Of a DNA stretch of 64,000 nucleotides, positions 1-64,000 are shown one piece after another. Below the pieces are notes generated by a model. It ran no database searches and was not told where the DNA came from. It was given only the letters and a program-made list of their open reading frames with translations. Source of the stretch: Octopus sinensis (Eukaryota). How positions within the stretch are numbered: position 1 is the first letter of the stretch; each line of letters begins with the position of its first letter. Both the position numbers and the translations under genes were made by a program. The stretch is from contig NC_042999.1 of the NCBI RefSeq assembly GCF_006345805.1, forward strand, positions 26,412,001-26,476,000, read 5' to 3'.

Positions 1-77
1 GTATGGTCGTCGAAAGGGATCATTGCATCTCACATAATTTTGCAATTCTCATTTTCAGTGACTCTTTCTGGAGTTAC

Positions 78-385
78 AATTTTCTTCTTGTCATGTAGCC
101 CATCCAGCTCAAAAGTTCCTCTGAATAAGGACTGTTTAAGGATGTTGAACAAAATACCCATGTTTCCAAAGGTGAATTTTCCAAACCTCTAAGATTTCCT
201 TTCAACACACGGCTATGATGCTTCCCCACTACTTCTGCTCGTGATCAGAGATGCACATATCGTCAGCAACTAAGGAAAATGCTCAACCTGTTGAGGTCAA
301 ACAACTGACAAGCCAATCTGTGGAATTGAGCAGAATATTTGCTGTATCTAATCGATTAAGATCAGAAGCCATGAGAGCCGCTGTC
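78..385 (-). mobile_element. Partial copy of a ~550-bp non-coding TAA-associated retroposon (SINE-like or LINE 3'UTR-like)
   Basis: Aligns by eye to 7798-8351 (e.g. ccactacttctgctcgtgatcagaga, gatcagaagccatgagagcc) and abuts the (ATT)n tract at 386. Confidence 0.8.
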
Positions 386-420
386 TTTATCATCATTATT
401 ATTATTATTATTATTATTAA

Positions 421-493
<73 letters not shown>

Positions 494-526
494 TTTATGA
501 TTATTATTATTATTATTATTTTTATG

Positions 527-597
<71 letters not shown>

Positions 598-620
598 CAT
601 TATTATTATTATTATTATTA
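386..620. repeat. (ATT/TAA)n microsatellite
   Basis: Direct inspection; it forms the 3' tail or target of the adjacent LINE. Confidence 0.98.
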
Positions 621-2512
621 TCTTCGCAAAGCTTCCAATGTCGAAGAGGCATTACGGTGTCAGTTGTTCACTACCAGTGAACTAAGGTAACACACCTGAT
701 TTTTCGAGCACCATCCGGTGTATTTGAGCGGTTCCAAGCAGTGCTGCTTTCTGCAAGTGCTCCACCCTTATTGCAGTCCCTATTTGTTCCATGTACTTCT
801 CAAGGTATTTACTTACTGTTTCCAGGGCACTGACAATTATTGCTCCTACTATTACCTTTTTCAGCGACCACAACTGCTTAACCTCCCAAGCTAACCTTTT
901 ATATGTATCGACTTTTCTTTCCTCCTTATCGCATACATTGTTGTTAGCTGGGCATGCTATATGATCCAACATCGTTTGCTTTCTTTTTCAATTAACACTA
1001 TGTCTTGCTTCCTATTTTCTTTCTCATGGTTGCACTGAATCATAAAATGCCAAAGGATATTTGCATTATCATTTTTGCTGATGCTATCAGGTTTATGTTC
1101 GTACCACTTTTTTGCTGTCAAGTCCGTACTTCTGGCAAACTGTCCAACGGACAATCCTTGCTATAGTGGCATAACATCTCTCATATTCTTTCTGGGCTAG
1201 TGGCGTACCTCGACTTGTAATACACCCTAGAATTTCACCATTTTGTCCACAACTTCTGCACTTACCACTTTCTGATGTGTTGTCTATTCAGTATTTGATG
1301 TAATTGTTTCTTAATGCCTGCTTTTGGGCAACACAGATTAGAGCCTCCGTTTCCGGTTCTAAATCCCTTTTAGTCATCCATAGCCAACTTTTTTCTCTGT
1401 TTGTCTTATCTTCAACATCCCTATCAAATTTTACATGCATTCTTTTATTTATCAACGTATTTTCACTTTCATTCAATCTCAAGTTGTTGTACAGTGCTTT
1501 ATCTTTGCAATCTTCCATCCTACACAATGCATGACCTTCTTACTTCCAATAATAGCGGTTGTTTCATTTTATTTACATAGCATGTTTCGTTGTTTTCTTC
1601 TGCTCTAATGCTGTGTTTGCATCCAATCAGTCCTCTTCCCCTTCTTTTTTTTATTTTTGTTGGTACATACAGTCTGTCTGTGTCACTTTTTGGGTGTAAT
1701 ATCCCATATCTATTCAACAACTTCCTTTTCTTTCTGTCTAATCAGTTTAGTTCGTCTACTGTTCATGCGATTATCTCTGCTCCATATCTAAAGAGTGAAA
1801 CTGCCCATGTGTTGATAACTTCAATCCCATTCCGTCCGTTGAATTTCGACTTAAGGATCAATCGCAGTTTGCGCAAGTATTACACCTAAATTTTTTGTCT
1901 TTCCAAGTACTTACAGCCCGCCTCTTCTTTCGGTTTCATAACCTCCCCCGACAGTATTACTAGCCGGTCCATACATTTGATTTTGCATCTCTTCAAGACT
2001 AACAGACCACAATTTTTTCATTCCGAACTGCATTCTGATATCAGCACTGAATGTATACATGTAGCAACGAGGGAGCTGATTTGGGATACATCTTTTCTAT
2101 AAAGTTTGAGGTCATGCATGAATAACAAGTGGTTGACACTTTGTTGGCGGCTCTTGAGTACATACTTCGCCTTTGCTTTCCTCAGAATCAGTGTTAGTTG
2201 TAACATGCATAGTACAAAGATCAGTGGGGATAGGCAGTCCTCTTGGAAGATGCTACTCCTGATTTCTATTGTATCTAAACTTCTTCCATATACACAGTTC
2301 CGTCCTCCACTTTACCATACTTTTTACAAGTAATCGCTCAACATTCGATGCAATATCAAATAGGTTCATACTTTCTATAATCCAAGAATATGGGATCATA
2401 TATATCTTAGGATAATCGATGCATGATCTGGCTAAGTTAGTTTTCATCCTCTTGCAGTCTCTAAGTACAGTTTTGTTTATCTGGAGTTGATCCTTGGAGC
2501 AGCTGCACTTAT
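621..2512 (-). mobile_element. Decayed R4/Dong-clade non-LTR retrotransposon (family A): RT, CCHC knuckle, RLE, 3'UTR, (TAA)n tail
   Basis: Frameshifted ORF pieces: KDQLQINKTVLRDCKR..IDY, VNHLLFMHDLKLY (RT YxDD region), LHPKSDTDRLYVP..GRGLI, ETEALICVAQKQAL, WYEHKPD, LQKAALLGTAQI. Confidence 0.88.
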
Positions 2513-2929
2513 GAGGTAGGTAGCAATCAGCCCGTTTTACTATGATGCACAACATGTATTGTTTAGTCTTCAGGATCCACATTTTGCTAATTTCTATTTC
2601 AAGATCTTTATATTTGCTCAGTTTTTGGTAGGTCTTGACAGATACGTTTAAATCGATTGGAACAGTCATATGTATGAGGAGGCATGATTTTTGTCTGAAG
2701 ACTTTCAATATAATGCCTGGCCTATTTGCATCTATCTTTCTGTCAGTTTGAATGGTGAAGTTCAAGAGGAATGATATGTGATCATTTTCAAGCACTGGTT
2801 GTGACTTGTGTTCTCACCAGCTTTTTATCATCGGGCAAGTCCAGGATTTTGAAAATTAAGCAGTGAATATATTGTAAAACTTTATGATCCTGTTGATATA
2901 CTGTGTAGGCACAAGAAGACTGCACATGA

Positions 2930-2930
<1 letters not shown>
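2513..2930 (-). mobile_element. R4/Dong-clade LINE family B, RLE-domain fragment
   Basis: NFTIQTDRKIDANRPGIILK..VSVKTYQKLSKYKDLEIEISKMW is nearly identical to the copy at 12829-13848; 5' side abuts (ATT)n. Confidence 0.88.
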
Positions 2931-2989
<59 letters not shown>

Positions 2990-5319
2990 GATTATTATTA
3001 TCATTATTATTATCAATATTATTATTATGATGATGATGATAATTTTAAATTATTATTATTATTGTAATTTTTCAGACGGAAGGACAAAAACGCTTTTATT
3101 TCTACCTCGTTAGAATGGAAAACATTTCAAATCTGACAATTACGGATTAGTATTTTCAAAACCACCGGTTCTGTCTGCGCAATTCCTCGGATTATTCAGG
3201 CAGGAAATTTGTAACTGGATATAAACTGTATTTTTAGTATATGGAAATAGTATGAACTCAGACGGCACATGAGCAAAACGTGTAAAAGTTATAGGCGTCT
3301 TTTTTTATGATACCTCGTATGTTCGGAGTTGGAATATTTATATTACGGATTTTTCGCCAAACCTCACCGATCTATGACAAAACTACAACTAACAACACTA
3401 TACACAACCTGTTTCTTCCATAACCATACGAAGGATTGCTACCAGCCCACTGTGGTAATTCAACTGATCTAACATCTGAGATATTGGATGGGTATATCCT
3501 AGATTCGCTTACGTAATTCACGTGCAGAATCAGAGATTACTAAACCTGTCGATTACAATACGCTTCGATACAGTTTCCCCTTCTCAGCTTATTAGGGCCA
3601 ACATGTTGTTATAGATATTAACACTAACCGAAGCTTCTTCGGAGTGGGACCAAATCCATTATTTTGTGGTTGTATAAGAATTCCTCATTCATACACTCAA
3701 ATAAATACTAAATACAAACGCAATCATTAAATTTGAATATTTATGTTTTGCGAACTTAGCTAATAGCGGAAGTTAATTATAACATTCCTGTTAGGAATAA
3801 GAACGAATTACAATTTCAAAGAACCTACATAAAAGAGCAAAAACAAAAATCAATAACACAGAAAAACAAACATAACCATAACGCCATAATAATAATAAAA
3901 GTAATAATAATCCTGATGATGATGAAAATGATGGGATGATGGTGGTGGTGATGATGATGATGACGACGACGACGACAACGACGATGAAGATGATGATAAT
4001 AATAATAATAATTATTATTATTATTACTATTATTATTATTATAATTATTGAATTAAGAGCTTCGTATTGAGAAAGAATAGGACCAAAAATAAGACCAAGA
4101 GTAAAATCAAAGATAGTATTTGTTTATCGTGACTTTATCATGTATTTTCTAATATAAACCAATCCTTTTAATGTATTATTGGAACCGAATGCTCCATTTA
4201 AGAACCCATGTTTGACCCTGGCTCAGCTCAGCTCCAGCACGTCTGCAGTCCAATACATGCCATACTTGAACGTTTCATTCTCTTTTAGACTCTGCTATAG
4301 CTACGATTACTAATGTATCAAATATGTCTTTCTTTTATCAATAATGCATATGATATAAGCGTGGTAAGTACAGTCTTATTTCTATCAGAGTTAATGTCCA
4401 TGTAGAACTCTATATCGTTACGTCATGCTATTCCCTTTGTTGAATCTGAAATTTATGCATACAGTACAACTGAGAAATCGTTATTCATATTTAAATACGC
4501 ATGCAGTTGAATCTCATCTATTTATCATAGTGAAGAACATGGAAAACAGATTATCTATTTATTTAATAGACAAAATGCCCCGCGTTTACAATTTTTACAT
4601 ATTTAATCACTCTTTGTAAAAATGGTTTCAAAGTTTAAACGTTATATCTATTATGCTTTTGCTCGAGTGTTGCGTTTGAAACAATCTTAGAGGTGAAATG
4701 AAATCTGAACCAAACTGCTAAATACTGTGAAACGAAAGACGAAAGCCTATAAATCTATGCAGCAACCGAGAAATAGGAATATTTATAAGGCATAAAATTT
4801 CCTGGGTTCCAAATGCATTATATAATTTCACTACGTCGCTGAGATAATAATATATTGTAGAGACGTATTGAATGAACAGAAGTGTTCAGGCACGTCTCTT
4901 TAAGTTCTGACTTTATATCACACTAAAACTGAATGCGTTACTCAATATTCTATGGTCGAGAAAATACTGCTCACATAAAGCAGTCGATATAATCAATAAA
5001 TTGGCATATTAATTATATTTTAGTTATTGCTGCAATTCAGAACAAGCTCTACATTGAAGAACCATGGTATTCCAGATATGGCTACTAAGTTTTGTTATCA
5101 ACGTATCGAGGACAATGTCAATTGTGTGTAAGAGTGATATTTAAAAAAGCATTAGCAACTAATTTTGCCTGTTACATTTTGCCTTTTCCTTGGGTAAATA
5201 TACAAGTATATTATCATCAATTTGTTATTTTAGTGTTTGATATGTTTACAAACGCTTCGTATTATCCGAATGTGACTGCATTCGATACATGTTACCCGAG
5301 TATAGAATCATTACCACGA

Positions 5320-5417
5320 CGGGCAAAATACTTAGTAGTATTTCATCTGCCTTTATTTTCTCAGTTGAAATTCTGCCGAGGTCGAATTTGCCTTTCATCC
5401 TTTCGGGCCCGATAAAG
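5320..5417 (+). mobile_element. Fragment of tRNA-derived SINE family 2
   Basis: aaattctgccgaggtcgaatttgcctttcatcctttcgggcccgataaa matches the reverse complement of the copies at 54979-55208 and 58368-58598. Confidence 0.75.
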
Positions 5418-5454
5418 TGAACCATCGCTATTATGCGTTCGTGTTTGCTCATAC

Positions 5455-5850
5455 ACCTTTAACCAGCGCATGTCAGCCATCACGATCCTACATCCGTTGA
5501 GAGATACCTTCGGGGTGATCATCAACATACGTTCTGTTCGGACGACCTGCTCCAGTACAGGGTAGCAGATCTCCATATATTCCTATTTTAGTGGAATGAG
5601 TTCTTTAACATTTAAGACCGTATTTAACATTCAGATGTACACTCTATTTAGCTTGAAGTCCGTTTTTTGGTAAAACCCCAGGTTGTTTGCCCCATTTAAA
5701 TGGAAAAATCCTACAGTTTCATGGAGAAAAAAATACTCTTAAAATTGACTAACAACATCCAGTTTGTCTAGAGCCGACCATGCTTTGGATGTCCGAGGTT
5801 TTACACCATTTTTTCAGTTGAAGCTATGTCAGAATTTGGGTTCCATCGGT
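5455..5850 (-). pseudogene. Highly decayed RTE-clade LINE RT C-terminal fragment
   Basis: Minus-strand translation pieces resemble RTE motifs (RTSKAWSALDKL, YGDLLP, DRDG*); many frameshifts. Confidence 0.5.
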
Positions 5851-6070
5851 TACGACGACGCCTGTCCCAGTCGTGTCGATCCTGTCAATTTGATAGATGT
5901 GATCTTCACTGATGTTTGTGATTGATATCTGTTTATTGTGAGCAATGAACTTGGTTTTACTAGGATTAGCAAGAAGTGCAAATCATGTGCAGTGAATTCT
6001 GGACTATGAATTAATTGGGTTGAGTTCAATGTTTAGTCAGAATGCAAGGTTAAATCATTAGCATATTCTA

Positions 6071-7032
6071 TTGGGTCGGCAACTAAGTTCCCGCTGCTTT
6101 TTTAAACTTAATTTTTTTAAAAGGTTTCATAAAAAATAACAACAAATTAATCAATAATGTATTAACTCTAGTTGTTTACAACTTCTTCCCAACGTTCAAC
6201 AAGATTTTCAATACCTCGTTGGTAGAAATCACATGATTCCTACTCCAAGAATTGATCCAGCCAAGTTCTCAATTCTGTATCAGTATTGAACGAAACTCTG
6301 CGCATAGCATTTGAAAGAGTTCGAAAGAGGTGGAAATCTTTTGGTGCCAAATCAGGAGAGTACGGCGGGTGTGGCAACACTTCCCAGCCATGCGTTTGAA
6401 TGGCTTCCTTGGTCATATTGGCGATTTGAGGGCGGGCGTTGTCGTGCAGCAGAACTCCATGCTGCCGTTTAGGTTTTTTCTCTTGAATAACCGTGTTGAG
6501 TCGTCCTATCTGTTGAACATAGAGTTTCACGTTGATCGTTTGGTTCCGTTCAAGCGATTCCTAATGGATAATCCCTTCGCAGTCCCACCATACGCACAAC
6601 ATCGTTTTACGTGAATGAAGATTTTGTTTCACGCGCGTTATCGCTTGCTTACCGAGGCTAAGCAATTCCTCACGCTGCTTCATATTGATGTACAGGCACC
6701 ATTTTCCGTCGCCAGTAACGATTCGGTAAAGAAATCGTTGCTTGTGTCCATGAGTTGAGTGGTGACGAGCAAGCAAACCAGCGGAGAATGTGGCTCGTTG
6801 ATTTTTGTTGTTGTCACTTAAAGCATGCGGAACCCATGCTCCAAACTTCTGAACCTTTCCCATCGAGTGAAGATGCTTCTCTATAGCAGTGTGGGAGCAT
6901 TCCATTTTCTCTACCAGTTCCCTTGTCGTCTGAGGAGAATTTTCGCGCAAAAGTTGGTTTAATCGCCCTTCATCGAACTCAGCACCTTCTCCATACACAG
7001 CACAAATGTCGCGAGCAGCTTTTGCGGCCTTA
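6071..7032 (-). mobile_element. Mariner (DD34D) transposon relic with its 3' TIR, frameshifted and internally deleted
   Basis: ORFs 6561-7082 (KAARDICAVYGE, WVPHAL, IVTGDGKW) and 6240-6530 (LHDNARP, HPPYSPDLAPKDFHLF); TA followed by ttgggtcggcaactaag TIR at 6069-6087. Confidence 0.93.
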
Positions 7033-7264
7033 GGAATAATGGTCCAGTCAAATAGATCTGCTCGATGCATGCGCCTGTTCATCCATCAGGGAAGATGAAA
7101 AGTTACTGCCCTACTAATGAATTTTGTTTCTGTTTTCTTTTTCTGTTATCTTACTGTTCATGCACCTTCTCACACCATACACTAATGTGCGGCATAATCA
7201 TGTAGCATTCCCGACCTATTTATAAACTCCCATATAGATAAAATTGTAGCTGTTATTATTAAAT

Positions 7265-7732
7265 GAGAGAGAGAGAGAGAGAGAGAGAGCAGTGCATGCC
7301 ATCAAAGTGACACTGGGGTAAAATATACGAAGCCCAGTATACCCATCACGACTAACCGTCTTATAATAGTACACCAGGCACATGCATCCCAACCATATGT
7401 GCGCGACATAAGGATCTCATATCAAGATAAACAACCACTGGCCTTGCAAGTGGGACCCAGTTAAAATTTGCTTGAGCCCATCCCACTCAAAAGGTCCCTT
7501 TCAAAGGGTTGTTTAAGGATGTTGAAGGAAACACCTATGTTTCCAGAAGTGAATTATTCAAACCCCAAAGAATCCCTCTCAACACATGGTTCTCATGCTC
7601 CCCATCTACATCTGCTCATGATCCGATGTGCACATATCGTTAGCCATTAAGGTACATGCCCAACTGCTTAAGGTCAAGCAAATGACATGCAAATCTCCGC
7701 TATCGAACAGAATATTTGGCGCAGCCCATTTT
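7265..7732 (-). mobile_element. 5'-truncated copy of the TAA-associated ~550-bp retroposon
   Basis: Collinear with 7798-8260 and flanked by ATT runs. Confidence 0.85.
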
Positions 7733-7763
7733 TATTATTATATTATTATTATTATTATTATTA

Positions 7764-7797
<34 letters not shown>

Positions 7798-8351
7798 GAG
7801 TGAGAGAGCAGTGCATGCCATCAAAGTGACACTGGAGTAAAATATACGAAGCCCAGTATACCCATCATGACCACCCGTCTGATAAGGGTACACTAGGCAC
7901 ATGCATCACAACCATATGTCCGTGACATGGTGATCTCATATCAAGATCAGCAGCACATGACCTTGCAGGTGGGGCCCAGTTAGAATTTTCTTCTGGTCGA
8001 GTAACGCATCCCGCTCAAAAGGTCCCTGAGGAAGGGTCGTTTAAGGACGTTGAACGAAACACTTTTTTCCAGAGGTGAATTATTCAAACCCCAAAGAATC
8101 CCTCTCAACACATGTCTATGATGCTCCCCCACTACTTCTGCTCGTGATCAGAGATTCGTATATCGTCAGCCGCTAAGGGACATGGTCAACTGGTTAAGGT
8201 CAAACAACTGACAAGCAAATCTGTGGTATTGAGCAGAATATTTGCTGTAGCCCATCTTTTATACCAAGACAAAACAATGTACGTGATAACACTTCCAATC
8301 AGTTAAGATCAGAAGCCATGAGAGCCACTGTCTGGTACTGCATCAGGGCAA
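7798..8351 (-). mobile_element. Longest copy of the TAA-associated ~550-bp retroposon
   Basis: Four related copies in the window; (ATT)n on both sides; no credible ORF and no tRNA head seen. Confidence 0.85.
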
Positions 8352-8353
8352 TA

Positions 8354-8402
<49 letters not shown>

Positions 8403-8403
<1 letters not shown>

Positions 8404-8495
8404 TTTTTTTCTTCTTTCAAATTTGCTTCCATTTCTTGCCGAGTATCTTCCCGACTCCCAGGGCAAAGAAACTCATAGTATACATTGGTAGGCCA
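8403..8495 (-). mobile_element. ~90-bp 3'UTR stub of an R4/Dong-type LINE inserted in (TAA)n
   Basis: Reverse complement of 12638-12730; related to the LINE 3' end at 52866-52935 (cactcggc.agaaa.ggaag.aaatttgaa). Confidence 0.75.
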
Positions 8496-8531
8496 TTATT
8501 ATTATTATTAATATTATTATTATTATTATTA

Positions 8532-8580
<49 letters not shown>

Positions 8581-8667
8581 TATTATTATTATTATAATCA
8601 TTATTATTAATATTATTATTATTATTATTATTATTATCATTATTATTATTATATTATTATTATTAGT

Positions 8668-9860
8668 ATTCAGTAGTTTTATTTTTATAGCGTGCTTTCA
8701 CTTCACTACCGAGCGCAGCTCTGTGTGCCTTGGGTATGTGCTGTGATTTGTTGTGATGCTCTGATGGTTATTGTATGGAAAGTGTTCTGCGTAGGATGTG
8801 CGCAGTGCCTAGTAGTGCAATTTTCTGTATGTTATATGTGTTTGTAAGTCCTGGTGTTTTTGTTATGTATTTGTCTGAATATTTTTTTATCATGCCTAAT
8901 GCACCTACTATGATAGGAATTGCTTCTGTTTTCAGATTCCACATTCTAGTTACCTCTATTTCCAGGTCTTTGTATTTTGAGAGTTTCTCCATTTCTTTTA
9001 GAGACACGTTGTCATCTGCCGGTATTGATACATCAATTAGAAAGCATTTCTTTTCTTCATGATCTCTGACAACTATATCTGGTCTGTTGGCCTTAATTTC
9101 TCTATCTGTGTGTATCGGCATATCCCAGAGTATGGTTGCTTTCTCGTTTTCTGTGACCTTTTCTGGTGTGTGCCTATACCATCTTTTTTCTGTTGTTATT
9201 CCATAATGTTGACATAGCTTCCAATGTATGTAGGTTCCAACTCTGTCATGTCTGTGAATATATTCCTTCTTAGCCAGGACTGGGCAGCTAGAGATAATAT
9301 GATTTATTGTTTCTTGTCCATCTCCACATATTCTGCAGTTACTTGTAATATTTCTTTCCATTACATGTTTTTCGTAATTTCTGGTGGGGAGGGTTTGGTT
9401 TTGTGCTGCAACTAAAAATCCCTCTGTTTCTGCTTTGAGTCCTGAGCTTCTCAACCATTGCTGGGATTTTTCTTTGTCTATTTCTTTTGCGTTTAGTTTA
9501 GTCCAGTATTTACCATGAAGGGGCTTTTCTTGCCATCGTTTTATCATGGTTCGTTGCTGTTCTATTTTTAGTTTGGATTTCATTTGTTTTATAGCCTTTG
9601 TTGTTTCTTCATCTTCTTCTTCTTCTTCTTCTTCTTCTTCTTCTTCTTCTTCTTCTTCTTCTTCTTCTTCTTCTTCTTCTTCTTCTTCTTCTTCTTCTCT
9701 TCTTCTTCTTCATGTTTATTAGGTGGTATGATTTCGTGTTTGTATTTGTCAGCTTCCTTAAATACTGAGAACAGTTTTTTGTTTTGCTCGTGTTTTGCCG
9801 CTATCTGGATCAGTTTTCCTTCCTTCTGAAGTAGATATTTTTGCAGTCCTATGGTGGTTT
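8668..9860 (-). mobile_element. 5'-truncated R4/Dong-clade LINE (family C) embedded in (TAA)n
   Basis: Contains an open RLE frame, a ~100-nt 3'UTR and a TAA tail; TAA tract also on the 5' side. Confidence 0.93.
8768..9583 (-). CDS. C-terminal region of non-LTR retrotransposon protein: CCHC zinc knuckle plus PD-(D/E)xK restriction-like endonuclease
   Basis: WQEKPLHGKY, LKAETEGFLVAAQ, CRICGDGQETINHIISSC, HRHD, NRPDIVV..FLIDVS, KLSKYKDL, IQKIALLGTAHILR; open for 271 aa but only a fragment of the element ORF. Confidence 0.9.
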   Translation of the reverse strand: MKSKLKIEQQRTMIKRWQEKPLHGKYWTKLNAKEIDKEKSQQWLRSSGLKAETEGFLVAAQNQTLPTRNYEKHVMERNITSNCRICGDGQETINHIISSCPVLAKKEYIHRHDRVGTYIHWKLCQHYGITTEKRWYRHTPEKVTENEKATILWDMPIHTDREIKANRPDIVVRDHEEKKCFLIDVSIPADDNVSLKEMEKLSKYKDLEIEVTRMWNLKTEAIPIIVGALGMIKKYSDKYITKTPGLTNTYNIQKIALLGTAHILRRTLSIQ

Positions 9861-9869
9861 ATTATTATA

Positions 9870-9940
<71 letters not shown>

Positions 9941-10261
9941 CGGCATTAGTAGTTGAGGTGTCAAGAATGGAAATTCATGTAGTCATCTTGCAAATACTAA
10001 TATTTTCAATAGCACCTAGTGAAAGTCATTAAGTTCAATTAGAACAAGATTTGCTATAATAGGTATTGCACTAATGAGACTACTTCGCAATGTTTGGTTC
10101 CAACAATTTATCTCACGACCACAGTTTCTGCTGGGAACAATTTTGCCATTTATACGACCGGGTTCAATCGAACGAAAAAACGTAAAATTGTGGCGTAGCC
10201 ATTTTCAGAATAGCTTTAAAACAAGAGGGTTTGATCAGGCAAAAAGAATATATAAAGATAA

Positions 10262-10343
10262 ACAGCAGCAGCAGCAGCAGCAATTTTAGTAGTGGTAGCA
10301 GCAGCAATACGAACAGCGGCAGCAATGATAGTAGTAGTAGTAA

Positions 10344-10388
<45 letters not shown>

Positions 10389-10438
10389 CAGCAGTAGTGG
10401 TGGTGGTGGTGGTGGTGGTGGTGGTAGTAGTAGTAGTG

Positions 10439-10481
<43 letters not shown>

Positions 10482-10493
10482 TATAGTATAGTA

Positions 10494-10569
<76 letters not shown>

Positions 10570-10570
10570 A
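10262..10570. repeat. Compound (AGC)/(AGT)/(GGT) trinucleotide microsatellite
   Basis: Direct inspection. Confidence 0.95.
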
Positions 10571-11050
10571 TGGTAGTATTTGTGGGGTTTGTTGTAGCGT
10601 TTGCGGTGAAGTTATTGTAGTTTTTTTTTTTTTTTTATTTAATTATAAGTCAGTGGACGGTGAAAACATACCGCAACCAATTTAGCAATAACTGTGAAAC
10701 ATTTGCCAATGTGACAAATATCCATTAAGGAATGTAAACCGCGGTGTCATAAATGTGTGCGTTAGGTTACCAATTGGGAGATTAAATTTCTCTTTACGAC
10801 TCACATTACTTTCTCAGAAGTGAAAGTTTATAGCAATGTCCCGTGAGATGCGCAGACTTTAGAAGTAAAACGCTAATTCAATCATGTTTTACAATCTGAT
10901 GCAAACGAGTAGAAGCCGTAACACGTTTAACATTTATGTCCACAAATGAAGTTAAAAATGACAATAGAATATGTTATATCTCTACGTACTTATACGCCAT
11001 ATAAGATATCGCTTCAATTTCTAAACGTGTGTGTTTGTGAGTGCGCGTGT

Positions 11051-11800
11051 ATGTGTGTGTAGTAAATATATCGTATACATATTTGTGTGTGTGTGTAGTA
11101 AATATATCGTATACATATTTGTGTGTGTGTGTGTGTGTAGTAATATATCGTATACAAATTTGTGTGTGTGTGTATGTGTGTGTAGTAAATATATCGTATA
11201 CATATTTGTGTGTGTGTGTGTAGTAAATATATCGTATACATATTTGTGTGTGTGTGTAGTAAAATATCGTATACAAATTGTGTGTGTGTGTAGTAAAATA
11301 TCGTATACATATTGTGTGTGTGTGTAGTAAATATATCGTATACATATTTGTGTGTGTGTGTGTGTAGTAACTATATCGTATACAAATTTGTGTGTGTGTG
11401 TAGTAAATATATCGTATACATATTTGTGTGTGTGTGTAGTAAATATATCGTATACATATTTGTGTGTGTGTGTAGTAACTATATCGTATACATATTTGTG
11501 TGTGTGTGTAGTAAATATATCGTATACATATTTGTGTGTGTAGTAAATATATCGTATACATATTTGTGTGTGTGTGTAGTAAATATATCGTATACATATT
11601 TGTGTGTGTGTGTAGTAAATATATCGAATACATATTTGTGTGTGTGTGTGTAGTAAATATATCGTATACATATTTGTGTGTGTGTGTAGTAAATATATCG
11701 TATACATATTTGTGTGTGTGTGTAGTAAATACATCGTATACATATTTGTATGTGTGTGTAGTAAATATATCGTATACATATTTGTGTGTGTGTGTGTATG
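11051..11800. repeat. Minisatellite of ~23 units of ~29-40 bp: AGTAAATATATCGTATACATATTT plus variable (GT)n
   Basis: Direct inspection; constant core with variable GT spacer. Confidence 0.97.
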
Positions 11801-11920
11801 TGTGTATAAATACTTGCACAAAATACATAGACATGCGCTCATTCATTCATTTGCTTTCATGTGTCGCTCATATATACATACATACGTACTTACATACACA
11901 CATGCATACATCGATATATA

Positions 11921-12195
11921 CGAGGGGTGTATGAAAAGTTTTGAGTCTAACCAAGAAACGTGGCAGCTAGGTAGCTGAAACATTTTTTTCTGGTAAATAC
12001 AGTCTTTTCGGAGTATTCTTGTTCATTTTCATGATTCTGATATTTAATTTTTTTTGTTGTTGCAGATTTTTCAATAAACAAGTGTTGAGATTACAAGGAA
12101 AATGGAGAAAAATTGAGTATCTTGCTGACATAATGTACCTTCATTTGGAAGGCATGACTCCATCAGAAATCCATGAAGATATGGTGAGAACCTTG
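11921..12195 (+). mobile_element. 5' end of a second mariner-family element (TIR plus N-terminal HTH), truncated
   Basis: TA followed by cgaggggtgtatgaaaagtttt TIR-like start; MEKIEYLADIMYLHLEGMTPSEIHEDMVRTL resembles the mariner N-terminal HTH. Confidence 0.75.
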
Positions 12196-12270
12196 TCTAT
12201 CTACTCTTGTTGTGAATTGAGAGATGGTTAAATACTACGGTGCATTTTTACCTACACTTTGTTACGAAGG

Positions 12271-12295
12271 ACTACTACTACTACTACTACTACTA

Positions 12296-12333
<38 letters not shown>

Positions 12334-12348
12334 TCTACTACTACTACT

Positions 12349-12382
<34 letters not shown>

Positions 12383-12436
12383 GTAACAATAACAATAATA
12401 ATGATGATAATAATAATAATAATAATAATAATGATG

Positions 12437-12473
<37 letters not shown>

Positions 12474-12517
12474 TGATGATGATGATAATAATAATAATGA
12501 TAATAATAATAATGATG

Positions 12518-12580
<63 letters not shown>

Positions 12581-12585
12581 TAATG
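12271..12585. repeat. (CTA)n/(TAA)n/(TGA)n compound microsatellite
   Basis: Direct inspection. Confidence 0.95.
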
Positions 12586-12637
12586 TATTTTAATTTAACT
12601 TAAAAAAAACTGAACGAACTATTGAGTTTGGTTTAAT

Positions 12638-12729
12638 GGCCTACCAATGTATACTATGAGTTTCTTTGCCCTAGGAGTCGGGAAGACACTCGGCAAGAAA
12701 TGGAAGCAAATTTGAAAGAAGAAAAAAAA

Positions 12730-12730
<1 letters not shown>
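12638..12730 (+). mobile_element. LINE 3'UTR stub followed by (TAA)n tail
   Basis: Near-identical reverse complement of 8403-8495. Confidence 0.75.
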
Positions 12731-12763
<33 letters not shown>

Positions 12764-12771
12764 TGATGATG

Positions 12772-12828
<57 letters not shown>

Positions 12829-13848
12829 GATATTCTGAATAATAAATGGCAAGAAAAACCTCTCTATGGCAAATACCCAAAGAGAGCGAATAATGCAGAT
12901 ATTGACAAAGCCCTGACCCATCAATGGCTAATGGCCTCTGGCTTAAAATCTGAAACAGATGGGTTTATCATAGCAGCTCAAGATCAATGCCTACCAACAA
13001 GAAACTACCAGGCCAACATATTAAAGAACGGCAGTAGCCCAACATGTCGTCTATGCCGACAACAAAATGAAACTATTGATCATGTTGTCTCCAAATACAG
13101 TCTTCTAGCGCCTACAGAGTACCTCAACAGGCATGATAGAGCTGCACAATATATTCACTGGGTAATTTGCAAAAACCTGGATTTGCCCCATGAAAAAAAC
13201 TGGTGGGAACACAATCCACCTCCAGTGCTTGAAAATGACATCTCACTCCTCTGGAACTTCACCATTCAAACTGACAGGAAGATAGATGCAAATAGGCCAG
13301 ACATCATATTGAAAGACTTCAGACAAAGAACATGCCTCCTCATTGATATGACTGTCCCAATCGATATAAACGTATCTGTCAAGACCTACCAAAAACTGAG
13401 CAAATATAAAGATCTTGAAATAGAAATCAGCAAAATGTGGAAGCTGAAGACTAAAACCTGTTGTCATAGGTGCCCTGGGAATGATAGCGAAAGGGACTAA
13501 TTGCTACCTAACTCAGATACCAGGAAACCCCAAAATGGCAGAAATTCAAAAGATAGTGCTCATGGGAACTGCTCATATCCTACGCAAAATACTCTCTATG
13601 TAATCCCAAGGTTTAAAACAAACTTTTTTATTTATTTATTTATTTTATTTTATTTTATTTTATTTTATTTTTTATTTTTTATTATTTTTTTAAAATTTTA
13701 TTTTTATGTATTCACTAATACAACACCAAAAAGAAAGGAAAAAAAAACAACAAATATATGGCACAGAACTTCCAACCTGTTGTCTCTTGAGGTATCTGGG
13801 TGAGACTTGGAGCCAACTTGTACAGACATAAAGCAAAAGTCAAACATA
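12829..13848 (+). mobile_element. 5'-truncated R4/Dong-clade LINE family B (zinc knuckle, RLE, 3'UTR) in (TAA)n
   Basis: WQEKPLYGKY, CRLCRQQNETIDHVVS, NRHD, NRPDIILKD..LIDMT, KLSKYKDL; frameshift near 13460; TAA on both sides. Confidence 0.93.
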
Positions 13849-13919
13849 GAATAATAATAATAATAATAATAATAATGATGATAATACTAATAATAATATA
13901 ATAATAATATATAATAATA

Positions 13920-13972
<53 letters not shown>

Positions 13973-14000
13973 TAATAATAATAATATAATAATAATAATG

Positions 14001-14042
<42 letters not shown>

Positions 14043-14329
14043 GTAATGATGATTGATGAAGGAAACGCAACATAGATTTGCCTTATTCTTTAATCGGATG
14101 CACAATCGTTTCACCCCCCACCCGAAACTGTCGTTTATGGGTAGGATGTTGTGTATCCAGTTGTGTTGCATCTGGGTAATATCAGGTACATGCATACTGA
14201 AAGTGGTATCCCGTTAAATGGATTGAGTTCTCGCATGGTACTGTTTATTCGCTGTCCCTGTTTATTACCAGCGAATGGGGCTAACTACAACAATTGTCCA
14301 TATACTTTTTTTTTACATTTTTTAAACTT

Positions 14330-14570
14330 TTTACTTGTTTCAGTCATGTGACTGTGGTCATGCTGGAGCACCGCCTTTAGTCGAGCAAATCGACCCCTGG
14401 ACTTATTCTTTGTAAACCTAGTACTTATTCTATCGGTCGCTTATGCCGAACTGCTAAGTTAAGGGTACGTAAACACACCAACATCGGTTGTCAAGCGATG
14501 TTTTGGGGACTAACGCAGACGCACAAACATACACACACACACATACACACTCACACACACACAGAGACAA

Positions 14571-14606
<36 letters not shown>

Positions 14607-14778
14607 TTATATACGACGGGCGTCATTCAGTTTCTACCTACCGAATCCACTCACAAGGCTTTGGTCGATCCGAGGCTATAGCAGAAGACACTTGCCCAAG
14701 GTGCCACGCAGTGGGACTGAACTCGGAACCATGTGGTTGGTAAACAAGCTACTTACCACACAGCCACTCCTACGCCTT
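14330..14778 (-). mobile_element. tRNA-derived CORE-like SINE (family 1), full length
   Basis: A-box tggctgtgtgg, B-box gagttcagtccc, CORE-like accttgggcaagtgtctt, internal TA/TG microsatellite, 3' gactgaaacaagtaaaa. Confidence 0.9.
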
Positions 14779-15036
14779 TAAATATTCATAACAAAATAAT
14801 TGTAAGCATAAAACCATAAGCTATAAAAAGAAAGAGTTTTAAGATGTGTTACCGAAAGATTAACTTGTATTAATTTTAAAGACAAGGCGACTACACTTGC
14901 TAACTTGCTAAGGCGTCTAAGTATATAGACACACACACAAACACACACACACACTCACACACACACACTCACATACACACACACACACCATCACTTACCC
15001 CATCACAAACACGGCGTAAGTGTCATGTCTATGCAT

Positions 15037-15140
15037 GTATCCGATGTGACCCAGACTGATCTGATCGATGCAACAAAATTGGATGCGCAACATCTCGCCA
15101 TAAAGGAGAGTCGCAGGAAAAGTCGAAACGATCGTCATAC
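15037..15140 (+). ncRNA. Degenerate type-I hammerhead-like motif
   Basis: gtat-CCGATGT-gac...gtc-GAAAC-GATC-GTC-atac: stem I, stem II base and palindromic stem III are intact; two core substitutions. Confidence 0.5.
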
Positions 15141-15319
15141 TGAATAAAGACCACGGCCAAAGCTAGGTCTCTGTTTCCTTCATCAATTATTATTAGCTCA
15201 ACTAACACAGCAGAATCCTAAAAGCAGATCCAGCGGAAATATACCCTAACCGTGGATGACACCAGGTAACCCAAACGGTGAACGGGCTGTACTCAACACA
15301 TTAACATATACACACACAT

Positions 15320-15361
<42 letters not shown>

Positions 15362-15362
<1 letters not shown>

Positions 15363-15500
15363 TACGACGGGCTTCTTTCAGTTTCCGTCTACCAAATCCA
15401 CTCACAAGTCTTTGGTCGGCCCGAGGCTATAGTAGAAGACACTGACCCGGAACCATGTGGTTTGTAAGAAAGCTACTTACCACACAGCCACTCCTACGCC

Positions 15501-15501
<1 letters not shown>
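15362..15501 (-). mobile_element. SINE family 1, 5' half with internal deletion
   Basis: Matches 14612-14778. Confidence 0.85.
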
Positions 15502-15588
<87 letters not shown>

Positions 15589-15850
15589 AAACTACCCATT
15601 CATGTTTTGATATGTATGATTTTGCAATGCATCGACTGTATACATTTAACATCGGACCGTTTTATATTTTAGAAAGGATTCAACTGATCTCATATTTTGT
15701 ATTTTACATTTATATATATTTTAATATATTTATATTTATACATTTTCTATAAAGTTTTAGTATCTATATATTATATATTATATTGCATATTTTATATTGA
15801 GGAATATGTTTTGATTGTCAATATCTCGAAATTTGCCTTTTCATTGAAAC

Positions 15851-15901
<51 letters not shown>

Positions 15902-17791
15902 TGTGTGTCTTTGTGTGTATGTGCTTGCACAAGAGTTACATGTAAGCTTTTACAGTGCCCATACTCAGAAAGAGCAAAGTTCGGTGAGATAGCAAGCTTT
16001 ACACCCAAACTTTTTCTGTTAACTAACAGGCAAGGGTCACCCTCATAAGATTAAACACCTGTACTCAGAATAGTAAATTTTTGAGGAATAGAGTTCTGAT
16101 ATTGCATGTTAACTGGGTGGTAAGTGGTAAAGACACCGACCTAAAATACGTTTACTCCAAAGATACAGTTATTTCCCTTTCCTTTGGAACAGCTTAAAGT
16201 TTTTTATTAAAAATTTGCTCAATCTCGTATTTTCTCTCATTTTTTCCCGTAATTCCTGTCAGAGTATCCACGATATATAGCCTGAAGGATTTACAGATAT
16301 TCCACGGTATGTATAAATTTAAAGTAGCTTACCAGGGAATCATATGTTTATTTGGTGGTATTTCTCACCTTGGTCAATTGAGTACCAAATTTTGCCGTTC
16401 TTATTAAAAAGCAAGTGTGCACTGCGTATGCATGCGCGTGCACGTATAATGTTCATTTTTCACTGTATATCATTGTCTAATGTGATTAGAAATTGTCGCA
16501 TAAACGTAATAATTTACACTTATTTCTATCTACATTACAAACTTTCGACTCTGCAAAACTGTGAAATTCAGCTGATAGAATTTATTGCTCCATATAAATT
16601 GATATTGTCTTACACTATTTGGCATTTATATATTAACCTTTAAACGCCTCAGTGACGGACACTGTATAACCTCTATCCTGTTAATGTCTACATACAAATT
16701 TACGATTTAATTCAATCGTTAATCACAAACACATTACCTCATAACCAACCTAAAACACATGTGCTCACACAAACAACTCATATAAATAAAATATTTAAAG
16801 CATATTTTATATAATGTAAATTTAATACCTTTGTTAGAGTAGCAACGTATATCAAATCACATTTAAGACTGGAGAGCTGTAGCTCCGCGAAATAGGCGAG
16901 AGATCGTAATTTCACAAGAAAGTAAACATAGGATTTGTAGTGTCTATTCTTTGGCACGAGGTTACTCTTCTGTCGGATTGTTTTGTTTTATCTGTTTTCA
17001 TTTTATATTAATCGCATACCAGTTATTTTTTCCAAAACGACATGAAGTTCCCACATTTTTTTTGTAATATATAATTGTAATGTCTCCTCTCCTAGCGCCT
17101 CTGTTGAATTTAAGATAAAAATATTTCTTACAAATTGCTTAATCATCTTCATTATTATTTTCCGTTTTGCTATTCTATCATTCACATTTTTCATTAAACA
17201 TTACCGCTCATTTGATCAATAGTCAGTCAAACCAATTAGGTATTCAGGGACATGAAGGACCTACCGTACATACATAATTTTATACATTCGGATGCAAAAT
17301 AGTTCAATGTCTTATATTGTAGACTACCAATATTTTATTTACCTATAATTCAAATATTACAATTCTTAACACGTGTCATATTGCTTCCATTGAATTTATG
17401 TATATTTTCAGTTGATTAAATGTCTAGAACTACAGCCATACACGATTTTATCCGACAATCTAACATTTGCAACCACTTTGATAGGATTATATTCCTGATC
17501 TTCTTATCCAGCCACACGGTTTGTGTGCCATTAGATTAAATTGATGCTACTAGCAGAGATATAAGTTAGCAATGAATGAATGTAAAATAACATAATCTTA
17601 AAATGTGCTATTCACAAATATAATGAATAAATTGCAAGTTCCAGAATGAGAGAAACGAGTAGAATATTTCTATAAACATTTTAAACTCTAAAATACGGAC
17701 TGGATTTGAGAATGAGTAATTTATGCTTATTTTTTGAGAAGAATATTATAGAAAATTTGATCCAATTGAACATTAAACATTACTGTTTCTG

Positions 17792-17989
17792 CAGCGTGGG
17801 AGAGTTTATAAGCCATTTAAGAAACACACAAAACCGTTAGATTCACGTCAACATTTAAATTTAATTTGTCAAAATATTTTCGTCGCTTTGAGACCGCGAC
17901 CTGTTCACTGACAAAGCTTCGTGCTGCAAGTCACTCAGATCGGTCTGCATCTCAGATCAAGTCACTCGCTATGCAAATACATCTTCGTA
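17792..17989 (-). mobile_element. 198-bp non-coding element with hammerhead-like motif and 13-bp TSD
   Basis: ATTACTGTTTCTG at 17779-17791 and 17990-18002; 17792-17915 is homologous to 35041-35167 in opposite orientation. Confidence 0.75.
17865..17915 (-). ncRNA. Minimal hammerhead-like motif, G3-C8 variant
   Basis: tttgtca-GTGAACA-g-gtcgc..gcgac-GAAA-atat-TT-tgacaaa. Confidence 0.6.
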
Positions 17990-18086
17990 ATTACTGTTTC
18001 TGTTTTCAGACAAAAATTTTACGAAAATATTTTTTTTCTAACACAAGCAAGTAAACTATGCTAAACTATTTCCGCATACAAACCTC

Positions 18087-19718
<1,632 letters not shown>

Positions 19719-20782
19719 CAAACCTCTTTATTAAAAGATCATTTTTGTAGAAGCCGATCGCCCATACTTCACTGAATCATAACTCATTAATCTAGTATAT
19801 TCCCGAGGGCATGCCATTTTGGTTCCTGATTCCCAGACATTTCGTTTATCACATTTACTTTTTTCCAATTTTGAGATAATCAAGAACGAATAATTTTCAC
19901 TGTTGGCAGCGAAGGAACATTTTTGGGCAGACATATACCCCGGTTTTCTGTTTTCTGTTTTTATTTTGCATGATTAATCGCACCTAATTTCAAATTTAGT
20001 TGTGTATAATAGCATCTATTCTTTAGAAATCTTGAGGGAATTATACGTTGGTTGTGTATGATAGAATCCCTAAAATATCGTGAATGAATTCAATAATGGA
20101 ATGAAACTAAACAAATTATTTTTGCTCTCCACGCTTTGAATAGTATACTTCGGCATTCCTTAACATACTTGACGATAAGCACGTGCCAGTCTACCGGGTA
20201 ACTAGTAAACATTGAAAAAACGATTTAGCGATTATAGAGATAATTGCATTAAGAGCTTTGATTCGTCGACTGCAATTCACGTTAGGAATCCAAGGCAAGA
20301 CCTAAACACGATTATATTTTTTAAAGCAAGTACGCTTAAAATTCTTCAATATAGAAGTCGGTTTTATTTTACAGTGTATCAAAGAACAGTCGTTGCGAAT
20401 TTCCAAAGTATTTCAATCTTATCAATTCTTGTAATTAATTTCGTATTTTTAAAGAATTATCATAAATAATCATGTTGTATAAGAAAACAATACTACTATA
20501 TTTTATGAATAATATCTTTAAATTAAGTGTACTATCCTTATACAAATATAGCAAAGCGGGGCTTGCTTATATTACATATACATATAAATTACTTATATCA
20601 TTAGTATATTACATATATTATCCATACCTTTAGTTTATAAGACTGAAGCAGATTTTAATATGGAGAATTTGGGGGTAAAATATATACGTTATATATATAT
20701 AGAAATTATATTGACCCTTACATAAGTGCAGTCATACTATGTCAACTAACAAATTAGTACCATGAATATAGCTTTCATATTC

Positions 20783-21393
20783 AAACAGTTTACTAAATAT
20801 ACTTAATATGCATTGCATTACCATAAATATTAAATTGACCGAATCATTAAATTTAATAATTTAAATATTACATTGACCCTAAGTGGGTGCAGATATAATG
20901 ATTCCCCCAACAGATTACACTTTCAATCCTACATAGTAAACTCTAATTTTACAAATATCTCCTTGTAAGTACAACTACCATAATACGTAGGTACGTATAC
21001 ACATATAGTTGTTTGTCTATTATTACCACTATTCGAATATATATATATATATATTATATATATATATATAATATATATATATATATAAATAAACTGCTAA
21101 AATAATGTTGGATTTTACATCCTAGATAACAAATATAATTCGAATAGTGGTAATAATAGACAAACAACTATATGTGTACACGTACCTACGTATTATGGTA
21201 GTCGTACTTACAAGGAGATATTTGTAAAATTAGAGTTTACTATGTAGGATTGAAAGTGTAATCTGTTGGGGGAATCATTATATCTGCACCCACTTAGGGT
21301 CAATGTAATATTTAATTTATTAAATTTAATGATTCGATCAATTTAATATTTATGGTAATGCAATGCATATTAAGTATATTTAGTAAACTGTTT
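20783..21393. repeat. Long near-perfect inverted repeat (~255-bp arms, ~100-bp spacer)
   Basis: 20783-21038 is the reverse complement of 21138-21393 with only a few mismatches. Confidence 0.95.
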
Positions 21394-21608
21394 ATATGTT
21401 TGTGTGTCTGTGTTTGTCCTCCCCCAACATCACTTGACAACCGATGCTGGTGTGTTTATGTCCCCGTAACTTAGCGGTTCGGCAAAAAACCGATAGACTA
21501 AGTACTAGGCTTACAAAGAATAAGTCCTGCCGCCGATGTGCTCGACTAAAGCGGTGCTCCAGCATGGCCGTAGTCAAATGACTCAAACAAGTAAAAGAAG
21601 TAAAAGAA
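21393..21608 (+). mobile_element. Inverted local duplicate of the 3' half of the adjacent SINE
   Basis: Shares private variants (cctgccgccgatgtg, aaaaaaccgatagact) with 21683-21900. Confidence 0.9.
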
Positions 21609-21682
21609 TATATATATATTATATATATATTATAGATATATATATATATATATATATGCTGGAATATATATATATATATATA

Positions 21683-22103
21683 TTCTTTTACTTCTTTTAC
21701 TTGTTTGAGTCATTTGACTACGGCCATGCTGGAGCACCGCCTTTAGTCGAGCACATCGGCGGCAGGACTTATTCTTTGTAAGCCTAGTACTTAGTCTATC
21801 GGTTTTTTGCCGAACCGCTAAGTTACGGGGACATAAACACACCAGCATCGGTTGTCAAGTGATGTTGGGGGAGGACAAACACAGACACACAAACATATAA
21901 ACACACATGCATACATACATGCATATATATATATATATATACACATGCGACGGTCTTCTTTCAGTTTCCGTCTACCAAATCCACTAACAAGGTTTTGTTC
22001 GGCCCGAGGCTATAGTAGAAGACACTTCCCCAAAGTGCCACGCATTGGGACTGAACCCGGAACCATGAAGTTCGTAAGCAAGCTACTTACCACACAGCCA
22101 CTC
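21683..22103 (-). mobile_element. SINE family 1
   Basis: Collinear with 57105-57500. Confidence 0.9.
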
Positions 22104-22760
22104 ATATATTTATTTAATATCTGTACTAATTGCTTCCCATCGTTGTATTCATATGACCGTATTTATCTATTTATTTCTCTTATGTTATGTCGAGAAGCTG
22201 CAGAATAACATAAGTAGCATCCTACCACTTATAACATACTCCTCTCACCTTTACTAATTTGCTTCTTTTTCTATTTTATTTACATATCCATTGAAACGGT
22301 TTGAATTTATGCCCTCAGTTCAAATATAATTTGCCAAATGTAGAGATCGCTCGAATTAGACCTGTCCATTTGCGGATAATAGGTGGTGTTCTATTTAATA
22401 TTTCTGTAAGCACACTATCATAAGAACACTATGGTAATATTTTGGATAAATATCAACTAGGGTTATTTAAGTTAGCATAGGTGATGGCTTTTTATAAACA
22501 TGTTAATATTTTCTTGCATTATTATTTATGCTAATTATTTTAAACATCTTTTAAAATATATTGCTTTTAACTTTGTATTGTAATAACCCGAAAAATGTTT
22601 TCCCTAGGCCATTGCTATATCACTATTTAACCTACAGACTTCAAAACCCTATGGTGGAAGATTGTATGTTTTTAATATATTGGGCTTGCAGAGTTCTTCT
22701 CTAGGCGTTGTCTTCTTTCTTATTCCCTCTTCTTTTAATTTATTTTGGATGCTTTTGTAT

Positions 22761-22878
22761 TAACTCTGATGAAGCTCGGTGTTATAGTTCGAATATCCTA
22801 TGAAGATGAAAAATATTGTTTTCGCAATTCTTTGTAGACACTCAGTGGCATCGGAAGCGGAAACGGCCGTAAGAATTA
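22761..22878 (+). ncRNA. Type-I hammerhead-like motif with canonical core and long stem II
   Basis: CTGATGA-agctcggtg...catcggaagcg-GAAAC-GGCC-GTA; stem I weak. Confidence 0.6.
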
Positions 22879-22992
22879 TGTCATATAAATGTTTTGTCAT
22901 GTTTTGTATCAAATAATAGGCTTTAGATGTGGCCCAATTGACTTGTTTCTTGATCTTAGGTTTTCCCTATTTTCTGACTACTTATATATATT

Positions 22993-23028
<36 letters not shown>

Positions 23029-23194
23029 AAATATGGGTGTTTAGTACATTGGTGATCTAAGCAAATAGGTACGCTAGGTAAGTGCTGTAACGGATTGACG
23101 GGGTTCCAATTCGTAACTGAGACAGAAGCTGTGGATCCATTTTAGGTTTGCGATTTAGCATAACAAGCATATCACCTCATATAAACTCTTTTGT

Positions 23195-25602
23195 ATTATT
23201 TTAAAATTAGTTAATGTCTTACAGTTGTTTCTGGGATATCCCGAATAATAAGTGAGTTTGCCTAAATATGGGATATTCCGTCGTGTGAGACAAGTAGAGA
23301 GCATTTGAAAAATCTACACATGGAAACATTCAGATAAAAGATCTAGACAGGGAAAATTCGCAGATAATAAGTAATGAAATAGAAGAGTAGAGGAAGGAAA
23401 TGAGAAACTGAAGTTCACTGTTCATATTTTAGAGTGTATGGATTTTAGTCCGGATGTGCTTAGGTAAAATCCAGACCAAATCCAGGTAGCATTACGGCAT
23501 AGTATGAGTGGTGTTCACAGCATAAATATCCAGGGAATATTTTGAAAGAAATGAGAACGGTGTGTTTGTGAGAGAATGGCCATAAAAGCGGATACGGAGG
23601 AAACTTGAGAGAGAAGGAGAAAGCGAAAAGAAGAGAAGGAAAGGGAAATAGAGGATAACGAAGAAGGAGAGAGAGAAAAAGAGAGAGTAATAGAATAGCC
23701 TAAAGGGATAGAGAGAGCAGGAATGTAAGTAACATGGTATTAACAAGGATTGGTAGGAAGGATTGGATAGAAGAACAAAATAAAGAAATATAAAGATATA
23801 GAGTAAAATATAAAAGATAAAAGAGAAAAATAAATTACTGAAAAATGTTAAAATAAAAATAAGAATAAATTGTTAAAATAAAGGTAGAGATAAAAGTAGA
23901 AAGGAAGAAGATAATGGAGGTTAAAATTTTTAAAAAAATATTTAAAAAAAGAATCAAGGAGAATAGGAAAAGAAATTAAGAGCATAATAGATAAGATGCC
24001 AGCACTAATTCTCAAGTTGGGGCTGGAAGTCAAACAGTAAATATATGCATCTGTTCAATAGATGACATTCCAGTTGGTGCTGGTCAGTAGCTACAAATAT
24101 ATTCCTACCTACGGAAGTATGAATATATTAAAGGATGAAAAGCGAAGCAGCAATGAATGGAGGAACCATTTAACTATTTAGTTCTTTAGGAATAAAGGTT
24201 ACAATTTAAGGTTTAGAGATCTAACAGGTTAAGGTTTAAAGTTTAGGAGATTAAAGTAAAATTCGCATATTATAGTAAAAACTTAACAGTTATATTTTGA
24301 GGGACTAATTTTGATGGAGAAGATAATGAAGGGATAGGCAGTGGTATATTATAACGTCCATAGAAATGTGCAAGTAAACTTTGTGTGCGGAATAAGTCTA
24401 CAGTTGGATTTATGGCAAACTTTGTGTTTACAAGTCCTGAATGATTTGTCTTGTTTGTATTTAAATTTTGTTCATACTGTTTTACTCTTTTACTTGTTTC
24501 AGTCATTTGACTGCGGCCATGCTGGAGCACCGCCTTTAGTCGAGCAAATCGACCCTGGGACTTATTCTTTGTAAGCCTAGTACTTATTCTATCGGTCTCT
24601 TTTGCCGAACCGCAAAGTGACGGGGACGCAAACACACCAGCATCGGTTGTCAAGCAATGCTAGGGGGACAAACACAGACACACAAACACACACACGCATA
24701 CATATATACATATACATATATACGACAGGCTTCTTTCAGTTTCCGTCTACCAAATCCACTCACAAGGCATTGGTCGGCCCAGGACTATAGCAGAAGACAC
24801 TTGCCCAAGATGCTACGCAGTGGGACTGAACCCAGTACCATGTGGTTGGTTAGCAAGCTACTTACCACACAGCCACTCCTGCGTCTATTAAAATTTTTTC
24901 TTTCTACTTTTATCTGTACACCTAATTTAACAATTTATTCTTTTTCTTATTTGCATTTTTATATGTAACTTTTTTTCTATTCTTTTTTCTTTTCTATTTT
25001 TTACTCCATATTTTCATATTCCTTTTATTTTATTCTTCTCACAAATCTTTCTGACTACCCTTTCACTTACTTTCCTTCTCTCTCTATCCCCACAGGCTAC
25101 CGCATTTCTCTCTCACTCTCCTCATTATCCTCTCTCTTCTTTTCTTTCTCTTTCTTTCTCAATCTACTCTCTCAACTTTGCTTAATAGCCACTTTTAAGT
25201 CCATTCTCTCAGAAGCCAGTGCTCTCAAAATGAACACACCATTCCCATTATTGCTAAAATATTGTCTGGGTATTTATTGTCTGAACACACTACTCTTACT
25301 CTGCCGGAATTCTGCCTGGAATTACTCTGGATTTGACTTAAGGGCATTCGGACTAACATTCGTATAAACTGAAATATGAGCAGTGAACTTTTTTACCTTA
25401 TTTCCTGAATTTCTCTTCTATTTCATTGCTTATCTGCGAATTTTCCATGTCCACATCATTTATCTGAATATTTTCATGTCTAGATCCTTCATATATTCTC
25501 TACATGTCTTTCATGACGGCGTATCCCATATTCAGGTAAACTCCCCTGTCATTTGGGATGTCCGAGAAACAGCAGTAAGACTTCAACTAATTTAAGAATA
25601 AT
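23195..25602. repeat. Diverged head-to-head inverted pair (~700-bp arms) of a hammerhead-bearing repeat
   Basis: 23195-23870 resembles the reverse complement of 24900-25602; motif at 23216-23291 (-) and 25506-25581 (+). Confidence 0.8.
24478..24884 (-). mobile_element. SINE family 1
   Basis: Collinear with 57105-57500. Confidence 0.9.
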
Positions 25603-25657
25603 ATAAAATAATATATATGACTTGTGATGCTTCTTATGCCTCAGCATTTGTTGTTCA

Positions 25658-25700
<43 letters not shown>

Positions 25701-25764
25701 TCATAATAATAATAAAATGCCAACAAATGAATGAATGGGATTTCGATATTATGTAAACAGAGGA

Positions 25765-25812
<48 letters not shown>

Positions 25813-25877
25813 TATATATATATAGTAAGAAAAGGAGAGGAGAATTTCAATTATTAGCACGTGATGAGTTGTGATGC

Positions 25878-25915
<38 letters not shown>

Positions 25916-25923
25916 ATATATAT

Positions 25924-25954
<31 letters not shown>

Positions 25955-26011
25955 AAAAAAGAAGGAAAATGCACACAATTTATATTGTTTTGATATCTAT
26001 TTTACCATAAG

Positions 26012-26278
26012 CGAAACTGTATTGTGTTTGTCGACCGATTTCGATTTCGCTAACCATGACATTGGAATTATTGTAATTTCGTATTTTTTTCAGACGATTT
26101 TAGTCTATATTCTTGGAAGAAAGTTTGTGAATGACGCCATAAATTCTTGATGATTCACTCACAAACTTCCTTCGAAGAAAATGGACTAAAAACGTCTTAA
26201 GAAAATAAGAAATTACAATAATTTCAATGGTCATGATTAGCGAAACTGAAACCGATCGCCAAACGCAATACACTTTCA
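26012..26278. mobile_element. MITE-like imperfect inverted repeat (~95-bp arms)
   Basis: ttcgctaaccatgacattggaattattgtaatttc versus gaaattacaataatttcaatggtcatgattagcgaa. Confidence 0.6.
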
Positions 26279-26380
26279 TTATTAGATATGCTAAAATATA
26301 TATTAAAACTATGTAAACTGTGCATTTATATATATATACATACATATATATATAATATATAATATATATATATATATATT

Positions 26381-26473
<93 letters not shown>

Positions 26474-27778
26474 ATATATATATATAGTATATATCTATAC
26501 ATACATTGTTTAGGGATTGTTGCCTGAATTAAAATATACATTTAACATCAAACACACTATCTGTATGTTATAAGGCCAACATTTTTTGTAGCTTGAAAGA
26601 AGATTTGTTCAGGTCTTACATTTTTAAAATCATTTTCATATGGAAAAGGGTTAATATCGGCTAAATATATTTCTTCTTCTAAGAGAGAATTATTCTTTTA
26701 GTCATACAGAAATGAAGAAACAATCATGCCTTATGCATGAAGTCGTATAATTCTTACATGAACCTCTGTTATTTGGGATAGCAGCATTGTCGATATTCTC
26801 TTGCATGAGGATGGAGATTTACTTCACCACTTCTTGACAGATATCGATTGAAAATTAACTCTCAAATTATAGTTACCAAAACAATATCATCAAAAAATAA
26901 TTTCAGATGCGCGCGAGGGAGTGAGGGGAGAGAGAGGGGGATAGAAAGGGAAAGAAGGAGAGCAAAAGCATGTAGAAGTGAGGAATGTGAGGGAGAAAGA
27001 GAAAGAGAGACATAGATAGAGAGAGAACGGAAAAGAGAAGATTGAGAGAGGAGACAGAGATGGAGAGTGAGAGACAGACAGAGAGTGCTGTGATGAATAG
27101 AGAAGATTGCCGAAATTGGACAAAAAGAGTATCTAGCTTATCAGACGTGTATTGGGAAAAAAACAAACAACTTCCTCTGTTGATTTAATGAGACGTTTAC
27201 TGATTCTATCAATTTGCATTCGAATTATTAAAATAACCAATAGTTTAGACGTGGAAGATATCGTTATGTGAAATCCAAATTTAGATGTAAAATCAATGAT
27301 TTAAAAGAATCACTTTATCGACTTAGACATCTGCCAAATTCTAATTCCACGTCAATATACTTCTATTTGTGAGCACATTAAAACAGGAAATTTAAATAAT
27401 TTGTATAAAGTTCTGTTAAGAAAATTACCTGATATACTAATTATGTCGATCCCTCTGCCTACAGATAGCTTTCCGTATCAGCATTTACAGATTAAAAAAG
27501 CCCAATATTGATGCTGTCTTCTATTCTATGATTGAAACTATCACGATCTTTGAAAGTAAACAGATATCCTGGAAAGTCCCAGTTTATAGTTTGAATGTGT
27601 ATCTTCAAATGTGTAGCTTCATATGAAAATATATGCGTCTTAAACACTGCACATTTCTAAAGCTTTTAATCTTTGATACTTTACAAATAATCAGTAAAGA
27701 TTTATTTTTAATAAAATGTAAATCCATACCACATGAGTTCTAGTTAGTTGCTGAGCGTGAAGAAAACAAGACAGATTT

Positions 27779-28117
27779 CAGGTCTATAATTAAGAGATGG
27801 GGAATTATGTATATTACTTACATCATTTACATTATTTACATATGCCGAAAATATGTCTTCATCTTGTTTGTACGGGCATATGGCATAGTGGTTTAGAGCG
27901 CAGGCTACTTACCCCAAGATTCCGAGTTCGGTTCCAAGCAGGGACCTGAATAATAATAATAATAATAATGACATCGAAAAATACCTTAGGAATGAGAACC
28001 CAGGTTCGAAATTACCCCAAGACACCAGATGAAGGCTGGAGGGTATATCAGCCGAAATGTTGGGTTAACAACAAACGAGATGAGGACAAATATCCGTCAA
28101 GTGTAAATAATGTAAAT
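27779..28117 (+). mobile_element. Composite insertion: inverted tail (27779-27871) plus tRNA-headed SINE carrying a hammerhead motif (27874-28117); 14-bp TSD
   Basis: AACAAGACAGATTT at 27765-27778 and 28118-28131; A-box tggcatagtgg, B-box gagttcggttcc; acac-CAGATGA-a-ggctg..cagcc-GAAA-tgtt-gggt at 28022-28065. Confidence 0.82.
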
Positions 28118-28811
28118 AACAAGACAGATTTGTTTCACATCAAAGCATTTACAGTAAAGTATGTATTTGAGGAGGGGTGACTTTATCAAAGCTTTTAGGA
28201 TATGATAACTGTTTAGGAGGGGGTAACAATATGAAAGCATTTAACTATGTTAAAATATATGTTTTTAATATTAAATCATGCAGTAGGGGTAATAGAAAAT
28301 TCTTTATTGTCTTCGTTTATTATTCCTTGTTGCCAAATTATTTGCAACCGACAGAAATGTTTTAAGTTCCAAGCATAGGTCTATTGTTTTGTGCTGATTA
28401 CAACTGAGCTGTGTATAAATTAGCTATTAACTAAATATATACGGCTGGCAACTTTTTACGAAAGCATTCTGTGTTCAACGGTTTAACGGTTTTTGATCTG
28501 TAGTTCGGTGGTTACGTTCCTGTTGTCGTTAACGCCCAATTGACACGGAAATCATGTGATGCTACAATCACACCTGCTGCTGTCGGCAAAATTTCGTCAA
28601 CCGATAAATCTATGCTTTTTCAGCCTATGTACGATATAAATGTTCAGCACAATTATCTCTGTCTATGGCGATCTTGCCAAAAGATTCAAGTTGATTTGGT
28701 TGCGAATCTATGAGTAAAAATGTTCCCGCTAGTAGTAGATAGCTTTTTGGATAATGTAAAACACTGTTGCCTATAATAGATAAATATGTGGGTGTGTATA
28801 TATATATATCC

Positions 28812-29001
28812 TTGCTTGTTTCAGTGATTTGACTGCGGCCATGCTGGAGCACCGCCTTTAGTCGAGCAAATCGACCCCGGGACTTATTCTTTGTAAGCCC
28901 AGTACTTATTCTATCGGTCTCTTTTGCCGAACCGCTAAGTGACGGGGACGTAAACACACCAGCATCTAGAGGGACAAACACAGACACACAAACATATACA
29001 C

Positions 29002-29054
<53 letters not shown>

Positions 29055-29219
29055 TACGACAGGCTTCTTTCAGTTTCCGTGTACCAAATCCACTCACAAG
29101 GCATTGGTCGGCCCGAAGCTACAGCAGAAGACACTTGCCCAAGATGCCACGCAGTGGGACTGAACCAGAACCATGTGGCTGATTAGCAAGCTACTTACCA
29201 CACAGCCACTCCTGCGCCT
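28812..29219 (-). mobile_element. SINE family 1
   Basis: Collinear with the other copies. Confidence 0.9.
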
Positions 29220-29269
29220 ATATATATATATATTATATATATAATATATATTATATATATAATATATAT

Positions 29270-29409
<140 letters not shown>

Positions 29410-29724
29410 CACCCAAACGTTTATCAATTTGTGTTGCAAGATCCCTGATGTGAAACCGTGTGTTGAAACAGATATTGCTTTATTTCAGGGTAGTCACTTT
29501 TCTGCCAAATAAACACTCGCACAATACATTTGTTCTTGTGTCCGTATGTGTCTGTGTATGTGTGCACGTGTGTGTACGTGTGTGTGGTCGTATGCTTGTG
29601 TGCGTGTCATTGTTCTTAGCAGCAGTATGGCCTTTCCCTCTGCACCATCCTCTCACCCCATTGCGCTGCTGCTGCCCTAAGACCCGAAAACTTGGTACAG
29701 TTCCTGTATCCCAATATACAACAA

Positions 29725-29762
<38 letters not shown>

Positions 29763-29763
<1 letters not shown>

Positions 29764-30046
29764 TTCGTTTTGGGATTTGGTTGGCAAAATTCTTTATATG
29801 AGTTTGTGTGTTGAAGCATATTCTGTTGTTTCTGGGGAGAGTCATACACTTTTAGTGCATTATTATTTAACACACACACCGCTCAAATTTCCACTTATTT
29901 CTTATTTTTATTTTCTAAAATTCTCGTTGCGTCTTGCAACCTTTTCAGTAGTCTTGAATAAAAATAAAAAATAAGTGGAAATTTTACCGGTGAGTGTGTT
30001 AAATAATTAGGCACTAAAAGAGAATGGTTCTCCCCAGACACAACAA
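29763..30046. mobile_element. Head-to-head fold-back insertion of the U3-A8 hammerhead-like family
   Basis: 29824-29912 resembles the reverse complement of 29957-30046; homologous to 43108-43250 and 53703-53968. Confidence 0.8.
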
Positions 30047-30339
30047 TATAGACATTATATATATATGTATATATATACAAAATCTTCCAAGAATTTAACA
30101 GTGACAGAACAAACGGGAAGTTCAAATACAAAACGTAGTTAATTCCACATAATTCATCGTCGAAAAGTTAATTAACAATTAATGGTGCCAAGCTGTATCC
30201 TTTGCATAACACCAGGGCCATGGAGAGGGAAGGCTGGTATGAATTGGAGACTGAGGGTCCTCCATAACCAATCTTATCCCAGACTTGAGCCTCGGAGGGG
30301 AACTTTATAGGTGCAATTCCATGGTCATATATAACTTTA

Positions 30340-30505
30340 GGCGCAGATATGGCTCTATGGTAACATGTTTCCTTTCTTGCCACATGGTTCTGGAATCAGT
30401 CCCACTGGGTGACACATTCTGCAAGGAGTTTCAATGAAACCTCGGACCGACCAAAGAGATGTAACTTGATTGGGTAGGTGGAAACAGAAAGAAGACGGTG
30501 GCGTA
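30340..30505 (+). mobile_element. Old, diverged SINE family 1-like 5' half
   Basis: ggcgcaga..ccacatggttc..cagtcccactg..cctcggaccgaccaaag..ggaaacagaaagaag. Confidence 0.65.
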
Positions 30506-30608
30506 TATATATAAATAGGGAAAGTTTACGAAAAAAAACAAAAGACGGAGACAAGTGACGTACAAAACAACCTGATGTATTAGTACAGCGCTCAGGAATA
30601 GAAAGACT

Positions 30609-30644
30609 CTTTTACGTTTCGAGCCTACGCTCTTCTACAGAAAG
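30609..30644 (-). ncRNA. Minimal hammerhead-like motif (A6U variant)
   Basis: cttt-CTGTAGA-a-gagc-gtag-gctc-GAAAC-GTA-aaag. Confidence 0.62.
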
Positions 30645-30718
30645 GTACACAGAAAAAAACAAAGAGAGAAAAAAACGTGTGTAGTGGCTAACGATCCATC
30701 ATGGCGTCTGATATATAT

Positions 30719-30770
<52 letters not shown>

Positions 30771-30856
30771 ATATCAATAATACAGTGATTGTTTCTTGTC
30801 AGGAACAAAATGATTAATACGACTGCTATAGAAGTGCTCTATTGAAAGCGACAAAA

Positions 30857-31205
30857 ATATCAAACTAAAGTTATTGAACAAACAAAGGCAAGGTCATCCG
30901 CATATCATCTCATAATTCGAACATTTAATCATAGAATATACATATAAACATCCCGCAAGATGGAACATAATTCATCTGTACAAGCATATAAGCATATAAT
31001 AATAATAACGTGCGACAAAAATTTTTTTTCATCACAGTTTAGAGTTAATATTTTAGCGATTCAGAAAAATACATTTTTAAAAAAAAACCTTGAAAGTAAA
31101 AATATAATAAAAGTAATATATAAAAAATATATAGGTATATAAAAAATATATAATATATATAATATATATAATATATAATATAATATATATATATATATAA
31201 TATAT

Positions 31206-31253
<48 letters not shown>

Positions 31254-31814
31254 GGAGCATATAAAAAATATATAATAGATATCATGTAAATAAAATAAAA
31301 GTTCATCGTTTAGAAATCTTATTAAATAATTATTCAAGTAAAAGAAGCCTTATAGTTAAAAAGGGAACCATATTTAAATATGGTTCCTTTTAACTATGAG
31401 GTTTCTTTTACTTGAATAATTATTTAATAAGATTTCTAAACGAGGAACTCTTATTTTATTTACATGATATATATTATATATTTTTTATATGCTCCTATAT
31501 GTATATATATATATTTTATATATTTTTATATACCTATATATCTTTATATATTACTTTTATTATATTTTTACTTTCAAGGTTTTTTTTAAAAAAATGTATT
31601 TTTCTGAATCGCTAAAATATTAACTCTGAACTGTGATGAAAAAAATTTTTTCTCGCACCTTATTATTATTATTATATGCTTGTATGCTTGTACAGATGAA
31701 TTATGTTCCATCTTGCGGGATGTTTATATGTATATTCTATGATTAAATGTTTGAATTATGAAATGATATGCGGATGACCTTGCCTTTGTTTGTTCAATAA
31801 CTTTAGTTTGATAT
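30857..31814. repeat. ~950-bp spacer-less palindrome
   Basis: Arms mirror about ggaaccatatttaaatatggttcc (centre ~31375); they differ mainly in the TA tract. Confidence 0.95.
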
Positions 31815-31879
31815 ATATATGTCTATGTGTGTGTGTGGTGTGTGTGTGTGTGTGTGTGGTGTGTGTGTGTGTGCGTGCG

Positions 31880-32072
31880 TGTGTTTGACCGTGTTTTCGT
31901 CTTCACCACTTGACGAACGCTGTTGCTATCTTTATGACCCCGTAGCTATGTGGTTCCGCAAAACAGATTGATAGAATAAATACTACTGTCTATTTATTCG
32001 ACTGAAATCATTTAAGGGAGTATTCCAGCAGGGCCGTTGTCACATGACTAAAACAAGTCAAAGAATAAAGAA
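31880..32072 (+). mobile_element. Old SINE family 1-like 3' half
   Basis: cttgacgaacgctgttg..ggttccgcaaaacagattgatagaataa..catgactaaaacaagt. Confidence 0.6.
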
Positions 32073-32178
32073 TATATATGTATAAATAGACACGATAGAA
32101 AGACGGAGAGAGAGATTCACCTATATATACGTATATGTATATGCTTGTTTATTATATAAATATATGTATATATATATA

Positions 32179-32248
<70 letters not shown>

Positions 32249-32532
32249 TATGTATGTATGTATGTATGTATGTATATATATATGCACATAGGTATACTTT
32301 TGTCTGAGTTCGTGTGTGCAAATATAGGCTACATTCAGAACATATATACACGCATTACTTCGCACAAATATATCTATACACCTGTGCTATACATATATAT
32401 TACTCGGGCAGGTCAGCCACCGACCTTGAGAAAAATACTCGCAGAATTTGCACACACATATACATAACCACACATACACACACACATACGCACACACACA
32501 CAGACACACACACACAGACATACACACACACA

Positions 32533-32563
<31 letters not shown>

Positions 32564-32564
32564 C

Positions 32565-32627
<63 letters not shown>

Positions 32628-33260
32628 AGTTAAATTTAAAATGAAGGCTTAGCAGATATTAAAATAGAGTATCCAATCATTGTGTCAAGTAAATCCTAGG
32701 TGGTTGTCTGCAGAGCACGTTCGCCACTCATGGCTATGACCCACTAAGGAATTGCTAAGTGCACGTTGTGTATATTCTAAATGATTGAAAGACAAGACGG
32801 AGTCGAAGTAGAGGCTTTATTTCGTACCACAGTCATGTAGGCTGCACCACTTCCTAGTGGGTGGGGAAGGATGTAAAGATATCAGATGCCTCTCGCAGCG
32901 GAGGGGAGCCTCATGAAGTGTCTCGATAGGCTGCAAAAGTTATAAAATTTCCATTTCGCTCCAAGCTTAGAGAGAAATGTATATTCCTGTCTCAGGTACA
33001 TTTGGTGATCTACATAAGAGTATTCCATTTCAAAAGTCTAATTTGCAGATCAGAAGTTATTGTGAAAATGGATATTTCCCCGTTTTCTGACGTTTCATTA
33101 TTTCATTATTTGAATATATTCATTTATTCCAAAATAGAATTTATTTTGGGGACTTCCTACTTCAGGTGCAATGAATTTTAATAAATTTTCTGTCTGTCTT
33201 TTTCATTTCCGTTTGCTGGATATTGGAACATCTTTTGGAATTTTGGAAATTACACCAATT

Positions 33261-33292
<32 letters not shown>

Positions 33293-33307
33293 AATATATA
33301 TATGTGT

Positions 33308-33346
<39 letters not shown>

Positions 33347-33404
33347 TGTGTGTATGTATGTATATACATACACACACACACATATATATGCATATACACA
33401 TATA

Positions 33405-33476
<72 letters not shown>

Positions 33477-34101
33477 TTCGTACGTATTTATGTATGCATA
33501 TGTTTATGTGTATGTGTGTGCTTATGTGTGCCTGTGCGTGCGTGTATGTATCATCTAGTAAATTATAAATCATGACTCCATTACGCTAGCTACGATATTT
33601 GACGTTTGTTGAAATGCTTAAAAGAAAATTTGAGATGTTTTAGTGTTTGATGGTAGCCATAAAATATCCCCCAAATCTGTCCAATTAAACTGATCATATA
33701 AGTTGCTGCTAGAATGAGACCCATGATGACATGACGGTGCTTTATTTGTTCGTTTTCTTCTTCAAGCACGTCTCCCTGAATTTAAATTGTTATATTTAAT
33801 ATGCTTATGAGATCATCAGGCTCTTAACACTGTAAATTTTCAATCACAATGAAATTAAATAAAGTCAAACTAATCCATTTATGAAATTATATTTCTTCAG
33901 CTTTAATCCAATTACTTTACACACAGAATTAAAAGGTCTTGGCCTCTGCATCATCTTCATTTCTACCCACTACCTTCGTGTTTCCTATATGTTATCAATA
34001 TGTATCTTCAGATTCGCCTGTGGGTTTGATGGGGAATAAAAATATGTTCGATGTTTTCTTTTGACTAATATATGTATGTCTATATATATATAATATATAT
34101 A

Positions 34102-34139
<38 letters not shown>

Positions 34140-34911
34140 TATATATATGTATATATATATATTATTCGGATATACATACAGATATCTACGCTTATATGTA
34201 CACGCGTGTGCAGCGCACACACATATATAAGCATATAAGAGTATACGGATATATCAATAATAAAATGTTTTCATATGAAGATATATACATATATATATAT
34301 ATATATATAATTTTATATTTCCGAGGCCCTATTAGAGAGCTAGTTATTTGTGCTGTATAAGGGGATAATTATCCCATTTATTTCTTCATCATATATATAT
34401 ACTAATTTAGCATTCGTAACAAGGAACATTTAATATTTTTTAAGGTTCATATATTTTCCATGAATATATTATTTGATACATTTTTTCTGACAACATGAGC
34501 ACTTCCTAGATCATTCCGAAGGAAAGTAGAGAAAAGAACATGGCTTTCTTCTTACAGATAGAATTTATTCCCCGTAGGTCATGTCAGATTATTTTATTGT
34601 GATGTTATCTCAGCAACAACTGATCTACAATTCCATGTTTTTAATAATGTCACGTCTTTAACGAGCTGTGATTTTTATGAACATCATCACTTCTTGAGGG
34701 ATAAGGTTGTTTCTACATTAGAGAGTGAGTTTACGGGCGAGTTGTATCTGAGGCATATATCGTTGAAGTGGCATTTTTTTAATGCAAAAGATGAATATCA
34801 CCTAGTCAACATAGCGCATGTTAGACGTTGATGTAGCAGGAATTTCTGTTGGAGCATGAACATTCGGATTTATATATATGTGTGTGTATATATATATATA
34901 TGTGTGTGTGT

Positions 34912-34951
<40 letters not shown>

Positions 34952-35040
34952 GTGTGTGTGTCTGTCTGTCTGTGTGTGTGTGATAATGAACAACAAATGC
35001 TGAGGCATAAGAAGCATCACAAGTCATATACATTCGGATT

Positions 35041-35090
35041 TTTGTCAGTGAACAGGTCGCGGTCTTAAAGCGACGAAAATATTTTGACAA
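35041..35090 (+). ncRNA. Minimal hammerhead-like motif, G3-C8 variant (second copy)
   Basis: tttgtca-GTGAACA-g-gtcgc..gcgac-GAAA-atat-TT-tgacaa. Confidence 0.6.
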
Positions 35091-35175
35091 GTAAACTGAA
35101 ATGTTGAAGTAAATCGAGCGGCTTTTGTGTGTTTCTTAAATGGCTTACAAACACCTTCCACGCTGCAATTGTGTA

Positions 35176-35590
35176 CTTGTCAGTTGTTTAACCTTAACCA
35201 ATTGACCATGTCCCTTAGTGGCTGACGATATGTACATCTCTGATCACGAGCAGAAGTAGTGGGGGAGCATCATAGCCATGTGTTGAGAGGGATTCTTTGG
35301 GGTTTGAATAATTCACTGCTGGAAACATGTGTGTTTCGTTCAACATCCTTAAAAAAACCTTATTCAGGGATCTTTTCAGCAAGATGGGTTACTAGACCAG
35401 ACGAAAATTCTAACTCGGCCCCACCTGCACGGTCATGTGATGTTTATCTTGATGTGAGATTACCATGTCGCGCACATATGGTTGTGATGCATGCGCCTAG
35501 TGTACCCTTAGCAGACGGGTATTCATGATGGGTATACTGAGCTTCGTATATTTTACCCCAGTGATGGCATGCACTGCTCTCTCACTCAAT
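35176..35590 (+). mobile_element. 5'-truncated copy of the TAA-associated retroposon with (TAA)n tail
   Basis: Reverse complement of 7798-8215; followed by (TAA)n to ~35722. Confidence 0.85.
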
Positions 35591-35619
35591 AACAATAATA
35601 AAATAATAACAATAACAAG

Positions 35620-35689
<70 letters not shown>

Positions 35690-36699
35690 AATAATAATAA
35701 CAACAACAACAACAATAATAATAAAAAATATATGACGAATGGTGTTTAAGTTCGTGACAATTGTTTCGCTCTAAATTTATTAATGCACTCTTAATAGATT
35801 ACACTGTTACATAGATTGCCAGCTCCCTAGGCTTTACATAAACTTGCTAAACCAATTTTTCATTCAGCAGATTTAGATTTTGAGGTTTTGAAGATGGTTA
35901 CCAATATATAAAACACGGGTGCATGTGTACAAAAACTGTCAATCAATTAAACACCGACTATAGAAGGAAAGATGGGGGAAGGAAAGGGAGAAATTGCGTG
36001 AGGGAGAAAAAGAGAGAATGCAAGTGAAATAATAAAATAAAATAATAAAATAACAATAATATTGATACACACACAAATCGGCAGTCCCACATAATCTTTT
36101 TCATATCAATTATACACGCTACATCCCAACACCTAACCAGATATGCTTAGAGTTTTTATGTGAGTGTTTGAGTACATATGATAAAATATAAAGCCATGTG
36201 ATTCAAGCTGTTGCAATCGGTTTTGTTACTGAACAAATCCGATTGCACTATAGTGATAGGAAATAGACTGATTCACCTGATTCAGTCAAAAGAAAACACT
36301 TTCCTAATTAACACTGGTGCATCGAAATGTCTCAATAAATTTGTTACGCATGCAAACACTTTGACAGCTAAAACATTTAAGCATTGGTAAATAATTTTTA
36401 AAGACTGTTTTTTTTTCTTTTGTTGTAATAAACCTATATCAAATTCTATTGTATATCAAGTAATTTTGAAACAGAGTGAAAATATATTGTCTGATTCTTT
36501 TTTACAAAACGAAAGTAAACAGTGAAAAAATTGATTTATATTATATGTAATAAAAATGTCAATAGAATTGTATGTACTACACAAAACAATTCAAGATTTT
36601 ACATTCTAAATACAGGATATTTCATTACACAATTGGAGTTGAAGAAAAATTAGCTGCCATGGAAAACTGAAAACCATTTCAATATTGGAAAAAATAACT

Positions 36700-37095
36700 A
36701 CCTGCATTACGATAGTTCGCGATGGATGTCAAAATGCTGAAGTCATGACTGCCGCCCTATGTTCTGTGATCACTCTAAAGTTTATAAAACTTTGCATGGG
36801 AAGTTGGAAGGGCGACTACCAAGCCGTGGCTTGCGGGATAAACACATCATACATCCTTGTTGCGTCCGTACGCTGGAGGTAACCCCCACAGACTTTGGAA
36901 AGAGCGGTAAGCTCAATTCAGATGCCCATATGAAGCTGCTTGAGACTGCAATCAAATCCTGGATTGAGAAAGTTGCTTCTGGAAAGCCACATGTATAGTA
37001 GCAGGATTTGATTCATTGCGGTACCCCAAAAAAGAGTCAAAAAGAATTGTTGGACTGTTTATACAACTAAACCAGCTCCAAATTCAGGCCTCCTA
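36700..37095 (+). mobile_element. Decayed Tc1/mariner-superfamily (maT/DD37D-like) transposase fragment
   Basis: KLNSDAHMKLLETAIKSWIEKVASGKPHV**QD..TPKKSQKEL..FRPP resembles the region around the second catalytic Asp. Confidence 0.6.
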
Positions 37096-37127
37096 GTAAT
37101 TTCTCCGTTAAATAAATATTTTCTCCG

Positions 37128-39510
37128 TTAAATAAATAAACAGAATTAATTTAATCAGTCGGACACATCAGTTGTATAATTTTACTTAAATCTTCCAAGA
37201 GGGTAAGATGACATACAAAGTCCATGCTGTTTTCACTTCAGCTTAGAAGTTTCTAAGATATCAGGGAACAATCTTGTTAGGGTCCAAGCTTGTCACTGAT
37301 TTTTGCATCGGTTTTAATTTATAGTCTTGTTTATCAAATCTTTGTATGTCAAAACCTAATACTACAGAATAGTGTCTGTTAGGAAAGGACATGAGGGAGT
37401 AGACAGAATCATAGTGGGTATAGTTATAACACCGGTCAATATTATTTTGTCGTGATGATGATACAGGGAAATTTTATCATAGGGTTCTATAGGTGATTGA
37501 TTTAAACAATATTGTTATATTGTATAAAGATAAACTTTAGGGTTATCAAGAAAAATATAACAACCAAAAGGATAAATTTTGAAAACTTTTGAATATATAC
37601 CAAATTTTCAACAATAGAGAGAAAAAAATTACGTAGAATTAGTTTAATATTCATTCATATGCTTAATTATTTACTTATGTGCTATCTATGAAGACTGATC
37701 ACTGGAATTTACTAAAGGAATACTCGGGCGATAGAACATACTAACTATATATTAATCATAATCTAAGAGATATATTATCAGTTGTGAAGTTACCGGTGCC
37801 GTTATATAGAAGCTAATATAAATTTCTTGGTGTATAAAAATTAGGTTTAATAGATACAAGTGTGAGATGTGCTCTATGGAAACATATGAGATTTTGAAGC
37901 ATAAGGACAAGAACAACCTGATTAACAATAGATTAGAACTTAGGGTATCATGCGTACATAATGTCACCCTACATTTAAATATTTTCGAAGTTAGCATTTT
38001 ATAGGTGTTGTGATTGAACTGAATTGATGGAAACTAACTTTTAAAATTTTTGGTGTTGAATCTAATTATTATTAACCTCTAGTTATATATATATATATAT
38101 ATATATATGTAATAAATCAAGTGATATTCAGTTACATGAGAAATTAAAGTACATTGCATATAATATAATCTATATACTATATTAAGTTAGTGTACTACAT
38201 GGAGTTAGTATACTATCCTATGAATATTCCTGCCTAGATAGTCTAACTTCATCATGGTTTTAGAAATTAAACTATTTATCCCTTCTATAGTGTTCCACTC
38301 TCCTGGTCATATTATTATTATTTTTATAAAGGTTTTTATGTAAGTAACCCTCCTAATTAAGTGCCCCTAAGAATCTATATTATCATGTATGTATTAACAC
38401 TGGAAACATTTAAAACTTACATTATACCTCTTAACTTATAATTATTATATAGTTAGCATGTTCTATCGCTCCAATATTCCTATAGTAAACAACTTTATAA
38501 ATGCTATCTAATAAATAAATAATTTGGTAAAATGATTGAATTATTAAACAAATTCCACACAATCTTCTTTTTTCTATTGATGATAACAATATATATATAC
38601 TTCATCATGGTTTTAGTGATTAAACTATTTCTTCCTTTCTGTGGTGTTATTTCCTACTGATCATATTATTATTTTTATAATAGACTTTATGTAGGTAGAC
38701 CTAATTTTTGTACACATAGAAATGTATATTAGCTTATATATAACGGCAACGGTAACTTCTCAACCTATAATATACCTTTAAGATTATAATTAATATATAG
38801 TTAGCATGTTCTATCGTCCCAGGATTCTTTTAGTATATGTTAGTGATCAGTCTTAATAGGTACCACATAATAAGTAAATAATTAAGTATATAAATGAATA
38901 ATAAACGATTTCTATGTACATTTTCCCCTCTCTATTGTAGAAAATTTTGGAACATGTTCAAATGTATTCAAAATTCATCCTTTTTCTTTATCATATTTTT
39001 TTGATAACCCTAAATTTTATCTTTAAACAATATAACAATATTGTTTAAATCAGTCACCTAAAATATCCCATGATAAAATTTCCCCTGTATTATCATCATT
39101 TGTTTTATTAGCGTCTTGCCCCATTAACTGGTAATTAATATCTTGATTTAAGGTATTCCTTTACCAAACCTTATTTTAACCAGTTACTTTATATTAATTC
39201 AAAATAATCTTGACAGGTTTTATATTTTATAACTATACTCAATGTGATTCTGTCAACTCCCTCATGTCCTTTTCTAACATATACTACTCTCCAGTCTTAG
39301 ATTTTGATATACAAAGATTTGATAAACAAGATTATATATTAAAGCCGACTTAAAAAATCAATGACAAGCTAGGATCATGATGTCATAGAAACTTCTGAGC
39401 TGAAGTGAAAACAGCATGGATTTTGTCGGTCGTCTCACACTCTTAGAGGATTTAAGTAAAATTATACAAATGTGTCCATCTGATTAAATTAATTCTATTT
39501 ATGTATTTAT
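37128..39510. repeat. Diverged large inverted repeat (~620-bp arms) enclosing an internal tandem duplication
   Basis: 37128-37755 resembles the reverse complement of 38790-39510; 38245-38490 resembles 38598-38840. Confidence 0.85.
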
Positions 39511-39719
39511 GCAGCTGAGGATAGTCTTGCATTTAAATTTATGTAATTATTGCATTGGTCAATTAAATGGAGCCGCTTGAAATGGTCATGCTGCATCACC
39601 TCTAATTATCCTTATTTTGAGTTTATTCACTTTATTTTGAAATTATACAGTTAACACCACACTAATTTTTTGTGCCACAACTTAAGTACCTACTCCATCT
39701 GAATCCCAACTTTTTTACT

Positions 39720-39721
<2 letters not shown>

Positions 39722-39798
<77 letters not shown>

Positions 39799-40103
39799 TG
39801 TGTGTGTCTGTGTCTGTGTGTGTGTGTGTGTTGAGAAAAATGGTCGTCAGAATTTTTCATTATTATTAGCGCTTTCGTTCGTTTCTTGAACTTGGCAAAC
39901 AGAATTTTGTGAATGTACAAACAGATTGTTCATTTATATAAAACAGATTCTTTCTTTTTTTTTGGGGGGGGGGTTAGAAGTGAAGAACATTGTTTTTGCT
40001 TTTGCTGAGTTAGGTTCCATGACAATGGAGATAGATAGAAATGTAGGTAGGTAGATAGGTTGATAGATAGATAAGTAGATAGATAAATAGATAGGTATAT
40101 ATA

Positions 40104-40164
<61 letters not shown>

Positions 40165-40467
40165 CGTGTGTGTGTGTGTGTGTCTGTGTCTGTGTGTGTG
40201 TGTGTGTTGAGAAAAATGGTCGTCAGAATTTTTCATTATTATTAGCGCTTTCGTTCGTTTCTTGAACTTGGCAAACAGAATTTTGTGAATGTACAAACAG
40301 ATTGTTCATTTATATAAAACAGATTCTTTCTTTTTTTTTGGGGGGGGGTTAAAAGTGAAGAACATTGTTTTTGCTTTTGCTGAGTTAGGTTCCATGACAA
40401 TGGAGATAGATAGAAATGTAGGTAGGTAGATAGGTTGATAGATAGATAAGTAGATAGATAAATAGAT

Positions 40468-40470
<3 letters not shown>
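39722..40470. repeat. Near-identical tandem duplication (~372-bp unit) with a diverged inverted copy at 41361-41629
   Basis: ttgagaaaaatggtcgtcagaa at 39831 and 40207; reverse-complement relative at 41361-41629. Confidence 0.9.
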
Positions 40471-40515
<45 letters not shown>

Positions 40516-40530
40516 GAGAGAGAGAGAGAG

Positions 40531-40588
<58 letters not shown>

Positions 40589-41694
40589 AAAAATCTTTCC
40601 AAAATGGAATGTTTGAAAGAAAAACCGGAGGCAGTACATTTTGTATTCTAAATATAACTCAAATATGGGAAACATAATGCTCATCTCTGTAAATATTTAG
40701 ATGTATATGCGTGGCATTACGATGTTCTGAACTGTGTGTTTTTCTAGTTTCTAAGTGTTATACTAGAGTTCTCTAATGCAAAAATATGAAATTGAAAGAA
40801 GTGTGATTTTGTTGAAAATTCTGTATAAACAAGAACATGTTCCCAAACACACACACACACACACACACGCTCTCGTACTCATTCGCGCATGTACACACGT
40901 ACACAAATACACACGCACACACACTTCATCAACAGATTCTCTACAAAATTAATGTTTGAAGGTAAAGCGGCGAATATGCATTTTTTATTCCGAATGTGGC
41001 TCATCTCTACAAATGTTCAGAACTACACTTCATGAAGAAATTCTCTCAAAAAGTGAATGTCTGAAAGAAAAGCGGAGACCGTAAATTGTGTATTCTAAAT
41101 ATAACTCAAAGAGGAGAAAAAAGAGAGAAGGAGGAAAAAAGAAGGAAATAGGAGGAAAACGGAAGAAAAGAGAAAAGAAAGAAAGGAAGAAAAGTTGGGT
41201 AAGAGAGAAAAAGAAGCGAAAAGACTTTTAGTGATGACCGCACCACAATTTTTTTTTCTTAAGAGGTAACAATCCTTAAATCCATTCCAATACAATGGTA
41301 AATGACTAAAGAAATAAATGAATGGTGAATAGTAAAAGGATGCCCCTTCTCTTTTTCTCTCTATCTATCAACCTATCTACCTACCTACATTTCTATCAAT
41401 CTATCTCCATTTTCAAGGAACCTCGACCAGAAAAACGAAAACAATGTGTTCTTCTTTTCTAAACAACCCCCTCCCTCCAAAAAAAACATCTGTTTTATAT
41501 AAATGAACAAGCTCTTTGTACATTCACAAAATTCTGTTTGACAAGTTCGAGAAACGAACGAAAGCGCTAATATTAATAATAAAGTTATAAAATGATTTTT
41601 TCCAAAATTCTGACGACCTTTTTTCTCAATATTCTATTTCTGTACACCACACCTAACACTCTATACATACACACATACACATACACACATACAT

Positions 41695-41765
<71 letters not shown>

Positions 41766-42087
41766 GTGTGTGTGCACTCTTGCATGTGTATTTCTATATA
41801 CTGACAGTCATGACTGTACTGAATAAGTTCCTTGAGCAAACCCTTGTTCTCCGTAGTAGCACTAGGAGTGCATGCGGAGCACTATGTATGATATTTCTTT
41901 GTTTATTCAGAAATATGCATTTTAACAAGTTCACCGAATCAAAACAATCTAACATTAAATATTTCCCCTCCTTCCTATTTATATATGGTCGATAGTCAGA
42001 TTAAATTGAACGTGATTTTATCAGATCAAAGTGTTTTGGACTTTGGAATGTTAGATTATGCGAGTCTGGACTTGTATGGCGTTTTAC

Positions 42088-42290
42088 CATATTCCTTATT
42101 TTTATTTTCCTAAAATTTTCGTTGTCTCTTGCAAACTTTTCAATAGTCTTGACTCTGGCCGTTATTTACACTGCATTCCTTTTTGTTTGTTTGTGCGCAT
42201 GTGTGTGTCTATGCATGCATGCATATACGTATGTATGTATGTGTATATGTATATATGTATGCATGTGTGAATGCATATATGTGTGCATTA
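42088..42290 (-). repeat. Direct repeat of 43181-43370, including a U3-A8 hammerhead-like motif
   Basis: catattccttatttttattttcctaaaattttcg..ttttcaatagtcttgactctg..ccgttatttacactgcattcc in both copies. Confidence 0.85.
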
Positions 42291-43107
42291 TTAATTTTAT
42301 TGCATGCATTTTGGGATTCTTGTTTTATTTTTTTTAATGCATGCTATAATTGTAGGTTTCATGATTATCTTTTAAAATTAAATGGAGGATTATAAATATT
42401 GATGAGGTTATATTTTAAAATTTTTGTTCCTATTTTCTACATCTGATGAAACAATGCTAAATAATTGTAAATCAACAGAATAACAAATATAAAGAATGAG
42501 ACAAAAGACTGCAATACTTTTTAATGTAAATATAGTGAGAATTCTAACGATCACGATTGGTATCTAGAGAGAGAGAGAGGGGGTGAGAGAGATGGAGAGA
42601 GAAAGAGGGAGAGAGGGGTGAGAGTGCAATTTTTGCTTGCCATAACTACCTCTGTCATAGCAACATTAACGTATTTTCACAGTAACAATTGGCAATAAGG
42701 CTATTGTCTGCTTACCTGAGTGAAATAATGAGTTTCTGAATTAGATATAAATAAAATACAGCACCCGAAGAGCATGTGAATTTGTATCTCCTTTGTTTTG
42801 AAAGTAATTTTTAAAATTGTGAATTTCGCAAAAAGTCTTCTGAATTCTATGACAAACAATTCCGTTTCAGTATGGGATGAAGAAATAAACGACATTATGA
42901 ATTTGAAGTAGTGCTATCACAGAAACATAAAATAAAACGTCTATAATAACAAATTTTGCATTTGCTCATAAAATTTTTATACCAACGTGATGGGTTTCAA
43001 TGAATATAGTATTATTTCCGAGCACCACAACAGATACTTGTCAGAGATGTCATAATTTTCATTCATTCACAAATGAATATCACTCTTTTCCGAAAAATGT
43101 ATTTGAT

Positions 43108-43370
43108 ATTCTGTTGTACCTGGGGAGAGTCATTTTCTTTTTGTGCCTTATAATGTAACACACTCACCGGTAAAATTTTCACATATTCCTTATTTTTATT
43201 TTCCTAAAATTTTCGCTGAATCTTGAAACCTTTTCAATAGTCTTGACTCTGTCCGTTATTTACACTGCATTCCTTTTTGTTTGTTTGTGCGCATGTGTGT
43301 CTATGCATGCATGTGCGTATGTATGTGTATATGTATATATGTATGCATGTGTGAATGCATATATGTATGT
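43108..43370 (-). repeat. U3-A8 hammerhead-like family copy
   Basis: ctggggagagtcattttctt..cactcaccggtaaaatttt shared with 29831 and 53773. Confidence 0.8.
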
Positions 43371-43682
43371 ATGAATATGTATATATTTGTGTATGTGTGT
43401 GCATCTCTATGTATGTATTCTGCATATTCATGTGCTTGCATGTCCATGTTTGTGTATTTTCTATGTATGTGTGTGTACGTTTGTATATGTATGCTTCGCT
43501 GTCTTCTTGTGTGTGCATTTCTGTGTATCTGTGTGTGTGTTTTGCAACTATGTACCCTGGTACATAGAGCCAATAAAATTTACGTTAAGGATCAGATAGA
43601 TTTTGAGGTGTGTTTTTTTTCTTCAAGTTACACTAATGAATTTTTTAGTGTCATATACTGACTATTTACTTACAATTTATAT

Positions 43683-45740
43683 TGTCTTCACTGGTCAACA
43701 ATTCTTGGATATTTCCAGATAATCAGTATCTGACAATAGAATACATCACCCACGTCAACGTCAAGGTTGTACACTGCGTCCAAGAAGTTAGGTACTTATA
43801 CAAATACATTACAAAAGGACAAGATCGAAATATCTTCTCAACATCGGAAAGAGGACAGCCAATTTCCGTATTAAACGAAATAGAAATTTCCGTAAACACT
43901 CGATACATATCTGCAAGTGATCCATTCTGGAAGTTGTGTGGATTGTTCATACACCAAAAGTATCCACCAGGCATTTACCTGATAAGCAGATTGCACGATT
44001 CGACCCGACTTCTGTCGCTAAGGCTGTGGAACATAAAACACCTGTAACTAAATTGACAACTTATTTTCAAACAAGCAAACACGACGGCAAAGCACGACTT
44101 CTTCACCATCATTTTAATTTACTGCCGGCCGCCTGATCCAATGATCTTTAGGGAAGAGTGGAAAACTGAACTAGGACGATACCTTTGCAGAAACAACATT
44201 AAGGATCTTACCCTTATCATTGTAAATGAAATATTGATTCGTCTGCAGGAGCCTCTTCAAAGGGATGAACTTGACCTCACTCGGCATTTCCAGCTCCCTC
44301 AACCTCAATTTAACGAAAGCAGTCAACTGATTCCAAAGATTATCGCAGAAGAATGTAACTATGACAAAGACTTCAAATAGTGTCTACTGACATCTCCAAT
44401 ATTCTAAATACTGATCAAAAGCACATTTTTGATATGGTTGTAAATTCAATTTCACAAGAACAGGAAAACAAGATTTTCACCCACCTTCATAGCGAGTAGT
44501 GGAACTGGCAAAACATATCTTATCAATGCCATCATAGATTTTCTACATTCGGAGAAAAACCCGCCACAGCTCTATCTGGGATCGCGGAAACATTACTACA
44601 CAATGGCCAGAAATTTCATTCTCGGTTCAAAGTACCCTTAAACACAACGCCAGATTCCTGCTCAAAGTGGCATCTCCAGATGCAAACGAGCAGTCAAGGC
44701 GACAAGCTCATATACGAATGCTTGGATCGTTCCCTATACGATATCACAGCGAACGAATCATCCCTGTTTGGCGGAGTTTGTGTTCTTTTTGTAGGCGACT
44801 GGAAGTAGATTCTACCAGTTGTTAAACGTGGTAGACGAGTCCAAAAGTGCAAGCGACTTTGAAAACATCGTTCATCTGGAGGTCTGTGAAACATCTTTGA
44901 AAACATCTTACATCTGGAGTTGAGTATAAAGAAAAGTACGAGGGTACGAAATTCTTCAGATACAACTTTCGAAATCTCTTTAAGTGACATCGGTTTCGGA
45001 CAATGTTCTTTCTCCGACCCACTGAGGAATATGATCCGAATTAGGCTAGATTTTGTATTCGAAACATCATCTATTTCTGAAATATGCAAAATTGTCTTTA
45101 ATGATTTAAGTGAAAACTACAAAAACGCATCATGGCTGTGTACGCGAGCTGTCATCACCTAAACCAATGAAATGGTAAACAGTGTGAATGAGCACATGAT
45201 TAGCAACTTCCCTAGGGGAAGTTGAGAGTACTGTAGTTCGGATACAATAGATAACGAAAACTATCACCAGTACCCACAGGATTTCTTGAACAACTTAAAT
45301 CCATCCGGATTGCCACCCCATAAGATCAAACTGGAAAAGAACTGTCCGATAACGCTCCTTAGGAACTTTGATCCAGCCAATGGACACTGCAATGGAACAA
45401 GATACATGGTAACAAAAATCAGTGATTGCAACTGGTTCCCACAATGGTAAAAGCCCCTTAAACTAACAGATAACCAGTTTCCGTTTCAATTAAGATACAG
45501 ACAGTTTTCTATAAAACTGGCATTCTCATTCACAGCAAACAAGGCATATGGCCATACTTCAGATTGTGTAGGTATACTTTTCCATACTCGCTATAAGTAG
45601 AGAAAAGGACTCCAGTAATTAATGGAGTCCTTTTCTCTACTCATAGCAACGTATAACTGACAGCGTGTAAACATATTATAATTTGAAAATTATTGTCGAT
45701 CACACGCAAAATATCGTCTAGAAAGAGGTTTTGCAATAAT
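43683..45740 (+). mobile_element. Helitron Rep/PIF1-helicase pseudogene
   Basis: RYLYKYITKGQDR, RYISASDPFWKL, SSGTGKTYLINAI (Walker A), LFGGVCVLFVGDWK*ILPVV, FLNNLNPSGLPPHKIKL..LLRNFDPANGHCNGTRY, IKLAFSFTANKAYG, TQNIV*KEVL; many stops and frameshifts. Confidence 0.93.
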
Positions 45741-47739
45741 ATTGATATCAAAATCCGTTTACATAATTTTCTATACATACTGCTGTTATGACTTCCCTCC
45801 GCTTCTTTATGCCTCCATCGTAGGTGAGTAGAATTGCTAGTTTGTAGAAATGGGAAGCATATGAAGATGAGAAAAGTATTTTTAGATCAAAGAAAGCAAG
45901 TATTTTAAAAGCACTAAGTAGGATTCTCAAGCAGATGTGCTGGAAAATTTTTGAAGGCGAGAGAGCAAACTTTTTTCTGGGAATTCTTTGTGGAGAAAAT
46001 GAAAACTGATACAAACAACGCGACACCGACAGAACGACTGGAAAGAAAAAAATCGAAATTATAAGATATGGACAGAGAAAAAAACTCAAATAAGATACTG
46101 GATTCGAAAAGTCTGTAGCTGAAAAATCAGACGCCAATTAGATTAAAGAAAAAAGTACTAAAAATGTAATGAAAATGAAATAAAATCCAAATTGTTGATA
46201 TCGTAAGAATGTATAACTTTTGAGGGGAACTTAAAATATATATTTTTGGAACATTATATCTCAATGCACATAAGCTTATGAGTAAAAATATGCAGATATT
46301 GTTTCTAAAATCATTTTTGTTTCTTGTGCCATGGAAACCTTCACCTTTTTCTATCCAAAGGAGTTTTTTTAACCTAAAATTTACATGTTATTATATAACG
46401 TTCTTCGAGATAAAATTTTCTGAAAACAGCACGTGAAGGGACAATATAACTTTCCGGAAATAATTCACAAAGGAGATTAATATTTAATCAAATAACAACA
46501 ACCGATATCCCCTCATATAAAAACATCATAAGAAATGTTCAGAAATTCAATAAAACAAACCAAAAAATCTCGGCTAAAATAAAAGGATCATTAAACAATC
46601 ACTATAGGAAAAGACCAAAATAAACTAAATAACAGTGTGCAAATCTCCTAAAAATGAAAGTAATTCCCCCAAATAAAAACAAATACCAATGGAAACAGTA
46701 TAACATTAGTACTAGATATGCCAAAAGCTAGGAAATTTGCATTCAAAATTCAAAATACAAGAGAAAGACGGTTTATTAGTTATAAGTAATTTATTTTTGA
46801 GAGCATTAGTTTCAGACTAGTTTCAAACGAATAAAATCAAAGAACTACCGAAGAAACCCGTCCTTCAAAAATAATAGATTCATCACAATGAAATCTCATT
46901 GAAACTGAAATAAAACATAGAATGTAGGCTTAACGCCATGCAAACTCAAAAACGTGATACAGGACTTCTTATGAAAAATACTAAAGCAATTCTTTCACGA
47001 GAAGGATTATGAATATTTCTTGTAAAAGCGAAGCAGGCTTTAGATACACTAATTCAATGAACGGGAATAGATACTTATACGAATATAACACATATTTGAC
47101 GAGAAATTCGAGCTGAAACATTCTAGCAACACATAAAATAACCATTCATTACAAATAAAGAGCAAACAGAAAGGTAACTCCATAATCTTTGAAAGAAGCT
47201 AACGAAGAAATGACTAGGTATTATTGGACTACACCTATTTAAGGAAAGCGGTCGATCTTAGAACGACTAAACGCTCAATATTTCTATAAAAATTAGAAAC
47301 TGATGCATATAGACAATTAGCAGGTTTGGACGATTTAAAACCTGCTCTGTGTAAGCATTCAACTTGTATGGGTACGCTTACGTTAAAAAAACAATTTTAG
47401 AATGATATTGTTCTGTCAAAACGCTAAAAATAACTTACCAACAACAAAAAAAACAACTACGATTCAAACGTATAAACTCAAATACTAAGCGAACAAAGAC
47501 GAACCATCCCACTTCAATTGCGAGCGCACACGTACACACACACACTCATATTCACATACCCCCTTTTACGTACACCCACATATATTCACACAGTGTTGAA
47601 ACGCTGTTTGATTTATTTTTTTCAGTGTACAAATTTCAGCATTCCACTACCAAGTATGACTTCACCCATTCCTTCCTTATTCATATATCACCTCTTCCTT
47701 TCTCATTCATAAGCTCAAGAGTATTATTATAGTAGATTA

Positions 47740-48220
47740 TCTCAATAAGCATGGGAACTGTGGAAAAATACCAAGCCCAGGAACACCACCGGATCATTCT
47801 ACACACCAGTTTAATTTTTGGCGCAATTCCATCCAACCGTTTGACTGAATCCCAAGACAAGAAAGAATCGCCCATGTCAAATTTATATGTATAGATTAAC
47901 AAAATTAATAAATTAAAGGGCAAATTCAAAAGTATCATACTGAAGAAAGACTTGGATTACATCAAAATTATCAAGGTGAAAACAAGACAATTTAATGGAC
48001 TTCCGAAAATACGTAAATCACAATAAATCCATAACAGTTTAAATGATGTGTATACACTAAATGTAAAACTACTTAACTATATGTTTAAAATTACGCTCAA
48101 TAGATGAAGGATAACACAAAATATTCAACGATAATGCCATTTTCTGGATATCATACTGAAAGCACACTATTAAGTAGCTGCAAATATTTCTAAAAACAGC
48201 TTCATACACCTAGTAAAACG
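47740..48220 (+). pseudogene. Highly decayed Penelope-like RT fragment
   Basis: FNGLPKIRKS (cf. the PLE motif YGLPKIHK) at ~47989-48018 and FLDIILK at ~48141. Confidence 0.45.
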
Positions 48221-48854
48221 TCTGCTATTAAAACCTAAACTTAACGGGATGGACTAATTTTAGTACTTAACACTTTCTTGGCAGCTCTTTGAAATAATAT
48301 GATACTTGAGTATTGAGAGAATTCACATATCAGTACCGGTTCAAACCTATCTCAGATAGACACATATAAACCATGAATGTTTTATTCAAAGCCCCAAGCT
48401 GACTATTCTGTTAATAATATGGGTTAATCACAATACATTCCAAGGTAAACCATCCAAACGCCAGTGTGTGTTCGTAAGTGCGTAACTACACGCACACACG
48501 CGAGCGCATACGCCTTCATACATAAATACATATACAGCTTGCTCCTGCCTACTTTCAATTTGAACTTATTAACTGACTATATCATATTATTAACGGATTA
48601 ATGAACATATTTTGAAGACGTCGCATGCCCATTGCATATAAATTCAGGAACTCAAATATAAATTTAATTGTAATAGCCGTAGATGTTATCATTATTCTTG
48701 TCCTTTAGTTCCACGTTAGCTTTTAATGTTCTGCCTTTCAATCATAATCATTCCTCTCACGACAATTCAGTCTGTTTGGCATTAAATGGGACAATCTTAT
48801 CTACCGTGACCATCTGTTATATAAAGCCTAGTGTGAGGCAAATGTGATTGCTTA

Positions 48855-49430
48855 AATATCACTGGAATTTACCAGTGAAGATCTCAAAACTAAGTAAGCG
48901 CAACAGATCTGATATAATGATTTGGGGTAGAGAAGAGAAACTGTGCACAGTCATGGAAATTAGCTACCCAGCGGATGTTAACATAAAGCTAAAGATCAGT
49001 GTAAATGAGAACACCTATGCTGATCTATTGAGAAATCTGCAGTTATTCTATCCAGATTACAAGTTTAGGTTTATACCTGTAATTATTGGGGCCTTGGGAT
49101 ACGAACACAATGTCTAAATACAATCTTCAGAAATTAGGCTTCTCAGAAATAGGTAGGAGAAAGCTAATTCAAAAACAACAGATCCAATGCATCAATGGAA
49201 CTGTAAAAATTTGTAAAATGCACCAGTTTATCATTTAAATACAAATGAGCAAGTCTAGATATGCAACTATATGCATGAGAGTACATAAATAAAACAAACA
49301 AATCTGCATATACATACAAACATACATATAGACAATAGCCTGTTGATGTTGAAATTCCAATGAAGGAGCCTAGGATCTAAGTTAGAAACCGGTTCTTTAT
49401 TAACAAGAAATATTGAAATAAACTGAATAA
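48855..49430 (+). mobile_element. RLE-type LINE 3' fragment (different family), ending in a TACA run rather than TAA
   Basis: YHWNLPVK..NRSDIMIW..VMEISYPAD..FIPVIIGALG. Confidence 0.8.
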
Positions 49431-49460
49431 TGACATACATACATCCAAACGTGTATGCAT

Positions 49461-49547
<87 letters not shown>

Positions 49548-49598
49548 CACATGTATGTATGTATACATTGTTTTGAATACAAGCATTTATGCATAAAA

Positions 49599-50838
49599 CA
49601 GGGGTTGGACAAAATAATGGAAACACTCTAAAATTTTTAACAAATTTATTTTGATATGGGGTAGGACCGCCTTTGGCAGTAATTGCAGCTTGAATTCTAC
49701 GAGGTATGGGCTCGTACAACGTTTGAATTATTTCCAAGGGAATTTTTGTCCTTTCTTCAGCTAGAACACTCTCCAGTTCTTGTAGTGATGATGGTGGAGG
49801 ATATCGACTACTTAGTTATTTTTCTAAAATGCACCATAAATGTTCAATAATACTGAGATATGGGGACTTTGGCAGCCAGATGAGATGTTCAGCTTCACTC
49901 GAATGTTCCTCGTACCATTCAGTAACAATTTATGCTCTGTCACTTGGTGAATTATCGCCCTGAAAGATTGCGTTTCCCTCCGGAATCAATTCCTCAAACG
50001 TAGGATAAATTTGATAGATAAAATGATTAAGTAGACTTGATTATTAATTCTGCCATAAAGGGAAACCACTGGGCCGGCAGATTTCCAAGGTATAGCCCCA
50101 CAGATCAGTACAGATCCTACTCCATGTTTAACAGTTGGAAGAAGGCAGTCTGGGTTGATTCTTTTGGCTGCCTTCACACGTATAGTCGGCCGGTAACAGA
50201 AATATGGCAAAGGATGAGAAAATAACATTCTTTCACTGCTCTAAGGACCAATTCTGTAGATTCGTACTCCATTCTAAACGCTTTGCAACGTTGGTGTTTG
50301 AAAATAGTAGCTTTCCGATTGCAGCTCGCCTGTGATATCCGGCTTTGTGCAGCTCCCGGCGAACTGTTTTTTGTGGAAACTGGGTTCTCGAGGTGGTCAT
50401 TAAGCTCTGCGGTAATTTTGGGAACTGTGCTTTTTGTGATACTTTGTAACAATACACGTAAGAATCTGATGGTCCCTATCTGAAAGTTTTGGTTTGCTTC
50501 CGGAGTTTTGTTTCGACAAGGAGGCTCTTCCCCCTTTCTCAAAGGCTGTCTTTACTTTCGAGATAGTACTTCTTGATACAGCAAACATTTCGGCTGTTTT
50601 CGTTACGCTAGCGACTGACATATGAGCACCAACAATTTGACCTCTTTGAAAGTCCGGTAGATCGATCATTTTAATGAATTACCTTTTTGTGATGATATCT
50701 GAAAAGAAAGAGCAATTTTAGCAAAACATTAAGGAACACTAATAATAAATTAAAAAAAAACAAAAATAAACAAGCTTTTGGCGGTTGTATAGATATTCCA
50801 AAATTATGATGCTATGATGCTAGGTGTTTCCATTATTT
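49599..50838 (-). mobile_element. Tc1-like (DD34E) transposon relic
   Basis: DLPDFQRGQIVGA..VSRSTISKV, PTVKHGVGSVLICG, IPRRIQAAITAKGGPTPY; TIR caggggttggacaaaataatggaaacac at 49599 and partial gtgtttccattattt at 50824-50838. Confidence 0.92.
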
Positions 50839-50997
50839 ATGGTTAAATATGCATAAGATCGAGCGACATTGTGCAATAGATATTCAACCAATATTTCCAA
50901 AATATACACAGCCGAATGTGAATACATATTTATCCATTGTACCCACGTGTATGTTACGAGCAGTACCGCAGAAAACTGCAGTATTCGATCAGGGAGT

Positions 50998-51370
50998 AAA
51001 TTATAATTTCAAATTAATAACAAAAGGGTAGAATTTATTAAATTAATTAATTGATAAATCAATTAATTAATAATTTTACCAAGTAGATCGGTTCGTTAAA
51101 CTAACCTTTATAAGTAAAATTTACCCCGAGCACTTTCAAATTTTATATTGGAAATGCAACACGGATGAGGAAATGTAAGTAATTAAATACTTTCATCTCG
51201 AAACGCGTCTTTGGCTAATCGGAGTCGTGTTGATTCATTATTTTTCTTTGTGCCTATGTAAAAAAGTGTGTCACTGTCTGAGAGATTCTTACGTTAGTAG
51301 AAAAGGAAATTTTAACTCCTATTTCTAAATTCGGTATGTGGTCAAGAAATTAGCTAACCCCCTAATTATA
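50998..51370. repeat. Distant relative of the 62.9-64 kb hammerhead element: inverted tail plus degenerate motif at 51158-51212
   Basis: aattataatttcaa..agggta..accaagta resembles 63356-63415; ctatttctaa..ttcggtatgtgg resembles 63651-63676; CGGATGA..GAAACGCGTC. Confidence 0.45.
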
Positions 51371-52003
51371 ATTATGTTTATAAGTATAGAATATTTGTAT
51401 AATTTTAACTATACAGGTATGCATACAAAAACATTATACCTAATCGGAACGAAGTCTTTTCACTTTGGAACTGAGAAAATTTTCAATATAATTATGAAAC
51501 GTCAATTCTCAGATATTACTCCTTTGCTCCGATTAGGTAGTGTGTTGTTCGCTGTGGACACACATACTAAAGTTAGTCACTTATAAAAGCCTCATAAAAT
51601 ACCATACATATATTTAATAGCTATGAGCAAATGTTACTGGCGAAAAATGTACGAAGTTGGTTAATTTACCGAGTTGCAACTGGCTATAAAAATATGAGTT
51701 ATTGATATTCTTATCATTTGGAAGTAGGGACAAATGTAGAAGTGTTCAGCATAAGTAGTAGAAAAAATTCATTAGTTCGTCGATGACGACTCATGCCATT
51801 AATGGTTAATGTGTTTCATTGAAATGTGCATATGGCCTGTCGGAAAGATCGAGAGAAAATCACAATAGTATTGAGGACGAACATCGATATTTGAACGGGG
51901 ATGTGTATGTGTGTGTGTAAATTTATAATTATAATTATGATTAAGGGTACCAGATAGTCCCGGCTAGAAATAAAGTTTAAAAAATACTCAAAAAATATGC
52001 AGG

Positions 52004-52138
52004 ATTGGCTGTGTGGTAAGTAGCTTGCTAACCAACCACATGGTTCCGGGTTCAGTCCCACTGCGTGGCACCTTGGACAAGTGACGTCTGCTATAGCCTT
52101 GTGAGAGGATTTGGTAGACGGGAACTGAAAGAAGCCCG

Positions 52139-52188
<50 letters not shown>

Positions 52189-52417
52189 GCGCGTGTATGT
52201 TTCTGTGTCTGTGTTTGTCCCCCTAGCATTGCTTGACAACGGATGCTGGTGTGTTTATGTCCTCGTCACTTAGCGGTTATGCAAAAGAGATCGATGGAAT
52301 AAGTACTGGGCTTACAAAGAATAAGTCCCAGTGTCGAGTTGCTCAACTAAAGGCGGTGCTCCAGTATGGCCGCAGTCAAATGACTGAAACCAGTAAAAGA
52401 GTAAAGAGTAAAGAGTA
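52004..52417 (+). mobile_element. SINE family 1
   Basis: Collinear with 57105-57500; (GTAAAGA)n tail. Confidence 0.9.
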
Positions 52418-52796
52418 AATAAGCCACTGTATCACTCAAAATTCAACAAGCTGACGAAATAGAGGAGCGTGTAGAAAGCCAAATGAATTGTCAGTTATAC
52501 CTATATAAAACGCTTTCAAACTCTTAGACAATACTCTTAATCCTCATCAGTGGGTGTCGTTGTCTGGGGTTACACTCATTGCCCGTTTCGTCATGCTTGT
52601 AAAAACTTTTATCGTTCACTTCTATGGGTATATTTGCTTGTTAGTTTGTTAAATTTTCAGAGATATTGTGGTTTATTTGAGTACGCTTCATCTCTCATTT
52701 CCAGCAACACTGGTGCTAACTGGTACCATTAATTATAATTATATATATAATTATAGTTTTATATACACTTACTCTTTTTATATGCTTGCAAGCCCC

Positions 52797-52865
<69 letters not shown>

Positions 52866-52866
<1 letters not shown>

Positions 52867-53590
52867 GTTTTTTTCCTTCTTTCTTCAAATTTTCTTCCGT
52901 TTCTCGCCGAGTGTTTTCCATACACCTAGGGCAGAGAAGGGCATTGTATGCATTCCCAGATTACACGCGCAAATTCACAGATAAAATATGTATTTAAAAA
53001 TTAATAAATAAATAAATTCATGGATGGATGTTATTTTCACAGCGATAGTTCTCTTCTCAGTACATGAGCCGTTCCAGTTAATACGATTTTTTGCACTTCC
53101 TGTAGGGATGGTAAGTCTGGAATCATTTTCAAATAGGTTTCAGTGCCTTTTTTTTATCATTCCTAGAGATCCTACAATCACTGATACTGTAGTTGCCTTG
53201 AGATGCCACATTTTTTTCAATTTCCATTAGCAGGTCTTTATATTTACTAATCTTATCAAATTCTTTCGCCGCTATATTGTGATCACAGGGAATATTCATG
53301 TCAATTAATAAACACATCCTTTTGTCTGATCTTTTATAATGATATCCGGTTTATTGGCTTTTATAGTCCTGTCGGTCTGCACGGGGAAGTCCCATAGAAT
53401 CGACACATTTTCTCCCTCAGTCACCATTTGTCAGCGGTTTTGATTTTATAATGCCGACATATTGTCATGTGCAAATATTGGCCGACTCTGTCATGTCTTG
53501 CTTTATATTCTGCAAGTGCTAAGACTGAGATTAGGTGGTCTATTGTTTCAATCTCATCGTTACAGAATCGGCATTTTGAGTCAGCTCCAT
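52866..53590 (-). mobile_element. R4/Dong-clade LINE 3' fragment (family D) between TAA tracts
   Basis: RHDRVGQYLH, ILWDFPVQTDRTIKANKPDIII, LLIDMNIPCD..DKISKYKDL. Confidence 0.88.
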
Positions 53591-53702
53591 TTTTCATCCA
53601 TTTTTATTATTATTATTATTATTATGATGATGATGATCATCATCATGATGATGATGATGATGATGATGATTATTATTATTATGTATTATTAATAATATAT
53701 TT

Positions 53703-53968
53703 ATTTTGTTTTTGGATTTGGTTTGAGAGTTTCTTTATGTGAGTTCGTGTGTTGAAGCATATTCTTTTGTGTCTGGGGAGAGTCATTCTCTTTTAGTACC
53801 TCGTAATTTATTTTTCTAAAATTTTCGTTACGTCTTTCAACTATTGAAAAGGTTGCAAGACGCAACGAAAATTTTTTTAAAATAAAGGAGGAAATAGGTA
53901 GAAATTTTACTGGCGAATGTGTTAAATTATAAGGCACTAAAAGAGAATGACTCTCCCCAGAAACAACA
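53703..53968. mobile_element. Head-to-head fold-back insertion of the U3-A8 family; motif at 53841-53878 (+)
   Basis: tctggggagagtcattctcttttagt / actaaaagagaatgactctccccaga arms; cta-TTGAAAA-g-gttgc-aagac-gcaac-GAAA-att. Confidence 0.8.
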
Positions 53969-54807
53969 GTAATTTATTTATGTATAATTATACACTTCTA
54001 TCGTTTGAAATTGGCGCTAGTATTTCAACGATTTTAACAAGCATAATGAAGCGGATATTCGTTTAACCCCATGCAGCGAGACCTTCTCATGAGGATTAAG
54101 AGTATTATGTTGGTGTTCGAAATACCGTGACATGAGTATAATTGAAAATTCATTTCCGTCTTTACCCTGCAATGGAAGGTTGGCTTTTTACTTGCTCCCC
54201 AATTCCATCAGCTTGTGGAATTTTCAGTGATATTATAACTTATTTGAGTATCCTTAGATAAGCTTTTATACAAATAATAAATATCAGTTTAGCTGTCCGA
54301 GATTTTATGAACTATGTAAGCTAAACTCTCTCGCTTCCTCTCTGGACCGGCGCGTTTCTATCAAGAACGTAAATAAAACTTATTGATTTTTTTTTTCTGC
54401 CAGTTAAACCTGCCATGCGATTTCTGTATATAACCGTTCTCAATAGTGTTGCAAATTGCATTATACATTCAATTTCTCCCCCTCTCTGTTTCACACACAC
54501 ACACACACTCCATCTCTTTCTCTCTCGCTCTATTTCACATATATACACACATATTCATACTTACGTACACACACACACACACATACGAAAGCTCACCTGT
54601 GGATAAAATAAGAATGTGAAATGATATTTAGGTGTGCTACTAACGTGGTTAAAGAGGGGTGAAGTTTCTTGACAGAAAGGTGATTAGCTGGTTAAAGTGG
54701 ACGTAAATATGTGGGTTGAGACTCTAGTTTGCCGCTTTGGTGTTTCATCATTGATTAAATAGCATTCATATTTACGCATATTTACATGACAATAAACATA
54801 AATATAT

Positions 54808-54975
54808 ATTTCCTTTCTACTCTAGGCACAAGGCCCGAAATTTGGGGGGAGCGGGACAGTCAATTTGATCGACTTCAGTATGCAACTGGTACTTAAATTA
54901 TCGATCACGAAAGGTTGAAAGGCAAGGTCGATCTCGGCGGAATTTGAACTCAGAACATAAAGGCTGACGAAATAC
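54808..54975 (-). mobile_element. tRNA SINE family 2, variant 3' end, 5'-truncated
   Basis: actggtacttaaattatcgatc..gaaaggcaaggtcga..tcggcggaatttgaactc. Confidence 0.8.
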
Positions 54976-54978
54976 GTA

Positions 54979-55208
54979 TTTCTTTACTACCCACAAGAGG
55001 CTAAACACAGAGAGGACAAACGAGGACAGACAACCAGATTAAGTCAATTATATCGACCCCAGTGCGTAACTGGTACTTAATTTATCGACCCCGAAAGGAT
55101 GAAAGGCAAAATCGACCTCGGCGGCATTTGAACTCAGAACGTAGCGGCGGACAAAATACCACAAAGCATTTCGCCCAGCGGACTAACGTTTCTGCCAGCT
55201 CGCCGCCT
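54979..55208 (-). mobile_element. tRNA-derived SINE family 2
   Basis: Minus strand ggcggcgagctggcagaaacgttag (A-box), gagttcaaat (B-box), central gcctttcatcctttcggggtcgataaattaagtacc. Confidence 0.88.
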
Positions 55209-55523
55209 TAACACATATGGAAATATTGTTTAATTTATAAAAGAATGACATATGGATAAATGTAAATGTTATGATAATTTATTGCTTTATGGCCGCTTTA
55301 TAAAACAGCTGTCCTGTGCTGTTCATAACTGAAGGGATTCGAGTGCATTTAGTCTAAAAAGAAAAGCATGGAACGGTTCTCTAAGAAACTCCATCCTCTG
55401 AGAAAATATGTTTGCATAATTCTTTCTGGAGTAGCAAAGCTTTGCATCCTTTATATGTACTTCAACTGTTCTGACTTGCAGTGTAATGTATATCTCACAC
55501 ATACACAGACGTATATCTGTCTG

Positions 55524-55610
<87 letters not shown>

Positions 55611-57104
55611 GTATGTCTGTCTGTCTGTCTGTCTATCTATTTATTCATATATTTATGGATAGATAGAACGATATGCATTCATACCTAAATCCAGACATAT
55701 ATATGCATCTGCGTGTTTCTCTCTCTCTCCCTCTGTATGTACGTATGTGTATGTATGTGTGTGTTTCTCTCGTTTCTTTACTGTCATTGACTCTGCAAAT
55801 TCCCCAAACATTACTCGCGGCATTAATCGTAAGATCTTTCTGTAAAATATTTTATATAGAAAGCAAATTCCGTTTACATTACTAAGTGGTAGCACTTAAT
55901 ATTTAAGTATCTGGAAAATTATTTAATATCTAGTAGATAGAAAATTCAAAGCAACTCGAAAAATACGATAATGGAAATCTAAATTGTTTGATGACCAATA
56001 ATATTTGCTCTTTGCGATGTATGGGGAGACAAATTTGAATGATTTTGACTTCGTCCAATCTCCTTAACATGATTGGAGACAAGCTGTAAATTTACAAAAG
56101 AATTAACGCTAAGATCGAGAAGCAGATAAATGGATATTTATTGGTAGGAACGACAAAATAAGGGTAACAATTACATATATATTGAGATTGCATCAACCTG
56201 ACGTCTACGAAGCTAAATATGGAAACATATATTCAAAAATTGGGCACTTGAAATCTGCAATAAAATATGATATTTGCTAAAGAAGTATATTGTTCATAAA
56301 ATGGGATATGGTTGACTGTTAAAACGTACTAAGGATTGCATGCATACATATGCACACATGCTCGCACACAGATACTCATAAACTCACCCTCACATATTTC
56401 TGGGCGTAAATTAGAAGATTTACAGAAAAATAGAATCAGATGTACAATCGGTAATGAACAGTTATGTTAAAAATTGGTAAGCTTACAAGAAATGAGTTTA
56501 AATTAAATGTCTTGGGTTTGTTGGTTTAAAATAAGGTAGCAGCTGACGTTAGAATTGAGTGGATTCGGATGGCAAACCTAATGAAATTATTTAAAAGATC
56601 ACTTGGATATTTTGGGTAATATATTGGTAATATAACTAAATTTGAAGTGTAGTATAATTTCGTGTGCATGCGTAACTAAGGTTATACCTAATGGTTTACG
56701 CAAATTCTGTGTAAGACAATTTAAATTTGGTGCATATTAAGTAGCGAAGTTAATTCGTCTCAAATTTGTTGGTTTTAAACATTATAGAATTTTCTGGGGC
56801 AGGGTTTCTTGTTATCAAGATTCCAAGAATACTGGATTTATAATTAATTATGGTCATAGTTAGCAAGAATTTTTGTATCTACAGAAAATTCATTTTCGTA
56901 TTATCGGGAGCAAAAGCATGGGTCACTGAAGGTATGCCTAAATATCAGTTCAACTTTAGTTAAAAGACAGAAACTAGCTTATATTCTTTTTCAAATTTTG
57001 AATGACACGCCACATCCGCATCATATCTGCAAACCCGCATCTTATTCATCACTTTATACTTTATAATGAGTGGATTTAAGAAAAAACATATATTATTTCT
57101 TTCA

Positions 57105-57500
57105 TAGGCGCAGGAGTGGCTGTGTGGTAAGTAGCTTGCTTACGAACCACATGGTTCCGGGTTCAGTCCCACTGCGTGGCACCTCGGGCAAATGTCTTCT
57201 ACTATAGCCTCGGGCCGACCAATGCCTTGTGAGTGGATTTGGTAGACGGAAACTGAAAGAAGCCTGTCGTATATATGTATGTGTGAGTGTTTGTGTGTCT
57301 GTGTTTGTCCCCCTAGCATTGCCTGACAACCGATGCTGGTGTGTTTATGTCCCCGTTACTTAGCGGTTCGGCAAAAGAGACCGATAGAATAAGTACTGGG
57401 CTTACAAAGAAAAAGTCCCGGGGTCGAGTTGCTCGATTAAAGGCGGTGCTCCAGCATGGCAGCAGTCAAATGACTGAAACAAGTAAAAGAGTAAAAGAGT
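57105..57500 (+). mobile_element. SINE family 1, full length
   Basis: ggcgcaggagtggctgtgtggtaag..gggttcagtccc..gtaaaagagtaaaagagta. Confidence 0.92.
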
Positions 57501-58367
57501 ATAGTGGGAGTTATAATCTGAAGGAGTGGAATAATCTTATATTACAATGAAGAAGCTAAAAGCAATTACATTTTATTCTAATTCTACCTTCAGTTGCAAT
57601 ATCTTTCAGCTTCAATATAAATGCCATTTTGTAACTAAGCAGGAAGAAACTAACAAAAAATAATTTTTGCATCTAAAATTTACACAGAATATGCTGATTT
57701 TCTAAAACCCACTCCTTATGGGTTTGGAAAAGCATTAATTTTATCAAGGCCACCACCAAAAATCTCTACCCACGCATTAATTTATCGGAAGCCAAAGCAA
57801 AAATAAAACTGAATAGAAACAGTTCAAATTTTTTGCAATTTTACATAGTTATACCATTTCTATCATAAAACGTATTAGTGCTCACTTTGAAATTCGATAA
57901 TTTTTTGCGTATTCTCTTTCCGCCTCCCTTCCTCTCTCCTCTTTCCCTTCCTATTCAACTAATCACTTGGATACGTTATAGACGAGATAATCTACGGAGA
58001 AACAAGCAGAATTAGATGTGTGAATTACGTATGTTTCATATATAGGATCACTTAAATGCCAGGCTATTTCATTGACATATGCACTGATTACGTTCCATGC
58101 AATGCAGACTGAAAGCTATATTTTTTTCAGTTATGCGTTCATAAGAATGAAAACATACCTATCCGGGGTGCTTTTCTTAATCTGCATATAACCATATGAC
58201 TCTGTGAGGATACTTAAGAAGAAGGAACACCGTCTCATCTCCCTATTGGTGTGTAGCTCTGATACGAATGAACTGTAAGGAAACATTCATATACAGATGG
58301 ACAAGAATGAAACAAATATACAAACACACACACATACATATATGAATTTGTATGGACGTGTATATAT

Positions 58368-58598
58368 ATTTCTTTACTACCCACAAGGAGCTAAACACAG
58401 AGGGGACAAACAAGGACCGACAAACGGATTAAGTCGATTACATCGACCCCAGTGCGTAACTGGTACTTAATTTATCGACCCCGAAAGGATGAAAGGCAAA
58501 GTCGACCTCGGCGGAATTTGAACTCGGAACGTAACGACAGATGAAATACGGCTACGCATTTCGCCCGGCGCGCTAACGTTTCTGCCAGCTCACCGCCT
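58368..58598 (-). mobile_element. tRNA-derived SINE family 2
   Basis: Collinear with 54979-55208. Confidence 0.88.
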
Positions 58599-58726
58599 AT
58601 TGGACGCGTATATATACGTGTCTCGTTTCATGTGTATGATAGTGTATATTTCTGCACACATACACACTCGCAAGTACACACACGCACACGCAAGCACAAA
58701 CGCACGCACACACACGCGCGCGCGCG

Positions 58727-58757
<31 letters not shown>

Positions 58758-59635
58758 GTTTCTTCTTTCACTCAAAATTAGTCTGAAGTTGTGTTTATTA
58801 AGTCTTGGGGTTAGAAATAATAACTAATTTATCACCTCGAGAAGTTTAGAAAAGTCATAATTAGATCATGCCAGAGCTATATGTCCATTCAAGTTTACTC
58901 AAATTTTCTCCAAATTATAATTTCTTTTAAGCAAAATCGCTACTTCTAAAAATCACTAGAAGAGACCAGAATCGTGACTATATTAAATAGTAAAGCCAGT
59001 CGCTAAATCAAAGTGGTAGTTGAATGAAATTAGTAGTTTAACCCTAGGTAGATTACCCGCCACTCTGCACTCTCTAAATACAATATATTATTAGCAGGGA
59101 GATCGAATTCCTACCACACTCCGCAGGTATCTGGAAGCGAGATTGACTCAGTTTCGAGCTATTTGGCTAATTCTCAGTTCCGAGCATCTGTACGCTCGTG
59201 CGATAGCCAGAGTCCGCTAACGTTAACAATATATTGTAAACAAAGTGTTCATCAGATGAAGCATCTTCACTATACAAACGAGTGGGTAGTCTTTGCTGGT
59301 GAGGGTTTTACGAGGTCGCGGTGCAAGTCCTACCGCAAATTCTTTTTAGTCGACTTTTCACACATTCTAACAGGAGAAACGTTGAGTCTATACTTTGATG
59401 ACATGCTAGTCTTAACACAGCAGATTATAAATGCACGCTCGCACATACACACACGCTTTTGTGTGAGGACGTATGTATATATATATATATATATAATATG
59501 CATGTATTGTATGTATGTATATATATATATAATATGCATGTATTGTATGTATGTATATATATATATATAATATGCATGTATTGTATGTATGTATATATAT
59601 ATATATATATACACAAATATAAATATATATTTATG

Positions 59636-59666
<31 letters not shown>

Positions 59667-60189
59667 GCACACACATATATGAATACAGGCACAGAGATAT
59701 ATGCACACATGCACTGTGATAAGAAGAGAGCAGAAATCTTCACAGTACATCTTCACTTGCCCCTCACTGTTTCAGTGACAAGAAGTGGATCCAGAACGAC
59801 TGAGATCGGTGGCGAGCGGTAGCAAGCCACGGCGTCTACAGTATGTAGAGGGGCGCCTTTAAAACCACCCTTTTTGATTCAGTCTTGTTCTAGTTAATAG
59901 TAGCACAAAGCACACAGTTTGCCGCAAGATATCGGAGAGACGGAAAGGAATAAGAACAGCAGGTGCTGGAACAGGTGCTACTTCTGGATTTGACAAAGGA
60001 GAGAAGCTGAGGCAAGGATAAGCCAACATAGAAAGCAATCAACAGCTGAGAATCCAACAGGTGTTACTATTCCTGGTCAGTGTAGACCTGGATAAAATAG
60101 AGGTTAAGTGGCGTATCCACACACCTTCAAACACTTTAACCGCCATTGTAGGCCCCCTCTACCTGATAAGACTGGATGTAGGCCTTATG

Positions 60190-60530
60190 GATGTCAAAAA
60201 TTTCGTTTCTAAAATCGTCCCAAAGGATTTCTCTTTTCCCGCAGAGTTTCTTTCTTCTCGATTGGAGGCCCTATCTGTTGATCATGAGGCATGGAGATCC
60301 GTTTGTGATGGTGGAGTACAGGTATCTGAAACCGAACGTAGGCGATGACAAAAAGAGTGTCGGTATCCAGTGTCTATTGCTTGTGGTCTCCTTCAGTGTC
60401 CTCAGGAACACATGATCTGCCGCTCTCGAATCGGTCTTGTCGGCCATATCCAACCGCTTCGATGTGCAGGAGGCGGAGGAGGATGAGTATCTTCGATCCA
60501 CACTGTTGATACGCCGTCATAAGCGAGTAA
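60190..60530 (+). mobile_element. RTE-clade LINE 3' end with terminal zinc-finger-like motif
   Basis: LEALSVDHEAWRSVCDGGVQVSETERR and CPQEHMICRSRIGLVGH resemble the RTE C-terminus. Confidence 0.7.
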
Positions 60531-62862
60531 GCAATATCTACACACACACATACACACATACGCTCACACAAACACACACACAAACACACACACACATACA
60601 CACTCATACGCTCACACAAACACTCACACAAACACACACACAAACACATGCACAGACAGATGCACACATATAAAAATATATGTATGTATATAAACACGCA
60701 CGCACACACACACACTTACACATATCAAATATATGTTCAGACATATATCAATGTAAATATATATACATAGGAAATCGTAAAGATACACAGATTTTTTATG
60801 GAGAATAGGTTGCTGAGGAGAAAATCAGAAACTCCTGTGTAAAGCCTTTTCTTGAAACCACTTGCTTGAATGATACGAAGAGACTTTGGCATATTATGTG
60901 CTTTATCTTGCTTTACAGAACTCATATTGTATCAAAAATCTACAAATGATTAACATTAATTAATTACCATACTCATTTTCTGAATTATATAGAGTAAAAG
61001 TAAGTGTTTTCTGTGTTGAAAATGATTTCATATATTTGCATAAGTTACTTAAATCGGTTACTATAACAGAGCGGTTTGTATATTATCGACTCGGGAACCA
61101 AAAGGTAAAAAGATGTCTACATAAGCGTAGATAGTTTTCATCTCGCATATACGAGCACAGCAGTAGTTTAACAGCATTGTCTGAGGCCTATATTGATTAC
61201 ACAATTTATAGCCTGATTGTGTAAATTTCTCAAATATACTCAATGACAGTAAGATAAATACCTACAGCACGTACATTCATATGAAAATATAGCGTCTAAT
61301 GTTCTTTTTTCAGCAGCTCACTATCCACATATACTGATTTCTACATCATGAGTGTATTATTGCTATGTATTGACTGCATTGTTTATGAAGTGGGCCTTTT
61401 CACCAGTTATTGATCTGTAGTGTATTTATCGATATTTATTGCAGAATTGTTTTTCTTCATGTTGTTTTAATCATTTTACTAGCCATTTACTATAGATCGT
61501 TAGTTGTTTCATTATCTTTTTACCTCTCTGCTCTTTTGCCTGTTTAACATAATGGCTGTAATTTCAATGAATTTTCCTGCTGTTCTAAATCGTCGATCAA
61601 TGTTTGTATATTGTGTCCGTTAAAGCTGAATTTTTAGGTTGACATTCAATAACTTTGAATGTTCCAAACACTTTCATTAATGTTTCATAGAAAAAAAAGA
61701 CCAATAAATAAAGAGAAGGAGGGAAAAATACAACAAAATGTATTTGTAATGGGATTATTATTTGCTGACTAAGGATTTTTCCCATCACTAAATTATATTC
61801 TTCTACAATATTTTTTTTCCTGGCACTATAGTTGGTCAAACCTGCTCTTCTGTGAAACACCATAATTTGTTCTTTCACACGCAATGAAGTCGGTTGATAT
61901 TGAAGCAAGTAAACTAACCTCTTCATTTGGCAAATATTTGTTCTGAAATTCGAAATAAAGGGCTTTGTAAGCGATCTACCTTATTATTTCTTTAAAAGAA
62001 GAATTAAAATAAATCTTAAACATAAAATTTAGGCGTGAACTATAATTAAATAATATATCACTGTCGCATGATTGTGTCAATTTTTAAATCAATGCTCGGT
62101 TGCCGGTTTTATAGCGGTTCAAGGCATCGATAACGCATTAGAATTTCATGATGAATACACGTAGGTGCTTCGACACACACACATACACTCACACACATAC
62201 ACGCATGGATATGCGTATGAAAGTATGCCCGCATCTATGTATGTGTTAGTTAAAAAGTAAAAAGTGGTGAATTTCCGTTTAATCGTTTGCCTTCAAACTA
62301 TTTTCCCATTTAAAAACTCAATACATTGTAAATGCTTTAAAATAACGCCTGATAAAATAACATCAACCAATTTAAATAAAATGAAATACCAAACACAAAG
62401 GTACTCTAGGTTATGTATTTATAATGAATAAATTAGATATAAGGATTAAATTTAACTACTGCAGTTTATAAAACTTTATAGAAAAATATGTTTTTAAAAA
62501 TTTATATCCAATCCTTTTTATGTTAAAAATTCAAATATTTGTAATAACATAAAAAATAACAATTAGAATACTCTAACAATATTTATCAGTAAAGCAGCTT
62601 ATCTAATATACAACCTATGTAATATATAACGTATAATCCTAGCTTTATATACTTATGGATATACATACCTGAGTGTGTGTGGCTGTGTGTGAGTATATGA
62701 ATGATCATATATGTCTATAAGTTCTGAAGATCGTGTAAAATAACGGTATATGATTTAGGAAAATTGGAGTATTTACAGTGTCTCTGTTTGAAATTTCGAT
62801 ATTACTACGTTTAGCGAGGTATATTTATAAGTGTGTCTGTGTGTGTATTTGTATGTGTATAT

Positions 62863-62896
<34 letters not shown>

Positions 62897-62899
<3 letters not shown>

Positions 62900-64000
62900 T
62901 ATATAAAAGGGCTTAGTAAAATAAATTACCTTGCCACATACTGAACTCATTAGAAATAGTAGCTAAAAAAAAACTTTTTTAAAACTATTTCTAATACTTA
63001 AAGAAAATCTCTCTCATATAGTGTTTGCTCAATTCAACTCACGAAAGTATGGGGGTAAAGACATTAAAAAATCAAATGCAAAGGTTATTTGAGAACGTAC
63101 GTTTCAAGATTAGTCAACTCGACATTTCTATCATCAGCTCAGAACTCCTTGGTTTGGATTTGAAAACACTGAAAGTGGGAGCATACCCTTTCGGCTTCTT
63201 ATCGCTTCTGAAGATCTGCTCGAAACTAACAGTGCCAGCAAACCCAAAATATGCAAGCGAAGAATTTCTGCTCACCCCTTTCCACCAGCGTGGGTTAAAA
63301 TCAGTAAACACTATGCTTTTTCGGTAAAATCCGAAGAATTAAATAGAGAGAGATGAATTATAATTTCAACAATTGAGGGTAAAATTAATTAATTATTAAT
63401 CAATTTCACCAAGTATTCAGTATGTAAAGGGACCATTTAAGGCGAATTCAAATTATTGCATTATATAAAAGGGCTTAGTAAAATAAATTACTTTGCCACA
63501 TACTGAACTCATTAGAAACAAATAACCTTTGCATTTGATTTTTTAATGTCTTTACCCCCATACTTTCGTGAGTTGAATTGAGCAAACACTATATGAGAGA
63601 GATTTTCTTTAAGTATTAGAAATAGATTAAAAAAAGTTTTTTTTTAGCTACTATTTCTAATGAGTTCAGTATGTGGCAAAGTAATTTATTTTACTAAGCC
63701 CTTTTAAATAATGTATAATTTGAATTCGCCTTAAATGGTCCTTTACATACTGAAACTTGGTGAAATTGATTAATAATTAATTAATTTTTACCTCAATTGA
63801 AATTATAATTCATCTCTCTATTTAATGCTTCGGATTTTACCGAAAAAGCAATAGTGTTTACTGATTTTAACCCACGTTGGTGGAAAGGGTAGAGCAGAAA
63901 AATTCTCGCTTGCATATTTTGGGTTTGCTGGCAATGTTAGTTTCGCGCAGATCTTCAGAAGCGATAAGAAGCCGAAAGGGTATGCTCCCATTTCAGTGTT
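62897..64000. mobile_element. Head-to-head pair of a ~560-bp non-coding hammerhead-bearing unit (Penelope pLTR or retrozyme-like); continues beyond the window
   Basis: 62898-62957 is repeated at 63459-63518; 63519-64000 is the reverse complement of a circular permutation of the unit. Confidence 0.88.
63090..63141 (-). ncRNA. Type-I hammerhead ribozyme motif, canonical core
   Basis: tgag-CTGATGA-taga..gtc-gagtt-gac..tctt-GAAAC-GTAC-GTT-ctca. Confidence 0.72.

What the first reader, a model, noticed from the sequence alone, without database searches (positions are those of the whole stretch)
62897..64000. ~560-nt hammerhead unit with terminal redundancy; the inverted partner starts 2 nt after the predicted cleavage site
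Seen: the left copy (sense is minus) is one full unit plus ~60 nt of redundancy and ends at a (TA)n tract. Predicted cleavage falls between 63094 and 63093, giving a product starting CTCAAATAACC. The right copy (sense is plus) begins at 63519 with CAAATAACC and reads through the permuted junction. Inference: the cDNA was copied to the 5' end of a self-cleaved RNA from a multimeric or circular template. That would be indirect evidence of ribozyme activity in vivo, as in retrozymes or PLE pLTRs. The right arm has many 1-nt indels that may be assembly error.
Basis: partly seen in the sequence, partly recalled or inferred. Interest (0 to 1): 0.82.

Follow-up and report, generated by a model that had tools for sequence, protein, structure and literature searches.

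The report
Penelope-type hammerhead retrozyme in TA repeats
This is one of at least a thousand copies of a non-coding 562-base repeat carrying a predicted self-cutting hammerhead RNA, inserted head-to-head into TA microsatellites with the ends typical of Penelope retrotransposons; copy starts are about threefold enriched just behind the predicted cut site, a likely genomic footprint of ribozyme cleavage, although most copies read through it.

Summary
In detail: a 562-nt unit with a type I hammerhead, and an inverted arm that starts at unit position +3 (63519). Beyond the window that arm runs on as a 5.5-unit tandem ending in (TA)n, with no Penelope ORF nearby. The unit is a large non-coding family (at least 878 + 1030 exact 3' junctions). 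The ribozyme core is conserved and the RNA fold shows compensatory changes. Copies sit in (TA)n, mostly as head-to-head pairs with two fixed 3' ends 101 nt apart; 66 of 69 pairs have one end of each kind. This is the Penelope 'tail' signature. The 60-nt 'terminal redundancy' is incidental (random 5' truncation). The pile-up test is partly met: 5' ends are 3-4-fold enriched at +1..+14 and not upstream of the cut. But about 91% of passes read through, a second hot spot (+43..+56) has no ribozyme, and snap-back or stalling could also explain the excess. Verdict: a new family of animal non-LTR retrozyme, likely mobilised by a Penelope-like element, with suggestive indirect evidence of cleavage in vivo. 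Cleavage, circles and the partner element are untested.

The parts
62868..62896 (.). (TA)n target microsatellite, left flank
   Evidence: nearly all family 3' ends abut (TA)n
62897..63518 (-). Left arm: unit 138-562 then 1-197; ends at the 'short' 3' end (unit ~196, UAUAAU motif)
63090..63141 (-). Type I hammerhead: stem I (63141-63138 with 63093-63090), core 63137-63131, stem II with U.U base pair and internal loop 63130-63106, GAAA 63105-63102, 2-bp stem III with palindromic loop (likely works as a dimer); predicted cut 63094/63093
   Evidence: direct; conservation in 55 loci; stem I U-A > U.G > C-G change; stem III self-dimer -11.6 kcal/mol
63007..63218 (-). Predicted long paired arm carrying the ribozyme (unit ~341-500 pairing internally and with ~12-87); approximate limits, 5' strand extends to about 63315
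   Evidence: fold z -5.8, circular fold z -5.9, 11 compensatory pairs over the unit
63359..63459 (-). Internal copy of the 101-nt 'tail' (unit 197-297) between the two fixed 3' ends
63518..63519 (.). Head-to-head inversion junction: left arm 5' end at unit 138, right arm 5' end at unit +3, no overlap or insert
63519..64000 (+). Start of the right arm; continues outside the window as 5.5 tandem units to G000:C3:26478612 and ends at the 'long' 3' end (unit 297, UUAUA motif) in (TA)n; next hammerhead about 25-70 nt past the window end

Best explanation
It is a non-coding, hammerhead-bearing 562-nt repeat inserted head-to-head in a TA microsatellite, likely a non-LTR retrozyme moved in trans by a Penelope-like element (PLE). 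Shown: fixed paired 3' ends, (TA)n targets, multi-unit arms, a conserved ribozyme core and a covarying fold. Inferred mechanism: read-through transcripts of tandem copies self-cleave (probably as ribozyme dimers) into monomers, which may circularise. A PLE RT/GIY-YIG protein nicks both strands of a (TA)n tract. One DNA end primes at the single-stranded UUAUA at unit 297 and the other at the UAUAAU at unit ~196. Each cDNA runs towards the RNA 5' end, usually through the ribozyme site (circle or uncut multimer), and the two cDNA ends are joined with 0-5 nt of microhomology or by snap-back. A minority of templates would be linear cleaved RNA, which leaves the excess of 5' ends at +1..+14; this window's +3 start is probably, not certainly, one of them.
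For: Family size: 1438 exact matches to unit +3..+32; 878 and 1030 exact 297|TA and 196|TA junctions. In 93 of 95 fetched stretches chosen only by a 3' junction (164 arms, 71 head-to-head pairs): 66 of 69 scorable pairs have one long and one short end, 1 long/long, 0 short/short, 2 atypical (p 5e-19 against 50:50). Tail at one end, inverted 5'-truncated partner and microsatellite bias are described PLE traits (PMC8557442, PMC3846280, passages), and the tail lies between two RT start sites in vitro, with both strands extended (PMC11167929, main text read). Intact GIY-YIG PLE ORFs ending in (TA)n exist in this genome. Ribozyme core in 55 loci: C3, G5, G8, A9, A14, A15.1 55/55; position 7 free (U/A/C); position 17 U or A, never G. 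136 pairs in 28 copies: 99.1% of cells paired, 11 pairs with two-sided change, 46 such cells vs 14.8 shuffled and at most 13 in slid controls. 99 of 164 arms cross the cut site, 29 hold two or more units. 15 of 67 multi-unit loci carry alleles unique to the locus and shared by all covering units, often on both arms. 5' ends: 17 vs 4.3 at +1..+14 (11 loci); genome-wide 25 at +1..+4 (7 exactly at +1) vs 7-9 expected, 0 at -2/-1 vs 3.5-4.3, 33 at -11..-2 vs 24-30, about 71 at +4..+15 vs 22-28 (searches counted by eye).
Against: No cleavage, circle or transcript is shown. No autonomous PLE shares DNA similarity with the unit among 50 GIY-YIG loci, so the partner is inferred. By locus the +1..+14 excess is p 0.005 and does not survive correction for 40 windows (0.19). 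Non-symmetric arms show no excess in the sample (4 vs 3.3). A second hot spot at +43..+56 (14 vs 4.8) has no ribozyme. +1..+14 holds one of the stronger cDNA snap-back hairpins (-2.4 kcal/mol), and 12 of the 25 hits sit at +4, where A/T microhomology inflates counts. Symmetric junctions also form at the stem III palindrome upstream of the cut, hence on uncut template (L154, and one more pair). One subfamily carries U4C (4 of 55), and the cleavage triplet is GUU, recalled as a weak one. In vitro, a PLE used uncut RNA and no RNA-seq reads began at its ribozyme site (PMC11167929); 8 of 9 predicted frog retrozyme dimers did not cleave (bioRxiv 10.64898/2026.07.22.740005). The structure was derived from the same alignment it was scored on, and the copies are related.
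Confidence: 0.72

Rival explanations
1. Same element and PLE mobilisation, but the 5'-end excess near the cut comes from RT stalling at the folded ribozyme or from cDNA snap-back at local inverted repeats on uncut RNA; the +3 start here says nothing about cleavage.
For: Mode of sample stops is +11/+12, not +1 (7 of 17); many junctions there are short hairpins; second hot spot at +43..+56; fold-backs at the stem III palindrome on uncut template; no excess among non-symmetric arms in the sample.
Against: Step at the cut: 7 starts exactly at +1 and none at -1/-2, background level at -11..-2 despite a 10-nt palindrome there. Three other windows with equal or stronger snap-back hairpins show no excess, and stops correlate with neither snap-back energy nor predicted pairing (p 0.35, 0.39, 0.14).
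Confidence: 0.2
2. The unit is only the pseudo-LTR of an autonomous PLE, and these are 5'-truncated insertions of it.
For: Hammerheads normally sit in PLE pLTRs (PMC4209133); architecture is that of PLEs.
Against: Arms repeat the 562-nt unit up to 3.1 kb without entering any ORF; 5' junctions lead to the inverted arm, (TA)n or unrelated flanks; longest ATG frame 92 aa, antisense; PLE ORF fragments in 7 of 135 loci and none at this locus or in the window, and the one inspected (L051) is a separate neighbour across a TA tract.
Confidence: 0.05
3. The inversion junction at 63518/63519 is an assembly or long-read fold-back artefact.
For: Indel-rich first two right-arm units; no independent read shown across the junction.
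Against: The two arms end at different, family-typical 3' ends in different flanks, which a fold-back read cannot create; 71 of 93 sampled loci have the same layout.
Confidence: 0.03

Closest known systems
Animal non-LTR retrozymes (Cervera and de la Pena 2020, PMC7229834; Li et al. 2026, bioRxiv 10.64898/2026.07.22.740005)
   Same: Non-coding tandem unit with a type I hammerhead, low GC (33%), stable self-paired fold, weak helix III and U.U at the base of helix II as in axolotl HHR_Amex2; unit length within the 51-972 bp range of the preprint.
   Different: Longer than the 150-450 bp of the 2020 paper. Dispersed, mostly head-to-head insertions in (TA)n with two fixed 3' ends, which the passages I read do not describe for retrozymes. 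Circular RNA and cleavage not tested here.
EN+ Penelope-like elements (Penelope/Poseidon, Neptune, Naiad; PMC8557442, PMC3846280, PMC11167929)
   Same: Inverted 5'-truncated partner, tail at one end only, palindromes at inverted junctions, partial tandems, microsatellite targets, hammerhead upstream of the 3' ends.
   Different: No ORF. Tail is 101 nt rather than 30-40. Both 3' ends carry short TA-like homology to the target, whereas the anole element started RT at non-homologous sites in vitro.
Non-autonomous Chlamys PLEs such as MRC1 (PMC8557442, passage)
   Same: Non-autonomous PLE derivatives with pLTRs and multicopy head-to-tail insertions.
   Different: Chlamys/Naiad lack canonical hammerheads and resemble their autonomous partners at the 3' end; no such similarity was found here.

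Membership tests
Type I hammerhead ribozyme | Conserved core CUGAnGA...GAAA...UH with three helices | tested here: met
   core conserved in 55 loci, position 7 variable, H17 U/A; no Rfam hit
Type I hammerhead ribozyme | Covariation in helices | tested here: met
   stem I pair U-A 24, U.G 2, C-G 2 of 28; stem II one-sided changes keep pairing; few events, related copies
Type I hammerhead ribozyme | Self-cleavage | not testable with these tools
   only the indirect 5'-end excess
Animal non-LTR retrozyme | Non-coding tandem repeats with a type I hammerhead in each unit | tested here: met
   5.5 units at this locus, 29 of 164 arms with two or more units, no long ORF
Animal non-LTR retrozyme | Low GC, no LTR/PBS/PPT, stable self-paired fold | tested here: met
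   GC 33%; circular fold z -5.9; no LTR-type layout in 93 loci; PBS/PPT not searched
Animal non-LTR retrozyme | Expressed as linear and circular monomer RNA | tested here: inconclusive
   only runs guessed to be RNA, kept as contigs, hold the unit; locus-wide shared alleles fit a reiterated monomer
PLE-mobilised insertion | Tail at one end; inverted 5'-truncated partner; microsatellite target | tested here: met
   66 of 69 pairs long/short; (TA)n flanks
Autonomous PLE | RT plus GIY-YIG ORF within the element | tested here: not met
   no PLE protein match at the locus or in the window
Non-autonomous derivative of a named PLE | Sequence similarity to the pLTR of an autonomous family | tested here: inconclusive
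   none among 50 GIY-YIG loci, of 5029 first-look candidates

The most novel reading that the evidence does not exclude
The thousands of insertions of this family record a PLE reaction at base resolution: a two-active-site complex primes both target strands on one retrozyme RNA, always once at each end of a 101-nt tail; circles give the multi-unit arms and ribozyme-cleaved linear monomers give fold-backs that stop at the cut. That would be insertion-level evidence both for PLE mobilisation of animal retrozymes and for hammerhead cleavage in the germ line.
Probability: 0.4. Interest if true: 0.75.

Novelty: new member of a known kind. Interest (0 to 1): 0.52.

Why it matters
The link between animal retrozymes and PLEs rests, in the papers I read, on co-occurrence and phylogeny, and the in vivo role of PLE-type hammerheads is called unresolved (PMC7761336, passages). 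This family shows PLE insertion hallmarks directly on a retrozyme, turns 'tail often at one end' into a near-strict one-of-each rule (66 of 69), and offers a large natural data set in which cleavage leaves a countable, testable mark.

Tried and rejected
Rfam: no hammerhead call at either threshold; MFE folding of the isolated motif was no better than shuffles. The first 40 loci were chosen by similarity to the whole arm and so bias 5' ends; they were left out of the hazard test and used only for description. From the 95-stretch sample I dropped L100 (internal duplication) and L146 (cut by the stretch edge), trimmed extra or duplicate arms in L074, L105, L132, L143 and L165, corrected L154 and L163 by hand, and left 2 edge-cut pairs out of the end-type count. 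Search for the autonomous partner: GIY-YIG family search and 20 longer stretches gave PLE families with their own hammerheads but no DNA similarity. A sequence-unrelated hammerhead family followed as a lead held no attached PLE ORF in 20 loci, bar one neighbouring fragment. Snap-back energy and RNA pairing did not predict stop density. Within-locus divergence (median 0.59%) was not below nearest-other-locus divergence (0.55%), so that comparison does not separate circle from linear multimer. Sequencing runs: no RNA holder listed on record; contigs cannot show ends or circles; the lay across the junction did not complete four times. An automated classification of the pattern hits was not carried out, so counts for searches are by eye. 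Earlier scan notes: nothing. Literature searches listed no paper describing this family or 5'-end mapping at a retrozyme cut site; paywalled papers, repeat databases and supplements were not seen.

Full report
Scope and numbering. The window lies at G000:C3:26412001-26476000 in a 2.72-Gb, microsatellite-rich genome. I guessed a cephalopod when choosing literature terms; that guess was not tested and nothing here rests on it. Unit position +1 is window 63093 on the minus strand; the unit is 562 nt.

The observation. The left arm (63518 to 62897, minus) is one unit plus 60 nt and ends in (TA)n; the right arm starts at 63519, unit +3. The hammerhead reads CUGAUGA, a stem II with a U.U base pair, GAAA, a palindromic stem III and GUU/C, with the cut between 63094 and 63093. 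Rfam does not call it and the isolated motif folds no better than shuffles. Outside the window the right arm continues for 5.5 units to C3:26478612 and ends at unit 297 in (TA)n. No PLE protein matches the window or the 20 kb fetched at the locus.

Is the ribozyme real? In 55 loci at 81-99% identity, C3, G5, G8, A9, A14 and A15.1 are 55/55; A6, G12 and A13 are 54/55; position 7 varies (U 45, A 5, C 5); position 17 is U 51 or A 4; U4 is C in 4. The whole arm folds far better than shuffles (z -5.8; as a circle z -5.9). On 28 of 39 available full units, 136 pairs are 99.1% kept, 11 with two-sided changes; 46 such cells against 14.8 in shuffles and at most 13 when slid. One of them is in stem I. 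The structure came from that alignment and the copies are related, so this is support, not proof. Stem III is 2 bp as a monomer and self-dimerises at -11.6 kcal/mol, the dimer design described for PLE hammerheads (PMC4209133, parts 1-2 of 4 read).

The family. Exact counts: 1438 for unit +3..+32, 878 for the 297|TA junction and 1030 for the 196|TA junction. I fetched all 108 such junctions in the first 136.6 Mb of C1 as 95 stretches; 93 were scored, giving 164 arms, 71 head-to-head pairs and 22 single arms. 3' ends: 75 at 297, 64 at 196, most others within 194-211 or 293-295. Of 69 scorable pairs, 66 have one long and one short end, 1 two long, 0 two short, 2 an atypical end. Arms meet with 0-5 nt overlap or a blunt join in 42 of 71 pairs. 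These are PLE traits: inverted 5'-truncated partner, a tail at one end, microsatellite bias (PMC8557442, passages), palindromes at inverted junctions (PMC3846280, passages). In vitro the tail lies between two internal RT start sites, both strands are nicked and extended, and the protein is predicted to be a dimer (PMC11167929, parts 1-2 of 4 read). Here the tail is 101 nt and both ends are unpaired TA-like motifs 3' of hairpins in the consensus fold. The 60-nt redundancy of the left arm is therefore just a 5' truncation at 138 set against a fixed end at 197.

The pile-up test. With a flat hazard of 0.00168 per nt, +1..+14 holds 17 arm starts against 4.3 expected (p 2.6e-6; 11 loci, p 0.005, 0.19 after correcting for 40 windows); neighbouring windows hold 3 and 4. 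Genome-wide degenerate patterns, sorted by eye into true starts and indel variants, gave 25 of 49 hits at +1..+4 (7 at +1, 2 at +2, 4 at +3, 12 at +4) and none at -2/-1; 33 of 95 at -11..-2; and 36 of the first 100 of 196 at +4..+15. Scaled by estimated copies at risk, that is 3.6, 0, 1.4 and 3.2 per nt per 1000, or 2.9-3.6-, 0-, 1.1-1.4- and 2.5-3.2-fold. share the +4 hits, a few hits are duplicates or two arms of one locus, and the at-risk numbers and filter pass rates are estimates. So there is a step at the predicted cut. Against a simple reading: 175 of 192 passes go through; 99 of 164 arms cross the site; +43..+56 has 14 starts against 4.8 with no ribozyme; 20 of 71 pairs are symmetric (permutation mean 3.3, maximum 10), 7 of them at +1..+14, and the remaining arms show no excess there (4 vs 3.3); +1..+14 contains a snap-back hairpin, although such hairpins do not predict stops elsewhere. 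The window's junction (138 with +3) is non-symmetric.

Template. Multi-unit arms reach 3.1 kb. In 15 of 67 loci with three or more unit pieces, alleles found at no other sampled locus are shared by all covering units, for example four alleles in 4 of 4 units at L122 and one in 6 of 6 at L144. That fits a reiterated monomer, as from a circle, but an unsampled homogeneous source array would look the same, and 162 private alleles are confined to one unit (later mutation or read error).

Partner. The genome holds many GIY-YIG PLE ORFs, including a young 781-aa family that ends in (TA)n at two positions about 40 nt apart and carries a U3-A8-type hammerhead-like motif. None of 50 loci shares DNA similarity with the unit, apart from two independent insertions of it. 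The partner remains inferred.

Comparison and verdict. The element meets the sequence-level definition of an animal non-LTR retrozyme (PMC7229834, passages; bioRxiv 10.64898/2026.07.22.740005, parts 1-3 of 5 read; PMC7761336, passages) and works like a non-autonomous PLE. It fails membership of autonomous PLEs (no ORF). My searches listed no description of this family or of 5'-end mapping at a retrozyme cut site; PMC13282606 (passages) has no mention of ribozymes; supplements and repeat databases were not seen. I score it as a new member of a known kind, of moderate interest: the kind is known, but the one-of-each end rule and the step at the cut site are quantifiable and bear on open questions. 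Cleavage, circular RNA, expression and raw-read support for this junction are all untested.

Noticed in passing
L031:5636-6045 (G000:C3:26478635-26479044), just beyond the right arm: A second fold-back element with its own hammerhead-like motif sits in the same TA tract; it is related at its 3' end to family B below.
   Followed up: partly
L174:742-1250 and L216-L235: A sequence-unrelated hammerhead family ('B', 1127 first-look candidates) with about 310-nt monomers, an apparently fixed 5' end 30-45 nt upstream of the ribozyme core and the same long/short end rule (ends about 73-77 nt apart; short end TATAAT, long end TTATA as in this family).
   Followed up: partly
L196-L200, L203-L209: Young autonomous PLE family, 781-aa ORF with RT and C-terminal GIY-YIG, ending in (TA)n at two positions about 40 nt apart, with a U3-A8-type hammerhead-like motif in its 3' region.
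   Followed up: partly
unit +43..+56 (window 63051-63038, minus): Second hot spot of 5' ends (14 arms, 9 loci, 5 symmetric pairs), mostly in older subfamilies; cause unknown (RNA 5' end or RT stall before a GC-rich helix).
   Followed up: partly
L075, L084, L095, L155: Subfamily with U4C in the ribozyme core together with the stem I change to U.G or C-G; a natural control for ribozyme activity.
   Followed up: no
L033/L034, L037, L069, L070; L056, L063, L064: Identical insertions with identical flanks at several places: segmental duplicates or redundant contigs.
   Followed up: no
window 11048-11795: 36-nt minisatellite, 20 copies, 90% matches.
   Followed up: no
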